From the NCBI GenBank assembly GCA_035656635.1, contig DASRSD010000152.1, forward strand, positions 9,357 through 73,356: a DNA stretch of 64,000 nt, read 5' to 3'. The position numbers and the translations under genes are program-made. Within the stretch, counting starts at the first letter, position 1; each line of letters starts with the position of its first letter. Of this stretch, positions 1-64,000 are shown piece after piece. The stretch is from Pirellulales bacterium. GTDB lineage: Bacteria; Planctomycetota; Planctomycetia; Pirellulales; JADZDJ01. Under the pieces are notes generated by a model. The model saw only the letters and a list, made by a program, of their open reading frames with translations. It searched no databases and was not told the DNA's origin.

Positions 1-361
1 ACCGCTCAAGCACGTCAGCCAAGCCTTTTTGCCCGCCCGACGAGCCTTCGCCGCGAAATCGCAACTTGCCTAACGGCAGGTTGAAATCGTCGCAAACAAT
101 CAACACTTCCGCGGTTTCTACTTTATAAAAATCTCGGGCGGCCAACACGCTGCTGCCGCTCAGGTTCATAAACGTATGCGGCCATAAGAGCAGTATCTTT
201 TGGCCGTTAAATTCCGCCTCGGTAATTTCTCCTTGAAAGTTTGTCTTTGGCCGTGGGCAGCGATGCCGCCGCACCAATTCGCCGAGCACTGCAAAGCCAA
301 CATTGTGGCGAGTGCCCTCGTATTTCCGGCCGGGGTTGCCCAACCCCACGACAAGTTTCAC
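1..361 (-). CDS. pth: peptidyl-tRNA hydrolase, N-terminal part (gene runs off the left edge)
   Basis: Own minus-strand translation from GTG at 361 gives VKLVVGLGNPGRKYEGTRHNVGFAVLGEL...FMNLSGSSV...DDFNLPLGKLRFRGEGSSGGQKGL, the canonical Pth motifs. It lies directly downstream of rplY/ctc. It is absent from the ORF track because it is open at the window edge. Confidence 0.85.
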   Translation of the reverse strand, partial: MKLVVGLGNPGRKYEGTRHNVGFAVLGELVRRHRCPRPKTNFQGEITEAEFNGQKILLLWPHTFMNLSGSSVLAARDFYKVETAEVLIVCDDFNLPLGKLRFRGEGSSGGQKGLADVLER

Positions 362-462
362 AACAGGCAGTGTTTCGGGTTCGGGGTTCAAAGCGACAAT
401 TGCCCAGGTCGCCGCGAAGACCACCGGCGTGGCTTGCCGCGGCGCACAAGCAAGCTTGATCG

Positions 463-1104
463 CTATTCTTTCTCTTCCTCGTCTTCCGCTGGTTTTTCCT
501 TGCGAATCAATTCGGGTTCCACAGTGCCTTCGGCGGCAGCTTCCGCAGCACCTTCATCTTCCTCAGACTTCGGCTTCAAGCATTGAACGGCAATTTCATC
601 GGCCCCGGAAACAATTTTCGCCCCTTCTGGCAGGGTCGCCTGGCCCACCGTCATCGAGTCATCCAGCTTCAGCGCGGCCACGTTGATGACCACCTTGTCA
701 GGAATGGAGCTCACGGGACATTCGATTTCGACGGTGTGAATTAAATGCTCGATCACGCCCCCTTCTTTAATGCCTGCCGCCTGGCCACGAATCTCCAGCG
801 GCACTTCCACGCGCACCCGTTCGTGTTCAGACACGCGGGCAAAATCGACATGCAGAATTTCCAGCCCGAACGTATCGTACTGCAATTCGCGAATGAGCGC
901 GCTGTCGTTGGCGGCGCCCTTCAGCTTGACGACGCGGGAGCCGTGCCGCACGGCAGCGGAAATTTGCTCCGAGGGGATTGCCAAGCTGACCGTCTTTTGG
1001 CCGTGTCCGTACAACACCGCCGGCACCTTGCCGACCGCGCGTAACCGCTTGGAGTTTCGTTTCCCGCTAGAATCTCGGGCGTCTGCTTGCAATGTTTCAG
1101 CCAT
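463..1104 (-). CDS. rplY: 50S ribosomal protein L25 / general stress protein Ctc
   Basis: From ORF 463..1146. I start it at the internal ATG (MAETLQ...) because the 14 upstream codons are Arg/His-rich junk. RLRAVGKVPAVLYGHG...LQYDTFGLEILHVDF is the L25/Ctc signature, and the C-terminal tail is acidic. Confidence 0.9.
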   Translation of the reverse strand: MAETLQADARDSSGKRNSKRLRAVGKVPAVLYGHGQKTVSLAIPSEQISAAVRHGSRVVKLKGAANDSALIRELQYDTFGLEILHVDFARVSEHERVRVEVPLEIRGQAAGIKEGGVIEHLIHTVEIECPVSSIPDKVVINVAALKLDDSMTVGQATLPEGAKIVSGADEIAVQCLKPKSEEDEGAAEAAAEGTVEPELIRKEKPAEDEEEKE

Positions 1105-1422
1105 GTTTTTTGTCCTGTGGCGGCGGCGATGTCGCAGGAAATGCAATCATTCCTGCGATGCCATGACGCAAGGCTTTGCGTCGGCCACAAATCCAATACT
1201 AGGAATAAGTTGCTGCTTCTGGCCGGCGCCCTGAAGCATCCGGTCCCGGCAGCGAATCCAACATTTTGCCCGAAACGGGCGGAATTGCAACCCCGGCCAG
1301 GAGAAAACTTCGCTGGCGCGCCGCACAACTTCGCGAAATCTTCGCCATTTACGCAAAACCGCCGCGCCAGGCTCGCGCAAAAACCGGGGACGCTCGGCCA
1401 ATGGCAATTATCGGTAAGTACT

Positions 1423-1451
1423 ACTTCAATGCCCCCGGCAGGACTTGAACC
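1423..1451 (-). repeat. 29-nt duplicate of the tRNA-Arg 3' end (T loop to discriminator plus 7-nt trailer)
   Basis: acttcaatgcccccggcaggacttgaacc occurs identically at 1423-1451 and 1516-1544. The second copy is the 3' end of the intact tRNA. No complementary 5' acceptor strand precedes the first copy, so it is a fragment resembling an att-type direct repeat. Confidence 0.8.
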
Positions 1452-1522
1452 AGCAACCGAGCACGGCTGACGGGCGTCAGCCGAGCGCAGGGCGGTAGTG
1501 ATCAGCGAGATTGCCACTTCAA

Positions 1523-1595
1523 TGCCCCCGGCAGGACTTGAACCTGCGGCCTAGTGTTTAGGAAACACTCGCTCTATCCTCTGAGCTACGGGGGC
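1523..1595 (-). tRNA. tRNA-Arg (anticodon CCT)
   Basis: The minus strand reads GCCCCCGTAGCTCAGAGGATAGAGCGAGTGTTTCCTAAACACTAGGCCGCAGGTTCAAGTCCTGCCGGGGGCA. It has a 7-bp acceptor stem, a GCTC/GAGC D stem, an AGTGT/ACACT anticodon stem, anticodon loop TTCCTAA and T loop TTCAAGT. CCA is not encoded. Confidence 0.9.
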
Positions 1596-1623
1596 TTATT
1601 CGGAAAAAACGGGGTTTTTCATC

Positions 1624-1692
1624 GCGGGTGTAGTCGCACGACAACCGATACGACAACTCTACACCCGCAACTACCCCCTTTTCTACACCCGC
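1624..1692. repeat. motif cluster: GCGGGTGTAG / CTACACCCGC inverted repeats plus ACGACAAC half-sites
   Basis: GCGGGTGTAG at 1624-1633 is the reverse complement of CTACACCCGC at 1659-1668 and 1683-1692. ACGACAAC occurs at 1638-1645 and 1650-1657. The same motifs recur at 10550-10596. Confidence 0.6.
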
Positions 1693-1808
1693 GACTTTCC
1701 TTCTCAGTCGCGATTTACGGATCATTTCAGCGACAACCGTTTCGGTTGCGCCAATTTGACTCCTGCCTGTTCAAGGAACGACCCGATAGCGTAGTCGGTA
1801 CGTTGTCG

Positions 1809-2027
1809 TTATCGACCGTGATTTACGACGATCTTCGCAATCTCCTCTTCTTGAAAGGGAATATCTGTACTTTCGCCAATCTTCGTTATGTATCCCCCTG
1901 CAATCACGACCTGATCGAACTTTCTGCCATCAGTCAGATAAACTGACGTTACTTGAAAATTCATTCCTGTCTCAGGTTCTGAGAGGAGAACGGGTGCCCA
2001 CTTATTTGATAGAGCTAACATCTTCAT
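1809..2027 (-). CDS. hypothetical 72-aa protein (possible immunity/partner of the upstream secreted protein)
   Basis: The ORF start overlaps the upstream stop as ATGA (2024-2027), which suggests translational coupling. There is no signal peptide and I recognise no family. Confidence 0.5.
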   Translation of the reverse strand: MKMLALSNKWAPVLLSEPETGMNFQVTSVYLTDGRKFDQVVIAGGYITKIGESTDIPFQEEEIAKIVVNHGR

Positions 2028-2581
2028 CCTCCAGAAGGTACAGGAAGTCTTGGGCCAGCGCTACCCGGTGGCGCACCGAACAAAAAGTGAACTTCATTAC
2101 CCGAGCCGCCCATCACCGGACCTGGACCAATAACCGGAGTGCCCTCGGGTGGCCTAATTATGAAATAATTGGTTCGCGGAATCTGTGGACTCGGCAGGTT
2201 GTAGAGTTCGTTAAGTAATCCCTGCGGTTGAATACCCTCACTTGCAGGAGCAGTGAAAGTGCCAGGCCGCAGGCCACCGTTCGACATAACACGACTAAAT
2301 GCCGGATTGCCGCTTTCATAACGGATAAATGTTTCCCCAGGTTGAGTTAGGCGAATCGTGCTCAGTTGCTGGCCAGTACTTGCGGCAACAAAACACTCCG
2401 CCGCAGTCGTATCGCTACACCCGCTCGAATCTCTACGCTGTGCATCAGTTACGCTGCAATCGACCTGCTTGCATCCAGCACCAAATAGCGAAAATTCCAG
2501 ACGCGAGTTGGCGCTTAACGTGGCCGTTGAGGCCAGCAGCAATGCGGCAAGCAGGTAACGTAGTCGGTTCATGGCCGTCAT
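2024..2581 (-). CDS. secreted hypothetical protein (toxin-like C-terminal region, family unknown)
   Basis: From ORF 2024..2689. I start it at MTAMNRLRYLLAALLLASTATLSA, a Sec signal peptide with an LSA cleavage motif. The C terminus reads ...PEGTPVIGPGPVMGGSGNEVHFLFGAPPGS. Confidence 0.55.
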   Translation of the reverse strand: MTAMNRLRYLLAALLLASTATLSANSRLEFSLFGAGCKQVDCSVTDAQRRDSSGCSDTTAAECFVAASTGQQLSTIRLTQPGETFIRYESGNPAFSRVMSNGGLRPGTFTAPASEGIQPQGLLNELYNLPSPQIPRTNYFIIRPPEGTPVIGPGPVMGGSGNEVHFLFGAPPGSAGPRLPVPSGG

Positions 2582-2630
2582 TGTACGCTGCGATCCATCC
2601 GAGCCAGGTGCATTGAAGCATACAGCGTTT

Positions 2631-3038
2631 CTACTCCGACCCACGCTTGATCTCCGCCATGATTTTTGTTCCAGCGTCACGACCAGCAAGGCGAAATGCC
2701 ATTTGCGAGGAAGAGACGGGGTCGATCTGCAGTCGAGTAATAGTTATTCGCACATCGCGGAGTGGATAAACCTCGAAGACAAGTAGGACATCAAGTAAAC
2801 CATAAAGTGCAGCGTCCAAGAATGACTGAGCTGCTTCGTTATCCAGATTTACATCACGGCCAATTACGACCTCAAAGGATGTCGATGGCTCTGCAACTAA
2901 CTCCAGCCTAGCAACTTGAATGCTTGGGCCAACATGACGCTGATGCAGTCCCTCTACTGAAACGCTCACCGTAAGCGTCCGAGACTTACGTCGCATTATG
3001 TCATCGTACCATTTTGTAAAGTAATTCATTTCGGCCAT
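2631..3038 (-). CDS. EF-G domain IV-like small protein; putative immunity protein of the RHS toxin
   Basis: The start overlaps the RHS stop by 13 nt. The segment ...FEVVIGRDVNLDNEAAQSFLDAALYGLLDVLLVFEVYPLRDVRITITRLQIDPVSSSQMAFRLAGRDA follows the pattern of EF-G domain IV (E. coli ...[67 protein letters not shown]). Confidence 0.65.
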   Translation of the reverse strand: MAEMNYFTKWYDDIMRRKSRTLTVSVSVEGLHQRHVGPSIQVARLELVAEPSTSFEVVIGRDVNLDNEAAQSFLDAALYGLLDVLLVFEVYPLRDVRITITRLQIDPVSSSQMAFRLAGRDAGTKIMAEIKRGSE

Positions 3039-6000
3039 GCTGCTGGGTTGAATTCCTCGCGGAACTGATTGATTACGGAAGGGTGATAAAGTTGAGATTC
3101 ATACCCCGGTTCATATGGAATCCCTTGCCATTGCAGAGTATCAAGATGAGCCGCTCGCTGCCAATCGTAAAGTTCATTGTAGACACCCCGTGTCTGCTCC
3201 ATAATTTGCGATTCCGTTAGCTCGTGCATGTAGAAGTTGATGTCATGCGCCGTCGTTTGACCAACTTTCAAGCGAGCGAACATAGCATCATTAGGAGCGA
3301 AATCAAATTGCGACAAATGTTGTTCTACTCGTGCTAGTCCCTGTGAGGTGACCTGGGGAGTAAACTCTGGATTCAAGATATTCAGCGGATTGCTACTTGC
3401 GGCAGCAGTTTCCAATTCATCGATGCTTAACAGCTTGCCAAACAAAGATCTGGCACCGTTGAATGCCGCTTCGCCAATGCTCGGTACCAAAACCGTGGCA
3501 TTGAAGAACGCTGTGTCACTTTGGATCGCGGGATTCTCCAGAGGCAGAGAACGGTTCTCAACCGTGCGCAAACTGCCGACAATATCGGCGCCAAAAGCAT
3601 TGGGCAGGACATTTGGGATGCTCGACGAGCCGGCGTTGAACGACGGATAGTAGACGTTGACATATTGGGTATTCAGAAGTTGAATTAGGCGATCTTGGAG
3701 TACGGATAGCCTTGCATTGGCGCCATATAAATCAAGGCTTTGTCCAAGATTATCCGGCTCTTCCAAGGTGAACGGAAACGTTCCGCGTTCGCCCCCAGGA
3801 TGGGCCTGCTCCCATTCGACCGAAGCCGCGTTTAGGCTGTTAATGACACTTTTATTCTGGCTTATAGAAATCTGAGCATATATCAGAGTTCGTGCGTTAT
3901 CGAGAGCCTCGTTGGCGTGCGGCGATCCGCTCAAGACCGACTCCGGTGCGCCGAAACCGTCGGATATCCAATTTGGGTTAAAACCATCGCCGCTGTTTGT
4001 TTGCGCATTGACATCAAGCTTCGACGGCAGCATTTGGCTGGTCGAGATTGTCGAGGGCTGGCCATAAGTGCCCAGCCAGCCAAGCGAAGAGTTGTCTGTA
4101 CCGAACTCTGCAATCGTCTGGTCAATTTGGAATGTGGAATTGAAGCTGCCACTGTTGAAACTGGAATTATCTTGGCTGGTGCCATCGATTTCTTCAGTGC
4201 TGGCACCGGCGAAACCATTGCTGCCAGTCTCGTTGTCCTCCAACTCTCCGCTAGTACCTCTGCCACCGATATCGCTGTTTCCTTCCCCTTCACTTTCACC
4301 CCCGCCCAGACCTTCATCTTCACCGTCCCCCTCATCCTCGCCATCATCTAGCCCGGAGGGATCGATAAAGTTCGTCGGGCTGTTGCCGGCATAGCGATAG
4401 GTATTAATGTCGGCGTTGGCCGGGTCGGTGCTGATGAATTGCCCGGTGTGAGGATCGTAATAACGCGCCTTGAAGTAATCCAAGCCAGTGGCTGAATCTA
4501 TCTGCTGGCCGGTGAAGCCGATAGCATGATTGATCGGATTGCTGTTTTGAGAAGACGAATCACTGAGAATATTGCCAAACGAATCATACACGATGTGATC
4601 GACCACGCCGGTCAGGCCGGTGCTGGGATTGTAGGTGGCAATGTCGCGCACGCTGCCGACATTGTCGGTCAGTTGCCAGTAGGTGATGCCTGGAGCAGAT
4701 TGCGAACTAACTTGTTCGTCGGCCAGAATTTCGTCAACACCTGGCCCCCACAGGTAACGATCTTGCACGGCGCCGGTTGAATTGCTGCGAGTCAGCAATA
4801 ACTGATCGCCGTTGTAAACAAATTGCTGACCGGTTGTGCTGCCGCTTGTAGTAACGGTTTCCAACACCCGGTTGTTAAAAGCATCGTAAGCGTAGATGAC
4901 GGTTTTGGTTGGATTTTGTCCTTGGCCGTTATTGGCATCAGCGTCCGTAAGGTTGGCATAATAGTTCACCGAAATCAGCCGGTTGCGGGCATCATATGCG
5001 TAATTGATCACCGTACCGTCGGAGCCGCTGATCTGCTGAATGCGGTTCCCGTTGTTGTCGTATTTATAGGTATAAGTTCCATCGTTGGTGATTTCGTTTT
5101 GCGCGCCGATTGTAATGCCGCTGCCGGTTCGATTGCCATTGGAATCGTATGAGTACGATTCATCATTCGTTTGGGACGTTGCCCCTGTTAACTGACCATT
5201 ATTGTCATACGCGTAGGAAACGTTTTCTTGTGGATGAACATTGTTAGTTTCGCTAGTAAGACGATTGTCGGCATCATAGGTGAAGGCATAACTGGCTAGT
5301 GACGAGTGGTTTCCTTGAACATCGACCAGGCTTAGTAGGTTGCCGTTTTGATCGTAATTGTACGTGGTGGTATCGACGACCTGCGTTCCGGTTGCATTGG
5401 CCGAGCGTGTGACTGTTTGCAGTTCGCTGGCAGAATCGTACGTGAAATCGACTCGTTCTGTGGCCACCGCCCCGTTGGTGGCGGATTGGGTGACGGTTTG
5501 TTCACGGCCCATTCCGTCATATTGATAGCTCAGTGTGTAAGGTGCAGTGTTGTTACTGCCGGTAACCGCGGTTTGTGATAGATCGTTATTGGGCGCGTAA
5601 TTATTAGCAAGGGTGGTGGTAACGCCATTGGGGTTGGCACTGTCGGTGAGCGTAAACGTTGTCTTGTCTAGACTTCTTAAGGCGTCCAAATTGTAGTTGT
5701 ACGTGTATTGGCTGGTGACCTGGGCAGAACCCGTGCCGCGAATGTCAGTGGCCGTTAAGACTTGATCGTCAGGGGCATAAGAATAGGTAATAGTTTCCGA
5801 CGTCCCATTCGGGTTTGTCCATTGCTGTTGTGTGTTGCGGCCGAAGGCATCGTTCTGGTAGTGGATCGTTGTCCAGTTAAGATCCGTAGATGTCAGCAGG
5901 CTACCTTGCTGATCATAGGTGTACGTTGCAGCCGCTAGAGTAGAATTCGAACCGGACACATAGACGCCCGACTCTGTTTCAGCAATTAGTTGGTTCCGCT

Positions 6001-6988
6001 GGTCGTAGGTATAGGTTGTCGAATTGGTGTGTTGTCCTTGCGAATTGGTGTATGGCTCTGCCACAGCGACCTGAAAATTACCATCGGCATCGTAACCGTA
6101 AGTAGTGGATGTCACGCCGTCTTGTGGATCGGCAATGCTCGTTTGCCGACCTAGATTGTCGTAGGTGTACGAGGTAGTCTGTCCCAGTGGATCGGTGCTT
6201 GTCAGCAGATTGCCCAAGGCGTCGTAGCCGAACGACGTGACATTTCCCAAGGGGTCGGTCATTGTCAGCTGGCGGCCGAGCGCGTCGTACGTGTAGCTCG
6301 TGATACGATCCGGTGCGGTGCTCAACATTAGCTGAGTGCTGGACAGCAAATTGCCGTCGGCATCATATTGATAACCTGATTCAGCTAGTGGATCGTGAGT
6401 GGTCGGGTCGATTTGCAGTTCGTCGGTCAGCCGGTTTAAGCTGTCGTAAGTGTACTGAGTTTCACGGCCGCCCTGACCAGGCCCTGCAGAGTCGGTGTAA
6501 GTGAGTAAATTGCTGGCAATATCGTAAGTGAAAAGCGTGTGACTGTAATAAGGCGTTGGGGATGGATATGGCGTTGATGATGGCGCGGGTGGATTGGTAT
6601 TGCCACTATTGCTGCCGCTGCCATAGCTCATGTCGTAATCGCGAGATTCGGTCTGCCGGTTCAAGTTGTCGTAACTGTATTCGGTATGTGATAAAGCAAT
6701 GAGTGGCGTTCCCGTGGAATCATCTGAATCGAGCTCCTGCATAATTAGATTGCCGTTGGGATCGTAGGCATATTGAGTAGTGCGCGGCAATAGTTGACCG
6801 GTAAGATCGGTTTGTGTTTGGCTTATCAACCGATTCATCGAATCGTATGTCGATGTGGTTGCGCTGGTCGGCGAGGCGCCTAGCCGACGTTTTGCTACCA
6901 AAAGTATCGTACGCATACGTTTGTACGGCATCAGTGGGGTCGGTCGTTTGAAATACCCGAGCATTGGGATAATACTTGTATTGTTCAC
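3026..6988 (-). CDS. RHS/YD-repeat polymorphic toxin, C-terminal 1320-aa segment (YD shell, core, 440-aa toxin tip)
   Basis: It contains dozens of YD repeats (YTYDxxGNL / YxYDxxNRL). The RHS core ends at YRYAGNSPTNFIDPSGL, near position 4348. An acidic Gly-rich linker and an unassigned C-terminal domain follow. The true 5' end continues into ORF 7038..9011 (see findings). Confidence 0.85.
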   Translation of the reverse strand: MNNTSIIPMLGYFKRPTPLMPYKRMRTILLVAKRRLGASPTSATTSTYDSMNRLISQTQTDLTGQLLPRTTQYAYDPNGNLIMQELDSDDSTGTPLIALSHTEYSYDNLNRQTESRDYDMSYGSGSNSGNTNPPAPSSTPYPSPTPYYSHTLFTYDIASNLLTYTDSAGPGQGGRETQYTYDSLNRLTDELQIDPTTHDPLAESGYQYDADGNLLSSTQLMLSTAPDRITSYTYDALGRQLTMTDPLGNVTSFGYDALGNLLTSTDPLGQTTSYTYDNLGRQTSIADPQDGVTSTTYGYDADGNFQVAVAEPYTNSQGQHTNSTTYTYDQRNQLIAETESGVYVSGSNSTLAAATYTYDQQGSLLTSTDLNWTTIHYQNDAFGRNTQQQWTNPNGTSETITYSYAPDDQVLTATDIRGTGSAQVTSQYTYNYNLDALRSLDKTTFTLTDSANPNGVTTTLANNYAPNNDLSQTAVTGSNNTAPYTLSYQYDGMGREQTVTQSATNGAVATERVDFTYDSASELQTVTRSANATGTQVVDTTTYNYDQNGNLLSLVDVQGNHSSLASYAFTYDADNRLTSETNNVHPQENVSYAYDNNGQLTGATSQTNDESYSYDSNGNRTGSGITIGAQNEITNDGTYTYKYDNNGNRIQQISGSDGTVINYAYDARNRLISVNYYANLTDADANNGQGQNPTKTVIYAYDAFNNRVLETVTTSGSTTGQQFVYNGDQLLLTRSNSTGAVQDRYLWGPGVDEILADEQVSSQSAPGITYWQLTDNVGSVRDIATYNPSTGLTGVVDHIVYDSFGNILSDSSSQNSNPINHAIGFTGQQIDSATGLDYFKARYYDPHTGQFISTDPANADINTYRYAGNSPTNFIDPSGLDDGEDEGDGEDEGLGGGESEGEGNSDIGGRGTSGELEDNETGSNGFAGASTEEIDGTSQDNSSFNSGSFNSTFQIDQTIAEFGTDNSSLGWLGTYGQPSTISTSQMLPSKLDVNAQTNSGDGFNPNWISDGFGAPESVLSGSPHANEALDNARTLIYAQISISQNKSVINSLNAASVEWEQAHPGGERGTFPFTLEEPDNLGQSLDLYGANARLSVLQDRLIQLLNTQYVNVYYPSFNAGSSSIPNVLPNAFGADIVGSLRTVENRSLPLENPAIQSDTAFFNATVLVPSIGEAAFNGARSLFGKLLSIDELETAAASSNPLNILNPEFTPQVTSQGLARVEQHLSQFDFAPNDAMFARLKVGQTTAHDINFYMHELTESQIMEQTRGVYNELYDWQRAAHLDTLQWQGIPYEPGYESQLYHPSVINQFREEFNPAAWPK

Positions 6989-7037
6989 GCCCCATGTCTA
7001 AAGAACCGGTCGAGGCATTCGCATCGGTAACGTCCGA

Positions 7038-9011
7038 CTAAAAAAGCAAAAATGCTGGCGTTGCATTTGGCACGGGTGAAGCAATGTAAGTGTAGGCATA
7101 TTCGAGAGTATCGCCGCTGGTAGGATCGGTGGGACTCGTGACCTCGTTAAGCTCGTCGTTAGTCGAGTTTACAACAGCTACAGAGTATGTCCAAGTTCGC
7201 GTGGTGGTTGCCGTGTCAACCTCGATTTTGGTTAACTGCGAATTCGTCCCATAGCTAAAAGTAAGTTGTGCAACACTACTGGCGGAGCCCGCCGGTTTGG
7301 ACTGAACAGTACTGGGCAGGCCATTTCCATTCGGAGTAATTACCAATTCGTTTCCATGCAGATCACGAATCTCAAATAGAACACCAGGATTGGAGCCAGT
7401 AAGGCTTCTGAATTTGTAGGTCAGTCCATTCTTGTCGGTGAACTGGTAAGTACCATCGCTGTTTTTCCGAAATTCACCGAAAACCGCAACCGGATTCTGG
7501 TATAGACCGGAGCTCGGGTTAGTGAAGTTAAGGACAACTCCATCGCCATTTGTCCAATTGATTGAAGTGCCACTTCCTGCGGAAACACGATCAGCATAGG
7601 TGCCCCACCAACTGTCTCCGAGAGTGAGAGTATTGCTTAGGTTGGTTTGGCCCTTGGTAGTCGAGTCGTAGTGGCGGGAAAAGGTGAGGGCGAGGCCCGC
7701 CGTCGGAACATTAATGTCGGTTACATTCAGCAAGAGCGCTCCATTGGCGCCATTCACCACACCGGCACTTGCAGCGGTCGAATTGGGACCGATAAAAGTT
7801 TGTCCCGGCGCAGATTGCGGATCAGCAGGAGTGGTAAAGATGTTCGTCGCGCCGCCTAAATAACTATCGCCGTTTTGATCGGCAATGACCGCATGAATCC
7901 CAACCGTAACGTTTCCTTGATTCAAAGTTACAGCGTAAAATCCAACCCAGTCGAGGCCCCCCAGTTTGTAATCATTTTCTGGCGTTATGATTTCCGACGC
8001 GCCATCGGTGAACGCGGTTTGGATCGCACTTTGCTCACCCGCTGTCAGCGCGCTCTTCCACGTAGCTTGATTCCAATTAGACTGAGTCATCGCGGTGACA
8101 GTTACTCCAACTTCGTTTGCTAATTGGAGTCCGCGGACAGTTGAATAGGCATCATTGTTGGCCAATTGCTGCCAGAGTTCGCTTTCTAAGGAAGAAAAGC
8201 TGATAGCAATCAAGGCAAAGCTCTGCTGCTTGTTGTGCGCGTCCGGATTGATGGATATCGGATCGTCGCCGATTAATGGAACGCTGATGGTCAAGTTCTG
8301 TGGCAGATTTGGAAGTTGCCGCGAATCATTGACAGTCTCAAGCGATTGACTACAACTCGCGACTGCCAAGGTCGGGTTCCCATAACCTCGAATTGTTTGA
8401 AACAAGTTGTTGGCGACTGTCTGAGCTTCATCGGTTTCTGAAAAATAGGTATACGTCGACAGAGCAAGCACTCGGGAAATATCAAACTGGTCAAATGTCA
8501 GGCCACTATTGTTGTCGACGGTCTGCTCGACAAAATTGGTTTCAGATTGAAGAATTGAAACGTATTGATTGGTCACTTGACCAGCGTTAAGACCAATAGC
8601 CATATCCGTATTGAGTGGCCTAAAAAAAGTTTCGACATTTTGATGGCCAGACGGATCAGAAATGATGACATTGACACTGAAGTTGCCTGTCGTATCGGCA
8701 TTAATCAAGTGCGACGATCCTCCGATTTCCGAATAGGGATCGAGCAGTGCGTTCCCGCTGTTCCAATACACATAAAGCGGGTCATACATATAGGCTGACA
8801 TCGGTAAATTCGATGCTGCGCCGATCAAACCGTGTTCGGTTCGAGCGATCCCCCGGTCGTTTATCAGATAGTCGCCATAGAAATCGACCTCGACTGTCCA
8901 ATTGTATTGACTTTCATTTGTAACTGCTTGAACAAGCGTGCCGGCATGAGCGAAGTCACTCTCATTGCCTCCGCCTGTGCTAATTTCTCCCGTGGCTGGT
9001 GCCGTCGGCAA
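7038..9011 (-). CDS. RHS toxin N-terminal segment (contains the DUF6531-type start of the RHS shell)
   Basis: VVNGANGALLLNVTDINVPTAGLALTFSRHYDS is the conserved opening of RHS shells. The ORF ends at an in-frame TAG (7038-7040), and the same frame then reads on as YD-repeat sequence. Confidence 0.75.
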   Translation of the reverse strand: MPTAPATGEISTGGGNESDFAHAGTLVQAVTNESQYNWTVEVDFYGDYLINDRGIARTEHGLIGAASNLPMSAYMYDPLYVYWNSGNALLDPYSEIGGSSHLINADTTGNFSVNVIISDPSGHQNVETFFRPLNTDMAIGLNAGQVTNQYVSILQSETNFVEQTVDNNSGLTFDQFDISRVLALSTYTYFSETDEAQTVANNLFQTIRGYGNPTLAVASCSQSLETVNDSRQLPNLPQNLTISVPLIGDDPISINPDAHNKQQSFALIAISFSSLESELWQQLANNDAYSTVRGLQLANEVGVTVTAMTQSNWNQATWKSALTAGEQSAIQTAFTDGASEIITPENDYKLGGLDWVGFYAVTLNQGNVTVGIHAVIADQNGDSYLGGATNIFTTPADPQSAPGQTFIGPNSTAASAGVVNGANGALLLNVTDINVPTAGLALTFSRHYDSTTKGQTNLSNTLTLGDSWWGTYADRVSAGSGTSINWTNGDGVVLNFTNPSSGLYQNPVAVFGEFRKNSDGTYQFTDKNGLTYKFRSLTGSNPGVLFEIRDLHGNELVITPNGNGLPSTVQSKPAGSASSVAQLTFSYGTNSQLTKIEVDTATTTRTWTYSVAVVNSTNDELNEVTSPTDPTSGDTLEYAYTYIASPVPNATPAFLLF

Positions 9012-9336
9012 TGTGCTAGGCCAGTTGGCAAGGTATTACATGAGCTTATCATCAGAAACCTCCGAATGTTGGCATTGAGAATTGGATCACGAATGCCAAC
9101 GTCATCGCATTCCATTGGGGAGCCGCAGAGGCATGTTGCGCGTCGAGAAACCGTCCGTCTTCGATGCGGATACGGATCGACGAAAGTAAGACACTTCAGC
9201 GAACGACTGCCGGAATAATAGGCAAGGAAGTCATGCGCTTTCAGGAATCGAAGATGACGATAGCGTGCAGCAAATTGCACCACCTCATGGTGCCGGTTGC
9301 TGGTGACTGCTTGCCGCTACTGCCGCCCCTTTGTTT

Positions 9337-9579
9337 TCAGACTGCAACCGCGTATGGGCTGGACTCTGTAATTACCCTTGATCGTGGCAACGGAGTCGCT
9401 CGGCGTGCCGCTAGAAAGTTCACCAAGTCATCGTCGCGGACACGCCAGCGCGGCTGATGGCCGTTGCTCACATTGGTAGCTTGCAGTTTCTGCGACCTGA
9501 TCCAGCCGAGGACCTTCTCTCTGCTCACTTTTAGTGCTTTGGCAATTTCCGGCGGTGTCCACCATTTTCTGCTGTCCAT
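9337..9579 (-). CDS. helix-turn-helix DNA-binding protein, excisionase/MerR-like (HTH_17 type)
   Basis: From ORF 9337..9672, started at MDSRKWWTPPEIAKALKVSREKVLGWIRSQKLQATNVSNG..RWRVRDDDLVNFL. That pattern is typical of Xis/AlpA-like HTH proteins. Confidence 0.6.
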   Translation of the reverse strand: MDSRKWWTPPEIAKALKVSREKVLGWIRSQKLQATNVSNGHQPRWRVRDDDLVNFLAARRATPLPRSRVITESSPYAVAV

Positions 9580-9704
9580 GCGTTCGACTCCAATCTTGAA
9601 AGGTGCCGCCAGCCGAGAAATTCGGCTGACGCTGTAAACGGAGCAGTGAGTCCGATTCTTTGCAGACTTCACTGTTTGTACTTCGAGACGCGAGGGCGGT
9701 TACA

Positions 9705-9795
9705 CGCCGAGAGCGGCGTCGGCCAATTGAAAGGCGGCTCGTCAGAGGGACACTTATGCCCTCCATATAGGACATTGCTTTTCCGTCGCTCGCGT
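9705..9795 (+). repeat. about 90-bp direct repeat, copy 1
   Basis: cgccgagagcggcgtcggccaattgaaaggcggctcgtc...ccatataggacattgcttttccgtcgc aligns with 9952-10045 with few mismatches. Confidence 0.75.
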
Positions 9796-9951
9796 ACAGC
9801 GAATCAGGTGAGTTTGACGCTGTAATAGTCAAAATACTCGGAGAATCTGGTCCAATTTGCGGGTTATTCCGGTAAAAACACTCTTTCAACATAATCTTTC
9901 GATTCACCGGAACGGTTTATACGGGCGATCGGATCGCGAAAGCCTAGTGAT

Positions 9952-10045
9952 CGCCGAGAGCGGCGTCCGGCCGATTGAAAGGCGGCTCGTCGGGGGGGCA
10001 CTCTATCCTTCTATATAGGAAATCGCTTTTCCGTCGCGCATGTGA
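9952..10045 (+). repeat. about 90-bp direct repeat, copy 2
   Basis: cgccgagagcggcgtccggccgattgaaaggcggctcgtc...ctatataggaaatcgcttttccgtcgc is in the same orientation as copy 1, about 250 bp away. Confidence 0.75.
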
Positions 10046-10549
10046 AGCATTCCCCCAGTCAGTTTCAACATTTAGACAGCTTTTATTTTTTCGTCGTCGA
10101 TAAGTCCGGCACAACGGGCAGGAACGGAATCGACGGAATCGATACGGTCGGTAATATTGGAATAAATTGCTCGACCCGCCGTGTGTTGCCGTGAGCCAAA
10201 GAAAGTGATCTTCCGCTTAGCGGCTGCCCGTTAGCATCAATGGCCCGAAATGCATGTGGGCGATCATGCTCGGCAAATTAAATCCTTGGTCCATTGAGGA
10301 TTTGACTGCCGGGTGATGCTATTCGATCGTTGATCCAACAATCTTTGCCGCTGAGCTTAGTAGCGCCGACATCTTCACCATTGCGCATGGTGCTTGCGAA
10401 CGGGAAATCATCGCCCGACCAGCGGCGATCTACCCGGTCACGATCGACCAGCCTGCGATGCTCACGATGGCGCAGACCTACATCTGCGGTGTTGAACTGA
10501 TAAATGCGGGTGACGCTGCATAGGCGCTCTTAGCTCATCGGACGGATTT

Positions 10550-10596
10550 CTACACCAGTTGTCGCGACAACCGAAAGTTGTCGTAGCGGGTGTAGT
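10550..10596. repeat. motif cluster shared with 1624-1692, plus GTTGTCGCGACAAC palindromes
   Basis: It contains CTACACC (10550-10556), GTTGTCGCGACAAC (10558-10571, and again at 10715-10728), AGTTGTCGTA (10577-10586) and GCGGGTGTAG (10587-10596). Confidence 0.6.
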
Positions 10597-10788
10597 TGCC
10601 AATCTTTGACAATCGTCTGACTTCCATCTAAAATCGCTGGCGAGTGAACGTCTGATTCCATACAAGCCAACTTTGCAGTCCGGTCCATAAATGACTATGG
10701 TTTCAGGACATCAGGTTGTCGCGACAACCATCTGCAAGTCTCTTCGCGGCGCTGCAAAGCACACGATTCACCGCTCAAGCACCCCTCT

Positions 10789-10879
10789 AATGCCCGATTT
10801 GACCAGAAAAACTGGGCAAATTTGGCCGGCCATTTTTACGTTTAGGAAACACTCGCTCTATCCACTGAGCTACGAGGCC
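10789..10879 (-). pseudogene. decayed tRNA-Arg(CCT) copy (intact 5' half, degenerate 3' half)
   Basis: The minus strand reads GGCCTCGTAGCTCAGTGGATAGAGCGAGTGTTTCCTAAAC over 10879-10840. This matches the intact tRNA through the anticodon loop and then diverges. A ragged remnant, ctggtcaaatcgggcatt (10806-10789), resembles the T arm and 3' end. No strand complementary to the acceptor 5' strand is present. Confidence 0.7.
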
Positions 10880-11103
10880 CGGTTTGCCGTTTTGCGATTC
10901 CGCCTGCTGAGCTGTCGCCGGCTGGCTTCGGCCATGGCAAAACCGCAAGGCAAATGCCGGCAGTTTGCCGCCGACAGACACGACACCATCCGGCATTCAC
11001 ACGCCAGCATACCAAAGCCATCAGGGCCAAGCCACGGTCGTGGGACAATTCGCACGATTCCCGACAGTTTCGGTCTGGCAATTCGGTGGTGTAAAATTGA
11101 AAC

Positions 11104-11406
11104 ATGGGGGAGTCCATCCGAATTGCAATTGAAGATTTGTTCGATACCACCGGAACATTACCGACGCACTCGGGCAAGCTGCTGATACAAAGGGCGGAAG
11201 TCGTCGTGATTTTAGATCGCAGCTCCGGTCAACAGGCGGTGGTTTACGGCCTGGAGAAACTACATCGACAGATTGAGAAAGTCGGCGCCGACGCTCCGCT
11301 CATGCTGGTGGTCGAATTCGACGAAGAGAGCGACAACCTGGCAAAGCTGTTCGGCCTGATTCAATCGGCCAAAACGCCCGAAGAGGATGCCGACGAGTTG
11401 GAATAA
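11104..11406 (+). CDS. hypothetical protein (100 aa, acidic C terminus)
   Basis: This is a clean ORF with balanced composition. I recognise no family. Confidence 0.5.
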   Translation: MGESIRIAIEDLFDTTGTLPTHSGKLLIQRAEVVVILDRSSGQQAVVYGLEKLHRQIEKVGADAPLMLVVEFDEESDNLAKLFGLIQSAKTPEEDADELE

Positions 11407-11508
11407 TCTCGATACAGTTTCAGACAGAGTTATTTCTGCTGGTTGCAATTTTTCGCCGCGGAAATGATAATCCGTTTTTGCCAGGAATTTTTTGCAACCT
11501 CCTTGTGT

Positions 11509-11581
11509 GCGGGCGTAGCTCAGTTGGTAGAGCGCTAGCTTCCCAAGCTGGATGTCGAGGGTTCGAGTCCCTTCGCCCGCT
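11509..11581 (+). tRNA. tRNA-Gly (anticodon CCC)
   Basis: GCGGGCGTAGCTCAGTTGGTAGAGCGCTAGCTTCCCAAGCTGGATGTCGAGGGTTCGAGTCCCTTCGCCCGCT has a GCGGGCG/CGCCCGC acceptor stem, anticodon loop TTCCCAA and T loop TTCGAGT. Confidence 0.9.
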
Positions 11582-11681
11582 CTTTTTGCGATCCATCGGC
11601 AGAAGTTGCCAGGAAGTCATTTTGGGGGCGATGTGACCGGCAAGGCGTGTATCAGGCCGGAACTTCTGGGTGACCAGCAAG

Positions 11682-12224
11682 TTAAACTTGGGACCACTTC
11701 GGCAGAACATGAGAGGGTAATTCTTCCGCCAGAACTTCATCGCGGGCGGGCGCCGTTTCGCAGGGCACGTGCAGATGGTGGCTGCGGTAATCGCCGGAGG
11801 CGAGCAACACCTGGTCGACCCCCGCTGGCGTCAAATGCAGATTCGGCAGGTCAGCCGGTAGTTCTTGGATAGCGGCCTGCGCACTGCGCGGCGACGACAC
11901 AGAATCGAACAACATCGGTGACTGCGGCAACTCCGATTCGTGTTGTTCCCCTGGAAATAAGTCCGCAGTGAAGATATCTGCCGAGGGCTTTTTGGCAGCA
12001 GTTTTTGGTAAGTCGGAAGCGATCACGGGGAGAGTGTCTGCCGGCGCCGGTTGAATTGCAGCCGTTGCCATAGGCAGATCAATCAGAAGCGGTACCGCTG
12101 GAGCGAGGGGTGCCAAGCTTACGGATGGCGTGCTGTTAATCGCTGCCACTTCTGCCGCCGTGGTCGGCGACGCTAAGCTTACAGGCGGCGAACTGCTCGC
12201 GCTTTCGTCGATGCTGACGGACAC
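11682..12224 (-). CDS. Ser/Pro/Ala-rich hypothetical protein, possibly the frameshifted body of a secreted protein
   Basis: The ORF starts at a GTG. A good signal peptide (MHKFIFFVPLVILTAAVAPAPIPAKA, ATG at 12343) lies just upstream in another frame. The composition is low-complexity. Confidence 0.3.
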   Translation of the reverse strand: MSVSIDESASSSPPVSLASPTTAAEVAAINSTPSVSLAPLAPAVPLLIDLPMATAAIQPAPADTLPVIASDLPKTAAKKPSADIFTADLFPGEQHESELPQSPMLFDSVSSPRSAQAAIQELPADLPNLHLTPAGVDQVLLASGDYRSHHLHVPCETAPARDEVLAEELPSHVLPKWSQV

Positions 12225-12449
12225 GTTTTCTGCAGGGCTAGCTGCGTTATCCCGGAGGCTGGGGACGCTTTCGCCGGAATCGGCGCTGGTGCTACCGCCG
12301 CCGTGAGAATCACCAGGGGCACGAAGAAAATGAATTTGTGCATGATTTCAGATTCCGGCATTGATGCTGTGATAGAAGCGTCCGCCGGGTAGTGTCTTAA
12401 GAATGCGTTGCTGGCTGATCGCGGATTGTGAAGCGGAGTTTCATGGGGG

Positions 12450-12842
12450 CTAGAATCCGCCACCGCCAAAACCACCGCTAGCCGGCTGCTTGTCTTTACT
12501 TTGCACGTCCGGTTGCTCTTGCAATAACTTTTTCCGTTCTTCGGGCGACAAGTTGTGGACCTCTTGGCCACCATTGAAAAATAATATGGTGCCGACTTCA
12601 GGAAAAAGTGATTGTGCCTCGTCCGGGTCTTCGTGTTTTGTAAGAACTAGCACTCCGGGGCTTCGTTCACCGAAAATCCGAAGCGACCAAGGCGCGAGGA
12701 TGTCCGACGTGCCCTCACGCCCGGCTAGGAACTGGTGCCGCTGTCTGATCCATTTAAGCTGGTAAGCACTCCACGCCATCGGCAGGCTTATAATCGCTAT
12801 CGCGAGTAAGAGCCATCGAAGGTTAAACCGTGGCCGTTTCAT
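12450..12842 (-). CDS. membrane-anchored hypothetical protein
   Basis: From ORF 12450..12887, started at MKRPRFNLRWLLLAIAIISLPMAW, an N-terminal transmembrane anchor. The tail is Gly-rich. Confidence 0.6.
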   Translation of the reverse strand: MKRPRFNLRWLLLAIAIISLPMAWSAYQLKWIRQRHQFLAGREGTSDILAPWSLRIFGERSPGVLVLTKHEDPDEAQSLFPEVGTILFFNGGQEVHNLSPEERKKLLQEQPDVQSKDKQPASGGFGGGGF

Positions 12843-12945
12843 GCCCGCATTGTACCCTGTCCGGTGGGCGCGGGGTTTGATCCGCATGGGGGCTGATTTC
12901 CTGGAATAATCCTAAAAAATGGCCGAAACCGGGGATTGCAGCGAA

Positions 12946-13000
12946 TTGTATAAATTTGTATATTTGCCGCTTTGCTTGGCGTTGTATATCGTTGTATAAT
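12946..13000 (+). promoter_or_regulatory. putative promoter/operator of the Gp49-XRE module
   Basis: TTGCTT (12972-12977), a 17-nt spacer and TATAAT (12995-13000) form the promoter. Four TTGTATA direct repeats sit at 12946, 12956, 12982 and 12992, as two pairs with 10-nt spacing. Confidence 0.5.
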
Positions 13001-13046
13001 AAGTTCAGGGACGGACCTCAATGAAACCGATAATTATGAGGCGGAC

Positions 13047-13484
13047 ATGGACAAGCCGAATAAGCAGGGGCGTCGCAAATTACAAAAGGTAGTCACGTGG
13101 CAGCGACTTGTAATTTTACCAATTATGATCCGCGAAGGTCGAGATGTGCTGACCGATGGCCAATACCTTCACATCAAAGACCATTTGAAAGAATTGACAG
13201 GATTTGGCGCTCGTAAGTTTACAACACAACTTCGGATTGCTCCATTTGAAGAATTTTGGGAATTGAAGGAAAAAGGCGGCGTATTAGGCAGGAAAAACAT
13301 TCGGATTTATTTTTTTCACGACACCGACGATAGCGACATCATTCTTTTGATGACAGATAAGAAGGAAAACGATGGACAGGCTTCACCATCAATTAAATAC
13401 ATCCTCAGAAACCGGCTTCGCCTCTACCGGCAGGGGCATTTCGCTGGTCAACTCTTTTTTTATGTTCGGCCGGAGAAAGGTTAA
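13047..13484 (+). CDS. RelE/ParE-superfamily toxin, phage Gp49-like (HigB-like)
   Basis: The segment ...FEEFWELKEKGGVLGRKNIRIYFFHDTDDSDIILLMTDKKEN follows the Gp49/DUF891 pattern (RI.Y......I.LL..F.KK). An XRE antitoxin follows it. Confidence 0.7.
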   Translation: MDKPNKQGRRKLQKVVTWQRLVILPIMIREGRDVLTDGQYLHIKDHLKELTGFGARKFTTQLRIAPFEEFWELKEKGGVLGRKNIRIYFFHDTDDSDIILLMTDKKENDGQASPSIKYILRNRLRLYRQGHFAGQLFFYVRPEKG

Positions 13485-13520
13485 GAGAAATCATAACCAC
13501 TCATCATGCGGAGGTGTAAT

Positions 13521-14009
13521 ATGCTGACGGTTGACACAAGTGCCGTGCGCGCATACAAGCAAGCGCTCAGGCGTGTAGGAAAATGGCTAGAAAGTTTGCC
13601 GAAGGAGACGGCGAATGACTTGTGTGACCTATTCCAAATGTATGCGAAAGCCAAGGAGGACGGCGACGAGGAGGAATTGGAAAAGGTTAATCAGGCTATT
13701 CGAGAAATCCTTTTGCCAGATTCCCTGAAAGACGGAGTTAATGCGAAATTTTTCGATGAACAACCGAACGTCAGGGCGAGGCTAGATGCATATCGTGCAA
13801 AGGTTGGATTGGAAATCAAAAAACGCCGGGAAAAGCTGCGTATGACACAAGCTGAACTGGCGGAAAAGGCTGGAATTCCACAAAGTCATGTGAGTAGGTT
13901 AGAGTGCGGAAAGCATGTTCCAACCCACATTACAATGGAGAAGATTGCGAGAGCGCTCAAAACGAAACCGTCACGACTAGACCCGGGGTTTATCGATGAC
14001 GATGAATAA
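13521..14009 (+). CDS. XRE-family HTH antitoxin (HigA-like) with an extended N-terminal domain
   Basis: RMTQAELAEKAGIPQSHVSRLECGKHVPTHITMEKIARAL is a Cro/C1-type HTH. A GGAGG Shine-Dalgarno sequence lies 6 nt upstream of the ATG at 13521. Confidence 0.75.
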   Translation: MLTVDTSAVRAYKQALRRVGKWLESLPKETANDLCDLFQMYAKAKEDGDEEELEKVNQAIREILLPDSLKDGVNAKFFDEQPNVRARLDAYRAKVGLEIKKRREKLRMTQAELAEKAGIPQSHVSRLECGKHVPTHITMEKIARALKTKPSRLDPGFIDDDE

Positions 14010-14027
14010 TTGTTTAGACAATTTTAA

Positions 14028-14059
14028 GCGGGGAGGATTTTCTCCTCCCCGCTTTCTTT
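14028..14059 (+). terminator. rho-independent terminator
   Basis: gcggggagga-tttt-tcctccccgc forms a 10-bp stem and is followed by tttcttta. Confidence 0.7.
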
Positions 14060-14093
14060 ATTGGGAGGATCGAATCATGCGCTGCTCTAAATA

Positions 14094-14181
14094 GGAGAGC
14101 GGCCCGCGTCTTGGAGGCGCAGCGGATTTATAACCCGCCAGTGGACGGTTCGCGCCGGGAGTTCGATTCTCACCCTCTCCG
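14094..14181 (+). tRNA. tRNA-Ser-like / allo-tRNA-like gene with anticodon UAU (or a tRNA-Ser pseudogene)
   Basis: The sequence is GGAGAGCGGCCCGCGTCTTGGAGGCGCAGCGGATTTATAACCCGCCAGTGGACGGTTCGCGCCGGGAGTTCGATTCTCACCCTCTCCG. It has a GGAGAG/CTCTCC acceptor stem, a G discriminator, a long extra arm, T loop TTCGATT and anticodon loop TTTATAA. Several stem mismatches are present and CCA is not encoded. Confidence 0.5.
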
Positions 14182-14382
14182 CTAACGCTTAGCGACATAG
14201 GCCCGGATTGCCTCTGTAACAGCCTTTGACCGATTCCACTTGCTTCGCATGGCTATCGCATCGAGCTGCTTAATAAGGCTCTCAGGCACCGTGACGGTCA
14301 TTCTATCGGTTATCCCTTCAGGATTGATCGGCTCCCTGCCTGAATTTTCCCGCGCGCCACCGTGCTGCTTCTTTTTTGCCAT
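14182..14382 (-). CDS. ribbon-helix-helix (CopG-like) protein, orphan antitoxin-like
   Basis: MTVTVPESLIKQLDAIAMRSKWNRSKAVTEAIRAYV is an RHH beta-strand plus two helices. The N terminus is basic (KKKQHGGARENSGR). The stop codon abuts the tRNA-like gene. Confidence 0.65.
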   Translation of the reverse strand: MAKKKQHGGARENSGREPINPEGITDRMTVTVPESLIKQLDAIAMRSKWNRSKAVTEAIRAYVAKR

Positions 14383-14421
14383 AACTTTCCACCTTTTTTG
14401 AAATAATCACACTAAATCATG

Positions 14422-14450
14422 TTGACGTAGCCGAACTGAAACAGTATGAT
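14422..14450 (+). promoter_or_regulatory. sigma70-like promoter facing the IS1 transposase
   Basis: TTGACG (14422-14427), a 17-nt spacer and TATGAT (14445-14450). Confidence 0.45.
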
Positions 14451-14591
14451 ACATTCAACGTTGGTAGTCAAGCCAACAAAAAACCCTCACGGCTGCTGAA
14501 ACAACCGTGAGGGCGAGATACAACCAGGCTTTCGCTAGGCTGCTCTGACAAGCCAATTCTAGCGAGAGCCGCAGTAAAAGGCGACTCGACA

Positions 14592-15632
14592 ATGGTAGTT
14601 TCAAGTTGCAAGCATGAGCAAACCAAGCGATTCGGTAAAAACCGTAACGGCACGCCGCGCGTCTGCTGTATTCTTTGCGGAAAGACTTGGACAATTCAGC
14701 CGCCGCAACCTTTGGGCGATATGCGAATCTCGTTGGACGATGCCAAGCAAGTTTGCCGCCTCTTGGTCGAAGGCATGTCGATTCGCGCTACCGAACGAGT
14801 TACCCGCATCAACCGCAACACAATCTGCAAATTGATTGTCCACTTCGGAACGGCTTGTCAGCGATTTATGGATGCCCAGATGCGCGGCCTGAAATTGTCG
14901 CATTTAGAATTCGATGAACAATGGACTTGGGTAGGCCGCAAGCAATCGCGGCTAACGATCAATGAAAAGGCCGAACGTCACGACGTTGGCGATGTTTATA
15001 TTTGGACCTGCATCGATAAGCAAACCAAATTGATGCCGTCATTTATGCTCGGCAAGCGGTCGGCCGACAATGCCCGCCGCTTTATGATGGACGTAGCCGG
15101 TCGGTTAGTATTCCCAAACCCACACGCCAGCGATGCCCACAAGTTTGCAATCGGGCAGTATCCCATTGTGTGCCAGCTCTCGACCGATGGTTTCGCTGGT
15201 TATCCCGAAGCCGTCGATCTAGCTTTCGGCCCCTACGTGAAGTACGGCACGATTATCAAGGAATACAAGAATGCCAACATGATTTACACGCCGTCCGAAA
15301 TGGTTGGAACCCTCCGCACTGGCAAGCGCAATATAGGGCCACGACAAGAGCGAACGATAACTACTTCGCATGTTGAACGGCTAAATGGCACGCAACGGGT
15401 TTTTATGAAGCGGCTAAACAGATTGACGCTGTGCTTCTCCAAGAAACTAGAGAACCTAGAGGCCGCTTTCGCTATGTTCGCCTGCTACTACAATTGGTGC
15501 TGGCGGACCCGCAAGCCGGGCAAGAGCGGCATGAAGCGCCCGACGGCTTGCATGATGGCGGGAATCACCGATCATCTGTGGAGTTTTGACGAGTTGTTTT
15601 CAGCGGTTTTGAATTCAGCAACGCACTCTTAA
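14592..15632 (+). CDS. IS1-family transposase (single-ORF type with N-terminal zinc finger)
   Basis: It has a zinc finger (CKHEQTKRFGKNRNGTPRVCCILCGKTW) and an HTH. DEQWTWVGRK...YIWTCIDKQTKL...STDGFAGYPEAV...HVERLNGTQRVFMKRLNRLTLCFSKKLENL matches the IS1 InsB DDE layout. Confidence 0.8.
   Translation: MVVSSCKHEQTKRFGKNRNGTPRVCCILCGKTWTIQPPQPLGDMRISLDDAKQVCRLLVEGMSIRATERVTRINRNTICKLIVHFGTACQRFMDAQMRGLKLSHLEFDEQWTWVGRKQSRLTINEKAERHDVGDVYIWTCIDKQTKLMPSFMLGKRSADNARRFMMDVAGRLVFPNPHASDAHKFAIGQYPIVCQLSTDGFAGYPEAVDLAFGPYVKYGTIIKEYKNANMIYTPSEMVGTLRTGKRNIGPRQERTITTSHVERLNGTQRVFMKRLNRLTLCFSKKLENLEAAFAMFACYYNWCWRTRKPGKSGMKRPTACMMAGITDHLWSFDELFSAVLNSATHS
14592..15632 (+). mobile_element. IS1-family insertion sequence (ends not determined; coordinates cover the transposase only)
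   Basis: The call rests on the transposase. I found only weak candidate inverted repeats (near 14537-14552 and near 15716-15735) and no clear target-site duplication. Confidence 0.4.
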
Positions 15633-15793
15633 GACACTACCGTCCGCCGAGCTTGGTGGCATCTATGGCGATACCACCTTATAATAGTCGCGGCCGTGGT
15701 GTTGCGAAATCGTGTGACTGACAGAGCACAACTCCTTTAAGTTGTCTGGATCGCGAATTTGCCCGACAGATTCGTGCGGGAACAGAGCGAGGG

Positions 15794-16144
15794 ATGTTCA
15801 TGGCGCGGCGTTTTATTACTCGTTATCAGGCAAAACGCGCGCGCCGAGCATTGCCCTTCAACCGGCACACGGCCGTGGAACAACTGGAACGCCACGATCT
15901 GTTGGCTTTTGGCCTGACGACCAGCACGAACTTGTACACGGTCGATACCGGGGCGGGCCTGGTCTTTTCGGTCGCGCGCACTACGGCCAATAGTGCAGCG
16001 GTCGGCGATTTGACCTCGACGATATTTGACAGCACGCAATTGGAGGCCAGCCACAGCGTCACCGCTCGCTATTCGCACTATGAATCAGGCTTAGGCGGGC
16101 ACTGCGCACCGCTGGCAGGCAACCTGATTATCGCGCAATCGTGA
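15794..16144 (+). pseudogene. N-terminal fragment of a rhamnogalacturonan-lyase-like (PL4-like) secreted protein
   Basis: A leader (..VEQLERHDLLA) is followed by FGLTTSTNLYTVDTGAGLVFSVARTT...GDLTSTIF...SHYESGLG. This resembles the PL4 N terminus as I recall it (FGIT..YVIDT...L.F.V....DITSI...SHIGSGLG). Only 116 codons remain before a stop. Confidence 0.4.
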
Positions 16145-18564
16145 CCGGCGGCGATCTCGATTACGACACGCCCACCACGCGTAGTGAAGAGGGCCAGCCC
16201 ATTGGCAACGGCCGCATGGGAAGCCTGGTCTGGACCACTCTATCGGCCCTGCACTTTCAAATCAATCGCGACGATGTGTTCGCCGAAAACAGCTACACCA
16301 CCAGTTTTCCCAAGCAAGACAGCGATTACGCCAGCGGTTGCGGCTATGTCGATATCAACCTAAGCGACGCCGGCGACGATGTGTTTTCCGGCCAGACGTT
16401 CCATCAGCACTTATCTCTGTACGACGGCCTGATGACGGTCCAAGGCAGCGGCGTGACTGCCCGCATCGTGGCTTGTCCATTGCACGATGTCATGGCCGTG
16501 GAAATTGACGACCAGCGCCCGCAACCTGCGGCCATCAATATCGACCTGCGGATGCTCCGCTACGCCATTCAAAACATTACCGGCAAAAATTTCCAGTTGG
16601 CCAAAAACCACACCGTGGAGTATCACACCGCGGAACAAACCGCCACTAGCAAACTGGATATCCGCGATGGCAACATTCTGTTGACGCAGCAATTTCGCGA
16701 AGGCGATTTTTACGACGCATCCGCCGTCGCCATTCGTGTGGTCGGTCGCCCATCGAAGGCGCGGTATTTGAACGAATCGACCGTGCAGCTTTCCGCTGCG
16801 CCGGGCAAAGGTCAATTCACCATCCTGATTGCCAGCGCCGCCAGCATGCGGCCGGATGACGATGCCGCCGCGCTGGCGCTGGCACAATTCCATCCACTAG
16901 AGCAAAGCGATTTTGCCGCGTACTCCGCCGACGCCCAAAACTGGTGGCACGATTTTTGGTCCCACGGCTTCGTCAGCATGCACAGCGCCGATGGCCAGGC
17001 CGATTTTGTCGCCGCGAATTACACCTATTTTTTGTACCTCATGGCCAGCAGTTCCCGCGGCGCTTACCCGCCTCGCTTTGGCGGCATGCTGTGGTATACC
17101 AACGGCGATATGCGCCGCTGGGGTTCGCAATATTGGTGGGCCAACACGAATGCCTATTACAGCAACCTCATGCCGGCCAATCGCATGGAATTGCTGGACC
17201 CGGTGTTTTCGCTCTACTCCGGCATGCTCGATGCCTGCAAGCTGGCGGCGCAGCAGCAATGGGGTTCGCAAGGCGTGTGGATTCCCGAAATCACTTTTTT
17301 CAATGGGCCAGAGAAACTGCCCGATGATATTGCCGCAGAGTTGCAGGAATTGATGCTCGTTAAAAAACCGTATGACAATCGGTCTGCAAAATTTCAATGG
17401 TGGGCCGAAACCAAAAATCGGCATAACTCGCGCTGGAATTTTTTGGCCGACGGGCATTGGGATCACGGCCATTACGTGGTGCCCACGAAAGATGCCGGCA
17501 TTTTCGGCCACTGCACGCACATTTTGTGCGACGCGGCCAAAATCGGCGCGCTGTTTTACGATCGCTACGAATTCACGCAGGACCAAACGTGGCTGCGCGA
17601 GCGGGCATATCCCATCATTCAGGGCGCAGCCGAGTTTTACCGCAATTTTCCCAACGTGAAGCTGGGCGATGATAACAAGTATCACATTTACCACGTGAAC
17701 AACAACGAAAGCGGCTGGGATACCGGCGACACCCCCAACGAAATTGCCGGCATGCGACTTGCCTTTTCCACGGCCATCAAAGCTTCGACCCGTTTGGGCG
17801 TCGATGAAGATTTGCGCGGCAAGTGGCAGGAGATGCTCGACCATTTGGCCCCGGCTTCCAATCCCGGCCGTGGTCGCCGGCCAGCCGAAACGGAGCGCAG
17901 CAACTCGCCAAACCCGCCGGCGACAAACGGCTCCCCAGAAAATGCCCCCCGCAAGGCAACCGGGGGAGGCCGCGGCGGCAATCGGCCGTTTGGATCGTTC
18001 GTATATGGCGGACCGGGCGCCATTCCTGCCAACGAACCGGAAGCTCAGCTCAAAGCCAAATTCCTCGGCTTCAACGCGCTGGGAAGTTTTATTGATCCCA
18101 CAGGCGACGGCAGTGCTCAAATTTTCCGCAACCGGCTGCGGCTGCGTGAAGGTCCCGGCGCCATCGATTGCGAGCACATCGCCGGCCTGGCCATAGGCAT
18201 TCACTCCACATTGCTGGCCAGCTCCATGGCCGACGATGGCAAACCGCAAATCGAAGTGTTTACCAGCCTTTGGCCGCGTAGTTGGGATTGCGCTTTTAAG
18301 CTGCTGGCGCGCGGCGGATTTCTCGTCAGTTCGTCGGTGAAAAACCACGACATCGAATTCGTCGAAATCATTTCGCAACTGGGCGGGCCGTGCCGGCTGA
18401 AAAATCCGTGGCCCGAAAGCAAAATAACTTTCCAGCGCAATGGCGTGGCCGCGGAAACTCTGCAAGGACCGTCGTTGACTTTCGACACGGCGCCGGGCGA
18501 AAAAATTGTGCTGCTGCCGGCAGGCCCAACCGGCGACCAGAAGGCAGCTTCCCATTCGCCTTAA
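16141..18564 (+). CDS. GH95-like / DUF5703-type six-hairpin glycoside hydrolase, with no signal peptide
   Basis: The N terminus (PIGNGRMGSLVW...) and the core (GSQYWWANTNAYYSNLMPANRMELLDPVF...) resemble the GH95/GH65 superfamily. It starts at a GTG and has a Pro/Gly/Arg-rich insert near residue 570. Confidence 0.6.
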   Translation: MTGGDLDYDTPTTRSEEGQPIGNGRMGSLVWTTLSALHFQINRDDVFAENSYTTSFPKQDSDYASGCGYVDINLSDAGDDVFSGQTFHQHLSLYDGLMTVQGSGVTARIVACPLHDVMAVEIDDQRPQPAAINIDLRMLRYAIQNITGKNFQLAKNHTVEYHTAEQTATSKLDIRDGNILLTQQFREGDFYDASAVAIRVVGRPSKARYLNESTVQLSAAPGKGQFTILIASAASMRPDDDAAALALAQFHPLEQSDFAAYSADAQNWWHDFWSHGFVSMHSADGQADFVAANYTYFLYLMASSSRGAYPPRFGGMLWYTNGDMRRWGSQYWWANTNAYYSNLMPANRMELLDPVFSLYSGMLDACKLAAQQQWGSQGVWIPEITFFNGPEKLPDDIAAELQELMLVKKPYDNRSAKFQWWAETKNRHNSRWNFLADGHWDHGHYVVPTKDAGIFGHCTHILCDAAKIGALFYDRYEFTQDQTWLRERAYPIIQGAAEFYRNFPNVKLGDDNKYHIYHVNNNESGWDTGDTPNEIAGMRLAFSTAIKASTRLGVDEDLRGKWQEMLDHLAPASNPGRGRRPAETERSNSPNPPATNGSPENAPRKATGGGRGGNRPFGSFVYGGPGAIPANEPEAQLKAKFLGFNALGSFIDPTGDGSAQIFRNRLRLREGPGAIDCEHIAGLAIGIHSTLLASSMADDGKPQIEVFTSLWPRSWDCAFKLLARGGFLVSSSVKNHDIEFVEIISQLGGPCRLKNPWPESKITFQRNGVAAETLQGPSLTFDTAPGEKIVLLPAGPTGDQKAASHSP

Positions 18565-18634
18565 AAGTGATGTTTTCTTCTGCGACTGCCGGAAGGAGCG
18601 GCAACTGGGATACAGGCGAACTGCGGATGGAGGT

Positions 18635-18841
18635 TTATTTTTTGGATATCCTTGCTGACCGTCCGGCAGCCCAAGTTTCACGGATCACGTCGGCGTTTCG
18701 CTCGATTATCTTCTGAGCTTGCTCGATTTTGTCTTGGGCTTTAAGCAAATCTGCGCGGCCTTCAGCGAGCATCTTCTGAGCAGTCTTAAATTGGGCCAGT
18801 GCGGTCACTCGTTTTTGTGTAGTTGAATCGCGGTTCGTCAT
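18635..18841 (-). CDS. small coiled-coil hypothetical protein (68 aa)
   Basis: The ORF lies in the gap between convergent genes and has helical heptad-like composition. I recognise no family. Confidence 0.4.
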   Translation of the reverse strand: MTNRDSTTQKRVTALAQFKTAQKMLAEGRADLLKAQDKIEQAQKIIERNADVIRETWAAGRSARISKK

Positions 18842-18983
18842 TATTTATTCCACTAGAGCGGGTAACAGTTAGGGATCTGTCAGCATTGTAGCGGAGTGAC
18901 AAGAGTGTTTGGTACGGCTTTGCACAAAAGTCTCACAGTTGCACAAATAATCGCCGGGCCAACCATTTCGCGGGGCCTCGACC

Positions 18984-21593
18984 TTACGGCACTGCTGGCC
19001 GTGGTGCTGTCGCCGTAACATTCAACATCAGCACGGCCGGCTTAAGTCCCTTCCCTTTGGCAGTCAAATGCACTTCGCCAGCCCCGACATCTGATTGCAC
19101 AATGACCTGCGCCAGCCCGTTGAACAGCAACCTCTCGCTTGTCTTGTCAGCCTCGTGCGACGACGGATTTCCATTCCCCACCCCGATGATCTTTGCCGGT
19201 CCGTTGATTGCAAACGTGACCATGTTGTCTGCCGTGGGAACCTTTCGACCTTGTTCGTCCGACACGTCAACGGTCACTACCGCAACATCTTCTCCGTTCC
19301 CGTTGATCTGAGTGCGATCCGCAGCCAGTCGGAGTTGCGAAGCCGCGCCGGTCGTCTCCACTTTGTCTTCAATTGTTTGCACGCTGTGCTTAAATCCTCT
19401 GGCCAGCAGCGTTCCCGGGGCATACGTCACGGTCCATTCCAAATGCTTCCGCGGCTCAACCTTCTGCCGGCCAATTACCTCGCCATTCAACGACAGCTCC
19501 ACTTCGTCGCAGTTCGATTGCACCCACACGTCGACGGTCTTTCCTTCTTTGCCCGTCCAATTCCAATGCGGATACACGTGCAACACCGGCTTATCGGTCC
19601 ACCACGCCTGATAATACCAGTAGTTATCTTTCGGAAACCCACACAAATCCATGATCCCAAAATGCGATGTGGTGCACGGCCACTTATACGGCGTCGGTTC
19701 CCCGCGGTAATCGAACCCGGTCCACACGAACGAGCCGGACATAAACGGGCGGTCGTAATAAAAATTCCACCACTTCTCCGCCGTGCAGGTTCCCTCAATA
19801 TCGTAAGCCGACACGTAGCCGGCGGCCTTCAACTTCGGATCGGTGATGGTTCCCTTGGCGAGCGAATGCGAGCTGATATTTCCTTCGTCGTCCTCCGAAT
19901 AAATCCCGCGCGAACAGCGTGTGCTGGCGTCCTCGGTCCCCATACAAGGTTTTTCTGGGAATTTTGCGTGGGCATCTTCACAAGTAATGGGCCGCTTTCC
20001 GCGAGTTGGATAGTTAAAGCCCATGATGTCGATGACCGTGGCAAAGCCGCTGCCATATCCGCTGTTCATGGCGCAGGTACACAGCCGCGAAGGGTCAAGC
20101 CCATGTGCTAAATCCTGCATCGCCTTGGCAATGGGCGCTCCCACCTCGTTGTCCCCCTGTACATTGTCACGCATCTCTTCATTGCAAATGGACCAGGCAA
20201 ACACGCAGGGATGGTTCTTGTCCCGCTCGATCATCGATTGCAACTGCCCCAGTGCTTCTCGATCTGCCCCTGCCCGCCGCGTTTCATCCAGCACCAGCAT
20301 CCCTAGCTTGTCGCAGGCGTCCAACAACTCCGGCGTCGGTGGGTTGTGCGAAGTGCGATAAGCGTTGGCCCCCATTTCCTTGAGCTTGGCGATCCGCCAA
20401 TACTGCAGCGCATCGGGAATGGCCGATCCAACCCCGGCATGATCCTGATGATTACACGTCCCCAGAATCTCATACCGCTTGCCGTTGAGAAAAAATCCTT
20501 TGTCGGGATCGAAGCGCACAGTCCGCACGCCAAACGGCGTCTCATACCGATCGAGTGTTGCGCCGTCATCGCCTTTAACCGTCGTCACCAGGGTATATAA
20601 ATACGGTGTCTGGGGCGACCACAAATGCGCTCCCGCTATATTAAACTGCTGTGTGAAAGTTTTGTGCGAGCCGCCGGCGATGGAGTTAGATGATTCCGAT
20701 TCATTTGCGGCTGACGATGCCACTGTTTTTCCATCCGCATCCTGAATTTTCGAACCGACCGATATCCTCCGCGCATCGTTCGCATCGTTTTCGATATCCA
20801 CGCGGGCCGTGACAACCGCACCTTGCGATTCAGAGTCCGCCGGCGCAGTGGTAACATATGTTCCCCAATGCGCCACGTGAACCGGCTCCGTCTTGTTCAA
20901 CCACACGTGCCGATAAATTCCCGCCCCTTCGTAGAACCAGCCCTCAAACCGTGTGGCATCTAGGCGCACAACCAGCGTGTTGTTTCCCGCTTCGCCGTCG
21001 CCACAGTTGGCATATTTGGTGATGTCGTATTGAAAACTCGAATATCCCGAGGGATGCCGCCCCAGGCAACGGCCGTTCAACCACACGAGCGAATTCCGAT
21101 AAACCCCGTCAAAATCGAGAGTGAGGGTGCGTCCTTTGTCCGATGCCGGCAACGAAAAGTTCCGCCGGTACCAACCGATCGTCGTGCCTTTCTTCGGATC
21201 CAGATCCTTGAACCCATGCTGGAAATTCGCGCTCTCGCTGAACGGCAGTTCGACTGCCCAATCGTGCGGCAAATTTAATTCGCGCCAGCTAGAAGCATCG
21301 AAGGCGGGTTGCACGTAATCCAAGTGCTCGCCGGAATGCGCTGCTACTGCATCGGCCTGCTCCGATTCCATCTTCGCCCAGTTCGCTAGATCGGCTTTCC
21401 GCACCTTCGCCAAATCGCTGGGCTCAGGATAATCCAAGGCATTGCCAACTTCGGAGGAATCTCCCAAATGAAACCGCCAATGCGCGTCCAACAGCAAATG
21501 CTCTCGCAGGTTGTCTGCGGCGTGAACTACAGAAAGCGCCGACCACGCCCAGAAAACTCCCAGGGCAACAACAACACGACGGGACGACATCAT
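18984..21593 (-). CDS. glycoside hydrolase family 2 (beta-galactosidase/beta-glucuronidase-like), secreted
   Basis: It has a signal peptide (MMSSRRVVVALGVFWAWSALSVVHA). WRELNLPHDWAVE..., ...RTSHNPP... and NHPCVFAWSICNEE are GH2 hallmarks. Ig-like domains occupy the C terminus. Confidence 0.85.
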   Translation of the reverse strand: MMSSRRVVVALGVFWAWSALSVVHAADNLREHLLLDAHWRFHLGDSSEVGNALDYPEPSDLAKVRKADLANWAKMESEQADAVAAHSGEHLDYVQPAFDASSWRELNLPHDWAVELPFSESANFQHGFKDLDPKKGTTIGWYRRNFSLPASDKGRTLTLDFDGVYRNSLVWLNGRCLGRHPSGYSSFQYDITKYANCGDGEAGNNTLVVRLDATRFEGWFYEGAGIYRHVWLNKTEPVHVAHWGTYVTTAPADSESQGAVVTARVDIENDANDARRISVGSKIQDADGKTVASSAANESESSNSIAGGSHKTFTQQFNIAGAHLWSPQTPYLYTLVTTVKGDDGATLDRYETPFGVRTVRFDPDKGFFLNGKRYEILGTCNHQDHAGVGSAIPDALQYWRIAKLKEMGANAYRTSHNPPTPELLDACDKLGMLVLDETRRAGADREALGQLQSMIERDKNHPCVFAWSICNEEMRDNVQGDNEVGAPIAKAMQDLAHGLDPSRLCTCAMNSGYGSGFATVIDIMGFNYPTRGKRPITCEDAHAKFPEKPCMGTEDASTRCSRGIYSEDDEGNISSHSLAKGTITDPKLKAAGYVSAYDIEGTCTAEKWWNFYYDRPFMSGSFVWTGFDYRGEPTPYKWPCTTSHFGIMDLCGFPKDNYWYYQAWWTDKPVLHVYPHWNWTGKEGKTVDVWVQSNCDEVELSLNGEVIGRQKVEPRKHLEWTVTYAPGTLLARGFKHSVQTIEDKVETTGAASQLRLAADRTQINGNGEDVAVVTVDVSDEQGRKVPTADNMVTFAINGPAKIIGVGNGNPSSHEADKTSERLLFNGLAQVIVQSDVGAGEVHLTAKGKGLKPAVLMLNVTATAPRPAVP

Positions 21594-21744
21594 TTCTCTC
21601 AGTTCATTCACCCCCCCGGGTAAACAACAATAATAATCAGAAGAGCACTATCGCGGCAAAGTCCGTCGATAGTTTAGCGGCGCGCGTGATGATGTGCTAC
21701 TTACTACGCGCTGCCGAATCTTAGAATCGCGCTGCCGCAATGGT

Positions 21745-22704
21745 TCAGGGATGGCTGAAGGGCAGCTTGCCTTCGCCGCGGGGCTTGGTCGGTCCGTAGC
21801 CGCCGGCTTTCTCATAAACTCGCACGTAATCGACCACCATTTCGGCCGGAAATTTGGTGGTTTGATCGGGCGGCCCCAGAAACTGTCCGCCCACGGCCAC
21901 ATTCATGACGATGAAAAACGGCCGGTCGAACGGCGCCGGCCACGGGTGCAAGTCGGGCTCACTGGCCGGGTTGGTTGCCTTGCCGCCCGACTTGGCGCTG
22001 CTCCACCAAAACGTTTGGTCTTCGTACTGTTTGCCGTCGACATACCAGCGGATTTCGCCGGGCTCCCATTCCAACGCGTATACGTGGAAGTCGGCAATCG
22101 TGCCGTTGTCGGGAAAAATATAATCTTTGCCGGCGTGCACATTCCCGGGCCAGCGCGAGCCGAAATGAATGGTGCCCAACACCTTGTTGGGCTCCTGGCC
22201 GCGCGCCTCCGTCACGTCGATTTCTCCGGAGCAGGGCCAAGGGCCGTACTTCTCATCTTGCGGCAACATCCACAATGCCGGCCAAATACCCTTGCCCGTC
22301 GGCAACTTCGCGCGGAACTCAAAACGGCCGTATGCTTGGCTGAACAATGGGCCGCCGTCCACGCTGCGCGACTTGAGCCGAGCCGAAGTGTAACCGCAAC
22401 CGTTCAGCGACTGCTTCAGCGCGCGAAGATGTAGCATGCCTTCTTTGACGAATGCGTTGTCTGGCTCTTTGGTGTAATACTCCAACTCGTTATTGCCCCA
22501 GCCGCTAAGCCATTGATTCCCGTCATAGTTGTAAAACCCGTTGCCGAGATCGAAATCCCACTTGGTGCGGTCTATGTCTTTGCCGTCGAACTCGTCGCTC
22601 CAAGAAAGTTTCCAGCCGGGCGGAGCGTCGGCGGCAAACGTCCCGCTATGTCCGATCAGACAAACGCCGAGTGCCGCAATGATTGAGGCCAGAGCGTAGC
22701 GCAT
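21745..22704 (-). CDS. glycoside hydrolase family 16 (laminarinase / beta-glucanase-like), secreted
   Basis: It has a signal peptide. WSDEFDG...GWGNNELEYYT...SARL...GIWPALWMLP...SGEIDVTE are GH16 motifs, including the catalytic ExDxxE-type region. Confidence 0.85.
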   Translation of the reverse strand: MRYALASIIAALGVCLIGHSGTFAADAPPGWKLSWSDEFDGKDIDRTKWDFDLGNGFYNYDGNQWLSGWGNNELEYYTKEPDNAFVKEGMLHLRALKQSLNGCGYTSARLKSRSVDGGPLFSQAYGRFEFRAKLPTGKGIWPALWMLPQDEKYGPWPCSGEIDVTEARGQEPNKVLGTIHFGSRWPGNVHAGKDYIFPDNGTIADFHVYALEWEPGEIRWYVDGKQYEDQTFWWSSAKSGGKATNPASEPDLHPWPAPFDRPFFIVMNVAVGGQFLGPPDQTTKFPAEMVVDYVRVYEKAGGYGPTKPRGEGKLPFSHP

Positions 22705-22758
22705 AATCGCGATGGGGCGAGTGAGCGATTGCGTGATCTACTTAACCAGTGAAGTTCC

Positions 22759-23739
22759 CTATGCCGCAGCACGCTTTCTTGCGGCGGCTGCGACCGCGAA
22801 TCCACCAAGTGCAAGTAAAATAAACGACGTCGGCTCCGGCACGGCACTGATTGTTCCGTTGCCGGCAAGGAGAAGGTTGATTAGTGCCTGCATTTTAAAA
22901 TTGGTTAGATTGGAACCACTATTGCCAGGAATGTTATTGATTGCGGCCAAATCGGAAGCGCTCACATTGTACGTGCTTTCATATAGCGGCAAATTGGTCA
23001 GCGCCAGTTCCAAGGCGTTAATGTCGGCGGAATCGACGTGGCCATTTTTGTTGTAATCACCCGGCGCTGGAGGCGCTGCGGTAGTAGCTAACGTCAGACT
23101 TAAGTCATCGAATGCGAAATATGCATTCGAGTTGCCATTGATATTCAGCATATATGCGAGGATCGATTGGGTGTTGGCCGGGGCCGTGGCCGTTACGCTG
23201 CCAAATTCCCACGTGTTTTGCGGAAGCGGTATCCCACCACCGCCTCCGGGTGTTCCAAAATTTACGCCTATCGCCCCTCCGATCTGCGTGCCACCCGATG
23301 GCCCGTCGAAATACGCGATTTGTAATATCGCAAAGTCATTGCTGCCAGTTACCAATACGTTGGGGGTCCTTACCCAACCGGATAAAGTATATACCTGCCC
23401 TGGGCTGGCAGGGAGAACTTCATACGCGCCTGGAACGGAATAGCCACCATTGCCGCCGGGCATCTCCATATCCCAAACGCCGCTGTGCGCAACGGTAGGC
23501 TGGCCACCCGCTGGGGGCACAAAATTATCAGGAGGGCCCGGATTCTCTCCTTCGAACGGTAATCCGCCAAATTCTGCCCAGCCGGGTGCGTCGGTGGTGT
23601 TTGGATTGGTAGTTACTGTCCCAATTTCAAACCCGGGATCTACCAATAAGTTCGTCTGTCCCCAGCTCGCTTGCGCGAATACAAGCATGCAAGTACCTAT
23701 TGCCGACAGAGAGAATAACCGTCTCAATTGTGTTTTCAT
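22759..23739 (-). CDS. CBM4/9-like domain, dockerin-like repeat, PEP-CTERM protein
   Basis: It has a signal peptide. NLLVDPGFE opens a CBM-like jelly-roll domain. It also has GDYNKNGHVDSADINALELAL and a C-terminal VPEPTSFILLALGGFAVAAAARKR. Confidence 0.75.
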   Translation of the reverse strand: MKTQLRRLFSLSAIGTCMLVFAQASWGQTNLLVDPGFEIGTVTTNPNTTDAPGWAEFGGLPFEGENPGPPDNFVPPAGGQPTVAHSGVWDMEMPGGNGGYSVPGAYEVLPASPGQVYTLSGWVRTPNVLVTGSNDFAILQIAYFDGPSGGTQIGGAIGVNFGTPGGGGGIPLPQNTWEFGSVTATAPANTQSILAYMLNINGNSNAYFAFDDLSLTLATTAAPPAPGDYNKNGHVDSADINALELALTNLPLYESTYNVSASDLAAINNIPGNSGSNLTNFKMQALINLLLAGNGTISAVPEPTSFILLALGGFAVAAAARKRAAA

Positions 23740-24100
23740 GTTTGTCCCTTTCACGAATGACCCGTGTTGATATTTCCCATATGGGCTGAGCCTAGAACCG
23801 GTCCAAGGTCACAACCGTCGGCGTTTTTAACCGGCGCTCCGACTGCGTCCAACGCTGAGCCAGGTCCCTAAACAGCTGGTCAAACAGACTCCCCGAACGC
23901 ACTCCCTATTGATTCGCAGATTATTAGTTCTTTTTTAATCTTAAGCTACGGCGAATGCAAACATTTTACGAACATTTCGCCAACGAGAGAGCCTCTTTAC
24001 AAGCGAAATTTGCCCTGGCCGAGGGCATTTGATCGGACCGAAGCCCCGACCGCCCCCCATTGGCTGCCATTCAGCGTGGTGATCAAAGCGCCGCAATTTA

Positions 24101-25471
24101 TCAGCGAATTGTCCGGGTTATCGCCTTTCGTCTCCAGACGGCAAGGCCACCCAACGCCAGCAGAACGAACGTCGATGGTTCCGGGACGTCTTCGGTTGAG
24201 CCTTTCCCTGATTTCAATGCGTTAATCAGGCTTTGCAAATCGGTATTATTGAATTTGCCATCCCCGTTCATATCGCCGATCAGGTTCAATTGAGCCGTTG
24301 TTAGGCTTTCGCCGGCCGCGAAGGTTGCTTCATTGGTCAGCGCCTGTTCCATGGCAGTGACATCCTTGGCGTCGAGATGCCCATCTCGGTTCACGTCGCC
24401 AAGAATAGGAAGGGAAAACGCTTCGACGTCGGAAATGGTCATGGTGTAACTGCCCGCAGCAATGGGTGGACGGCTATTGGGGGTGTTAAAGCCCGGATAT
24501 TGCCCGCCGACCGCCAGATTCATGACTAGGTAAAAGTTCTTATCGAATGGGGCCGCATTCGTAGCCCCCGTTCCCCCGGGGTTATACCAGCCTGTGCTAT
24601 TAGTACCGGCATTGCTTCCAGTTTGCGATTCATACAGCAAGCCGTCTACATACCATGCTAACAGACCGTGGGTATAGGTCGTCCCGTTGTAAGTCGCGCC
24701 AGCCGGAAGCCATAGCAAGTCGTAGGTGTGGGAATTTTGCGTGTTATAGCCGGGATGGCTGCTGCTGTTGTACACTTGCGTCGCGCTGATATCAAAACTT
24801 GGACCGCTGTGGTAAGAGCCTTGCTCCTGCTGGTTGGCGGTCGAACCGCCGCCGCCTCCGGATTCAAAAACATCGACTTCACCCGACGTGGGCCAGCCCG
24901 AGCCGTAACCCTTTGAGTTCTGCGGAAGCATCCAGAGGGCGGGCCACAGGCCGCTGCCCGACGGAGCGGAAGCAGTCCATTGAAACAGACCGTAAGTCTG
25001 CGAAAAGTAATTACTGGTATTGATGCGCGCGGAAGTGATCTCCGTAGAATTGACTGGGTGGGTAGTGGTGTTGGTGGTGACTTGGGGCGTAGTGAAATTG
25101 TTGGGGACAATGGCAGTGATGTTCAAGCCATTGCTGTTGATAAACAAGTTGCTATTGGACAGGTTGCCGCTGGTCTTCGCGTCGTTGTAGTACTCCCATT
25201 CGTTATTCCCCCAGCCGTTTAATCCATCCTGCGCGCCGGTGCCAAATTCTGCGGTCCAGTGGTTTAAATCGGTTTGGGCATTGGCCGAAGTGAAATCGTT
25301 GGACAACGTTTGCAGCCAGGGGAGGCCGTTGGGAGCATTCACAGCCGCTGCCGGTTCTGTGGCGAAACTTGGAGTAGCAATTCCCAAGACAAGCACGAAA
25401 GCCAGTGCGGGAACGAAACCACGATGCAGGGTGAAATTTCGCCGACCGGAATTCCGAGTGCCAATTCTCAT
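24101..25471 (-). CDS. GH16 catalytic domain, dockerin-like pair, PEP-CTERM protein
   Basis: I start it at MRIGTRNSGRR... rather than at 25630. Motifs are GWGNNEWEYY...GLWPALWMLP...SGEVDVFE, then GDVNRDGHLDAKDVTAMEQAL and GDMNGDGKFNNTDLQSLINAL, then VPEPSTFVLLALGGLAVWRRK. Confidence 0.8.
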   Translation of the reverse strand: MRIGTRNSGRRNFTLHRGFVPALAFVLVLGIATPSFATEPAAAVNAPNGLPWLQTLSNDFTSANAQTDLNHWTAEFGTGAQDGLNGWGNNEWEYYNDAKTSGNLSNSNLFINSNGLNITAIVPNNFTTPQVTTNTTTHPVNSTEITSARINTSNYFSQTYGLFQWTASAPSGSGLWPALWMLPQNSKGYGSGWPTSGEVDVFESGGGGGSTANQQEQGSYHSGPSFDISATQVYNSSSHPGYNTQNSHTYDLLWLPAGATYNGTTYTHGLLAWYVDGLLYESQTGSNAGTNSTGWYNPGGTGATNAAPFDKNFYLVMNLAVGGQYPGFNTPNSRPPIAAGSYTMTISDVEAFSLPILGDVNRDGHLDAKDVTAMEQALTNEATFAAGESLTTAQLNLIGDMNGDGKFNNTDLQSLINALKSGKGSTEDVPEPSTFVLLALGGLAVWRRKAITRTIR

Positions 25472-25788
25472 GCTTCTGTTCCGTTCTCTCTGATAAAGCG
25501 CGCGTTTGCCGTTACCGAGGCCCACGAAAACGGCCGCACAGCTCCGCTGACATTGACAAGCCCGAAAATCATCCCCCGGCGGCGTCGTTTTAAACGCCGC
25601 GACTAAGAATACCAGCCCCAATGCTAACATTTCCGTGCGTTAAAGGGCATAGTACGCTAGAAGGGGGTGTTCAATCAAAATTCCCGGATTCGAGCAATCG
25701 GCGGCGGCGAGGATTCGCATCAAGCGCGCAAAAAAACCGCGCACGGCCTTTGAAATCCGTGCGCGGTTGGTGAATTCAATTCAGCGAT

Positions 25789-26517
25789 CTATCGGAAGCG
25801 ACGACGGGCAACCAGGCCGAAGCCGACCAAACCCAAGCCCAACAGCGAAAGCGTCGCGGGCTCGGGAACGGCTTCCAAATCGAGATCGTCAATAAATACG
25901 CCGTTGCCGGCAGGTATTGCCTCCTGCGGGAAAACGGCGATGCCAAAAATCTGTATCGATTGGGCACCAGCCGGAGCGGTAAAAATACCAGTGTCCAGCG
26001 CAATCCATTGGCCCACGGGGCTGTTGGAATCAATGTGGTTGGAAAACTTCGCGTTGGTTGCTCCAGTTTCCACCGTGCCCAGGTTAGCGCCGGTGGCATT
26101 GTCGCCGGAAAAGAACGTCGCTTGAACACCCGCGAAATCGGTGCCATTGTTCGATGCACCTGGGGGAACAAGCTGCCCGGTTGTCATTCCCCACCCAGTG
26201 AGATCGAACTTCGCGCCGGCGATAACGCCAATATTGAAAGTTTCAAACGCCAGAGGAACGCCCGAGGCAGCGCCCGCTCCGCCGTTGGTAACGTTCAAAG
26301 AATTATTGCCGGTGTGTGAGTCGGCAGGAGTGGTGTTTAATGCCGCGCCGTTTGCAAAGTTCCAGCCCCCTGTATTTTCGGGGCCAGACGCGGTTCCCAA
26401 TTCAAAGCTCGGATCAACGGCCAGATTGGCCGCCGAAACGACTCTCCCAAACACAAAAGATACAATCCCCAAAGCGCCCGCGCAGACCAACGCGCGCCGA
26501 AATTGACGGAAGGCCAT
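25789..26517 (-). CDS. CBM-like domain, PEP-CTERM protein
   Basis: Started at MAFRQFRR... with a signal peptide. It has NLAVDPSFE... and a C-terminal VPEPATLSLLGLGLVGFGLVARRRFR. Confidence 0.7.
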   Translation of the reverse strand: MAFRQFRRALVCAGALGIVSFVFGRVVSAANLAVDPSFELGTASGPENTGGWNFANGAALNTTPADSHTGNNSLNVTNGGAGAASGVPLAFETFNIGVIAGAKFDLTGWGMTTGQLVPPGASNNGTDFAGVQATFFSGDNATGANLGTVETGATNAKFSNHIDSNSPVGQWIALDTGIFTAPAGAQSIQIFGIAVFPQEAIPAGNGVFIDDLDLEAVPEPATLSLLGLGLVGFGLVARRRFR

Positions 26518-26760
26518 AAGATTCCTCCACCCAGTTGGAAATGACGTTGTCGCACGCAATAGAGATTGCGCGGCCTCCGAGTTCCGTCGCTCCAGTACGT
26601 AAGCTAATACACAGCAACACCGCTGTCAAGGAATTTGCGCAAGTTGCGTAAAAAGAAGTTATTGCGACGATTGGCCAGTGCAAATGCCGGTTCAAAAGCC
26701 GGAGAATACAGCCAAAGTGCTGCCGGATCAGCAGAAACGATGGGCGGATGCATCAGGCTG

Positions 26761-27963
26761 CTACGGGAGCACGACCGGCGTGCCGTCCATTCGATTTGCC
26801 AGTTGCCAATGGACTAGCCGGTCGACGGTGTAACCGATCGTCTGCACAGAGCCATCGCACATCACAAATTGGCAGCCAGACGGGTGCGCGGCGCCAAAGT
26901 TTGGAGCTTCGTACCTGAGAAATCCGGCCGACCCAGGGGTGTCGGCGGGGTTGGTGTCATTGGCATCCCTCACAGGCGGAAAAAATTTTGTTCCCGTCGT
27001 ATCTGCGGCAATTATCGCCTCTGTCGGTAGGGTAGGCTCGCCTGCATCCGACGGCGTTCCCCCATAGTAGTTAGATGCAAAGCGAACGCTGTCATAATCG
27101 TATCCTCGGTACATCGTATTGTCGTCCCCATAATTCCTGTTATTCACAGTGAGTGCCGTTGAATCGTACTGCTGCGGCTGCAACGACTTTTCTCCAACCA
27201 GGTACGTTTTCGTTAGACCATCCGGTATTTGCCTCAGGCTAAAAGGGTTCGCAGGGTAAAAGACACCCGTGTTCCCGTATATGCCCGCAAAAAATGCTGC
27301 AGCGGTCTTACCTGCAGCGGTAGGTCCGCCCGGTGGCAGTACAGTCGCGCAGCAATCCGTAGGGTTGACTTGGCCGTGGGCGGTGACGCCGCTACCAAAA
27401 AGGGTTCCTGCGTTGCCCGCATAATCCGATTTCGCCCCGCCTAAGCTCGTCAACAAGGTGAGGTTGAAGTTCGTGGGATAGTTACCGGGATTGGCTTGGG
27501 AGTCGAAAACGACTCCCACCGTAGCGCCGCGCCGTGAAGGACAATTGAGCACCGCGATCCCCTGCGCCTGCATTTGGGCCAAAACATCGTATTTCCCGCC
27601 CGTCCCGCCTCCTGAAAAAGCCATTCCCTTGCCCATATCGTGAATCTGTTGTTCTTCCATGAAAGGCAGCAGCGAATAAAGCCAGCCACCCGGCTGATTG
27701 GCCCCATAGCCGGCATCTGGATCGCCGGTCCAGTTATATGACCAGCCGGCGGTGGGAAAGATTTTGTAAATGGAAAGATGATTTTGCGCGGCCAGGCCAA
27801 TCTGCTTTAAATTGTTCCGGCATTGAGAACGGCGCGCAGCTTCGCGCGCAGCTTGTACGGCGGGGAGCAACAAGGCAATCAAAATCCCGATGATTGCAAT
27901 CACAACAAGCAACTCGACCAGCGTAAATCCCATTTCACGCGGCCGCACTTTGCGACGTTTCAC
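26761..27963 (-). CDS. DUF1559 / H-X9-DG protein with prepilin-type N-terminal cleavage/methylation domain
   Basis: A GTG start is preceded by [18 protein letters not shown]|[33 protein letters not shown] is present, and [12 protein letters not shown] near the C terminus fits H-X9-DG. Confidence 0.85.
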
Positions 27964-28422
27964 AGAATTCTCCTCCCCCGAGCAATCGATAAACCGGATA
28001 ATTGGGTGCAGCCGCGCATCACAGAAAAGCCGCTGCAAAAACAGCGTACCACCCCGTGGCGTTTGGCTGCAAATATCCCCTCAATTTGTCGACCGCTCCC
28101 TGACGGCGGCAAACTTAAAGCATTTGCTTTTCACCTGCTCGTCTTCCCGGCTTGTGCATTATCTTACCCCGAGGCACGGCCAAAATGCAAGTAATATATT
28201 TCGAGGGTCCTGGGACCAATTTGAATTTTACGCGGCCGAACCCGCTCGGCCCGCCACCATCGGGCTAGGTACACATTGTCTCCTTTCGGCCATGCCTCTG
28301 GCGGCACGCCAAACTTCACAAATTCCGGCAAAATTAGTTCAGCTGCCGGGCAAGTTTCTCCCCCCGCCTGTTAAGATCCGCACAATCGCTGTGCCAATCA
28401 ATTTTTTCTTGAGCCCGCTCCG

Positions 28423-29493
28423 ATGAAACCCAGAGCATGGCCGCACGGATGCCCGGACCAATCGGCCCAACCTTCAAGGATGATTTGCATGCTTTCCGAC
28501 TTTAATCCTGCTTCTGCCGCGCGCCGGCGGATCGGCCGGCGGAAGTTGCCCACCACATTTCGGGCTACCCTGTGGGGCGCCGCGCTGGGGGCTCTGGCGT
28601 TTTGGCCTACTAAGCTTCAGGCCCAAGTTTTAGTGCCCGGCGCCGGCCAGCAACTGACGCAAGTCGGCGACGATTTTGAAGACCCCAAGTGGGAATACAT
28701 TGCCAACGAGCCCAAAAGCAGCGAAGAGCAAGATCACCAGGAACGGCTTCCCTCGGGCCACTCGACCAATGGCCGTTGGGCCGAAGGCCTGAAGCGCGGC
28801 CAGCCCGATGTGGTGAAGCGCGTGGCCACGCCGCCCGGCGGCATCCCCAGCAGCAAAGGCTCCATGCTGCTCATGTCTTTGTACACCGGCGTGCCGGGTG
28901 TGTTCAGCGGACAAACGCATCAGGACGATTTTATTGGGCTAGTCGATCAGCGCATTGGCGGATCAATTTCCGTTTCCCGTTCACCCAGCGTGGTGGCGCA
29001 TGTGTACGTTCCCACTTGGGCCAAGTGGGAACGGCGCGACGGCAACTCGTTTTGCTTCCGCGCCGCTTGCGATGCCTACACCACCAAAGCTTCCAAAAGC
29101 TTTTTCGGCTTTGGCGGCAGCCAAACGGTCCTCGACGAATACTGGCCCGGCATGATGTTTTATTTCCATCCAGGCGACGGACAAAAGACCAAGGATTATT
29201 GCACGCTGCGCGTGCGGGCCGGAATGAATGGCGCCGATTACAACGCGGTGGATATTAAAGAGCCGGGCTGGTGGACGCTGGGAATGTCGTTCACGCCCGA
29301 CGGCCAAATTCATTACTTCGCGCATGCCGGCGTCGATCCGCTGACCGCCAAAGATCGCATTGCCAGCGAAACGCCTTACGGCATGCGGTGTGAGCACTTC
29401 AAGTGCTTTTTCTTCGACGTGCTCAACGGCGACAACGGCAACTGGTCTACCCCCTGGGTCGTGGACGATTGCTTTGCCTACACCGCGCGGTAG
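28423..29493 (+). CDS. secreted hypothetical protein (start uncertain: 28423, 28480 or 28489)
   Basis: It has a signal-like segment (LWGAALGALAFWPTKLQAQ) and balanced composition. I recognise no family. Confidence 0.6.
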   Translation: MKPRAWPHGCPDQSAQPSRMICMLSDFNPASAARRRIGRRKLPTTFRATLWGAALGALAFWPTKLQAQVLVPGAGQQLTQVGDDFEDPKWEYIANEPKSSEEQDHQERLPSGHSTNGRWAEGLKRGQPDVVKRVATPPGGIPSSKGSMLLMSLYTGVPGVFSGQTHQDDFIGLVDQRIGGSISVSRSPSVVAHVYVPTWAKWERRDGNSFCFRAACDAYTTKASKSFFGFGGSQTVLDEYWPGMMFYFHPGDGQKTKDYCTLRVRAGMNGADYNAVDIKEPGWWTLGMSFTPDGQIHYFAHAGVDPLTAKDRIASETPYGMRCEHFKCFFFDVLNGDNGNWSTPWVVDDCFAYTAR

Positions 29494-29558
29494 TGAACAA
29501 CGTGGGCGCAGTGATTGGGGCGGAGCGTACTATGGTTCGCTGCGTGCTGGGTCGCGCA

Positions 29559-30965
29559 TCAAGCAGCTGCCGTGAGCCCGCGGCGACGGCGCACATAAAA
29601 AAGCACCGCCAGGCCGCCCAAGCCAAGCAGCGTTATGCTGCCCGGCTCGGGGACCTGGCTGATGCTTCCCCCCCCGCCCAGCAATATATTCAGCAAGCTT
29701 TGCAAATCGATGTTGTTCACCACGCCGTCATGGTTTAAATCGCCAACAAATTTCAGATAATCGCCGTTCAGGCCGAACTTGGTCTCGTAGCCGGTTAAAT
29801 TCGTCAGCGCTTGCTCCATCGCCGTGATGTCGCTGCTGTCGACGTGGCCGTCGAAATTCATGTCGCCCAAAATCGGCGATTCGGTCCGAACGGTTTCGCT
29901 GTTCGGGTTGCCCAGCATGTTCATCACGGCCTGAATGTACGAAAGCCCGCCGCTTAGCCCGGTGGACGAAGCCAAATACGCCGGCACCAAGGTATCGCCG
30001 GAGACATTAATATTCACATTGTCGGACGAGCCTTCAAACCAGTGCACGCCTAATATCGCCGGCGAAGATCCGCCGTACAGGAAAAAGCTTGGGCCGCCGG
30101 AATCGCCAACTTCCACTTGCGATTCGTCCGGGCCCACGCCCGGGTTGTCGTAGGAGTATTCGTAAACGGTGCCCCCTTTGGTATGGTCCACGTTCGCCAC
30201 GCCTACCTGAGAAGAGTTGTAATAATGCGCTGTGCCTGAGTTAATCACGTTCCGGCCCAGCCGCTGCGTGGCTTGCGTGCCATAAGGATAGGTAACCTCG
30301 TCAGGCGTATCCGAGAGGCCAAACGTTTCTACACCGAGCCCGCCCGATTGATCGCCGTATTGGCTGACAAACGGCAGCGACAAAATCGGATACGTGGCGA
30401 CATTGCTGCTCACCGGCGTGCTCAGTTTGCCAATCCACAAATCGCCTTGGGCGCCTTGTGCGCTAGGAAATGCCACTTCCACGGCCTGCCCGCCGGTAAC
30501 CGTTTCGTCTTCGTAGCTGGTGCCGCCGGCATTGTTCGTGTAATAAAACCGCACGGTGTCGCCGGTCGCCGGATGAAAATGGTACGCGCTGACAAAAAAG
30601 CTGGGCGAAATCATCGTGGCCCAGTAATCGTAATAGCCCCCGCTGGCATTCACACCGTTAATGTAGTCGTTGGACGTGGGAACCGTGCGCCCCACCCCCG
30701 ACCAAACATAGGGAGTGCTGGGCACATTCACCGGCGGGCCGCCCGGCCAATTCGCCGGATTGCCAATGAAACTGGAGCTGTTGTCGAAGCGGTCGTAATT
30801 GGAGGCCGGGGCCGTGCTGTTTTGAATCCCCTGAATTTGCTCTGCCCCGCGGGCTGTGGAGATGGCTGCCGCCGTGGCCCCAAAACAAAGCGAGGCACAG
30901 GCCAGGAAGCGCGCTCCCCGGCGCCAGCCACTGGAAAAGCAAGTGGTGCGGTGTGAATTCTGCAT
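29559..30965 (-). CDS. trypsin-like (S1) serine peptidase, dockerin-like pair, PEP-CTERM protein
   Basis: A GDSGGP catalytic-serine motif (EVGDSGGPSFF) is present. It also has GDMNFDGHVDSSDITAMEQAL, GDLNHDGVVNNIDLQSLLNIL and VPEPGSITLLGLGGLAVLFYVRRRR. Confidence 0.7.
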   Translation of the reverse strand: MQNSHRTTCFSSGWRRGARFLACASLCFGATAAAISTARGAEQIQGIQNSTAPASNYDRFDNSSSFIGNPANWPGGPPVNVPSTPYVWSGVGRTVPTSNDYINGVNASGGYYDYWATMISPSFFVSAYHFHPATGDTVRFYYTNNAGGTSYEDETVTGGQAVEVAFPSAQGAQGDLWIGKLSTPVSSNVATYPILSLPFVSQYGDQSGGLGVETFGLSDTPDEVTYPYGTQATQRLGRNVINSGTAHYYNSSQVGVANVDHTKGGTVYEYSYDNPGVGPDESQVEVGDSGGPSFFLYGGSSPAILGVHWFEGSSDNVNINVSGDTLVPAYLASSTGLSGGLSYIQAVMNMLGNPNSETVRTESPILGDMNFDGHVDSSDITAMEQALTNLTGYETKFGLNGDYLKFVGDLNHDGVVNNIDLQSLLNILLGGGGSISQVPEPGSITLLGLGGLAVLFYVRRRRGLTAAA

Positions 30966-31140
30966 GCGGCCGATCTGCCGTCCTCTGCTTGGGCCACTGC
31001 GTTGGTGTTTGACCGGCGGGCGCAACGAAAAGGGATTGGCCTACGCCACGCGGTCCCCAAGCCTGTTTCCACGGCCTTGCCTACCTTCCATGGTACCCAG
31101 CAATTGCACAGTGGGCAATGAATTAACGGTGAAGGTCCTG

Positions 31141-31249
31141 GCTTAATTTAGATCAGAGATAATGTAGTGACGGCTGTCCTCAGCCGTTTTCCTCGAATAT
31201 AAAGCATGGTGGCTGAGGACAGCCACCGCTACATTTTTCAAATTAAGCC
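31141..31249. repeat. about 109-bp imperfect palindrome (hairpin element)
   Basis: gcttaattt...atgtagtgacggctgtcctcagcc (left arm) pairs with ggctgaggacagccaccgctacat...aaattaagc (right arm). Confidence 0.75.
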
Positions 31250-31409
31250 ACGACCACGGTGAAGAGCGGCTCAAAAATCCCGTTTAAGTGGCTAGAGCAA
31301 ACGTCAATTTGGTGTAAATTTCAAATTAGCCGGACAGCCACGCCGTCCGGTCCGGATGCTATGAGCATCCGGCTGCCCGCTTAGATTCTGGCCATGGCCT
31401 GATTTGACG

Positions 31410-31436
31410 ATGTAGTGACGGCTGTCCTCAGCCGTT
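31410..31436 (+). repeat. third copy of the 27-nt arm atgtagtgacggctgtcctcagccgtt
   Basis: It is identical to 31162-31188. The hairpins ccggatgct-atg-agcatccgg and ccggac..gtccgg lie between the copies. Confidence 0.75.
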
Positions 31437-31441
31437 GCGGG

Positions 31442-32149
31442 TTAACCAAAACGACGGCGACGAGCCACTGCCGCTAGTGCCAGGCCTCCGCAGCCCAGCA
31501 GCACCAGGCTGGCCGGCTCGGGCGTGTTTCCGATAATAACCACATTATCAAACGAAGAATTAGTCCCCTGATTGCCTCCGGAGGAGTCGGCGAAGTATGT
31601 CGAGTTATCGATGTACAGATTTAAGTGGTCGATGTCGAAACCACCGTTAAACACCCACTTCTCCGTGGCCACCACTTCGAAGGTGCCCGTCATGCCCAGC
31701 GCTACGCCATCTGCCGGGTCGGAGTCGACTGCACCGGGTGTGGAAAACAACGTGCAGGCAATTGCATCAAAATCGCTATCCGGAGTAGCGCCAAACACCG
31801 GCTTAGGGAACCATGCATTGGTGTTGGAAGCACCATCCACGTTTAGATTTGGTTTTACAGTGGAATATCCGTCCACACCAATGCTTGTTGCGAATGATGT
31901 CGAATTTGCTTGCGTTGCCCCGGACTGTGTACCAAAGTTCGCTTTGCCTGTCCCGACACTAACCACATCGAAGCTGGCTGCCGCAATACCGTTGGGTGCA
32001 TCGCTCTTCACAAGAATTTCAATCGTATGAACACTGCCGGGAGTGGTGTTTGACACACTTAAGTCGATCAGTTCTCCGGTGATGGTTGCCGCCTGCAAAC
32101 GTGATAATCCGGCGAACAGAATTGCCGTGGTCAAAATCAATTTGCGCAT
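31442..32149 (-). CDS. PEP-CTERM surface protein, tandem paralog A (beta-sandwich, cohesin-like?)
   Basis: It has a signal peptide, ATITGELIDLSVSNTTPGSVHTIEILVKSDAPNGIAAASFDVVSVG and a C-terminal TPEPASLVLLGCGGLALAAVARRRR. Confidence 0.7.
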   Translation of the reverse strand: MRKLILTTAILFAGLSRLQAATITGELIDLSVSNTTPGSVHTIEILVKSDAPNGIAAASFDVVSVGTGKANFGTQSGATQANSTSFATSIGVDGYSTVKPNLNVDGASNTNAWFPKPVFGATPDSDFDAIACTLFSTPGAVDSDPADGVALGMTGTFEVVATEKWVFNGGFDIDHLNLYIDNSTYFADSSGGNQGTNSSFDNVVIIGNTPEPASLVLLGCGGLALAAVARRRRFG

Positions 32150-32337
32150 GAGAGAGCTCCTTTGTGCTAGAAGAATTAGGGCTCCCTCTGTTCCAACTGC
32201 AAACCACTATATCAGCGGTTCAATCGCCTGTCGCGATTTTAGTTCCCTGAAAAATGAAGCGCAACGAAAAAGGCCCGGTCGAATTCGACCGGGCCTTTTG
32301 GAGCTTTCAACAATTCAAATCGGGGTCAACAAGGGAA

Positions 32338-33048
32338 CTAGGCACGACGGCGACGGGCACACAAGGCCAAGCCGAGGCCGCCCAATCCCATCAAAATCAT
32401 ACTGGCCGGTTCGGGAACAATCGTCACCGAAAGAGGGCCGGCCGAAGCGACCGTATCATAGTTGGGATTGGTTCCTGAAAGGCCACCTGTGGCATCCGCG
32501 AAAAATGTCGGGTGATCGATATACAAGTTTAAGGTTTCCGACGCATTGAACACCCACTTTTCGGTCCCCACAACTTCAAAGCCACCCGTCATACCCAAAG
32601 CAAGGCTGTCGCCTGGATCCGAATCTACAGCACCGGGAGTTGAAAAGACAGTAGCCGCAATAGCGTCAAAGTCACCATCCGCTGTTGCGCCCGTAACAGG
32701 TTTGGGGAACCAGGCCGACGAGTCGCTGACGCCGTCAGTCGACAGGCTTGGCTTAACAACTGAGTATCCGTCCCCAGTAATGCTTGCTGCAAATGTCGTC
32801 GAATTTGCCTGGCTCGCACCAGACTGCGTTCCAAAGTTCGCCTTCTGCGTGCCAGCGCTGACGACATCGAAACTCGCCGAGGCAATGCCGTTGGGCGTAT
32901 CGCTCTTCACCAGAATTTCAATCGTATGAACACTGCCGACAGTCTGGTTCGACGCACTTAGATCAATCAGCTCACCGGTAATGGTCGATGCTTTTACACT
33001 GCTGGCGACAAAAACCACTGCCGCCGCAAGAACAAGAATCCGCCGCAT
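32338..33048 (-). CDS. PEP-CTERM surface protein, tandem paralog B
   Basis: Started at MRRILVLAAAVVFVASSVKA. STITGELIDLSASNQTVGSVHTIEILVKSDTPNGIASASFDVVSAG is collinear with paralog A, and it ends with VPEPASMILMGLGGLGLALCARRRR. Confidence 0.7.
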   Translation of the reverse strand: MRRILVLAAAVVFVASSVKASTITGELIDLSASNQTVGSVHTIEILVKSDTPNGIASASFDVVSAGTQKANFGTQSGASQANSTTFAASITGDGYSVVKPSLSTDGVSDSSAWFPKPVTGATADGDFDAIAATVFSTPGAVDSDPGDSLALGMTGGFEVVGTEKWVFNASETLNLYIDHPTFFADATGGLSGTNPNYDTVASAGPLSVTIVPEPASMILMGLGGLGLALCARRRRA

Positions 33049-33306
33049 GTTGTAGCTCCTTATGAACCTGGTTGTTTTCACTTGCAATTCCCTGGTAAAT
33101 ATTTGTTTCCTATTACCGCTTTTTACGGACCCCGATTTTGTTGATTATAATCCCACCTCCGGCCATTGCAAGCACATTTTGGTTGCCTCTTCTGTTTTAG
33201 TGTTCCTAATTCCCTAAATGACTCATTCCACAAGCGCCTCTATCAAACCCAAATTACTATATTGCTACTGCATGATATGATTTTAGCCAGATTTTACTTA
33301 TTTCTC

Positions 33307-34404
33307 CTAGGCCACATTCTTGCGGCGGCTGCGAACCAGCAGCGCTACCGTTCCCAAGCCCAACAGCACGAAGCTAGCCGGTTCGGGCACGCCCGAAATC
33401 GACGAGCTGCCGACGATCGACTTTTGCCAGTTGGCCACATTCGTCACAATGTTGATGTCGCCGAGATTTACCTGACCATCACCGTTCACATCGCCATTTA
33501 GGCCACCCCATGTTCCTGGTTTCTGCCAGTTGGCGACATTGGTGATCAGGTTGATATCGCCCAAGTCAGTCGTCCCGTTAAGATTGGCATCGCCAGCAAG
33601 CGCGACCCGCACGGAGGTGCTGCCCAAGGTGTACTTGGCATTGGCACCGCCGTTGGGGCCAATATCGGTAGCTCCTTGAGCGATGGCCGGGTTGCCTTCG
33701 CTAATCGCCAGGTTGGCCGTGCCGAAGCCGGTCACGCTTAAATCGACTTCGCCCGCCAGGAAATAGGACACGCCAGCAATCGTCAACGATTGCGGATCTT
33801 TGCCGGCGCCAAGCGTCGCGCCCGCATTGACGTTTTCCAAACCGCGATAGGAAGCAGGATCGCTAGTCACTACGGGAGGAGTGGCGCCGCTGAGGGCCAC
33901 CGAGTTACCAATGGCGTTCACGTCAGCAATGGAGCTGGTCGGCGAAATGCTGCCGGCGGTAATGGTAGTAACATTATCCCACCGAGTAGTCGGTGCGCTG
34001 ACAGGAAAAGTTACGTTGCCCAGGCTGGGATTGTACATCGATGCGCCATTCAAGAGAAACACGTTGGCAGTGGGAGGACTGAAACCAGGTACCAGAGTTT
34101 GGCCCGACACGGTGTACGTTAGACCCATACCGGCGGCTGAATTGGGAACCGGGTTGGTATTGCCGTTAATAGTTTCGTTGGTGAAGCCCAGCGATTGGGG
34201 AGCAATTTCGTCGCCGGTGTTGGCGGTGACCCAAACATACAGCGGAGCGGTGAAGGCCGCTTGGCCGATTTGGCGACCAATAATATCGCCATACAGCGGA
34301 TTGGTATTGCTGGTTGACAGGATCATGGTGTCCTGCGCCCAAGCAGAGGCGGCAAACGCTCCCACAATTGTTGCAGCCAGCATTGTCTTCATCATGCGAT
34401 TCAT
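33307..34404 (-). CDS. PEP-CTERM protein with two dockerin-like repeats
   Basis: Started at MNRMMKTMLAATIVGAFAASAWA. It has GDANLNGTTDLGDINLITNVANWQK, GDVNGDGQVNLGDINIVTNVANWQK and VPEPASFVLLGLGTVALLVRSRRK. Confidence 0.7.
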   Translation of the reverse strand: MNRMMKTMLAATIVGAFAASAWAQDTMILSTSNTNPLYGDIIGRQIGQAAFTAPLYVWVTANTGDEIAPQSLGFTNETINGNTNPVPNSAAGMGLTYTVSGQTLVPGFSPPTANVFLLNGASMYNPSLGNVTFPVSAPTTRWDNVTTITAGSISPTSSIADVNAIGNSVALSGATPPVVTSDPASYRGLENVNAGATLGAGKDPQSLTIAGVSYFLAGEVDLSVTGFGTANLAISEGNPAIAQGATDIGPNGGANAKYTLGSTSVRVALAGDANLNGTTDLGDINLITNVANWQKPGTWGGLNGDVNGDGQVNLGDINIVTNVANWQKSIVGSSSISGVPEPASFVLLGLGTVALLVRSRRKNVA

Positions 34405-34757
34405 AAGCCTGACTCCACCTCTGTTGATGATATGGTTGTGGTCCAGAGAATTACGGTAGAAAAACTTCCCCCCCCCGGGAAATACACCCAATCCGCTCAG
34501 AACTTCTCACAATCTACTCAGACGTTACAAGCATTGCAAGTGTTTTGCTACCACGGCATCAGGAAAAATGGAAAAAGTTGGAAACCAGGGCTAAACGCGG
34601 GACTAACATTCGTTTTGACGCTTGCGGGAGCCGCCGGAAGAGATGCCAGTTTTTGGCTGGTTTTTCATGGCTTTACCCCCCGAGTGATGGAACGGTGGCG
34701 GTGGAAAATCCCTAATCTGAGCGGAATAAATCGCCCCAGGCTAACCGGAAAAAACTT

Positions 34758-36608
34758 TTACGAAACCGCCACCGGAACCTCGGCCCCGGGCAGGTGAATG
34801 CTAAACACACTCCCCCCTCCTGGCGTACTGTTGACCGAAACACGCCCGCCGTGGGCCTGCACAATGTGCTTGACAATGGCCAAACCCAGGCCTGTCCCCC
34901 CCAATTTGCGGCTGCGGGCGCGATCGACCCGATAAAACCGTTCGAACAAACGCGGCAAATGCTCGGCGGCAATGCCGCAGCCTTGATCGTGCACGGCAAT
35001 GACAACTTCCGGCGCAATGCTTTTCCGCGGCGCGCCGTGCGCGGCAGCGCTGGCTGCTTCTGCCATGTGCGCTTCGACCAGCACCTGGCTGCCGGGCTCG
35101 CTGTACTTCACAGCATTGTCGATAAGGTTGGTCACCGCTTGCTCCAACAGCGGCGCGTTGATTGGCGCCAGCGCAGATTCCTGGCAAGCCACCACAATTT
35201 CGATGTTGCGCGCCGCCGCCTGCGGTTGGCAATTGCTGGCCGCCGCTTCCAGCACCGGCGCCAACGGCGCAACCGCCAGCGGCAAATTCACAGCCTGCTC
35301 GCTTTGCTCGATCTTCGACAGGCTGAGCAAATCTTCGATGATGTTGTTGAGCCGCTCCGCATGGCTGGCGATAATTCGCAAAAACCGTTGGGCATCTTCC
35401 GGATGCGCAAGCGCCCCGTCCAGCAGTGTTTCGACAAAGCCTTTGATCGAGGCGATGGGAGTTTTCAATTCGTGCGACACGTTGGCGACAAAATCTCGTC
35501 GCAAGTTTTCCAAATGCCGATAGCGGGTGACATCGTTCAGCACAATGACTGCGCCCACCGTTCGGCCGGCGGCATCGCGCAGGGCCGTGCCCCGGGCTTG
35601 CATAATGCGCTGGCCTTTGCCGTGCAGCACGATGTCATCTTCGATGGGATCGGGCGAATTCAAGGCGCGGGTGGCAAACCGCCGCAGATCGGCATTGCGG
35701 AGCACTTCCTGTAAATTCCTGCCCGGCAGTTCTTCCTGCGCGCCGCCGATGAGCGCCGCAGCAGCGGAATTGAGCGTGATGACGCGCTGCTCCGAATCAA
35801 CGGCCAACACGCCTTCCACCATGCTGGCCAGCACGGCTTCCTGCTCGTGCCCCTGCCGGCCAAGGCGCACGGAGCGCTCTTCCAGTTGCTGCGCAATTTT
35901 GGCCAGCGACGCCGCCAGCTCCGCCAGTTCTGCAATTTCTGACCGCGGCAATTTGGGCAGCGGCTGCCCCTGCGAAAGCAATTGTGCCCCCGCGCTTAGC
36001 AATTGAACTTGCCGGCCGCTGCGGGCCGACAACCACCAACCGAGCAGCCCAGCGCCCGCGCCGACCACGATTATGCCAACCAAAAGGGACCGCAAGCTAT
36101 CGTGGTACACTTGCTGCAACTCGGTGGCCGATTTTGCCGCCCGAACCGCCCCAATGATTTTCCCTTCCCGCAAAAGCGGCACAGCCACGTACAGCATTTG
36201 CTCGTTGCGAGTGGTGCTGTAACGAGTTTCCGTGCTGATGCGGCCAGCCAGAGCGGCGGCAATTTCCGGCCGGTTGGAATGATTTTCCATTTGCCGCGGA
36301 TTCTCGCGAGTATCGAACAACACGGCGCCGTCGGCCTGCACCACGGTAATAACGGTGCGCGTGCTTTGGGCGATGCGCGCCACCGCATTGGCGGCGATTT
36401 GGTTGCGACTGTCGTCCGCGGCTGCGCTATCAACGACAAGCAGGCTGATTTCGCTGGCGACTAAATTGGCCGCTGCTTCCAGCTCCGTCCGAGCCGCGCG
36501 CGTGAGAGACGTATTAAACGCGTGTGCCGCCCACCAGCCAAAGACCATCAACGCGGCCAGGCAAACCACGAAATATCGAACGGCAAGATGCCCAACAAGG
36601 CGCTGCAT
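34758..36608 (-). CDS. sensor histidine kinase (PhoR-like: 2 TM, HAMP, PAS, HisKA, HATPase)
   Basis: The H-box is FVANVSHELKTPIASIKGF. N, G1 and G2 boxes are present (..NLIDNAVKYS..DQGCGI..GGTGLGLAIV). Confidence 0.85.
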   Translation of the reverse strand: MQRLVGHLAVRYFVVCLAALMVFGWWAAHAFNTSLTRAARTELEAAANLVASEISLLVVDSAAADDSRNQIAANAVARIAQSTRTVITVVQADGAVLFDTRENPRQMENHSNRPEIAAALAGRISTETRYSTTRNEQMLYVAVPLLREGKIIGAVRAAKSATELQQVYHDSLRSLLVGIIVVGAGAGLLGWWLSARSGRQVQLLSAGAQLLSQGQPLPKLPRSEIAELAELAASLAKIAQQLEERSVRLGRQGHEQEAVLASMVEGVLAVDSEQRVITLNSAAAALIGGAQEELPGRNLQEVLRNADLRRFATRALNSPDPIEDDIVLHGKGQRIMQARGTALRDAAGRTVGAVIVLNDVTRYRHLENLRRDFVANVSHELKTPIASIKGFVETLLDGALAHPEDAQRFLRIIASHAERLNNIIEDLLSLSKIEQSEQAVNLPLAVAPLAPVLEAAASNCQPQAAARNIEIVVACQESALAPINAPLLEQAVTNLIDNAVKYSEPGSQVLVEAHMAEAASAAAHGAPRKSIAPEVVIAVHDQGCGIAAEHLPRLFERFYRVDRARSRKLGGTGLGLAIVKHIVQAHGGRVSVNSTPGGGSVFSIHLPGAEVPVAVS

Positions 36609-36774
36609 GCGTAAATGACGAAGGAGAAATGACCAGTGACGAATCCGATTCCAAATTTAAGCTCGAAGCGGGGCCGGCGACGTCATTTTCGCAGCAGTAG
36701 GGATGATCTTCAACCCGACGTTTAAGCTTTGAGCCTCGCCCTACGTTCGTCATGAAGCTATTCGACATTCGTCA

Positions 36775-37482
36775 TTATTCTTTGAACCGGTAACCCACGC
36801 CGCGGACGGTTTCGATGTTGGCGCCAAAATCGCCCAACTTTTTCCGCAGGCCCACCACCTGCACGTCGACGGAGCGTTCCGTCACAGGGTAATCTTCCCC
36901 TTTCACCGCGTCGACAATTTGGCCGCGGGTAAATGCCCAGCCGGGCTTGCGGGCCAAAAATTGGAGGAGCCGGAACTCGGTGTACGTCAGATCGAGCGGC
37001 GCGCCGTTGAGCAACACTTCGTGCCGGCCAGGGTGAATGTTGAGTTGCCGAATGCGGATAGTGCCCGCCTCGCCCATGCCTTCTTTCGGCTTGCGACGCA
37101 GCAGCGCCTTAATGCGGGCCTGCAGCACGCGAGGACTAAACGGCTTGGTAAGATAATCGTCGGCCCCCAGTTCCAGGCCGGCGACCACATCGGCCTCTTC
37201 GCTTTTGGCCGTTAACATAATAATCGGAATGTGCTGTGTCTGAGAATCCGATTTCAGCAGCCGGCAAACTTCCAGGCCATCGACGCTAGGCAGCAGCAAA
37301 TCGAGGACAATTAAATCGGGCAGCCCTTTCCGGGCTTCCTCCAGCGCCTCCTCCCCCGTGGCTACGCACTGCACCCGGTAGCCTTCCTTGGAGAGGTTGT
37401 AATTGATCAGTTCGAGCAAATCGTCTTCGTCATCGACGACTAAAATTCGCTCGCGCGTGCTGATACGGGATTTCGCCATCAT
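36775..37482 (-). CDS. OmpR/PhoB-family response regulator
   Basis: Started at MMAKSRISTRERILVVDDEDD. It has a receiver domain (DLIVLDLLLPSVDG...MLTAK) and a winged helix (..LTYTEFRLLQFL...TVRGVGYRF). Confidence 0.85.
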   Translation of the reverse strand: MMAKSRISTRERILVVDDEDDLLELINYNLSKEGYRVQCVATGEEALEEARKGLPDLIVLDLLLPSVDGLEVCRLLKSDSQTQHIPIIMLTAKSEEADVVAGLELGADDYLTKPFSPRVLQARIKALLRRKPKEGMGEAGTIRIRQLNIHPGRHEVLLNGAPLDLTYTEFRLLQFLARKPGWAFTRGQIVDAVKGEDYPVTERSVDVQVVGLRKKLGDFGANIETVRGVGYRFKE

Positions 37483-37824
37483 GACTGTGCTCACGGGACA
37501 TCCTCCAAATTCAAGCGTTTCTCTTCCTAATACGGTGGCCGGGTGCCCCCGTGGAGCAACCACGCTATCACACACATGTTAGGAATCGGTTAAGCTCTGA
37601 TATAAATGATGTTGATTGATGCCGGCAGTTTTTATGTCGCGGCACAGCATGCCGGCCAGGTGAGATAGATTATGTAATTAGCCGGCTCTTGGAACAATCG
37701 TGTGCCGATATTTGGGCGACGGAGCGTTTCACACGGAGCAGTTCGCACATCAGCCCGACGGTATCAACCGGAAGTTTGGCCCGGTAAAATCCCAACATCC
37801 GCGACCGACTTCCGCCCTTCTGTC

Positions 37825-38064
37825 ATGAATTTTTTGTGGCAAAGCCTGGTGAATCTGCCCGCTTGGACGGTGATTCTGCTGGTCCGTATATATCAATGGA
37901 CGCTTAGCCCGCTGGTCGGGCGACAATGCCGTTTTCAACCGACTTGCAGCAACTATTTTATCGGGGCCGTGCAGAAATATGGCGTGCTGCTGGGAACCGC
38001 CAAAGGCATTTGCCGCATTGGACGATGCCATCCCTGGCACACCGGCGGGTACGATCCCCCCTGA
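37825..38064 (+). CDS. yidD: membrane protein insertion efficiency factor YidD
   Basis: [58 protein letters not shown] is the YidD signature. I start it at the internal ATG (MNFLWQ...). Confidence 0.85.
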
Positions 38065-38439
38065 TTTTCGGCCGCCGCACGCATGGAAAGTGGAATTTGG
38101 GCAGCCGTTTGCCAGGCGGCGAATCGTTGGCGGTAATTTATCTCAAATAAATAACGCGAAATCTCAAAGACAAGAACTCGGGCAACTGCTATTTTAACGT
38201 TGCGTCGGGTAGCGTTTTCGACAAGTAATTTGCGGATTTTTGCAAAACTTTGGATCGAAGCACGCGCTGGGACGTGAACTCTGTTTGTCAGGGGAAAAAT
38301 ATCAAGATGGCGAGTTTTGCTCGGGAAAACCCGCTTTCGCCTGTCTGATCCGCTGCCAACAAGGAGTTGGAATTGTAGTCCCGCCGGGTAATGCCTAACG
38401 GGTTTACAGTACCATCTCTTGATGGTTGTTTTTCCCCCC

Positions 38440-38476
38440 GAAACCCACGGGATGCAGCCCGTGGGTTTCTCTTTGC
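38440..38476 (+). terminator. intrinsic-terminator-like hairpin in the yidD-hydantoinase spacer
   Basis: gaaacccacggg-atgcag-cccgtgggtttc forms a 12-bp stem and is followed by tctcttt. It lies 107 nt upstream of the dihydropyrimidinase ATG. Confidence 0.55.
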
Positions 38477-38583
38477 GCTGATCGCTTCTGGCGGCCACCC
38501 AATGGCACCGGTATGCTAAATCGTTTCCTAACAATTCGCGCCGTTTATCCACACATCGACCTTCAAATTTGGGGGAACTCAAT

Positions 38584-39987
38584 ATGCCACTGCTCATCAA
38601 AAACGCCGAAATCATAACCGCCGATCAGCGATATAAGGCCGATATTTGGTGCGCCGGCGAAACCATTACCGCCATTGGCACCAACCTTTCCGCCCCGCCG
38701 GACGCCGAAATCATCGACGCCGCCGGAAAATACGTCTTCCCCGGGTTCATTGATCCGCACGTCCATATTTATCTGCCGTTCATGGGCACGTTCGCCAAAG
38801 ACACGTACGAAACCGCCAGCCGGGCGGCGTTGGTCGGCGGCACCACGAGTCTGATCGAAATGGTTTGCCCCGCGCGCAACGACGATCCTGTGGAATCGTA
38901 CGAATTGTGGAAATCGAAAGCCGCCGGCAAATCGGCCTGCGATTACACATTTCATTTTGGCGTCAGCCGGTTCGATGAAAAATCGCCCGACCAGTTGCGG
39001 AAAATTGTGGACGACGGCACGGCCTCGTTCAAAGTGTTTTTGGCGTACAAAGGCGCCTTCAATCTCGACGACACCGAGCTGTTCCGCACCCTGGAGTTGG
39101 CCAAGCGCTGGGGCGTGATTGTCACGGCCCACTGCGAAAACGCCGAACTGGTTTCGCAGCTCCAGCAAAAGCTAATTGCCGAAGGCAAAACCGGCACCAA
39201 GTGGCACGAGCCTTCCCGCCCGCCGGTGGTCGAGGCCGAAGGCGTGCATCACCTGGCTACTTTTGCCGGGCTCACCGGCGCTCATGTATACGTGGTGCAC
39301 ACTTCCTGCTGCGATGCGCTGCGCGAAGCCCAAGCGGCCCATAACCGCGGCGTGCGAATGTGGGTGGAATCGGTCATCCCGCATTTTGTGTTCGACCGCA
39401 GCTATGCCGAAAAGCCGAACTTCGAAGGGGCCAAATACGTGATGTCGCCGCCCTTGCGCGAAAAGCGGCACCAGGAACAACTGTGGAATGCCTTAGCGAC
39501 GGGACTCGTTAGCACCGTTGCCACCGATCACGCCCCGTTCGATTTCAAAGGTCAAAAGGAAATGGGCAAAAGCGACTTCACCAAAATTCCCAACGGCATT
39601 CCAAGCATCGAAGACCGCGTGAACTTGCTCTACAGCTACGGCGTGCGGAAAGGGCGCATCGATTTGCACCGCTTTGTCGATGCTGCCAGCACGCAGGCCG
39701 CCAAAATTTTTGGTTTGTTTCCACGCAAAGGCACTATTCAACTTGGCAGTGACGCCGATCTGGTGATATACGACCCGGCGTATCGCGGCAACATCTCCGC
39801 CAAAACTCAGCAAATGAATGTCGATTACAGCGCCTTTGAAGGCTGGCCGCTGGAAGGCCGCCCCAGCGCCGTTTCCGTCCGCGGCAAAATCCAAGTCCGC
39901 GACGGCAAATTCGTGGGCGACCAAAAACGCGGCCAACAGCTGAAGCGCGAACCGACACATGGGTATAATAATGCTCACGATGACTGA
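38584..39987 (+). CDS. dihydropyrimidinase / D-hydantoinase
   Basis: It has GFIDPHVH, FKVFLAYKG (the carboxylated-Lys region), TAHCEN and VATDHAPF. The ATG at 38584 follows a GGGGGA Shine-Dalgarno sequence; the TTG at 38569 is unlikely to be the start. Confidence 0.9.
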   Translation: MPLLIKNAEIITADQRYKADIWCAGETITAIGTNLSAPPDAEIIDAAGKYVFPGFIDPHVHIYLPFMGTFAKDTYETASRAALVGGTTSLIEMVCPARNDDPVESYELWKSKAAGKSACDYTFHFGVSRFDEKSPDQLRKIVDDGTASFKVFLAYKGAFNLDDTELFRTLELAKRWGVIVTAHCENAELVSQLQQKLIAEGKTGTKWHEPSRPPVVEAEGVHHLATFAGLTGAHVYVVHTSCCDALREAQAAHNRGVRMWVESVIPHFVFDRSYAEKPNFEGAKYVMSPPLREKRHQEQLWNALATGLVSTVATDHAPFDFKGQKEMGKSDFTKIPNGIPSIEDRVNLLYSYGVRKGRIDLHRFVDAASTQAAKIFGLFPRKGTIQLGSDADLVIYDPAYRGNISAKTQQMNVDYSAFEGWPLEGRPSAVSVRGKIQVRDGKFVGDQKRGQQLKREPTHGYNNAHDD

Positions 39988-40193
39988 TAGGCCCACATTC
40001 TTGATGAGACCAAACGCACCGCTGCGGAAAATGGCGGTACTTCACTTGGCGCATCACGTTTTGCTAAGGCAATAGGAATATAAGAATCGGATTGGCTGGG
40101 AAAATTCAGCGCCTCTGAGGTGATGCCATGCGGCGGAAGTTTGTAGCGACGGGCTTAGATTGATTTGCTATAATTGAGCGTGAGGCGAATCCT

Positions 40194-40442
40194 ATGCAAG
40201 ACCAAGAACTTCTCCGGCGAATCGTATCAGACCCCAAAGTTTTGGTTGGAAAGCCAGCCATCAAAGGTACGCGGCTCTCGGTTGATTTTATTCTTAACTT
40301 GCTGGCACACGGCGCAACGATCGAAGATATTACGGCCGAATATCAAGGCGTTGTCCAGGAAGATATTCAAGCCTGCTTGTTATTCGCTTCGCAGTCCATT
40401 TCGAATACAGCGTTCATGCCTTTGGAGGCGGAGACCACCTAG
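40194..40442 (+). CDS. DUF433 antitoxin-like protein
   Basis: IVSDPKVLVGKPAIKGTRLSVDFILNLLAHGATIEDITAEYQGVVQEDIQACLLFA follows the DUF433 pattern. An extended -10 (TGcTATAAT) lies at 40166-40174. Confidence 0.75.
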   Translation: MQDQELLRRIVSDPKVLVGKPAIKGTRLSVDFILNLLAHGATIEDITAEYQGVVQEDIQACLLFASQSISNTAFMPLEAETT

Positions 40443-40802
40443 GTGCGGTTCCTTGTCGATGAATGCACTGGCCCCAGTGTAGCGCGTTGGCTACGCGAAC
40501 AATCGCACGAAGTGTTTTCTGTATTCGACGAAGCCCGAGGCATGACGGATGACGCTGTCATACGGAAGGCTCATTCCGAGAATTGGATTCTGATCACGAA
40601 CGACAAGGATTTTGGCGAGAAGGTCTATCGGCAGGGGCAGCCTCATCGCGGGATCATCCTCTTGCGGTTTGTCGACGAAAGATCGGCTGCCAAAATCCAA
40701 GCCCTACGAAAGCTGTTGGTTGCATTTGCGAACCAATTGGCCGACCAGTTTGTCGTGGTCACACCATCTCAGGTCCGTTTTGGAGGACCAGCGCATCCAT
40801 GA
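40443..40802 (+). CDS. DUF5615 / Mut7-C-like PIN-fold toxin
   Basis: A GTG start abuts the DUF433 stop. MRFLVDECTG...ILITNDKDFGEKV...GIILLRF is the typical DUF5615 layout. Confidence 0.7.
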   Translation: MRFLVDECTGPSVARWLREQSHEVFSVFDEARGMTDDAVIRKAHSENWILITNDKDFGEKVYRQGQPHRGIILLRFVDERSAAKIQALRKLLVAFANQLADQFVVVTPSQVRFGGPAHP

Positions 40803-41503
40803 AATCCAGCGTTGAGGAAATTCGTCAGCGGTTTGATAGCGAAGTGGAGCGGTTTTCCAACCTGCAAACCGGCCAGTCGGCGACGGTTGATGCGCCCTTG
40901 GCGTTGGAATTAATTGCCGCAGCGGCCGCCAGCACCAATCCGCAGGCCAAGCGGTTGTTGGACATCGGCTGCGGGGCGGGCAATTACACGCTGAAATTAT
41001 TGGAGCGCCTGCCAAAGTTGAATGTCACGCTCATTGACCTGAGCCAGCCCATGCTCGACAAAGCGCAGGTGCGCATTCGCGCCGTCAGCCCAGGCAGTAT
41101 CCGCGCCCTGCAAGGGGACATGCGCGAAATCGACTTGGGCGAAGCGGCCTTCGACATCATTGTCGCCTCGGCCACATTGCATCATTTGCGCACCGACGAT
41201 CAGTGGCGCGCCATGTTCGCGAAAATACACCGCGCACTCGTCCCCGGCGGATCACTGTGGATTTTCGATTTAATCGATTATGATCTGCCCAACGTTCGGG
41301 AGCTGATGAAGCAGCGTTACGCCGAATATTTAGAAGCGCTGAAAGGGCCTGAATATTGCGCCGATGTGTTTGCTTACATCGAGAAAGAAGACACGCCTAA
41401 GTCGCTCATTTTTCAACTAGAATTGCTGCGGGCAGTTGGCTTTCGCACCGTGGAAGTGCTGCACGCCAACTGCTGCTTCGCCGCCTTTGGCGCGGTGAAA
41501 TAG
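40799..41503 (+). CDS. class I SAM-dependent methyltransferase
   Basis: I start it at MKSSVEEIRQRF, where an ATGA overlaps the previous stop. LLDIGCGAGNYT is motif I. The upstream part of ORF 40583 is an out-of-frame overlap. Confidence 0.8.
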   Translation: MKSSVEEIRQRFDSEVERFSNLQTGQSATVDAPLALELIAAAAASTNPQAKRLLDIGCGAGNYTLKLLERLPKLNVTLIDLSQPMLDKAQVRIRAVSPGSIRALQGDMREIDLGEAAFDIIVASATLHHLRTDDQWRAMFAKIHRALVPGGSLWIFDLIDYDLPNVRELMKQRYAEYLEALKGPEYCADVFAYIEKEDTPKSLIFQLELLRAVGFRTVEVLHANCCFAAFGAVK

Positions 41504-41635
41504 ATCGCATCCCCCTTGAGCGGACAACCGTAAAGACGCACAGCCAAGGGGCCGATCAATCGACGGTTGCAAATAAAAAGGAGCGTCGAACGGCCGTTCG
41601 ACGCTCCTTGTGTTTTCAGACATTGCAGGCCAGCG

Positions 41636-42409
41636 CTAGTTCTTGTTCCCTCCTTGCCCGCCACCGGGAGTTCCGCCACCGCCGCCTGGTCTGCGACCAC
41701 CACCAAAGCCAGGGAATTGAATTGACGCCAAGTCAAACTTCTTCCCCTGCATTTTTTCAAACTTGCTTTTTTGTTCATCGGTCAAAATGGCCAGCGCTTT
41801 GTCGCTCTGCTGCGTGCGAATTTCGGTCACCTTCTTTTGCATTTCTTGCCGCTCCTGGTCATCTTGCGGCGGTCCGCCGGAGAACGTGTCCATAATTTTT
41901 TGACGCGTATCGTCGGCCAAGTCCTTCAGCTTTCCTTTCTGATCGTCGGTCAGCGCCAATTTATCCGCCACATCGTCACGGCTTAAGGCGCCGGCGCCAG
42001 ACTGCTGCAAGCTAATTTCGTCGAGCCGGTCCATTTGCTGCGGCAGCAGAATTTCGGCGATCTTTTTGCGATTTTCTTTCGCGCGTTCCTGGACTTTCTT
42101 TTGCCGCTCCTCTTGTGAGAGCCCCTGCATCTGTTGAAAGAAATCGCGGCCGCTGGCCATCATATCTTGCTGCAATTTTTGCAAGCTCGTTTTTTGATCG
42201 TCCGAAAGCGTCAATTCTGTTTGCACTGACGGCGCCATCAACAAGAACGACGGGTCGCCCCCGCCGCCGCCGAAGCCGCCACCAAAACCGCCGCCCATAC
42301 CGCCGAATCGACCGCCCCCTTGCCCCTGCCCTTGCGCCAGGGCCGACGAGGCCGACATTACGGCGACCACCGCCATCAGGCATTTTCCGAAGCGCATGCA
42401 ACACTTCAT
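41636..42409 (-). CDS. periplasmic LTXXQ-motif (Spy/CpxP-like) protein with Gly-rich ends
   Basis: An AAGGAG Shine-Dalgarno sequence lies 8 nt upstream of the ATG at 42409, and a signal peptide is present. The repeats LSDDQKTSLQKL, LTDDQKGKLKDL and LTDEQKSKFEKM fit the LTXXQ motif. Confidence 0.75.
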   Translation of the reverse strand: MKCCMRFGKCLMAVVAVMSASSALAQGQGQGGGRFGGMGGGFGGGFGGGGGDPSFLLMAPSVQTELTLSDDQKTSLQKLQQDMMASGRDFFQQMQGLSQEERQKKVQERAKENRKKIAEILLPQQMDRLDEISLQQSGAGALSRDDVADKLALTDDQKGKLKDLADDTRQKIMDTFSGGPPQDDQERQEMQKKVTEIRTQQSDKALAILTDEQKSKFEKMQGKKFDLASIQFPGFGGGRRPGGGGGTPGGGQGGNKN

Positions 42410-42665
42410 GACGATCACTCCTTAGAAATTGTTTGGATCGAATTTGAAACGCCCCTGCCAGGCTGATGAAAGGGCGACGCGAATCGATACTGCGACTTTC
42501 CGGGCCCAAGAACTGGCCACCGCCGATGCCTAAAAAATCTAACATTTTTCCCAGACGCTGTCTAACAGATTGCCGCAGCAGGGAAAATCTGATGCCTTTT
42601 TCTCGGCGATTTGCGAAAATTACCCGATGCCGCCCGGCGTAGCCGCACGGGCTAAGCAAACTCAA

Positions 42666-43799
42666 TCATCCCCGGGCCAGAGCGTCGGTTTGCTTTACAA
42701 ATTCGTCCCCTTTCCATTCGCTGTCGGCGCGAATGACTTTGCCGTCCTTCGAGGCTGCCGCGGCTTTGGCCTTGCGCGCTTCCGCCTGCCGAGCGACCAA
42801 ATCGTAATGCGTGGTGAAGTATTGGAGGCTGTGCCCTTTGAAATCGTCCAGCGATTTGAAGTTGTGCTTGTCCATAAACGCCGACAGCTCTTTACACATG
42901 TCGTGAATGCAGCGGTAACCCACTTTCATCACATACGTGCAAACCTGCACGGTGTCGCTGCCCAACAGAATGAACTGTGCCGCGTCGTTGCCCGTTTCCA
43001 CGCCGCCGATGCCCGACAGCGTTCGCCCGGGAAATTCTTTTTTAATCACCTGCGCCACTTCCATGCACATTCGCAGCGCAATAGGCAGCACCGCCTTGCA
43101 CGAGTATCCGCCGGGCGTGGTGTAACCTTCCACGCTGGGCTCCGGCCGCAGCGTTTCCAAATCGACGCCAATCACACTGCGAATGGTATTGATGGCGCTA
43201 ATGCCATCGCAACCGGCTTTGAGCGAAGCCCGGGTGGGATCTTCGATGTGCGTGACATTGGGCGTCATCTTCGCCCACACCGGCACTTTGGCCGCGCTCA
43301 TCACCCAGCGGCATACTTCCGTCAAAATTTCCGGGTTCTCTCCCATCGCCGAACCCATGCGACGTTCCGGCAGGCCGTGCGGGCAGGAAAAATTGCACTC
43401 GAAGGCATCCACACCCGCAGCCTGGCAGCGTTCCACAATTTCCACCCAGGCGTCTTTGCGAAATTCCTCCATGATGGAGCAAATCAGCACGCGGTCCGGG
43501 TATTTATCTTTCACCTGTTTGAATTCGTCGATCCAGGTATCGAACGGCCGGTCGCTAATTAGCTCGATGTTTTCCCAGCCGATAATTTCCTTCGATTCCG
43601 CCGTGCGCAAGCGCCCGTACCGCGGCTGCACGTTAATCACCTTCGACGAATCAAGGCTGACCGTTTTGCAAATGACCGCCCCCCAGCCTTCGTCAAACGC
43701 TTTGCCGATGACGTTGGCATTGGTGCCCGGCGGCCCGGAACCAATGACAAAAGGATTGGGGAGTTTCAAACCGTTTACGGTGGTGGATAAATCGGCCAT
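42666..43799 (-). CDS. dihydropyrimidine dehydrogenase PreA-like / class-1 DHOD-fold flavoprotein (no C-terminal Fe-S domain)
   Basis: LKLPNPFVIGSGPPGTN...FECNFSCPHG...ISAINT...GGVETGNDAAQFILLGSDTVQVCT indicates the FMN-binding DHOD/DPD fold. The last 60 or so residues contain no cysteine. Confidence 0.8.
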   Translation of the reverse strand: MADLSTTVNGLKLPNPFVIGSGPPGTNANVIGKAFDEGWGAVICKTVSLDSSKVINVQPRYGRLRTAESKEIIGWENIELISDRPFDTWIDEFKQVKDKYPDRVLICSIMEEFRKDAWVEIVERCQAAGVDAFECNFSCPHGLPERRMGSAMGENPEILTEVCRWVMSAAKVPVWAKMTPNVTHIEDPTRASLKAGCDGISAINTIRSVIGVDLETLRPEPSVEGYTTPGGYSCKAVLPIALRMCMEVAQVIKKEFPGRTLSGIGGVETGNDAAQFILLGSDTVQVCTYVMKVGYRCIHDMCKELSAFMDKHNFKSLDDFKGHSLQYFTTHYDLVARQAEARKAKAAAASKDGKVIRADSEWKGDEFVKQTDALARG

Positions 43800-43879
43800 G
43801 GTTGTTCAGTGGTAGAGGAGTGGTCAGTGATCGGTTATCAGTGATCAGATTATAAAGCCGCGACCGTTGGTCGCGCTGT

Positions 43880-44533
43880 TTAATTTTTGTCGGCCGCGGG
43901 GCTGTTCATCAAGCCGGCGTAGGCACTGGCCGGGCGGGAAAGGCTGAGGATGATGCCTAGGCCGTCGTTGGGAATCATGATGCCGGCCGAGGTTTGGACG
44001 GCATGCGGAATCAAATTCAGCACACCGCCCACGGTGGCCGCCAGCGCCAAGCTTTGCCAGACGATGATGCCATATTGCTCGCTATGACTCAACAGTTGCG
44101 GCGGACCGACCAGCCACAAAATCGCCCCGGCCAACAGCAGTTCGATGCCCGGCCCGGCCAAGTAAATCAGCGCGTGCTTGAGCCCCGGCAACCGCAAATC
44201 CCGCGGCACCGAACGGGCAAAGCCCTCCAATGGCAATAACTTTAATTCCACACTCGCACTCCCCACTCGAAAACTGGCCACGGGCCGTCCCAGGCCGATC
44301 ACCACTTGTTCCACCTGCCACCCCAATAATGCCGCCATCAGTGCGTGACCGGATTCATGCAACGCCAGCAGCGGAATCCAAAACAGTACAAACAGCAGCA
44401 CGCTCAGCTTCACCGGCGCGTAATTGGTACACACCTCGCCGGCGAACAGTCCTAAAATCACCAGCAAAAAAATGGCGTACGCCCTGCGCTCCTGCTTATT
44501 CATCGGACCGCGCATTGGACCGGGAGCGTACAT
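43880..44533 (-). CDS. M50-family (site-2-protease-like) membrane metallopeptidase
   Basis: HESGHALMAALLG contains the HExxH motif within a transmembrane segment. The rest of the protein is multi-pass hydrophobic. Confidence 0.65.
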   Translation of the reverse strand: MYAPGPMRGPMNKQERRAYAIFLLVILGLFAGEVCTNYAPVKLSVLLFVLFWIPLLALHESGHALMAALLGWQVEQVVIGLGRPVASFRVGSASVELKLLPLEGFARSVPRDLRLPGLKHALIYLAGPGIELLLAGAILWLVGPPQLLSHSEQYGIIVWQSLALAATVGGVLNLIPHAVQTSAGIMIPNDGLGIILSLSRPASAYAGLMNSPAADKN

Positions 44534-44551
44534 AAAGAAAAGACGACGAAA

Positions 44552-44785
44552 TCAGCCCACTGCCACGTCGACATATTCCGACATGGATGTTGGTTGCGGA
44601 ATAGGTAAACCGGCGCGGCGCATGCCTTCGAAATGGAAATCCAACGCTTCTTGAATGTTCGTCTTCACTTCGTCCAACGTGTCACCGCAGGACACACAGC
44701 CTGGAACATCGGGTAAATAGGCGCTGTAGCTCCCATCATTTGCTTTTTCAATGATTGCTAGGTATTTGTCCATCTGAGCCCTCAC
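44552..44785 (-). CDS. hicB: HicB-family antitoxin
   Basis: YLAIIEKANDGSYSAYLPDVPGCVSCGDTLDEVKTNIQEALDFHFEGM matches the HicB/UPF0150 N-terminal domain. The start is either a GTGA overlap with the hicA stop or the ATG at 44773. Confidence 0.8.
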   Translation of the reverse strand: MRAQMDKYLAIIEKANDGSYSAYLPDVPGCVSCGDTLDEVKTNIQEALDFHFEGMRRAGLPIPQPTSMSEYVDVAVG

Positions 44786-44973
44786 TTCAATCCCGCCTGT
44801 CTAAATATACTATTCAGCGTCTTGGGCGGTACATCGCGGTTCAGTTTTCCCCCGCCGGGAACTGTAACTTTGCCGGGAAGTGTCGGATGTGCATATTGCA
44901 TGTGACTGCCTTTGGTCGTTTCCAAAATCCAACCCGCTGCTTCAATCTGTTTAATCACATCGCGATACTTCAT
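44782..44973 (-). CDS. hicA: HicA-family mRNA interferase toxin
   Basis: MKYRDVIKQIEAAGWILETTKGSHMQYAHPTLPGKVTVPGGGKLNRDVPPKTLNSIFRQAGLK (63 aa) is a typical HicA. The rest of ORF 44782..45558 is antisense junk. Confidence 0.85.
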   Translation of the reverse strand: MKYRDVIKQIEAAGWILETTKGSHMQYAHPTLPGKVTVPGGGKLNRDVPPKTLNSIFRQAGLK

Positions 44974-46340
44974 TATTTCCGCACTTCGATCTCCGTCAAA
45001 ACTTCGTCCAAGCAATCGACCATGAAGTCGGCATCGTCTATGGTGATGCACATCGGCGGCTTGATGCGCAGCGTGTTGCCGAACAGGCCCCCTTTGCCGA
45101 TCAGCAGCCCGCGGTGCTTGCACATTTCCAACACGTCGGCGGCTTCGGTATTGGCGGGCTCCTTGGTTTTGCGATCGCGCACCAATTCCACGCCCAGCAT
45201 CAGGCCCAGGCCGCGCACTTCGCCAATCAGCTTGTGCCGCTCCTGCAATTCTTTCAGCCGATTTTTCAAATGCGTGCCAACTTTCTTGGCGTTGGCTTGA
45301 ATGTTTTCCTGGTCGATCACTTCCAGCGTGGCCAGGCCTTGCACCATCGAAATGGGGTTGCCGCCATAGGTGTTGAAGTGGATGCGGTTTTTCATCATCT
45401 TGGCAATTTCCATCCGTGTGGTGCAGGCGCCCAGCGGCACGCCGTTGCCGATGCCTTTGGCCATGGTGACCATGTCCGGCGTGACGCCGAAATTCTCGAA
45501 GCCCCAAAAATGCTCGCCGGTGCGGCCGAAGCCCGTTTGCACTTCGTCGGCAATGCATAGGCCGCCCGCTTTGTGGACAATGTCGTACACAATTTTGAAA
45601 TACTCCGGCGGCGGCGTCACCGCTCCTCCTACGCCTTGAATCGGCTCAGCAATGAAGGCGGCCATCTGCCCGCTGGTTTCGTACTTAATGACATTCTCCA
45701 CGTCGTGGGCGCATTTCAGGCCGCAACTGGGATATTCCAATCCGTACGGGCAGCGGTAACAGTAGGGGGCCAGCGCGTTTTTCACGCTGATCGTGGGATT
45801 AGTTTTGAACTTCCACGTGCTGTGGGCCGTTAGTGCCATCGTGGCCTGCGTGCCGCCGTGGTAGCCGTTGCGCAGGCTGATGACTTCGCTGTTGCCGGTG
45901 AATTCGCGCGAGGAAAGAATCGCAATTTCGTTCGCTTCGCTGCCAGAATTGGTGAAATATGTGACCGAAAGATTGCTCCCCTCGGGCATATGCTCGGCTA
46001 ATTTTTTGCCGAATTGCCCGATGGTGGGATGCAAATAAATTGTGGTCACATGCTGGAGCTTGCCGACCTGCTCCTGCACTTTTTTGACAATCTGCGGATG
46101 GCAATGGCCGACCGACACCGTGACAATGCCGGCAAACGCATCGAGATATTGCTTCCCCTTCTCGTCCCACAAATACTGCATTTTCCCTTCGACCAACAGC
46201 AGCGGAGCTTTGTAAAACGTCAAGAGGCCGGGCGTGAGATACTGCTGCCGCAGGGCCAGCACTTCCTCGCGGCTGGGGCCTTTGTACGGCGACGGTTTAT
46301 GATCCGAAATCGGCAACGATGCATGCGTTTGCGTGGCCAC
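44973..46340 (-). CDS. class-III aminotransferase, AGXT2-like (beta-alanine / 3-aminoisobutyrate:pyruvate type)
   Basis: SGSEANE...IAEPIQGVGG...DEVQTGFGRTG...TMAKGIGNG contains the PLP-binding Lys motif. The functional call uses the context of the pyrimidine-catabolic genes. Confidence 0.8.
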   Translation of the reverse strand: MATQTHASLPISDHKPSPYKGPSREEVLALRQQYLTPGLLTFYKAPLLLVEGKMQYLWDEKGKQYLDAFAGIVTVSVGHCHPQIVKKVQEQVGKLQHVTTIYLHPTIGQFGKKLAEHMPEGSNLSVTYFTNSGSEANEIAILSSREFTGNSEVISLRNGYHGGTQATMALTAHSTWKFKTNPTISVKNALAPYCYRCPYGLEYPSCGLKCAHDVENVIKYETSGQMAAFIAEPIQGVGGAVTPPPEYFKIVYDIVHKAGGLCIADEVQTGFGRTGEHFWGFENFGVTPDMVTMAKGIGNGVPLGACTTRMEIAKMMKNRIHFNTYGGNPISMVQGLATLEVIDQENIQANAKKVGTHLKNRLKELQERHKLIGEVRGLGLMLGVELVRDRKTKEPANTEAADVLEMCKHRGLLIGKGGLFGNTLRIKPPMCITIDDADFMVDCLDEVLTEIEVRK

Positions 46341-46560
46341 GAGTAAATCTCCGACGGAGTTTCTGGTTCGGTTCCGATGTTTCTCACCCGATTTTAACGG
46401 GTGCTGGCCGGCTCCGCTACGCCGCTGGGCTGCCCGCGGTGGCCGCAGCCGTCAGGACCATCGCCGAGTGTTTCCAAACCCACCTTTTGGATGACACCGA
46501 GAATTACGTGGTTCCCATTTCGAGGGGACTTCAATCCCATTGTCCCACGAACCCAAAGCA

Positions 46561-46609
46561 AATGGCTGGGTAGTGTCCTAATTTGAAATTAGGACACTAC
46601 CAATGGCTG
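46561..46609. repeat. perfect 33-bp palindrome flanked by 8-bp direct repeats
   Basis: The layout is aatggctg | ggtagtgtcctaattt g aaattaggacactacc | aatggctg. It lies in the divergent promoter region between the aminotransferase gene and the ArsR/SdpR-like gene. Confidence 0.9.
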
Positions 46610-46714
46610 AGCTTGCTTGACATATTTTTTTGGCCCGGCTATATTTCGGTAGTTAGCGAAATAACGAATTAACGGGCACAGGCCGGGTTCGAATCAGGAC
46701 GCCATCAACCGCGG

Positions 46715-46999
46715 ATGAACGCTGTCTTTCAAGCCTTGAGCGATCCCACCCGGCGGCAGGTTTTACAACTGCTGCGCAAGCGCGAGATGACCGCCGGCGA
46801 ATTGGCCGAAAAGTTCCCACTGGCGAAATCGACCCTATCGGGCCACTTCAACATTTTGAAAAACGCCGGCTTAATCGTGGCCGAGAAAAACGGCACCAGC
46901 ATTAAATACAGCCTGAATTTATCTGTCGTGGAGCAAACCATGGCCGCGGTGATGGATTTGTTCGACGTCGGCAAACCCAACAAAAAGGGAAAACCATGA
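46715..46999 (+). CDS. ArsR/SdpR-family transcriptional repressor
   Basis: FQALSDPTRRQVLQLLRKREMTAGELAEKFPLAKSTLSGHFNILKNAGLI is an ArsR-type winged HTH. It is followed by an overlapping SdpI-like gene. Confidence 0.85.
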   Translation: MNAVFQALSDPTRRQVLQLLRKREMTAGELAEKFPLAKSTLSGHFNILKNAGLIVAEKNGTSIKYSLNLSVVEQTMAAVMDLFDVGKPNKKGKP

Positions 47000-47724
47000 A
47001 ACCTACCTGGCGCACCGAATTGCCGCAGTGGATCGTCATCGCCGCCATGTTTGCCGTGGCGGCCTGGGCCTGGCCGCAGCTGCCGGAGCGGATTCCCATT
47101 CACTGGAACTTAAAAGGCGATATCGACGGCTATGGCAGCAAGTTCACCGGGTTGCTGTTGTTGCCGATCACGATCCTCGTGCTGTACTGCGTGTTTCGGC
47201 TCGTGCATTTGATCGATCCAGGCAAGGAAAACTACGCCACGTTTACCAACGCCTTCACCGCCGTGCGGATGGCGTTTGTGTTTTTTATGACCGGAGTTTA
47301 TGTCTTTTCGTTGCTGTCGATCTTCGGCTACAAAGTGAATATGACGACGCTGGTGTGTCTCGACACGGGAGCGTTGTTTTTGGTGATTGGCAATTTCATG
47401 AGCAAAATCCGGCCCAACTGGTTTGTCGGCGTGCGCACACCGTGGACGCTGTCCAGCAAAATGTCGTGGAACAAAACGCATCGCCTGGCCGGTTGGCTGT
47501 TTGTGCTGATGGGTCTGTCAGTGGCGGCGCTGGGAGTGGTTCAAACCACGTGGATGTTCATCTGCATGCTGGTGGTAGTTGTGGGATGCCTGGCCTGGAT
47601 GACCATCTATTCCTATCTGGTCTATCGCCAAGACCCCGACCGCACTTCCCCGGCCGGCGTTTCGCCAGAGACAATCGTATTACCGGAGGCATCTGAAGAA
47701 AGTCGCGTGGATAAATTCACATAG
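46996..47724 (+). CDS. SdpI/YhfL-family membrane protein (DUF1648 plus SdpI domains)
   Basis: An ATGA overlaps the sdpR-like stop. It has several TM segments. IPIHWNLKGDIDGYGSK fits DUF1648 and NWFVGVRTPWTLSS..W fits the SdpI motif. Confidence 0.8.
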   Translation: MKPTWRTELPQWIVIAAMFAVAAWAWPQLPERIPIHWNLKGDIDGYGSKFTGLLLLPITILVLYCVFRLVHLIDPGKENYATFTNAFTAVRMAFVFFMTGVYVFSLLSIFGYKVNMTTLVCLDTGALFLVIGNFMSKIRPNWFVGVRTPWTLSSKMSWNKTHRLAGWLFVLMGLSVAALGVVQTTWMFICMLVVVVGCLAWMTIYSYLVYRQDPDRTSPAGVSPETIVLPEASEESRVDKFT

Positions 47725-47772
47725 CCAAGCTAAAATGAAGCAACCTCCACCGACTTGATTGGGCGCTCGGAC

Positions 47773-48009
47773 ATGACTCTTGATCGCATCACTTTCGACG
47801 ACCGAATTATGGGCGGAAAAGCCTGCATTCGAGGACTACGGATTCCCGTCAGTGTCGTCATCAAATTACTGGCTGGCGGCATGAATGTGGACGAAATTTT
47901 GGCGGATTATCCCGATCTTGAACGGGAAGATATCCAGCAATGCTTGCTCTATGCGGCAATGCTTGCTAATGACGATGATACCGGACCGGGCGCAGTTGGG
48001 GCTGCGTGA
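47773..48009 (+). CDS. DUF433 antitoxin-like protein (second copy)
   Basis: ITFDDRIMGGKACIRGLRIPVSVVIKLLAGGMNVDEILADYPDLEREDIQQCLLYA. I prefer the ATG at 47773 over the TTG at 47755. Confidence 0.75.
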   Translation: MTLDRITFDDRIMGGKACIRGLRIPVSVVIKLLAGGMNVDEILADYPDLEREDIQQCLLYAAMLANDDDTGPGAVGAA

Positions 48010-48150
48010 ATGAAACTCCTGCTCGACATGGGTGTCTCGCTTCATACTGTGGAATATCTGCGGAAAATCGGCCACAACGCCGACCATCTGAGAGCGCGGA
48101 TTAGCCTACCTCGGTTGGCGGCAATATCATTTTGGATAAAGCGGCAATGG
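48010..48150 (+). pseudogene. DUF5615/PIN-like toxin, 5' fragment (frameshifted, then interrupted)
   Basis: MKLLLDMGVSLHTVEYLRKIGHNADHLRA is followed, in another frame, by ..GGNIILDKAAMA. This is collinear with residues 1-45 or so of the intact copy at 40443. Homology stops near 48150. Confidence 0.65.
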
Positions 48151-48249
48151 CCCGATTGGCTCTTGCCGCTTCCCTAGTGCGGCCTGGCCGCGGCTTTCGC
48201 CGGTTGCTACTCACCGCGACGCAAGCCTTCTTCTTTGCCTGCCCACTTT

Positions 48250-48296
48250 CGTGGGCCAACGGCCCAACCTGCAAAAGCCAGGGGCATCGCCCCTGG
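48250..48296 (+). repeat. REP element (two-hairpin unit) upstream of the RAYT gene
   Basis: cgtgggccaacggcccaacctgcaaaagccaggggcatcgcccctgg contains the hairpins gggcc-aac-ggccc and ccagggg-c(a/g)t(c/t)g-cccctgg. Confidence 0.85.
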
Positions 48297-48748
48297 AACG
48301 CATCGCTTTATCATCGATCCTGGTCCATTTGGTCTTCAGCACCAAGAATCGCGAACCTTGGATTCGCCCCGCGATGGAATCGGAGTTATTCGCCTACGGC
48401 ACCACGGTGTTCAAGAATGCCGGCTGTCCGACACTGGCCATGGATGGCATGGCCGATCACATTCACGTTCTATTGAATCTTGCGCGCGTGAAATCGATCG
48501 CCGAGATCGTGGAGGAGTTGAAAACCAGCACATCGAAGTGGATCAAAACGAAGGGGGCGGATTTTCGCGGCTTTCATTGGCAGGCCGGTTACGGCGCGTT
48601 TTCGGTCAGCCAGTCGAAGGTGGCGGATGTTGTCGGATATATCCAAGCGCAAAAAGAGCATCATCGTGGGCGATCGTTCCAAGATGAATTTCGTGGATTG
48701 CTGGAGCGACACAAGATAGCGTTCGATGAGCGATACGTGTGGGATTGA
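48251..48748 (+). CDS. REP-associated tyrosine transposase (RAYT, IS200/IS605 Y1 family)
   Basis: ILVHLVFSTKNREPWI...MADHIHVLLNL...WQAGYGAFSVSQS...YIQAQKEHHR contains the HUH and catalytic Tyr motifs. The start is uncertain: the only in-frame start is the GTG inside the REP. Confidence 0.8.
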   Translation: MGQRPNLQKPGASPLERIALSSILVHLVFSTKNREPWIRPAMESELFAYGTTVFKNAGCPTLAMDGMADHIHVLLNLARVKSIAEIVEELKTSTSKWIKTKGADFRGFHWQAGYGAFSVSQSKVADVVGYIQAQKEHHRGRSFQDEFRGLLERHKIAFDERYVWD

Positions 48749-48837
48749 TGGGCAGTCGGCGCGCGGCAAGGGGGCGGCAAGACGGGCGGCAAGAGCGCCC
48801 CGTTGGGGCTTGAATGAATAATTCTCGCGCCCCGCAT

Positions 48838-49231
48838 CCAGGGGCGTTGCCCCTGGCTATTACAGGTTGGGCCGTTGGCCCACGGCGATGTTGCGTTGCC
48901 TCGTAGGTTGGGCCTTCGGCCCACGGCACGATTTGAATAAATATTTGCGATCTAATTCCAGGGGCGTTGCCCCTGGCTATTGCAGGTTGGGCCGTTGGCC
49001 CACATGAATGACGATGCCTCTGGCTATGGCGGGGTTGGGCCGTGCGCCCTGTGCCCCGAAGGGGCAACCTGCGCTAGCCCAGCGTCGCAGACTCGCCGTG
49101 GTCGAGCCAAGCGCAGCGTCGGCCTGGGTATGCTGGCCGAATGATTCGCCAACGGGGCGCTCTTGCCTTCCTCGGCCGTTGGCCCACGGGACATTTGCCT
49201 CTGGCCATTGCGCGCTGGGCCTTCGGCCCAG
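48838..49231 (-). repeat. array of REP elements in inverted orientation (BIME-like)
   Basis: Full units at 48838-48884 and 48958-49004 are reverse complements of 48250-48296, matching at about 44 of 47 positions. Partial hairpin units lie at 48905-48926, 49033-49065, 49173-49189 and 49215-49231. Confidence 0.85.
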
Positions 49232-49350
49232 CGGGGTTACTTGCGCCTCTTCAGCCCCAAGGCCGCTGCACGTGCTGTCGGTAGCCCCCACAGATTCATG
49301 AGATGAACTGTAGCGGAGTCAACCGATGAGGAGATTGTGCGATTAGGGGC

Positions 49351-49592
49351 TTCAGAGAAAGCCGCGTCATAGCAATTTTTGGCCTAGATTTCATCCATAT
49401 TTTAGCGTTGCAACGGCTTGCTCACCCGTCAGTCGTTTTGTTTCGATTGCCCCAATTCACGACCAAGGAAATCAACCATCGCTTGGAGCAGTTGCTATCG
49501 AAGTACGAAGCCCAATTAACTGCGGGCGCAATTTTGGTAGTCGACCCAAATCGGATTCGAGTTAGAATGCTTCCCATTTGGTAAGCCACTTT
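49351..49592 (+). pseudogene. DUF5615/PIN-like toxin, 3' fragment
   Basis: Own translation gives RESRVIAIFGLDFIHILALQRLAHPSVVLFRLPQFTTKEINHRLEQLLSKYEAQLTAGAILVVDPNRIRVRMLPIW*. This aligns with SENWILITNDKDFGEKVYRQGQPHRGIILLRFVDERSAAKIQALRKLL...FVVVTPSQVRF of the intact copy. Confidence 0.65.
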
Positions 49593-49603
49593 CAATAATT
49601 CCA

Positions 49604-51229
49604 ATGCCGGCGGATGACGAAAGGCTGAACATGGCCGAAATTTCCCTCGCACCTGCAGCGTCTCCACCCGACGGCATTGTCGAACTCGCTGCCGACGTCT
49701 CGGGCTCTCGCTTTTACAGCGCCACCATGGCGCCGGTGAATCGCGCCGGCCGGCACTGGGGCATGAAAGATATTGCCGTGCTGTGGATCAGCATGTCGGC
49801 GTGTATTCCCACGTACATGCTCGCCTCGGGCCTCATTAACGGCGGCATGAATTGGTGGCAGGCCGTCCTCACCATTTTTCTGGCCAACATGATTGTGCTC
49901 CTGCCGATGGTGTTGAACGCGCATGCCGGCACGAAATACGGCATTCCCTTCCCCGTGTATTGCCGCGCCAGCTTTGGTATTCGTGGGGCGAACGTTCCGG
50001 CCATGTTGCGGGCACTGGTCGCTTGCGGCTGGTTCGGCATTCAAACGTGGATTGGCGGTGATGCTATTTACCGAATTTTCACTGCGTTTATTCCCAGTTG
50101 GGATCAATTGCCCAAATACTTTGGCGATGCCGGCAATTCCAGTTCCGGCGTGAACATTGCACAGCTCGGCTGCTTTTTGGGATTTTGGCTGATCAACATG
50201 GGCGTGATTTACATGGGGATCGAGTCAATCCGCATTTTGCTGAACATCAAAGCGCCACTGCTCATTTTGCTCGGATTGGCACTGTTGGCCTGGGCCTATT
50301 TCAGCGCTGGCGGATTTGGCGAAATGCTCTCGCGCCCTTCGCAGTTCGCCGCCGGGCAGCCGCAGGAAGGAAAATTTTGGGGCTTCTTCATCCTTGCGCT
50401 GACCGGCAACGTTGGCTTTTGGGCCACCCTGGCGCTCAACATTCCCGACTTCAGCCGCTATGCCCGCAGCCAGCACGATCAAATGCTTGGCCAGGCGCTG
50501 GGGTTGCCGATCACCATGGCGCTGTATTCATTCATCGGCGTGGCAGTCACGTCGGCGGCATTTGTGATTTACAAAGATTTGCCTGCCGACCAAAAAAAGA
50601 ACTTGTGGGACCCCGTTTTTCTGCTGTCGCTGTTTCAGAACAAGCCGGTGCTCGTGTTCGCCATGTGCTCGTTGGCCTTGGCCACACTGGCCACGAACAT
50701 TGCCGCGAATGTCGTCAGCCCGGCCAACGATTTTGCCCACCTGTGGCCGCGGCGCATTACGTTCCGCATTGGCGGATTGATTACCGGCATCATCGGCATT
50801 CTGATTCAACCGTGGCGCATTTTGGCCAACTCCCACGTATATATCGACAAGTGGCTGGTTGGATATTCCTCGCTGCTGGGCGCCGTCGGCGGCGTGCTAA
50901 TTGCCGATTACATTGTCATCCGCCGCACGCGGCTCAATCAGCGCGGTCTGTACGAACGGCCCGGCCCTTATTGGTACGCAAGCGGTTTCAACCTGCTGGC
51001 AATTTTTTCGCTGGCGGTGGGCATCGCCCTGTGCATCCCCGGCTTTTTAGCGCAGCTGGGCGTGTTGGCACTGGCGAAAGATGCATCGCCGGCCGCAGCC
51101 AGCCTGCCGCGCATCGCCGACTATTGGGGCACGCTGTACGACTTCGCCTGGTTCACCAGCTTCGGCACCGCGTTCGTGCTGTATGTGCTGCTGATGCCGC
51201 TGTTTGGGCCAAAAGCTGCTCGCGAATGA
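49604..51229 (+). CDS. NCS1-family nucleobase:cation symporter (uracil/cytosine/hydantoin/allantoin permease type)
   Basis: The profile shows twelve TM segments. DIAVLWISMSACIPTYMLASGLI...NIPDFSRYA is characteristic of NCS1. The start may instead be the ATG at 49631. Confidence 0.85.
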   Translation: MPADDERLNMAEISLAPAASPPDGIVELAADVSGSRFYSATMAPVNRAGRHWGMKDIAVLWISMSACIPTYMLASGLINGGMNWWQAVLTIFLANMIVLLPMVLNAHAGTKYGIPFPVYCRASFGIRGANVPAMLRALVACGWFGIQTWIGGDAIYRIFTAFIPSWDQLPKYFGDAGNSSSGVNIAQLGCFLGFWLINMGVIYMGIESIRILLNIKAPLLILLGLALLAWAYFSAGGFGEMLSRPSQFAAGQPQEGKFWGFFILALTGNVGFWATLALNIPDFSRYARSQHDQMLGQALGLPITMALYSFIGVAVTSAAFVIYKDLPADQKKNLWDPVFLLSLFQNKPVLVFAMCSLALATLATNIAANVVSPANDFAHLWPRRITFRIGGLITGIIGILIQPWRILANSHVYIDKWLVGYSSLLGAVGGVLIADYIVIRRTRLNQRGLYERPGPYWYASGFNLLAIFSLAVGIALCIPGFLAQLGVLALAKDASPAAASLPRIADYWGTLYDFAWFTSFGTAFVLYVLLMPLFGPKAARE

Positions 51230-51285
51230 GCGCGGGACTGGCGATTTGTGCTACAATTTGGTCGGGCAAGAGCAATGTGAGTTTT

Positions 51286-51897
51286 ATGAATCCCAGCCAG
51301 CCAACACCGACCGTTGTTCCCATGGGGGAAGACGTTTTAGATCGGATGGTGCTCGCCGTGGAATTAGTTAAACAACGTCTTCAGCGTGCCACAGCCGCGT
51401 TGGAATCGGCAGGAATTAAATATGCAGTCATCGGCGGAAATGCTGTGGCCGCGTGGGTGGCGCAAGTCGATCCGGCGGCGGCCCGGAATACTGTTGATGT
51501 CGATTTGCTAGTCGAACGCAGTGATTTTGAAAAGGTTAAATTCGCACTTGCATCGACGGGTTTCGTCCATCGCCATGCAGCCGGAATCGATATGTTTCTC
51601 GATGGTCCCAAGGGCAAACCGCGGGAAGCTGTACATGTCGTTTTCGCTGGAGAGAAAGTGCGAAAGGAATATGTTGCGCCTGCGCCGGGTATCGATGAAG
51701 TCGGACGCCCGCAGGCCTTCAACGTTTTGTCATTTGATGCGCTGGTGCGAATGAAACTCACGTCATTCCGCAAAAAAGATCAAGTCCATTTGCAGGACAT
51801 GATCGAAGTCGGCCTGCTCGATTATCCATATCTCGATCGGCTGCAGCCGGAATTAGCCGCGCGGCTCAAAGAGTTGCTCGATCATCCGGAAAGCTGA
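51286..51897 (+). CDS. nucleotidyltransferase-fold protein (AbiEii/MNT-like?), 203 aa
   Basis: Only the last 203 codons of ORF 50098..51897 look like coding sequence (MNPSQPTPT...). ..YAVIGGNAVAAWV...TVDVDLLV resembles the G-x-x..D-x-D NTase motif. Confidence 0.55.
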   Translation: MNPSQPTPTVVPMGEDVLDRMVLAVELVKQRLQRATAALESAGIKYAVIGGNAVAAWVAQVDPAAARNTVDVDLLVERSDFEKVKFALASTGFVHRHAAGIDMFLDGPKGKPREAVHVVFAGEKVRKEYVAPAPGIDEVGRPQAFNVLSFDALVRMKLTSFRKKDQVHLQDMIEVGLLDYPYLDRLQPELAARLKELLDHPES

Positions 51898-51999
51898 AGG
51901 GCAACCCCACGGTCGCCGCTTTATGATTTGCGTTTATCGACGTTTATTTGCGGCCATTGTTCACAGAGCGCGACCAACGGTCGCGGCTTTATAATCGAA

Positions 52000-52869
52000 T
52001 TACGGCGCCGTAATCGCCCCATACGTTTCCGGCCGGCGGTCGCGATAGAACTGCCAGGTGTTGCGCACTTCGCGGATTAAATCCAGGTCGATGTCGGCCA
52101 GCACAATTTCGTCTTTGTCGCGGCTGGCCTGGGCCACAATTTGCCCGCGCGGATTGCAGAAATAACTTTGCCCGTAAAACTCGCCAATGCGCCACGGTTC
52201 TTCCCAGCCCGGCCGGTTGATGGCACCCACCCAGTACGCATTGGCCACGGCATGCGCCGGCTGCTCCAGCTTCCACAAGTATTCGCTCAAGCCCGCCACT
52301 GTGGCCGACGGATTGAAGACAATTTCCGCGCCGTTCAAACCCAAGCAGCGCGCCCCTTCGGGAAAATGCCGATCGTAGCAAATGTAGACGGCCACTTTGC
52401 CCACACGGGTATCGAATACCGGGTAGCCCATGTTGCCCGGGCGGAAATAAAACTTTTCCCAAAAGCCGGGATTCACCTGTGGGATGTGGATTTTGCGAAA
52501 CTTGCCCAGCCATTTGCCATCGGCATCGATGACGCTGGCCGTGTTGTAATACACGCCGCTCATGTCTTCTTCGTAAATCGGCACGACCAGCACCATGTTG
52601 TGTTTTTTGGCCAGCTCGCACATCAGCTTGGTCGTGGGGCCATCGGGAATTTTTTCCACTAGGTCGTACCATTTGGTCTCTTGCTCGGCGCAAAAATACG
52701 GCCCGTAAAACAGTTCCTGCATGCACAGCACTTGTGCGCCTTTGTCGGCGGCGGCGGCAATCATGGCCACGTGCTTGTCGATCATCGATTTTTTGATTTT
52801 CGCCGGCGGGCTGGTCCCCGGTTCGCTGAGTGTGGCCTGAATGAGCGCCCCCTTCACCATGCGTGACAT
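52000..52869 (-). CDS. beta-ureidopropionase / N-carbamoyl-beta-alanine amidohydrolase (nitrilase superfamily)
   Basis: The CN-hydrolase E-K-C triad context is present (..LCMQELF.., ..FRKIHIP.., ..VYICYDRHFPE..). The functional call is supported by the neighbouring pyrimidine-catabolic genes. Confidence 0.8.
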   Translation of the reverse strand: MSRMVKGALIQATLSEPGTSPPAKIKKSMIDKHVAMIAAAADKGAQVLCMQELFYGPYFCAEQETKWYDLVEKIPDGPTTKLMCELAKKHNMVLVVPIYEEDMSGVYYNTASVIDADGKWLGKFRKIHIPQVNPGFWEKFYFRPGNMGYPVFDTRVGKVAVYICYDRHFPEGARCLGLNGAEIVFNPSATVAGLSEYLWKLEQPAHAVANAYWVGAINRPGWEEPWRIGEFYGQSYFCNPRGQIVAQASRDKDEIVLADIDLDLIREVRNTWQFYRDRRPETYGAITAP

Positions 52870-53119
52870 AAATGCGTTCTCCGATTTTTCGTCAAAAATA
52901 TTGCGTTTGGTATTTCGCTAATGTATGGTAGGGAAAATTGTGCCGATTTCGTTCGGAATCGATTGCCATATCTTAACAATTTGGCTTCCGATGGCTACGG
53001 ACGAATCGGCGCGAATTTGCTGTCGGCAGGGCAGCCGGCACGCTCAGGAAAGGTTCGGAACGCCTTAACCTGGGCCGTGAAATTGGGAACCGGAACATCA
53101 CAATCTAGGGGAGAGGCAC

Positions 53120-53809
53120 ATGAGACGCACCTTCGCGGCGTTATTGGCAGCGCTATTGCTGCACATCGGGGCACATTCTTTACACGCACAAATTCGCATC
53201 ACGGAGTGGATGTACGACGCCAAGGCCGGCACCGGCGCGACCGCCGAAGGAGAATATGTCGAGCTCACCAACATCGGCAGCACGTCCATCGACATGACCG
53301 GTTGGAGCTATGACGACAGCCACGAAGTGGCCGGCACATTCAGTCTCTCAGCGTTTGGCACGGTCGCCGGAAGCCAATCGGTCATCATTGCCGAGCAAGA
53401 TGCCGCCGGTTTCCGCACCGCCTGGAACTTGTCGTCCAACGTCGAAGTAATTGGCGATCTGGGCCATCCCACCGGCAACAACTTGGGCCGTAGTGACGAA
53501 ATGAATATCTTCGACAACACGAACACGTTAGTCGATCGCCTCACATTTAACGACCAAGGCACAGGCAATGCGAAAGGCCCGCGAACGCAAAACTTCAGTG
53601 GCAACCCCACCTCACTGGCGGTATTGGGGACCAACAACGCCTCCCAATGGGTGTTGTCCTCCGCCGGCGATGGCTACGGTTCGTACGCTTCCGCCGCGGG
53701 CAACATCGGCAGCCCGGGGGTGTTTGTTATTCCCGTGCCCGAGCCTTCTGCGGCCCTGCTAATGCTATTGGGCGGAATCGGTCTGGTTGCCTATCTGAAT
53801 TGGCGGTGA
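53120..53809 (+). CDS. lamin-tail-domain (LTD) PEP-CTERM protein
   Basis: It has a signal peptide. IRITEWMYDAKAGTGATAEGEYVELTNIGSTSIDMTGWSYDD fits the LTD pattern, and the C terminus is VPEPSAALLMLLGGIGLVAYLNWR. Confidence 0.75.
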   Translation: MRRTFAALLAALLLHIGAHSLHAQIRITEWMYDAKAGTGATAEGEYVELTNIGSTSIDMTGWSYDDSHEVAGTFSLSAFGTVAGSQSVIIAEQDAAGFRTAWNLSSNVEVIGDLGHPTGNNLGRSDEMNIFDNTNTLVDRLTFNDQGTGNAKGPRTQNFSGNPTSLAVLGTNNASQWVLSSAGDGYGSYASAAGNIGSPGVFVIPVPEPSAALLMLLGGIGLVAYLNWR

Positions 53810-53847
53810 CTGCCGCCAGTTCCGCGTATTTCATATAATACGAGGCT

Positions 53848-54060
53848 ATGGATGACGTACGATTTCGTCGATTGGCATTTTGGGCCTGCATAATTGCCGC
53901 AGCGGCCAATGGATTTCTCGTTTTCGTTGTTTTACCTCTGGGCAAACCGATCGTCGTGCCCATCGTTTGCGTCTGCTTGGCGTTACTTACTTTCCTAACG
54001 ACCGCGGCATCCTTGCGGCGCAAACCTTCGTCGTACCAAACCCTTCCGCCTAATCCCTAA
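53848..54060 (+). CDS. small two-TM membrane protein (70 aa)
   Basis: It has two hydrophobic stretches and lies just upstream of mmsA. I recognise no family. Confidence 0.4.
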   Translation: MDDVRFRRLAFWACIIAAAANGFLVFVVLPLGKPIVVPIVCVCLALLTFLTTAASLRRKPSSYQTLPPNP

Positions 54061-54080
54061 CCCCTGCCCCCTTAAATACC

Positions 54081-55610
54081 ATGGCCACTGCCGAAGCAAA
54101 AAAACCCACCACACAAATCCCCGACGTCAAACTCCTCATCGGCGGCCAATGGCGTTCGTCCAAAGCCAGCCGTTGGGGTGAAGTGTTCAATCCCTCGCGC
54201 GGCAAAGTCATCGCCAAGGTGCCGCTGTGCGGGGCTGACGAAATTGATGCCGCCGTGCAGGCCGCCGCCGCCGCTCTGCCCAAATGGGCCGAAACGCCGG
54301 TCGTCGATCGCACCAAGGTCATGTTCCGCATGCGCGAACTCATGGTCAAGCACTTCGACGAGCTCGCTGCCTTGGTCACTCGCGAGCATGGCAAAACCGC
54401 CGCCGAAGCCCGGGCCAGCGTGGAGCGCGGCATCGAAATGGTCGAATTCTCCTGCGGCATTCCCAGCCTCATCATGGGCCAGCAGCTCGACAACATCGCC
54501 ACCAATGTCGACAGCGAAACCAGCCGCCACCCGGTCGGCGTTTGCGTCGGCATCACGCCGTTCAACTTCCCAAGCATGGTTCCGCTGTGGATGTTCCCGG
54601 TGGCCATCACCTGCGGCAACACGTTTGTTTTGAAGCCATCGGAAAAGGTGCCGCTCAGTGGAGTGCGCCTGGGCGAATTGTTGATGGAAGCCGGCCTGCC
54701 CGCGGGTGTGTTCAACATTGTTCATGGCGATAAAGAATGTGTCGACGCGCTGTGCACGCATCCTTTGGTCCGTGCCATTTCCTTCGTCGGCTCCACGGCG
54801 GTCGCCAAGCACGTGTACGAAACCGGAACCAAGCATGGCAAGCGCGTGCAGGCAGCCGGCGGCGCGAAAAACCATCTCATCATTATGCCCGATGCCGATT
54901 TGGGTCAGGCCGTCAAAGCCATTCAAGCTTCCGCTTTCGGCTGCGCCGGCGAACGCTGCATGGCCGGCAGTTTGGCCGTGCCCATTGGAGGCATTGCCGA
55001 TTCGCTGGTGGAAGGTCTCGTGAAAGTCGGCCAGGAGATGAAAGTTGGCCCCACCGACAGCGATGCCACGGTCGATATGGGCCCCGTCATCTCGCAGCAG
55101 CACCGCGACAAAGTGGCGTCGTATTTAGATGTCGCCGCCAAAGAAGGGGCCAATGTCGCGCTCGATGGCCGCAAGCGCGATCTGCCCGCCGATGGCTTTT
55201 TGCTTGGCCCCAGCGTGGTCGATCAAGTAAAGCCCGGCATGCGGCTGGCCAAGGAAGAAATTTTCGGCCCGGTCCTCTCCGTCATGCGGGCGAAAAACTT
55301 GGACGATGCCCTGGCCATGGGCCGCGACTGCGAATACGGCAACGGGGCCTGCATTTTCACCAGCTCCGGCCACGCCGCCCGCGAGTTCAAGCGCCACTTC
55401 AACGCCGGCATGATCGGCATCAACGTGGGCGTGCCCGCCCCAATGGCTTGGTTCCCCTTCACCGGCTGGAACAAATCGTTCTTCGGCGATTTGCACATCC
55501 AGGGGACCGAAAGCATCGCCTTCTACACCCAGCAAAAAATGACCCTCACCCGCTGGTTCAAATCCGCTAGCGAAGACACCGCCGACCCGGTGTGGAAGAT
55601 GAAGCGGTGA
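54081..55610 (+). CDS. mmsA: CoA-acylating methylmalonate/malonate-semialdehyde dehydrogenase
   Basis: It has ITPFNFP, FVLKPSE and GERCMA (the catalytic Cys), the length is about 500 aa, and the MmsA-type N terminus is present (KLLIGGQW..S....W.EVFNP). Confidence 0.9.
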   Translation: MATAEAKKPTTQIPDVKLLIGGQWRSSKASRWGEVFNPSRGKVIAKVPLCGADEIDAAVQAAAAALPKWAETPVVDRTKVMFRMRELMVKHFDELAALVTREHGKTAAEARASVERGIEMVEFSCGIPSLIMGQQLDNIATNVDSETSRHPVGVCVGITPFNFPSMVPLWMFPVAITCGNTFVLKPSEKVPLSGVRLGELLMEAGLPAGVFNIVHGDKECVDALCTHPLVRAISFVGSTAVAKHVYETGTKHGKRVQAAGGAKNHLIIMPDADLGQAVKAIQASAFGCAGERCMAGSLAVPIGGIADSLVEGLVKVGQEMKVGPTDSDATVDMGPVISQQHRDKVASYLDVAAKEGANVALDGRKRDLPADGFLLGPSVVDQVKPGMRLAKEEIFGPVLSVMRAKNLDDALAMGRDCEYGNGACIFTSSGHAAREFKRHFNAGMIGINVGVPAPMAWFPFTGWNKSFFGDLHIQGTESIAFYTQQKMTLTRWFKSASEDTADPVWKMKR

Positions 55611-55674
55611 GGGTTTTTCGGTGGCTTCGAAGCTTTCAAAGAGTTAATGGTTTCGAAAATGAGGATTTACCGTG

Positions 55675-56028
55675 ATGCAAAAATACTGCACTAAACAGTA
55701 CGTCGCTGAATCGACAACCGATGGCGTGGAAGTCATTATCCATCACAGTAGTCTTCCAGACGACACCACCATGCTGCCGTCGTTTCCAGGAGGATTTGAA
55801 TGGGGCTATGAAGGAGCCGGACCACGAAGTCTTGCATACGCAATTCTGGCGGAAGCAGTGGCGTCAAGGTTCTGCGAAGAGTTTATGAGAGACGTGATAT
55901 CCAAAAAATCACTAATTGCGAACCAAGAACCTGCAGTGGTCTTTCACGAAGCCGATGTACTCAGTTGGCTTAAGAACGAACTCAATAGGCGCAACTGGAC
56001 GCGGAGCGACGTCAAAACATCCGAGTAG
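55675..56028 (+). CDS. hypothetical protein (117 aa)
   Basis: Clean ORF. The motif GGFEWGYEGAGPRSLAYAILAE recalls a family of unknown function, which I remember as possibly DUF6166. Confidence 0.5.
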   Translation: MQKYCTKQYVAESTTDGVEVIIHHSSLPDDTTMLPSFPGGFEWGYEGAGPRSLAYAILAEAVASRFCEEFMRDVISKKSLIANQEPAVVFHEADVLSWLKNELNRRNWTRSDVKTSE

Positions 56029-56199
56029 AACACGCACCCCCGTGCGTGACACAGGCCCGGAGGGACGATTGCCAATCGACCCCGATCGTCACGGGTGGCA
56101 CGCCCTGAGTGCCGCCGAAGGGCTTGGTTTGTGCAACCTTGCGCGGCCCATCACGCTCGTCCCCGACTTCGGGCGCGCCACCCTTGCCGAAAATTTCGA

Positions 56200-56228
56200 T
56201 TGGTGCGAATCAATTCATCATCTATAAT
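56200..56228 (+). promoter_or_regulatory. sigma70-like promoter giving a leaderless antitoxin mRNA
   Basis: TTGGTG (56200-56205), a 17-nt spacer and TATAAT (56223-56228), with the ATG 6 nt downstream at 56235. Confidence 0.55.
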
Positions 56229-56234
56229 TGTCGT

Positions 56235-56423
56235 ATGAGCACTGCTGAATTACGTCGCGCAATCAAGCAACTGGTCGACAAATTGCCGCCGGATCGGCTG
56301 GAATCATTGGCCGGATTTATTGATACGCTCAACCGGCCGCTTACCCGGCGGATCAAACAAGCGGAACGCTCCATCGCCAAAGGCAAGGGTGCCAACTGGC
56401 GTAAGGTCCGCAAGGATGTTTGA
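56235..56423 (+). CDS. antitoxin partner of the RelE/ParE toxin (62 aa)
   Basis: MSTAELRRAIKQLVDKLPPDRLESLAGFIDTL... overlaps the downstream toxin start by 8 nt. Confidence 0.65.
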   Translation: MSTAELRRAIKQLVDKLPPDRLESLAGFIDTLNRPLTRRIKQAERSIAKGKGANWRKVRKDV

Positions 56424-56676
56424 AGTTATCCTTTCGCCAGAGGCGATGGCGTTCTATGCCTCGGTCGACCGGCCCTTGGCGAAGAAATTGGCCCGCTGTT
56501 TTGCTCAACTGGAGCGCGAGCCGCGCCGCCACAATAATATCAAGCGGTTAACGGGAAAGTTTGCCGGCTACATGCGCTATCGCATCGGCGATTGGCGGGT
56601 TATCTATCGCACCGACGATATCGCCAACCGTGTCCTAGTCCTGACCATTGCCCATCGTCGTGAAGTTTATGAATAG
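56416..56676 (+). CDS. RelE/ParE-family toxin
   Basis: MFEVILSPEAMAFYASVDRPLAKKLARCFAQLEREP....IKRLTGKFAGYMRYRIGDWRVIYRTDD..NRVLVLTIAHRREVY follows the canonical RelE/StbE pattern. Confidence 0.85.
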   Translation: MFEVILSPEAMAFYASVDRPLAKKLARCFAQLEREPRRHNNIKRLTGKFAGYMRYRIGDWRVIYRTDDIANRVLVLTIAHRREVYE

Positions 56677-56764
56677 CCTAACCCGTGCGTGACGCGATCA
56701 AAGCTCTGTGTCCCCCCGCGTCCCCTGCGGTTCCATCTCCTTTCGCCGCATAAAAAACTCTCGA

Positions 56765-56793
56765 TTGGTGTGGCTCCAGACATCGTCTATAAT
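56765..56793 (+). promoter_or_regulatory. second copy of the leaderless promoter module
   Basis: TTGGTG (56765-56770), a 17-nt spacer and TATAAT (56788-56793), with the ATG 6 nt downstream at 56800. Confidence 0.55.
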
Positions 56794-56799
56794 TGCTGC

Positions 56800-56973
56800 A
56801 TGAGCACCGCGACCTTCACCGCCGTTTTCACCGCCGCGCCCGAAGGCGGCTTTGTGGCCTTCAACCCAGAAACAGGTACGACCACCCAAGGGGAAACGAT
56901 CGACGAAGCGCTCGTGAATCTGAAAGAGGCAGCGGAGCTCTATCTGGAAGAATTTCCCGCGGCCCGTGTGTGA
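56800..56973 (+). CDS. HicB-like (UPF0150) antitoxin, orphan
   Basis: MSTATFTAVFTAAPEGGFVAFNPETGTTTQGETIDEALVNLKEAAELYLEE matches the HicB N-terminal domain. There is no adjacent hicA. Confidence 0.7.
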   Translation: MSTATFTAVFTAAPEGGFVAFNPETGTTTQGETIDEALVNLKEAAELYLEEFPAARV

Positions 56974-57097
56974 CACGATCAAACCGCTCCCCTACCGGGT
57001 CGCGGCTAAACGCTTTTTCGCCCCCCGTCCCCTGCCTTCTGCTTTCTGCCTTCTGCCTACCGCCCGCCGCCTACCGCCCGCCGCCTGCTGCAACCGC

Positions 57098-57859
57098 TCA
57101 CTCATCGCTGTCGTCGTCGCCGCGGCTGATGGCGCCGGTCGGATTGGAATTGGCTGACGTGGTTTGATATTCCGGCGGCACTTTCGAAAGCGCATCGTCC
57201 GGAGGTTTCGCATACGTGCCGTTGGCGCCGGGAATTTCGACCAGCAAGGTTGTGCAATCCGCCTTCAGCGTATGCTTGGTGTAATCGTTGGTGGCATAAT
57301 AAATTACGCTGGCGGAGCCCGGGGCGGTAATCAACGTTGGATCGCCATTCACCAGCCCCTGCAACACAGGATGATCTTGCGTGAACCAAATGTAACGCGT
57401 GGTCGGCTTCCAAATATTCTGTTTCCACAAATACGCTTTGGCTCCCTTCACCGGCCGGAACTTGGAAAGGTAACTGCCGAAGTTGTCGGGCGCTAATTTG
57501 GTGAGGAGCTTTCCCGGCGACAGCACCTCGTTGATGGGGAAAAACGCTTTCCACTTGGAGGCCGGCGTTTCCAACACCACGTACGAAACAAACACGGGCC
57601 GATCGCCGGTGTTCAAAACGCATACTTCGCTGTTGCTGTCGGCGGCGACTAATCGGACTTGCACCGCCCCAAAATGGCTCGTGAAAAACTCGTGCCACTG
57701 ATCGAACGTGAACAGCAAGATAGAGGCAAACACGGTCAAGATGGCCGCCAGGCCCGTCAGGTACGGCAGCGAATTCATGAACCGGTGCTGGTTGTTTTTG
57801 CAAACCTGGCAAACGGTGGCGCCGTCGGGAATTTCGCTTTGGCAAAGCCGGCATTTCAT
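57098..57859 (-). CDS. zinc-ribbon, single-TM protein with a C-terminal domain of unknown function
   Basis: Started at MKCRLCQSEIPDGATVCQVCKNN, a CxxC...CxxC ribbon. A TM segment (LTGLAAILTVFASILLFTF) follows, and the tail is acidic. Confidence 0.6.
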   Translation of the reverse strand: MKCRLCQSEIPDGATVCQVCKNNQHRFMNSLPYLTGLAAILTVFASILLFTFDQWHEFFTSHFGAVQVRLVAADSNSEVCVLNTGDRPVFVSYVVLETPASKWKAFFPINEVLSPGKLLTKLAPDNFGSYLSKFRPVKGAKAYLWKQNIWKPTTRYIWFTQDHPVLQGLVNGDPTLITAPGSASVIYYATNDYTKHTLKADCTTLLVEIPGANGTYAKPPDDALSKVPPEYQTTSANSNPTGAISRGDDDSDE

Positions 57860-58219
57860 AACAGGGCTGGGAGTTGGCATCTGAAGAAACCGCGAACCGC
57901 AGGGTGATGAGTCGCGCAGCTTGCGAACCGCTGGCCGATAAAAACAGCGCCTGGAATCGCAGCCCACGCTTGTACGCCAGAATACTTGCCCGAGGCCAAC
58001 GATTCAATCGTGGGGTAGTGGAACAGTTGCAAATAGCCCGACTGTGCCAGTCGGGGAATTCGGCCATTGGTGCTTGGTCATTCGTCATTGGCCATGCTGG
58101 GCGCTCGGCGGCCCTCGACCCCAGCCACCCACCGCGGATTTTAAGGCCTCCAAATATGCTAGGCTTTAACCGGGCGTTCAAGTTCTACTTTCTTCACTCG
58201 AAATGGTCGAGGTGCCATC

Positions 58220-58663
58220 ATGGGCGGCGAACCGTATTGGTATTTTGTGAAATACAAGCCCGATTTGGACAGCGTGCTGCAAGAGCTGCGCGATCGCGAA
58301 TTTCAGGCGGGCCGGTATAATCCCGCGACACCATCTTTGAGCTTCCCGGTTGATCCCAACAGGCCGGGCCCGGGCGCGCAGCACGATTCCATCGAAGAAG
58401 CAATGGAAGATGCCGACGCCGACGGCACTCGTAGCATCCTCGATATTCAAACCATTGGCGACGAGCCCAACTTCTTCGTGGCGGCTCCGTTGGAAGAGGC
58501 CGAACTGCAAGCCCTGTACGGCACCACGCAGCCCACGCGCAAAATGCTGGAAGACAACATGGATTTCCTGGAAGACATTGATCGCGGCCACTGCAAATAT
58601 GCGCTGGCCTACAAGGACGGCAGGCCCGACGAAGTAATGTTCGCCGGTTATTCGTTTGATTAA
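58220..58663 (+). CDS. hypothetical protein (147 aa)
   Basis: Clean ORF (MGGEPYWYFVKYKPDLDSVLQELRDREFQAGRY...). I recognise no family. Confidence 0.55.
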   Translation: MGGEPYWYFVKYKPDLDSVLQELRDREFQAGRYNPATPSLSFPVDPNRPGPGAQHDSIEEAMEDADADGTRSILDIQTIGDEPNFFVAAPLEEAELQALYGTTQPTRKMLEDNMDFLEDIDRGHCKYALAYKDGRPDEVMFAGYSFD

Positions 58664-58740
58664 GGCTATTCGTTCGATCGATTAAGGTTAGTCATTCGAT
58701 TAAGGGGTTATTCGTTCGATTAGCCGATCACACGGCCAGC

Positions 58741-58783
58741 GTTCTCCCCTCTCCCCTTGCGGGAGAGGGCCGGGGTGAGGGGT
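58741..58783 (+). repeat. about 42-nt G/C-rich hairpin repeat, copy 1
   Basis: ttctcccctctccccttgcgggagagggccggggtgaggggt contains a ctctccc-cttgc-ggggagag-type stem. It is near-identical to 60493-60534. Confidence 0.8.
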
Positions 58784-59009
58784 GTCCGTCCGACTCGCCC
58801 GGGTGCCACTGCTGGATTGCCCGTGAATGTGGAATCGATTTCTGTATAGCCTTGATCTACCCCTGGGCCCATCTATAGCTTCCGACTGCAAGCCAATGTC
58901 AGCTTGCGGCATCGGCTACCAAGAATCTCTTTCGTACTTCCCACTGCTGAACAAGTAGTGGCACCGGCGAAAACGCATGACTTGTGATATAATCGCCGTG
59001 GAGGCACTT

Positions 59010-59252
59010 ATGAACGATTATGATTCCATCCTGGCGGCGGCGTCTAGCATGCCCATCGCCGATCAGCTCCGGCTCATCGATGAATTGGCCGCTAGCGTGC
59101 CGGACGATCAGCCTCCCACGCTCTCTAAACAATGGCTGGCGGAAATCGAACGCCGCTCGGCCGAAATCGATTCCGGCACGGTCACTACGCAACCCTGGCC
59201 CGAAGTCCGCCAACAGCTTTTCTCGCAAGTGGGCTTGAAACGTGCGGATTGA
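59010..59252 (+). CDS. addiction-module antitoxin (putative addiction module component type)
   Basis: MNDYDSILAAASSMPIADQLRLIDELAASVPDD...WLAEIERRSAEIDSG fits this family's pattern. A TATAAT at 58987-58992 and a GGAGG Shine-Dalgarno sequence lie upstream. Confidence 0.7.
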   Translation: MNDYDSILAAASSMPIADQLRLIDELAASVPDDQPPTLSKQWLAEIERRSAEIDSGTVTTQPWPEVRQQLFSQVGLKRAD

Positions 59253-59534
59253 TTTTCATCCGGCGGCCACCGAAGAATTGTTAAGCTCAGCCGCGTGGTA
59301 TCAAGAGCGCAGCGAAATCGCCGCCCAGCGGTTCGCGCAATGGTGGTGAACGAAGCGATCTCTAAAATTGCCGCCGCCCCGGAACGTTTCGCGATGGTCG
59401 ATAAACGCCACCGAGCGTGCAGCTTGGTTGGCTTCCCATTTCAAGCTGTCTTTCGGCACGACCACGATCGGATTTGTATAGTGGCCATCGCCCACGCCAA
59501 GCGCCGGCCCGGTTATTGGCGAACCCGCAAATAA
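59242..59534 (+). pseudogene. ParE/RelE-family toxin with one frameshift
   Basis: From the GTG at 59242 the frame reads VRIDFHPAATEELLSSAAWYQERSEIAAQRFAQWW* with a stop at 59347. The remainder (..VVNEAISKIAAAPERFAMVDKRHRACSLVGFPFQAVFRHDHDRICIVAIAHAKRRPGYW) continues in another frame. Confidence 0.7.
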
Positions 59535-59624
59535 AGGTTACGCTAAGAAAATCCGCCAGCGAAAACGACGAAGCGGAGTTGAGTTGAACTAGTAATCAGT
59601 CGTAAATCACCGCCAAATACGGCC

Positions 59625-60422
59625 ATGAAGATTTTCATTAGCTCTACGGTGTACGACCTTATTGATATCCGTGCAGAGATATCTGCACTTTTTGAATTGT
59701 TCGGCATTGCTTCAATTCTTTCAGACGACAAGCTCTCGGATTTCCAAGTTCGACCTGATAGAAACTCTATTGAAACCTGTCTGGTCAATGTCGAGAAAAG
59801 CGACGATGTGATCGTGATACTAGATCAACGACATGGACTTCGGCTTGCTCAGTTTTTTAAAGGAACACAGCTCACTTCGTGGAAAAAATCGGCATTCTAA
59901 CTGGTATCACACTTATCACACTTTTACTAGCTCAGCCGATTTAAAAGCTTCATTGAGACGGCAATTTGAACCAACAGTTACTCGCGACCGTTTGATTGCA
60001 GCAATATCAGAAAACCGATTTCCGCTTTTTACGGTTAGCGTGGATGTTGAGCCAATTACGATTGGACATCGTCAGTCAATGAACATTCGAGCACTTGTAA
60101 AAAACATCGGCTGCGCAGCAGCGTTCAATTTTATTGTTCATTGGAAGGAAACCGAAAAAAACAATCGAATTCAAACATTTTCGCTCCCGGTCAGGAAATT
60201 CCCATGACGCTTGTGTATCCTCTGCAAGAAACTCGCGGAAATGTTGCGACCGAGCTGATATTGAACTATGAAAGCTCGATGGGTATCGCGGTTACCGATA
60301 TATTTGAGGTCGGTGCGAATTATATTGGTGGACTGCGACCGTCTGGAATGTCTGGAGCGCGTCTGATAAATCGGAATTTCAAGAGGTCCACCAACATTTT
60401 ATTGAACCTCGACGAGTTGTGA
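59625..60422 (+). pseudogene. DUF4062-like N-terminal domain gene, apparently broken by two frameshifts
   Basis: MKIFISSTVYDLIDIRAEISALFELFGIASILSDDKLSDF...IETCLVNVEKSDDVIVILDQRHG follows the DUF4062 pattern. The reading frame then switches near 59830-59900 and again near 60140-60207. The region is AT-rich. Confidence 0.55.
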
Positions 60423-60492
60423 GAATCCTCTTCCACTAATGCAGCCAAATGGATCACGCACAGTTGTTTACATCAGGCAACGTCGCGATCGA

Positions 60493-60534
60493 ATTCTCCC
60501 TCTCCCCTTGCGGGAGAGGGCCGGGGTGAGGGGT
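60493..60534 (+). repeat. about 42-nt G/C-rich hairpin repeat, copy 2
   Basis: attctccctctccccttgcgggagagggccggggtgaggggt is in the same orientation as copy 1. Confidence 0.8.
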
Positions 60535-60648
60535 AGCACACTCAGAGCGGTAACCCGTTACATCGCGGGCCGGATGGTGGGTCAAGTGGCACTCCTGGCT
60601 TGCCAGCCATCGGCATCGGCTTGTCGGCAAACCCAACGGTTTTGGTTT

Positions 60649-61560
60649 TTACCGGAAAGCAGGAGCGATGGTCGTGGAAGGATTCAGTGGCGCAGGCGCT
60701 GGAACTTGCTCAATGACGTTGGGAACCAGCATCAGTTCGGCGCGCTGTCGCGATAAATTTTCGATTTCCAACTTCCGAATCTGGTTTTGCAGTTCGACCA
60801 GGACCTGTTTCTGAACTTCCGGCTTGAGTGTTTCAAAACTATCTAACTGTTGCCGCAAAGCTGGCGAAATCGCAGCTTCAGCGGCTTTGCGTAACGGTTT
60901 CGGAGGTGCCACCAATTCTGTTGCAGAGGGCGTCTGCCCATTTAGGGCAATCGCCAGGATAGTAAGCGTGAGTCGTGAAAAACTATCCTCACCGCCTGGC
61001 AGAACCCAAACGTATTTATCGCAGTGCGAGCCGACAAACTTGGCGCACTTGGGAACGTCGCACTTTCTGCCCACGGAAAACCAGCCCGGCCGCGGAATGA
61101 GCGACTCGCTGCAATCGATGCAGAAATCATCGTGCAAGAACTTGCAACATGCCGCTTGAGTAGGATCGCCGAGTTGACGCACCCCGACGGCATATTGGTA
61201 CACGACGCGCATCGCATCCAGCCGCGCACCGCCGCAAATAGGATCCAGCTTCCAGTTGCCATTCCAATGGCGCACCGCCGAGGGCGTAAACACTTCGGAC
61301 ATCAGCGTAAACGGATTCCACAGCAAATTTACGGTCGCCGTGGCCGTGCTGTCGACCACCAACGTCCCTTGCTCGACTTCCGAAAACGAGGGCAGCGCCA
61401 TTGGATCGGATTCAAACATCGCCAAATTATCGAGCACTTGCTGATACTGCAAATCGAGCACGCTCGCCGTTTGCTGCATGGTGTTATGCCGCAATTGCAA
61501 ATTGCCGCAGCCGGCCGGCAATAGGCAAATTGCAATGACGATGGCTGAAAATAGCTTCAT
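60649..61560 (-). CDS. Cys-rich lipoprotein with C-terminal coiled coil, tandem paralog 2
   Basis: It has a lipobox (LLPAGC). LDLQYQQVLDNLAMFESDP...NLLWNPFTLMSEVF...YVWVLPGGEDSFSRLTLTILAIAL is collinear with the upstream paralog. Confidence 0.7.
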   Translation of the reverse strand: MKLFSAIVIAICLLPAGCGNLQLRHNTMQQTASVLDLQYQQVLDNLAMFESDPMALPSFSEVEQGTLVVDSTATATVNLLWNPFTLMSEVFTPSAVRHWNGNWKLDPICGGARLDAMRVVYQYAVGVRQLGDPTQAACCKFLHDDFCIDCSESLIPRPGWFSVGRKCDVPKCAKFVGSHCDKYVWVLPGGEDSFSRLTLTILAIALNGQTPSATELVAPPKPLRKAAEAAISPALRQQLDSFETLKPEVQKQVLVELQNQIRKLEIENLSRQRAELMLVPNVIEQVPAPAPLNPSTTIAPAFR

Positions 61561-62474
61561 GGCAGCAAGTTGCTGTTGAAAGGCCGGAATGCGGGAATCA
61601 TCGAATCCGCGGGATTAATTTGCTGCTCGGAAGTCGACGGCAACAGAAGCACAGAGGGTTGCGATTGGCGTAACTTTTCCAAATCGTTGACATCGTTCCG
61701 CAGCGCGTCAACTTGATCTTGCAGGGTCTTCGCGTTGCTGCCATCAGCCCGTTCCATAGTGCGATTAACCTGTTCCATAGTGCGATCAACGGATTCGTTA
61801 ATCGAGTTGTAGACGTCGGAAGCAAGCGTAACGGAGCCTTTGGTGGCCTTCGGCGTGGCTAAAGCAATATCAAAAATAGTAATCGCGAGACGGGCTAAAC
61901 TATCTTCACCCCCCGGCAATACCCACACATACGTGTCGCAATGATGACCGACATAATGGGCGGCATGCGGGACCTGATGTTTTTTTCCAACGGCGTACCA
62001 TCCCGGCGGAGGAATTAACATTTGATTGCAGGCACATGGCGCCTGCTTATCTTTCAATAAGTCGATGCAGCCTGGGCATTGATTGGTCAGGGGCGCGAAG
62101 CCAGTGGCCTGCTGATAAACGCAGCGCATGGCATTTAATTTGTACGGACTATTCACCGGCTCCAATGTCCAACTGTCGCTCGTTTTGTGCTGCAGCATGG
62201 GCATGAATGCTTCGCTAACGAGCGTAAACGGATTCCAAGTTAAAGGCACGTTTGTCTGTGCCAGGCTGTCGGACTGCGCCACTCCGTTGTTGATGAGCGA
62301 GCAGAATGGCACCGCCGCAGGATTCTCTTGGAACATCGCCAGATTATCCAAAACCTGCTGGTATTGGAGATCGCGCACAATATCCGCCTGATTCAGCGAC
62401 AACCTCTGAATCTGTGCGGTTTGACAACCGCACGATAAGGCAATTAGCGCAGCGATGAATGGCAAATCGCGCAT
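61557..62474 (-). CDS. Cys-rich lipoprotein with C-terminal coiled coil, tandem paralog 1
   Basis: Started at MRDLPFIAALIALSCGC. It has RDLQYQQVLDNLAMFQENP...PLTWNPFTLVSEAF...YVWVLPGGEDSLARLAITIFDIAL. The stop overlaps the next start (61557-61560). Confidence 0.7.
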   Translation of the reverse strand: MRDLPFIAALIALSCGCQTAQIQRLSLNQADIVRDLQYQQVLDNLAMFQENPAAVPFCSLINNGVAQSDSLAQTNVPLTWNPFTLVSEAFMPMLQHKTSDSWTLEPVNSPYKLNAMRCVYQQATGFAPLTNQCPGCIDLLKDKQAPCACNQMLIPPPGWYAVGKKHQVPHAAHYVGHHCDTYVWVLPGGEDSLARLAITIFDIALATPKATKGSVTLASDVYNSINESVDRTMEQVNRTMERADGSNAKTLQDQVDALRNDVNDLEKLRQSQPSVLLLPSTSEQQINPADSMIPAFRPFNSNLLP

Positions 62475-63212
62475 GATGCGGCTCCATCCGCTTCCGCGTG
62501 ACAGAAAGATCCCTCCAAGGAAGTAGTCGGGCAACTAACTGCCCCGATTGATGGTTTTCGTGGCCGACCGCACATCTTATTGCTCAGTGTTCGGGTGGTG
62601 ACCGCGGAGCTTCTGAAGTCGAAAAGATCGCCATAAGCGGTAATGCCTACGGCGTCGGCATAGTCCCTTCGCCGGGTCCTGGGCGCTCCGCCCACGGCTT
62701 GCATGGGCGTGAATATCGCAGCAAGCAGCTATGGCGGCCCACGTAATCGGCGGGCAGAGACTTCTCGCTATCTGCCGGCGGCAACTCGGCACATCCGCAC
62801 GACAGCGTGGCCCAAAAACGCGCTTGCTGCGGCCTCTGAATTCATGTAGTGTACATTTGTTTAAATTTGCGTATTGTATACGCATTGCGGCCGAGCGGCC
62901 GATAAGATTTCGCCAGAGAAAATAGAAGGACTAATGCGGCGACCGAAGCGGTTTCGCAACGGTGAGACAACACTAATGGGATGCCGCGACCGCCCTTCAA
63001 ACGACATCAATAATTGATCAACAATGCACACCCTGGGACGAAAACTCGCTGAGTTCTGTCACGCCTCGCTGCAGCGCGGCCCGCGAATTTCTCGGGAGCC
63101 GCGGGCCGCCTTGGCGACAAATCGACTTGGTTCTGTGGCCCCAGAAAAAATCCGGGACAAAACACAGGCCGCGCACTCGCTCTTTGGCGCCGTGTGGCAT
63201 AAAATCGCGGGG

Positions 63213-63881
63213 ATGTCGCGAGAAACATGGAATGCTGTGGAGCGGTACTTCGTCGATTTATTGGTGCAGCCGGATGCCGCGCTGAATGCGGCGGTGGCCG
63301 ATAGCGAAGCGGCCGGATTGCCGGCGATCGCAGTGACGCCCAATTTGGGAAAGCTGTTGATGCTGCTGGCGCAAACCGTCGGTGCGCGAAATATTTTGGA
63401 AATTGGAACTTTAGGCGGATACAGCACCATTTGGATGGCCCGGGCGCTGCCGGCCGGCGGTCGGCTGATTACGCTGGAAGCAGAAGCCAAGCACGCCGAG
63501 ATTGCGCGAAAGAACATTGCCCGAGCGGGCGTGGCCGACAGGGTTGAGCTGCGATTAGGGAAGGCGCTAGATACGTTGCCCCAATTGAGCGCCGAAGGGC
63601 GCGGGCCGTTTGATTTGATTTTTATTGATGCGGACAAGGAAAATAATGCCGAGTATTTTCGATGGGGATTAAAGCTTTCTCGTCACGGAAGTTTGATTGT
63701 GATTGACAACGTCGTGCGCAACGGCGCGGTGATTGATCGGGGTACGAATGATGCAAGTGTGGAAGGAGTACGCCGCTGCAATGAACTTATGGCGGTGGAA
63801 CCACGCGTTTCGGTCACGGCCCTGCAAACCGTGGGAAGCAAAGGCTACGACGGTTTTGCCGTGGCGCGAGTGATTTCGTAA
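63213..63881 (+). CDS. class I SAM-dependent O-methyltransferase (caffeoyl-CoA OMT / Mdm-like family)
   Basis: I start it at MSRETWNAVERYF. ILEIGTLGGYSTIWMA is motif I and ..FDLIFIDADKENN.. is the metal-binding DxD region. Confidence 0.85.
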   Translation: MSRETWNAVERYFVDLLVQPDAALNAAVADSEAAGLPAIAVTPNLGKLLMLLAQTVGARNILEIGTLGGYSTIWMARALPAGGRLITLEAEAKHAEIARKNIARAGVADRVELRLGKALDTLPQLSAEGRGPFDLIFIDADKENNAEYFRWGLKLSRHGSLIVIDNVVRNGAVIDRGTNDASVEGVRRCNELMAVEPRVSVTALQTVGSKGYDGFAVARVIS

Positions 63882-63926
63882 ATCAATTCATCATTCCGGA
63901 AAACACATTCAGAGGAGCCTTGATCA

Positions 63927-64000
63927 ATGCCCTTCGTCGCCGGCTTGGGAATTTTTTGGGTTTTGGTCATCCTGGCAGCGTCGATTTTTTGGATTTGGAT
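63927..64000 (+). CDS. start of a membrane protein (runs off the right edge)
   Basis: The ATG at 63927 follows AGAGGAG. MPFVAGLGIFWVLVILAASIFWIW is hydrophobic. Only 24 codons are visible. Confidence 0.3.
   Translation, partial: MPFVAGLGIFWVLVILAASIFWIW

Follow-up and report, generated by a model that had tools for sequence, protein, structure and literature searches.

Why does a tRNA-Ser-like sequence with an isoleucine (UAU) anticodon lie among transposon and toxin-antitoxin (TA)-like genes? The sequence occupies 88 nt of a 64,000-nt stretch of DNA from a Pirellulales bacterium (the whole stretch is called the window here). According to the initial annotation it could be an allo-tRNA or, equally well, a decaying tRNA-Ser pseudogene, and it would place Ser at AUA codons if expressed and charged.

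The tRNA-like gene and its family

The 88-nt sequence was present at 14094-14181 on the + strand, with TAT at the anticodon position and G as the discriminator, and every item of the annotated structure was found there. Its parts are as follows.

14094-14181, + strand: allo-tRNA-like gene with 9/3 geometry, 88 nt (sequence, RF01852 match, family model, family covariation)
14094-14102 with 14172-14180, + strand: acceptor
14106-14120, + strand: D arm
14122-14138, + strand: anticodon arm, with TAT at 14129-14131
14139-14158, + strand: variable region
14159-14171, + strand: T arm
14181, + strand: discriminator G

The acceptor of the window copy (GGAGAG/CTCTCC) has mismatches at pairs 7 (C7·C) and 9 (G9·A). 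The T stem consists of 3 bp (GAG/CTC) closing a canonical loop, TTCGATT, and the D stem consists of 5 bp (GCGTC/GGCGC). The anticodon stem, GCGG/CCGC plus an A·C, surrounds the loop TTTATAA, and the variable arm is long but weak (CGGT/GCCG, including a T·G pair). The gene is followed at 14182-14184 by CTA, which on the opposite strand reads as the TAG stop codon of an RHH gene. The absence of CCA, annotated as an irregularity, is uninformative, since tRNA genes of the host itself in the window lack CCA too.

ARAGORN called no tRNA at 14094-14181, and the Rfam covariance models gave no match to the window copy at gathering threshold. Its top sub-threshold match, in a 301-nt search, was tRNA-Sec RF01852 (26.0 bits, E = 0.0034), for which the gathering score is 47 bits. 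The folding energy (z = 0.21) is uninformative alone, and it is the comparison with homologues that places the gene beyond chance. Two differently anchored pattern scans recovered 58 loci in genomes and at least 120 in metagenomes. We obtained 89 unique homologues, nearly all from Planctomycetota MAGs and metagenomes, and viral contigs contributed a single true homologue (L005).

In a MAFFT alignment of the family, 89.1% of the cells of the 9/3 cloverleaf were paired; shuffles gave 78.6%, with 0 of 500 reaching the observed value, and slid controls 49 to 62%. Double-change cells numbered 205 versus 60. The corresponding values for a model-based alignment were 91.5% versus 79.2% and 173 versus 44, and slid controls spanned 46 to 64% overall. 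RNAalifold independently recovered the D, anticodon, and T stems. Compensatory substitutions, which the annotation had proposed to look for, were seen in four of the five stems, the changes in the acceptor being G·U wobbles only, and the frequent G·U pairs of the family point to a putative + strand RNA. A G9-C pair forms in 80 of 83 sequences and the 8/4 alternative in 3 of 83, as counted on raw sequences; the model alignment had an insert column at this place.

The D stem of the family has 5 bp, 98.7 to 98.8% paired, with double changes at all five pairs (MAFFT alignment) or at four of them (model-based alignment); its loop of 5 to 6 nt contains an invariant TTGG (G18 G19). GTTCGAYT is likewise invariant, the T stem has 3 bp, and the variable-arm stem (4 to 7 bp) shows compensatory changes at all four modelled pairs. 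The anticodon stem has four well-paired positions and a closing pair (31:39) that is open in 39 of 81 sequences, or in 28 of 62 when the model-based alignment is used; no sixth pair (A·C) forms. Pair 7:66 is open in about 75% of members. The TAT anticodon is kept in 87 of the 89 sequences, T33 and A37 are near-invariant, and positions 32 and 38 vary. Almost every member has G as the discriminator, among them the sequences found by the 5′-anchored scan with a free 3′ end, and the 5′ 13-mer is near-invariant even where the search left it unrequired. C7, C10-C12, and TAGGG are invariant and unpaired, the last being an unusually long linker before the variable arm. A fifth helix between CCC (10-12) and the GGG of TAGGG was considered and rejected: both sides are near-invariant, and of the few variants one is compensatory, one gives a wobble, and several produce mismatches. 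Immediately upstream of the gene, 22 of 81 flanks contain a degenerate inverted copy of the RNA 5′ end (0 to 2 in controls), and no promoter motif at a fixed distance upstream of the RNA gene was found across family copies.

On a covariance model of the family, members scored 73 to 105 bits, the next tier at most 54 bits, and ordinary tRNA-Ser genes at most 43 bits; a metagenomic 8/4-type UAU tRNA-like sequence (L106) that is related but distinct scored 43.5 bits. The analysis thus provides a covariance-supported 9/3 structure and a model that cleanly separates the family from ordinary tRNAs. These genes mostly escape annotation by ARAGORN, which labels some of them tRNA-Ile(tat), and Rfam at gathering thresholds misses them. 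It is well supported that the family consists of conserved, structured tRNA-like genes with a 9-bp acceptor, a 3-bp T stem, a long variable arm, D and T loops of canonical type, UAU, and a discriminator G.

The window copy, which was included in the training set of the model, scored 74.8 bits, the lowest among full-length members, and the rest of the 64-kb window at most 15 bits. It retains 20 of 26 model pairs, fewer than any other full-length member, with 6 broken. The annotator's caution about decay is therefore fair for this copy and does not extend to the family. The window sequence thus belongs to a conserved RNA gene of tRNA shape, of which it is a somewhat decayed copy, and is neither a chance fold nor a decaying host tRNA-Ser; any function of the gene may have been lost in this copy.

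Carrier insertion sequences

The gene had been described as wedged between a TA module, an RHH gene, and an IS1 element. In fact, all of these and the RNA gene lie inside one complete 3,254-bp IS1-type element at 12388-15641, with terminal repeats and a target-site duplication, and the TA-like pair is cargo of this element. The features around the RNA gene are as follows.

12380-12387, no strand: left 8-bp target-site duplication GTCCGCCG (same octamer just outside both inverted repeats)
12388-12411, + strand: left terminal inverted repeat GGTAGTGTCTTAAGAATGCGTTGC, 24 bp (23/24 match to the right repeat)
12450-12887, − strand: cargo ORF of 145 aa, no family match (ORF list and Pfam scan; 3 ATA codons)
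13047-13484, + strand: cargo ORF of 145 aa, possible (putative) Gp49/HigB-like toxin (gene call on the source contig)
13506-14009, + strand: cargo ORF with XRE-type HTH, putative antitoxin or regulator (Pfam HTH_3, E = 7e-14)
14026-14054, + strand: intrinsic-terminator-like hairpin and then a T-rich tract, 3′ of the XRE gene (12-bp stem with 8 G-C pairs; terminator scan)
14182-14382, − strand: small RHH (CopG-type) gene of 66 aa (Pfam RHH_1, E = 7e-6)
14422-14471, no strand: divergent promoter-like sites in the RHH/transposase gap (consensus scan)
14592-15632, + strand: IS1-family DDE transposase of 346 aa (NCBIfam NF033558)
15618-15641, − strand: right terminal inverted repeat GGTAGTGTCTTAAGAGTGCGTTGC, overlapping the transposase stop codon
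15642-15649, no strand: right 8-bp target-site duplication GTCCGCCG, identical to the left copy

For a match of this quality (23 of 24 positions) between the two repeats, 0 are expected by chance, and the left repeat agrees with the repeats of a related element that has exactly defined termini. As for the annotated neighbors, the XRE, RHH, and IS1-family transposase genes were confirmed, while the name Gp49 comes down to a weak match, the only one in Pfam, below threshold (PF05973, E = 0.079). NCBIfam antitoxin-type HTH families matched the XRE ORF below their own cutoffs, and PADLOC made no defence-system assignment for the toxin-like cargo ORF or the RHH protein. The stop codon of the RHH gene abuts the 3′ end of the tRNA-like gene, and the consensus scan gave the candidate promoters TTGACG-17-TATGAT (+) and TTGACT-17-CATACT (−).

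IS1-family insertion sequences that carry passenger genes are termed “transporter IS” in ISfinder usage, and classical IS1 terminal repeats begin with GGTAATG or GGTGATG. The carrier element resembles this family in its DDE transposase with a zinc-finger N terminus (IS1/IS1595 zinc-binding type in the window), in its inverted repeats, which start with GGTAGTG, and in its 8-bp target duplications, within the 8 to 9 bp of the family. It differs in its single long transposase ORF, which falls below the NCBIfam cutoff (NF033558, 71 bits, cutoff 100, E = 1e-19), in a divergent RHH gene, in 1 to 4 kb of cargo, and in the internal tRNA-like gene.

The same arrangement recurs across the family. In 59 copies a transposase is located at +480 to +530, and 10 copies have one of the IS4 family; most copies have a small ORF equivalent to the RHH gene, the stop codon of which falls at +87 to +98; and inverted-repeat pairs were detected in 13 loci, IS4-type elements among them. 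The left repeat is followed by variable cargo of 1 to 4 kb, with genes of TA-like and defence-like type, and then by the tRNA-like gene (+), RHH (−), the DDE transposase (+), and the right repeat. Homology between copies starts at base 1 of the tRNA-like gene, which is the junction of variable cargo and conserved core, and a lineage ascertained via its transposase also carries the RNA gene. Thus, the RNA gene as a fixed internal part of cargo-carrying IS1-family and some IS4-family insertion sequences is well supported. With 1,362 homologues of the window transposase, which their sources annotate as IS1 family, the carrier elements are very common in Planctomycetota.

Two other readings of this arrangement were discarded. 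The RNA 5′ end might have been the left terminus of the insertion sequence, a reading that rested on homology starting at base 1 with no inverted repeat near; it was refuted by a tRNA-less relative that has exactly defined termini as well as two 8-bp duplications and that revealed the true 24-bp repeat; in the window, the left repeat is 1.7 kb farther upstream. A recurrent CATG at about −40 hinted at a conserved gene left of the RNA, an idea that was dropped when the leftward ORFs proved heterogeneous. The quality of the RNA fold did not differ between copies beside intact and broken transposases.

Allo-tRNA(UAU) and other tRNA classes

[quoted passage not shown] 2017; PMC5389517). The initial annotation was right to compare the gene with the allo-tRNAs described by Mukai, Soll, and colleagues, as UAU, the 9/3 branch, and the TA/transposon vicinity all match, and the window family fits the allo-tRNA(UAU) class as given in its published description. 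Like tRNA-Sec-like false positives of that class, it matches the Rfam tRNA-Sec model only below threshold, and it has an acceptor/T branch of 12 positions (9/3, where allo-tRNAs are 8/4 or 9/3 and not 7/5), a long variable arm, a tRNA-Sec-like D arm with a long stem and a small loop (slightly above the tetraloop of the paper), a discriminator G (G73 or U73 in allo-tRNAs), UAU, and destabilizing mismatches (PMC5389517). An anticodon stem longer than canonical, also an allo-tRNA feature, is absent. Published allo-tRNA(UAU) species were counted mainly among 8/4 species, with Clostridia, Proteobacteria, and Acidobacteria listed, whereas the window family is 9/3 and almost entirely from Planctomycetota, a phylum absent from the list (PMC5389517).

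Placement as a core gene of IS1/IS4 elements and element-wide ATA richness are likewise absent from that paper (PMC5389517), and our literature searches (IS1 with tRNA-like, allo-tRNA with transposase, and the 13-mer) returned nothing relevant and no such gene in IS1. What is new is that allo-tRNA(UAU) acquires a defined home in cargo-carrying insertion sequences; it has been seen “near diverse TA systems” because the TA genes are element cargo.

Bacterial tRNA-Sec (RF01852), the best Rfam match of the family, shares the extended acceptor and long variable arm and has a D stem of 5 to 6 bp with a small loop. The family differs in its scores (26 to 30.5 bits, the best member still below the gathering score), its anticodon (UAU, not UCA), and its branch (9/3, not 8/5), and it lacks a selenoprotein context. 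Canonical class II tRNA-Ser shares the GGAGAG acceptor start, G73, the long variable arm, and the canonical T loop, and is unlike the family in the D arm, the 9/3 branch, the 3-nt post-acceptor linker, the long TAGGG linker, and the non-Ser anticodon.

Proposed AUA decoding and competing explanations

The ATA share of Ile codons was 21.2% in IS1-type transposases, 16.3% in IS4-type transposases, 19% in RHH ORFs, 16.4% in cargo, and 5.1% in ORFs outside elements, a set defined by true element boundaries with cargo genes excluded. ATA codons of element transposases sit at conserved Ile positions (18 of 26 at one column), where aligned homologues have 51% Ile and 1.7% Ser. This codon usage weakly favors a putative role as an AUA decoder and argues against AUA-to-Ser recoding. 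In IS1-type transposases and cargo, though not in IS4-type transposases, CTA shows an enrichment similar to that of ATA, and the element carries no tRNA matching CTA. The specificity of the ATA signal is thereby weakened, and it may be a general codon bias of foreign genes. With one tRNA-less relative, the sample is too small for testing a coupling between the RNA and ATA.

Phages carry tRNA genes, and bldA in Streptomyces exemplifies rare-codon control. By analogy, the family may be a mobile or regulatory tRNA matching a host-rare codon of a specific gene set. This likeness concerns a possible working mode, with a putative function here, and not a family: the structure is non-canonical and the carrier an insertion sequence.

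We tentatively favor, with a little less than even confidence, a structured allo-tRNA(UAU)-type RNA of the element that serves as an extra AUA decoder. The RNA would be made from the + strand, fold into an L shape, be processed like a tRNA, and act as an additional decoder of the rare AUA codon, which element genes use three to five times more frequently than host genes do. For this role it would have to carry Ile or a tolerated substitute, with no programmed Ile-to-Ser recoding, because ATA codons sit at conserved isoleucine positions. Counting for such a decoder are the retained TAT, T33, and A37, the tRNA-type loops, and a fold that is kept even beside broken transposases. Counting against it are the open pair 7:66, the closing anticodon-stem pair open in about half of the members, the lack of a fixed upstream promoter, the broken pairs of the window copy, and the CTA co-enrichment. 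C7, C10-C12, and TAGGG look more like a recognition surface for protein or DNA than like a tRNA, and G73 with the long variable arm suggests Ser identity, in conflict with the Ile positions. Six allo-tRNA(UAU) species converted to amber suppressors were all inactive in E. coli, and two were toxic (PMC5389517). The amber test changes the anticodon and would thus also disable any anticodon-dependent charging. A more specific circuit, in which allo-tRNA(UAU) charged via its anticodon with Ile or a near-cognate amino acid would gate expression of the ATA-rich transposase, RHH, and cargo genes in a bldA-like manner, is rather unlikely, although such charging would explain the dead amber-converted variants. 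If AUA decoding is true, a transposon brings its own tRNA and the most abundant, orphan allo-tRNA class gains a function; the analysis offers a concrete, testable link to it.

Somewhat less probable, but a real possibility, is that the RNA never enters the ribosome. A non-translational mimic might use its tRNA shape to recruit RNase P or Z, the CCA-adding enzyme, a synthetase, or a tRNA-targeting toxin from the cargo, or might act in cis, marking a processing site or insulating the cargo from the RHH/transposase transcription units, or pairing as an antisense with the convergent RHH mRNA. In the view of Mukai et al., translation may make no use of most allo-tRNA(UAU) species (PMC5389517). A mimic would accommodate the conserved mismatches at 7:66 and 31:39 and the invariant unpaired C7, CCC, and TAGGG, as well as the position of the gene exactly at the cargo/core junction, the RHH stop codon that abuts the RNA 3′ end in most copies, the inverted 5′-end copy upstream, and the service of the same arm to two unrelated transposase families. 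It leaves unexplained why U33, UAU, and A37 are fixed while the stem covaries freely and positions 32 and 38 drift, and it makes the element-wide ATA richness a coincidence; its partner protein or cleavage site remains hypothetical. If there is no AUA decoding, the family would be a widespread tRNA mimic in transposon biology.

Programmed missense decoding is improbable. As SerRS ignores the anticodon, the RNA would be serylated and would put Ser at AUA, as a toxin-like activity or as a brake on the element's own transposase. The family resembles tRNA-Ser in the identity elements G73, G1-C72, G2-C71, and a long variable arm (PMC5389517), and of six UAU variants assayed, two were lethal to E. 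coli (PMC5389517). Other allo-tRNAs insert Ser at Leu codons and are toxic. On the other side, the six UAU-derived variants left a Ser146 amber reporter silent, and charging by SerRS should have survived the anticodon change (PMC5389517). The linker before the variable arm is also unusually long. Serylation would damage the element's own proteins, since ATA codons of its transposases are enriched and lie at conserved Ile positions with Ser in only 1.7% of aligned residues, and Ser at AUA as the intended meaning, a consequence drawn in the initial annotation, is not supported.

Still less probable is a DNA-level site derived from a captured tRNA gene, serving recombination, cargo capture, or RHH binding with no RNA function. 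tRNA genes are classic recombination targets, and the junction at base 1, the near-invariant 5′ 13-mer, and the nearby inverted copy of the 5′ end would suit such a site. An 88-nt cloverleaf would be needless for it, and the D, anticodon, variable, and T stems carry compensatory changes that, together with strand-specific G·U pairs, indicate selection on a folded single strand rather than on duplex DNA.

The least probable explanation, a decaying host tRNA-Ser pseudogene without family or function, draws on the broken pairs and low score of the window copy and on its being missed by ARAGORN and Rfam, and it is far from “equally compatible” with the data, given a discrete cluster of 89 unique homologues with covariation in four of five stems and a conserved anticodon inside conserved mobile elements, a D arm (5-bp stem, small loop) and 9/3 branch unlike those of canonical tRNA-Ser, and an identical counterpart of the window copy in a second sample.

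A structured 9/3 tRNA-like family

The 88-nt sequence described in the initial annotation lies at positions 14094-14181 of the window, on the + strand, and all the structural details listed for it there were found:

Acceptor: GGAGAG/CTCTCC, with C7.C and G9.A mismatches
D stem: 5 bp, GCGTC/GGCGC
Anticodon arm: stem GCGG/CCGC plus A.C, closing the loop TTTATAA; TAT in the anticodon position, 14129-14131
3' part: long variable region; discriminator G
T arm: 3-bp stem around the loop TTCGATT

The CTA noted in place of a 3' CCA is indeed present, and is the reverse complement of the TAG stop of a 66-aa ribbon-helix-helix (RHH) gene on the − strand. The missing CCA is uninformative, because the two canonical host tRNA genes in the window (tRNA-Gly(ccc), 11509-11582; tRNA-Arg(cct), 1523-1595) likewise lack an encoded CCA. 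ARAGORN called only the tRNA-Arg and tRNA-Gly in the window, leaving the tRNA-like gene uncalled, and Rfam at gathering thresholds returned the same two tRNAs. In a permissive Rfam search the best match was tRNA-Sec, full-length and at 26.0 bits (E = 0.0034) below the model's gathering score of 47. The folding energy of the window copy was no better than that of shuffled sequence (z = 0.21). Taken alone, the window sequence would be ambiguous, and the decision rests on comparison.

Homologues were collected through the adjacent RHH protein and by two DNA pattern scans with differing anchor sites in the molecule. The genome scan (5' end, D loop, and T loop) yielded 58 loci, nearly all in Planctomycetota MAGs, including Pirellulales, Planctomycetaceae, Lacipirellulaceae, Thermoguttaceae, and Schlesneria; the metagenome scan (D loop, T loop, and 3' end) yielded at least 120. 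Although its 5' part was left free, the 3'-anchored scan returned the same family, with the 5' GGAGAGCGGCCCG nearly invariant. All routes combined gave 89 unique sequences. On a covariance model of the family, members score 73 to 105 bits and everything else, ordinary class II tRNAs included, at most 54 bits. ARAGORN called a few members tRNA-Ile(tat) and missed most, and the best member reached only 30.5 bits on the Rfam tRNA-Sec model. The family is large, discrete, and structured.

Several irregular sequences were encountered as well: a related one with a different loop (ATTTACA; L082:953-1040, 54 bits), split or partial family copies (L012:3208-3240 and 3439-3511), and a degenerate second copy 1.3 kb upstream of an intact one (L028:4272-4366). 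The 3'-anchored scan also caught tandem class II tRNA-like arrays in metagenomes (L092/L123, L098, L100, L129, L126), which end in CTCTCCGCT without CCA and may be phage or irregular tRNA clusters.

A structure-blind MAFFT alignment was made of 81 of the 89 unique sequences. From it, RNAalifold arrived independently at the D, anticodon, and T stems, with compensatory changes in 10 of its 14 pairs; for one pair of the anticodon stem the counts are 31 AU, 29 GC, and 16 CG sequences. The 9/3 cloverleaf was supported in this alignment and in one made with the covariance model.

Support for the 9/3 cloverleaf in two alignments of the family
MAFFT, paired cells: 89.1% versus 78.6% shuffled (0/500 as high)
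MAFFT, double-change cells: 205 versus 60 shuffled
MAFFT, covariation score: 0.319 versus 0.133 shuffled
MAFFT, slid controls: 49-62% paired, score 0.07-0.11
Covariance model, paired cells: 91.5% versus 79.2% shuffled (0/500 as high)
Covariance model, double-change cells: 173 versus 44 shuffled
Covariance model, covariation score: 0.348 versus 0.127 shuffled
Covariance model, slid controls: 46-64% paired

Position 9 is paired with C in 80/83 sequences and a fourth T-stem pair is possible in only 3/83; the family geometry is 9/3. The D-loop TTGG (G18 G19) and the T-loop GTTCGAYT are invariant across the MAFFT alignment. In the anticodon loop T33, TAT (87/89), and A37 are fixed, while C, T, and A all occur at position 32 and all four bases at position 38. 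The loops are conserved as in real tRNAs, and the family is clearly under selection.

The finding at 14094-14181 is real, and the window copy is a poor, rather degenerate specimen of the family. It scores 74.8 bits, near the family's lower end, and retains 20 of the 26 model pairs, the fewest among full-length copies. Beyond two habitual mismatches (pair 7:66, open in about three-quarters of members, and the closing anticodon-stem pair, open in about half), it has the G9.A mismatch, a weakened variable arm, and a linker that reads GTGG where the family keeps AGGG. A second sample holds an identical copy in an identical context.

Cargo-carrying IS1 and IS4 elements

In most copies a small − strand RHH-type ORF stops no more than a few bases from the 3' end of the tRNA-like gene; these ORFs fall into three sequence subtypes, all with a basic GRP-rich N terminus. 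A DDE transposase starts at about +480 to +530 relative to the tRNA-like gene. In 59 copies it is a distant IS1-family transposase with the IS1/IS1595 zinc-binding N terminus, which scores 71 bits on NCBIfam NF033558 (below the 100-bit cutoff; E = 1e-19) and has 1,362 homologues (E ≤ 1e-5) that their sources annotate as IS1 family. Ten copies instead have a bona fide IS4-family transposase (NF033592, 210 bits), unrelated to the first. In a lineage chosen by its transposase rather than by the RNA, the RNA was present 477 nt upstream of the transposase.

The termini were obtained from a close RNA-less relative, an IS1-family element whose transposase is 70% identical to that of the window (L197:651-3887; also L195, L196, and L198-L200). 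Its exact ends follow from a 3,237-bp block found with 100% identity in differing flanks; it has near-perfect 24-bp inverted repeats, GGTAGTGTCCTAA(G/C)AGTGTGTTGC, and 8-bp target duplications. ORFs of 329 and 69 aa and a 58-aa RHH gene also lie in this element, which serves as a natural control lineage for the function of the RNA. The 5' end of the RNA had been read as the left terminus, because homology between copies starts exactly there; the true repeats ruled this out.

The window holds the same repeat twice, agreeing at 23/24 positions (0 expected by chance), and a perfect 8-bp duplication, GTCCGCCG, flanks the pair; the element is therefore a complete 3,254-bp IS1-family insertion. From left to right it contains:

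12388-12411, +: left repeat
145-aa ORF, −
Toxin-like/XRE pair with terminator
14094-14181, +: tRNA-like gene
RHH gene, −
Transposase
15618-15641, −: right repeat

It is inserted about 800 bp to the right of the tRNA-Gly gene. Between the transposase start and divergent promoter-like sites, positions 14483-14514 hold a strong 14-bp hairpin with a T run after it on the − strand; the hairpin may terminate antisense transcripts or belong to the 5' UTR of the transposase mRNA.

In 13 loci of both types with enough sequence, the right repeat pairs with a left repeat 1 to 4 kb upstream of the RNA, so that the heterogeneous left flanks, with DUF3800-like, HEPN-like, Panacea-like, and TA-like ORFs, are cargo. 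This variable cargo and a conserved core of RNA, RHH gene, and transposase meet at base 1 of the RNA. The tRNA-like plus RHH arm seems to be a module common to two transposon families. IS4-type copies of the arm (L068:4506-6387; also L036, L041, L060, L066, L142, L160, and L178) have inverted repeats of their own (GGCACACGGTTAAGG...) and 2.6 to 2.7 kb of cargo. One IS1-type sublineage (L015, L114, L058, L024, L005) has, just inside the left repeat, a conserved ORF of ~130 to 190 aa (ELLKR.ALLRRNA.I..AKR.Y.NELK.IK; −2049 to −1662 relative to the tRNA-like start in L015), which may be a further core gene.

AUA codons and possible roles of the RNA

Genes of the elements are rich in ATA.

ATA share of Ile codons
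IS1-type transposases (30 unique): 102/481 (21.2%)
IS4-type transposases: 21/129 (16.3%)
RHH ORFs: 26/136 (19%)
Cargo ORFs (12 elements with defined boundaries): 62/377 (16.4%)
ORFs outside elements: 25/492 (5.1%)

GC3 is equal in transposases (0.71) and in the flanking ORFs that initially stood for the host (0.69), and the transposases show no enrichment of most other codons ending in A, TTA, GTA, and AGA among them. Homologue residues aligned to transposase ATA codons are 51% Ile, 10% Val, 9.5% Met, 6% Leu, and 1.7% Ser, and one conserved Ile column has ATA in 18/26 copies. In the window, ATA occurs at 2/5 Ile codons of the RHH gene and 2/18 of the transposase, the conserved column included.

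Phages carry tRNAs matching codons they use heavily. By this likeness, an element that uses AUA heavily would carry its own AUA-reading tRNA, and we tentatively favor, at slightly under an even chance, a role of the RNA as AUA decoder for the element's own genes. Both the ATA richness and the placement of ATA at conserved Ile positions fit. Against it, CTA is enriched about as strongly as ATA in IS1-type transposases and cargo (it makes up 15.0% of cargo Leu codons and 3.3% of those outside, in the 12 elements with defined boundaries), though not in IS4-type transposases, and the elements carry no tRNA-Leu(UAG) to match; the ATA signal may thus be partly or wholly a general foreign-gene codon bias. 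The RNA-less relative has too few Ile codons for a comparison of ATA coupling. G73 and the long variable arm have the look of Ser identity elements, and no promoter motif was found at a fixed distance upstream of the RNA, both of which also count against decoding. According to Mukai et al. (Nucleic Acids Res 2017, PMC5389517), six amber-converted allo-tRNA(UAU) variants showed no activity in E. coli, and two of them proved lethal; this assay may be negative because any charging that depends on the anticodon (IleRS-type) would be lost once UAU becomes CUA.

The habitual mismatches, together with the unpaired C7, C10-C12, and TAGGG linker that are nearly invariant in the MAFFT alignment, also speak against the AUA decoder and hint at recognition outside the translation machinery. 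A possible, if lesser, candidate is a nontranslational tRNA mimic that would serve processing, insulation, or antisense control where cargo and core meet. The fold is kept equally well whether the neighboring transposase is intact (24.1 of 26 pairs) or broken (23.6 of 26; p = 0.25), which points to selection on the RNA itself, whatever its function.

The proposal of the initial annotation that AUA would be read as Ser suits the Ser-like features, but an intended Ile-to-Ser reading is hard to reconcile with ATA at conserved Ile positions of the transposases, and a Ser-inserting missense tRNA is unlikely. Still less probable is a site acting at the DNA level. A degenerate inverted copy (...GCGGGCCGCTCTCC...) of the first 14 nt of the RNA sits at the cargo/core junction, 2 to 20 nt upstream of the RNA (14075-14093 in the window). 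Exact inverted matches of at least 7 nt occur in 22/81 upstream flanks, compared with 2 and 0 in control windows. The copy could fold into a hairpin with the acceptor's 5' strand, or it could point to a recombination site or scar. G.U pairs are common on the + strand (U.G in 50/81 sequences at one D-stem pair) and would be A.C mismatches on the opposite strand, so the selected molecule is a + strand RNA. A functionless pseudogene is very improbable, and the decaying tRNA-Ser pseudogene once offered as an alternative is not supported, given the discreteness of the family and its compensatory stem changes.

Relation to published allo-tRNAs

According to Mukai et al. (PMC5389517), allo-tRNAs are false positives resembling tRNA-Sec. 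Their acceptor branch is 8/4 or 9/3, their variable arm is long, their D arm is like that of tRNA-Sec, and the discriminator is G or U. UAU is among their predominant anticodons and allo-tRNA(UAU) is the most abundant group, with altered cloverleaves and stem-destabilizing mutations; in Edaphobacter C40 it overlaps a transposon-related ORF. A later review restates this account. The initial analogy to these RNAs held: judged from the published description, the family shows all the defining features but one, the lengthened anticodon stem. It differs in being 9/3, whereas UAU is counted there mainly among 8/4 species, in its occurrence in Planctomycetota rather than the listed Clostridia, Proteobacteria, and Acidobacteria, and in its precisely defined placement in cargo-carrying IS1/IS4 elements. 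TA genes as cargo explain the remark in the same paper that varied TA systems are found near allo-tRNA(UAU) genes. From its sequence, the window gene appears to be a new, rather degenerate member of the class described in 2017, from a phylum unlisted there and with 9/3 geometry.

No paper came up in our literature search that ties allo-tRNAs to any particular transposase family or that links a tRNA-like gene with IS1 elements. The present analysis adds to this orphan RNA class a defined mobile-element architecture, quantitative structure support, and a testable decoding hypothesis. An 8/4-type UAU species from the metagenome scan (L106:1252-1421, −) is related but distinct, at 43.5 bits on the family model. 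Its anticodon is TAT, its 8-bp acceptor is perfect, and its T stem spans 4 bp; it directly adjoins a tRNA-Thr(tgt) gene, a pair that resembles the irregular-tRNA polycistrons reported by Mukai et al. (PMC5389517).

Follow-up and report, generated by a model that had tools for sequence, protein, structure and literature searches.

We found that a DUF5615 (PIN-like) toxin gene in the window, the whole 64-kb stretch of DNA that was analysed, is interrupted by a 1,204-nt block of DNA belonging to a REPIN-RAYT-type system. In our preferred reading, to which we give a probability of roughly 0.55, such DNA was carried into the toxin gene by a Y1 transposase and the resulting block was then remodelled. 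Both toxin pieces are one gene, cut cleanly by the inserted DNA.

The host locus, in the genome of an uncultured member of the Pirellulales, is a toxin-antitoxin module with an SdpI-like gene on one side and a gene for an NCS1 transporter on the other. Its DUF433 antitoxin-like gene (47755-48009, forward strand; called from the ATG at 47773) abuts the toxin start directly (TGA-ATG), and a second, intact DUF433-DUF5615 module lies at 40194-40802 of the window. A first-pass annotation had aligned the broken toxin end to end with the toxin paralog of that module (40443-40802) and placed the breakpoints at about 48150 and 49351. The paralog is just 24% identical to the split toxin and hence a poor ruler for breakpoints; the homolog P0001, at 74%, is a better one. 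Using a provisional reconstruction as query, 27 toxin homologs were found, most of them exactly 121 aa long, and a close-family HMM made from 21 of the 27 was run on the three forward frames. The N fragment (48010-48120, forward strand; codons 1-37) covers HMM positions 1-35 in frame, aligns to residues 1-36 of P0001 and other homologs and ends ..LPRLA at 48120, its ORF continuing into the insert up to a stop at 48177. The C fragment (49325-49592, forward strand; codons 37-121, stop codon 49590-49592) begins DEEIVRLGASE at 49325 and matches HMM positions 46-121, with 'TVAESTDEEIVRLGASEKA' in another frame supplying positions 31-49. The split therefore lies at 48120|49325, codons 36/37, and the inserted block is 48121-49324. 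The earlier view of a toxin split into two fragments was right, but its breakpoints were each about 30 nt off.

A PSSM of profile positions 36-47 gave the same picture. Among 127,930 12-mers of the window, the top score (28.7 bits) went to 'TDEEIVRLGASE' at 49322-49357. By contrast, the proposed N-terminal continuation NIILDKAAMA ('GGNIILDKAAMA') scored -11.8 bits against the close-family profile, a level reached by 3% of window 12-mers, and had no HMM match. The close-family HMM and the PSSM test thus reject both the breakpoint of the first-pass annotation (DKAAMA | RESRV) and its frameshifted N fragment. When the block and an extra AA dinucleotide were removed, the reconstructed toxin was 122 aa long and aligned with P0001 along its entire length at 74% identity, with a single 1-aa gap away from the junction. 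Pfam matched DUF5615 in each of the two pieces. Against the same top homologs, the N fragment covers residues 1-36 and the C fragment 37-121, with zero overlap and zero codons lost at the split in the comparison of the reconstruction with P0001. This complementary alignment upholds the claim that they are fragments of one toxin gene and not two remnants. The two junction regions shared no DNA similarity, their Smith-Waterman scores lying within the shuffle range, and the same comparison found neither a target duplication nor duplicated toxin codons, so that the junction duplications which the first-pass annotation had proposed to look for did not appear. Y1 transposition of IS200/IS605 elements makes no target duplication, and their absence here fits Y1 transposition.

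The toxin carries further lesions. Its frameshift, previously assigned to the N fragment, is in the C fragment, where an extra AA occupies 49358-49359 (+2). The TFDLDF motif of the C fragment reads IFGLDF, with T53 and D55, invariant in 21/21 homologs, replaced by I and G. The insertion, the frameshift and the loss of these two residues make the toxin a pseudogene, with the antitoxin kept. Because of the other lesions, the toxin may already have been dead when part of the block DNA arrived.

The block is a composite. It consists of a transposase unit, a tandemly duplicated stretch, a degenerate REPIN and an unmatched piece at either end. Its left end (48121-48180, 60 nt) contains a hairpin at 48139-48171, in which two GCGGCAAGAG-like motifs are inverted (inverted repeat I12; fold z = -2.7). 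Next comes a 64-nt remnant (48181-48244, forward strand) of a 163-nt segment that also precedes the transposase unit in two related loci, L187 and L188; the remnant has 85% identity to L188 2680-2739 and L187 2639-2703. Although outside the left REP, this upstream segment is found with the unit in three contexts; it had no Rfam match. The left REP itself (48251-48298, forward strand) consists of two hairpins, GGGCC-AAC-GGCCC and CCAGGGGC-ATC-GCCCCTGG, has a single-stranded DNA fold of -15.8 kcal/mol (z = -3.6) and is 98% identical to the left REP of L188. Beyond the transposase gene, the right arm includes a third hairpin, H3 (AGAGCGCCCCGTTGGGGCTT; 48792-48811, forward strand), which is invariant in five aligned units and forms the centre of REPINs in other genomes. 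The right REP R1 (48837-48884, reverse strand) is the left REP inverted, 94% complementary over 48 nt, and the right-side homology stops exactly at ..TTGGCCCAC in the five aligned units.

A partial REP of hairpin 1 only (48905-48927, reverse strand) follows, as it does after the right REP in L187 and L188. Spacer, right REP and partial REP then recur as a tandem duplicate (48926-49054, reverse strand; period of about 120 nt, direct-repeat families D1-D3 with spacing 120). It contains the second full inverted copy, R2 (48956/7-49003, reverse strand), which is 96% complementary to the left REP over 48 nt. The degenerate REPIN (49051-49231) is made up of a REP(+) variant at 49051-49098, H3rc at 49149-49167 and a degenerate REP(-) at 49185-49231; its recognition rests on inverted repeats I3 and I5 (19 nt, 100%) and family D2, and its anatomy is like that of the 158-264-nt REPINs found elsewhere. 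The right end of the insert (49232-49324, 93 nt) lacks a significant fold. A repeat search thus bore out the earlier count of one upstream REP, two full inverted copies and several partial copies beyond them.

Neither the 60-nt nor the 93-nt end of the insert matched the rest of the window or any of about 190 fetched loci, and the insert ends are not REP ends. The toxin junctions lie 130 nt to the left of the left REP, about 440 nt to the right of R1 and about 320 nt past the second full copy. No outer inverted or direct repeats were found between the two unmatched ends, and an outer terminal repeat seen around REPINs of other MAGs, GTTATGCAAGTG, was at chance level in the window. The 21-nt and 19-nt REP cores were absent elsewhere in the 64-kb window, where zero are expected by chance.

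The transposase ORF (48251-48748, forward strand, 165 codons) encodes a Y1 (HUH) transposase. Its identification in the first-pass annotation, together with that of the intact DUF433 gene, was confirmed by Pfam (Y1_Tnp, E 1e-23; PF04255, E 1e-25). Its nearest relative of solved structure is ISDra2 TnpA, with whose HUH motif and catalytic Tyr its DHIHVLL and GYIQAQ align, and E. coli TnpA-REP was absent from its PDB matches at E <= 0.01. It passed the NCBIfam IS200 model NF033573 marginally (57.5 bits, cutoff 55) and failed the NCBIfam RAYT model NF047646 (25.1 bits, cutoff 80). In sequence, the protein thus resembles IS200 TnpA more closely than it does the curated RAYT model.

The gene is truncated at its 5' end. 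Similarity to a 150-aa family starts at 48305, and all homologs begin MPQSLS; the window copy lacks the native ATG and first 4 codons, and the left spacer and hairpin H3rc are also gone. Its sole possible start is the GTG at 48251, the first base of the left REP. No sigma-70-like promoter for the gene was found within the block, the sole candidates lying upstream of DUF433 and of NCS1. Comparison with the L187 and L188 copies gave dN/dS of 0.09-0.12; the transposase is under purifying selection.

We gathered related loci via a REP 21-mer and via transposase homologs. A canonical unit emerged, consisting of REP(+), a spacer of about 25 nt, H3rc, a 150-aa gene, H3, a spacer and REP(-). This REP(+)-H3rc-gene-H3-REP(-) arrangement was found in loci L026, L083, L187, L188, L194, L195 and L196, and measures 699 nt from REP to REP in L188. 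Each arm is about 85 nt long and has three hairpins (REP, spacer, H3), and the two arms are inverted to each other over 46-48 nt at 91-96%, plus the H3/H3rc pair. In planctomycete MAGs, 25 REP doublets of 158-264 nt have the same two arms joined H3rc-to-H3 with no gene between them; by the definition of Bertels and Rainey (PMC3116915), they are REPINs. The REPINs dispersed in related genomes are therefore the same arms minus the gene.

The full REP occurs at 1-15 loci per assembly in 13 assemblies, mostly as REPINs; these counts are lower bounds, as the scan required an exact 21-mer. By their labels, 11 of the assemblies are Planctomycetota, one is Verrucomicrobiae and one is an 'uncultured bacterium'. 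Matches to the REP 21-mer in other phyla were bare coincidences. REP-bearing assemblies had at most one transposase each among the fetched loci. Counting the window, the eight units occupy eight different neighbourhoods in a comparison between species or genera. No conserved target motif was seen. All seven non-window units sit between called genes, as checked in detail for L187 and L188 only.

Next, we considered relatives that retain the gene order of the window. Two loci, L191 and L192, are syntenic with it (aminotransferase, ArsR, SdpI, NCS1, NTP_transf_5 and CN_hydrolase genes; 74-96% amino-acid identity). In both, a spacer of 134 nt (L191) or 102 nt (L192) is all that separates SdpI from NCS1, and it is devoid of DUF433, toxin, transposase and REP. 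L191 and L192 lack the module, and the whole segment 47725-49603 is therefore lineage-specific. The comparison with relatives suggested by the first-pass annotation thus yielded an empty SdpI-NCS1 spacer but no intact-toxin ortholog at the locus; a strain-level empty site with an intact toxin was not found, the syntenic relatives being without the entire toxin-antitoxin module, and a metagenome scan with DUF433 gave a best identity of 74% among the matches listed. L191 and L188 are on one contig, which places a transposase unit about 60 kb from the empty spacer, between FliG-like and PTPS genes. The relatives are MAGs, some with frameshift errors: the NCS1 and Aldedh genes of L191 are split. 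Between the window and the syntenic relative, transposase dS was 0.84, and that of the syntenic genes was 0.70-1.29 (2.07 for the short ArsR gene). A vertically inherited gene that moved would fit these values, which are near saturation and therefore discriminate weakly.

Taken together, these results support the view that the unit relocates, irrespective of the toxin gene, because eight related units lie in different contexts and one relative carries its unit 60 kb from an empty spacer. Different positions in related genomes are a better argument for mobility than the toxin locus. The first-pass annotation had regarded a RAYT with its REPs inside a recognisable gene as direct evidence that the whole unit, or a REP cluster that later captured the RAYT, can insert. 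A REP-associated transposase and its REPs do lie inside the toxin gene, but the junctions are off the REP ends and the block is composite. These two features, together with the 5'-truncated transposase and the other toxin lesions, mean that the locus alone falls short of demonstrating a one-step insertion of the whole unit.

Under our preferred reading, single-strand transposition by the Y1 transposase would have brought the unit, or a REPIN first, into the toxin gene. The broken toxin would then have served as neutral DNA in which more REP material could gather. Local tandem duplication and deletions would have reshaped the block, the deletions removing the left spacer, the H3rc hairpin and the native start of the transposase. 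The catalytic mechanism, arrival in one step or several, and the sequence in which the toxin lesions arose are inferences; given the further lesions of the toxin, any order or number of events proposed here is tentative.

The strongest competing explanation is that a REPIN or REP cluster entered the toxin first and that the transposase was captured later, by recombination or gene conversion between the arms of about 85 nt. A REPIN is a unit minus its gene, so both arms would give homology, and the block does hold an additional degenerate REPIN and duplicated right arms, with toxin junctions that are not at the REPs flanking the transposase. However, the 64-nt upstream segment outside the left REP came too, and conversion limited to the arms would not have carried it; nor is a RAYT-less version of this toxin locus known. 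We consider capture of this kind unlikely, if still a serious contender.

A pre-formed import, in which the 1.88-kb segment (the module with the transposase block already in its toxin) entered the SdpI-NCS1 spacer whole, strikes us as improbable. It would account for the syntenic relatives being without the entire segment, and the nearest toxin homologs are only 69-74% identical and on unrelated short contigs. Against this, the transposase and its copy in the syntenic relative differ by a dS similar to that of housekeeping genes, which fits a resident, vertically inherited gene better than an import. Import would in any case change the place of the toxin insertion and not the event itself.

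A last alternative, already largely refuted and very improbable, is that the toxin pieces derive from separate genes or were joined by misassembly across repeats. With the generic Pfam DUF5615 model, a hand-corrected N fragment did extend to profile position 46 and so overlapped the C fragment, which matched 34-109. Scored with the close-family profile, however, this overlap is no better than chance. The fragments also complement each other exactly and have the same best homologs, the two ends show no DNA similarity to each other, and a Logan contig assembled independently (SRR11835640) is 100% identical across window positions 45844-49810 and has the same arrangement, which argues against an assembler artefact. 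The window DNA was also matched by contig Ga0376680_0000062 of JGI metagenome 3300036855. When DUF433, SdpI, NCS1 and the transposase were looked up as exact proteins, only the source contig and one identical Logan contig came back.

What the preferred reading means for RAYTs depends on how the transposase is classed. The premise that RAYTs are domesticated, single-copy and immobile, on which the first-pass annotation built its interest in the locus, derives from proteobacterial RAYT groups 2 and 3 (PMC5581495; 10.1101/2021.07.10.451892) and needs qualifying here; the present protein passes the IS200 model and fails the RAYT model. In the RAYT literature, evidence of self-transposition is absent, the genes keep to the same extragenic space within a species, and REPINs accompany groups 2 and 3 only (10.1101/2021.07.10.451892; PMC5581495). 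Mobility of the unit would be mildly surprising in a bona fide RAYT and not at all in an IS200-like element with miniature derivatives. Tentatively, and with more doubt than confidence, we suggest that the planctomycete 150-aa Y1 clade could be an intermediate between IS200 and domesticated RAYTs: low-copy, vertically inherited, under purifying selection and with its own three-hairpin REPINs, but still relocating with its REPs and upstream segment and able to land in a gene. If true, such a clade would be evidence of RAYT self-mobility and of REPINs outside groups 2 and 3. Should strain or population data confirm that the unit relocates, this clade could serve for studying how a selfish IS200-like element turns into a domesticated RAYT. 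The locus can be read equally well as the ordinary accumulation, within a dead toxin gene, of an IS-like element and its miniature derivatives, and it looks like ordinary mobile-element behaviour and not a new kind of system.

Among known systems, DUF433-DUF5615 type II (PIN-like/Mut7-C-like) modules share with this locus the order of DUF433 followed by the toxin start and the 121-aa toxin family; here, by contrast, the toxin is a pseudogene beside a retained antitoxin. In Rfam, the REPs matched the Acido-Lenti-1 RNA motif RF01687 (Weinberg et al. 2010, PMC2864571) at sub-threshold level only. The two have in common a two-hairpin, 46-nt motif, and the REP(-) copies match the full length of the model, but they score 25-28 bits against a gathering score of 37, and here the motif acts like transposase-linked repetitive DNA and not like an RNA gene.

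IS200-type elements of the IS200/IS605 family carry TnpA only and are about 700 bp long, and the ends of IS200/IS605 elements are not inverted repeats of each other. The unit resembles them in its REP-to-REP core size (699 nt in L188), in passing NF033573, in having ISDra2 TnpA as its closest structure, and in its lack of target duplication, its varied loci and its interruption of a gene. It differs in its inverted arms (91-96% complementary), in the existence of a population of gene-less doublets and in toxin junctions that are not at the element ends; multiple identical transposase copies were not seen among the fetched loci.

In REPIN-RAYT systems, a Y1 transposase is associated with REPs (Bertels & Rainey 2011, PMC3116915; Bertels et al. 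2017, PMC5581495). As in those systems, inverted REPs here sit directly on either side of the Y1 HUH transposase, copies of the REP are scattered as inverted doublets at low-to-moderate copy number in 13 related assemblies, there is at most one transposase per REP-bearing assembly among the fetched loci, and the gene shows strong purifying selection with a divergence compatible with vertical descent. Such systems were reportedly described by Nunvar in 2010 as well. The present unit differs in failing the curated RAYT model (25 bits, cutoff 80), in its three-hairpin arms of about 85 nt, in a location that varies with each genome examined and that here is inside a (pseudo)gene, and in its host phylum, Planctomycetota.

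We found that the DUF433-DUF5615 toxin-antitoxin module interrupted by the insert (within window 47725-49603) is entirely missing from two otherwise syntenic relatives. Its counterpart there is a short spacer without the module (L191 6670-6802; L192 1388-1489), indicating, on sequence comparison, that the module itself was either gained or lost in a lineage-specific manner within a spacer of ~100-130 nt. In L191 (ERZ25039457 contig_22777), two adjacent fragments were called for each of NCS1, aldehyde dehydrogenase and polyphosphate kinase. These splits are probably long-read frameshift errors, and gene integrity in the L191 MAG should therefore be read cautiously. The region of the window is rich in toxin-antitoxin modules. 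It also carries an intact DUF433-DUF5615 pair, HicA/HicB, a ParE-like toxin and an Unstab_antitox gene (contig genes at window 40194-40802, 44552-45370 and downstream).

Within the insert, a short motif, GCGGCAAG(A/G)G, was found in three places. Three tandem copies lie immediately ahead of H3, the third hairpin of the right arm (window 48764-48799), one inverted copy is held by the degenerate REPIN, an inverted REP doublet (window 49149-49167), and an inverted pair builds a hairpin in the left end that had matched none of the fetched loci (window 48141-48171). This recurrence points to an origin as REP-system debris for the 'unmatched' left end of the insert as well.

A conserved non-coding segment of 163 nt lies outside the left REP and travels with the transposase unit in three distinct genomic contexts (L188 2680-2841; L187 2640-2802; window 48181-48244). 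No inverted counterpart of the segment was seen, Rfam gave no match to it, and it does not occur beside the more distant transposase units.

In L195, a Tn5-like DDE transposase gene of 465 aa (4159-5556) lies between a related Y1 transposase gene and its right REP (5570-5601), and is an IS nested within the REP-bounded unit. In L187, the related transposase (3001-3681) has lost its stop codon (TGA -> TTA), the gene call being a 226-aa protein that reads on across the REP region.

Longer palindromic elements enclose REPINs in MAG loci of CAZUPX01 (L007, L010, L011, L023, L028, L045, L055 and L074) and JANNQN01 (L038, L080 and L091). Their outer inverted repeats, AACGTTATGCAAGTG ... CACTTGCATAACGTT, lie ~35 nt to the left and ~60 nt to the right of the REPIN. 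A search of the window for outer inverted repeats of this type returned chance-level similarity only.

REP(-) copies, the orientation found on the right of the transposase gene, matched Rfam RF01687 (the Acido-Lenti-1 'sRNA') across the full model length (window 48838-48882 and 48958-49002; L188 3518-3562), scoring 25-28 bits, below the gathering score of 37. Going by this resemblance, Acido-Lenti-1, a published RNA motif, may be a REP of the transposase-associated kind.
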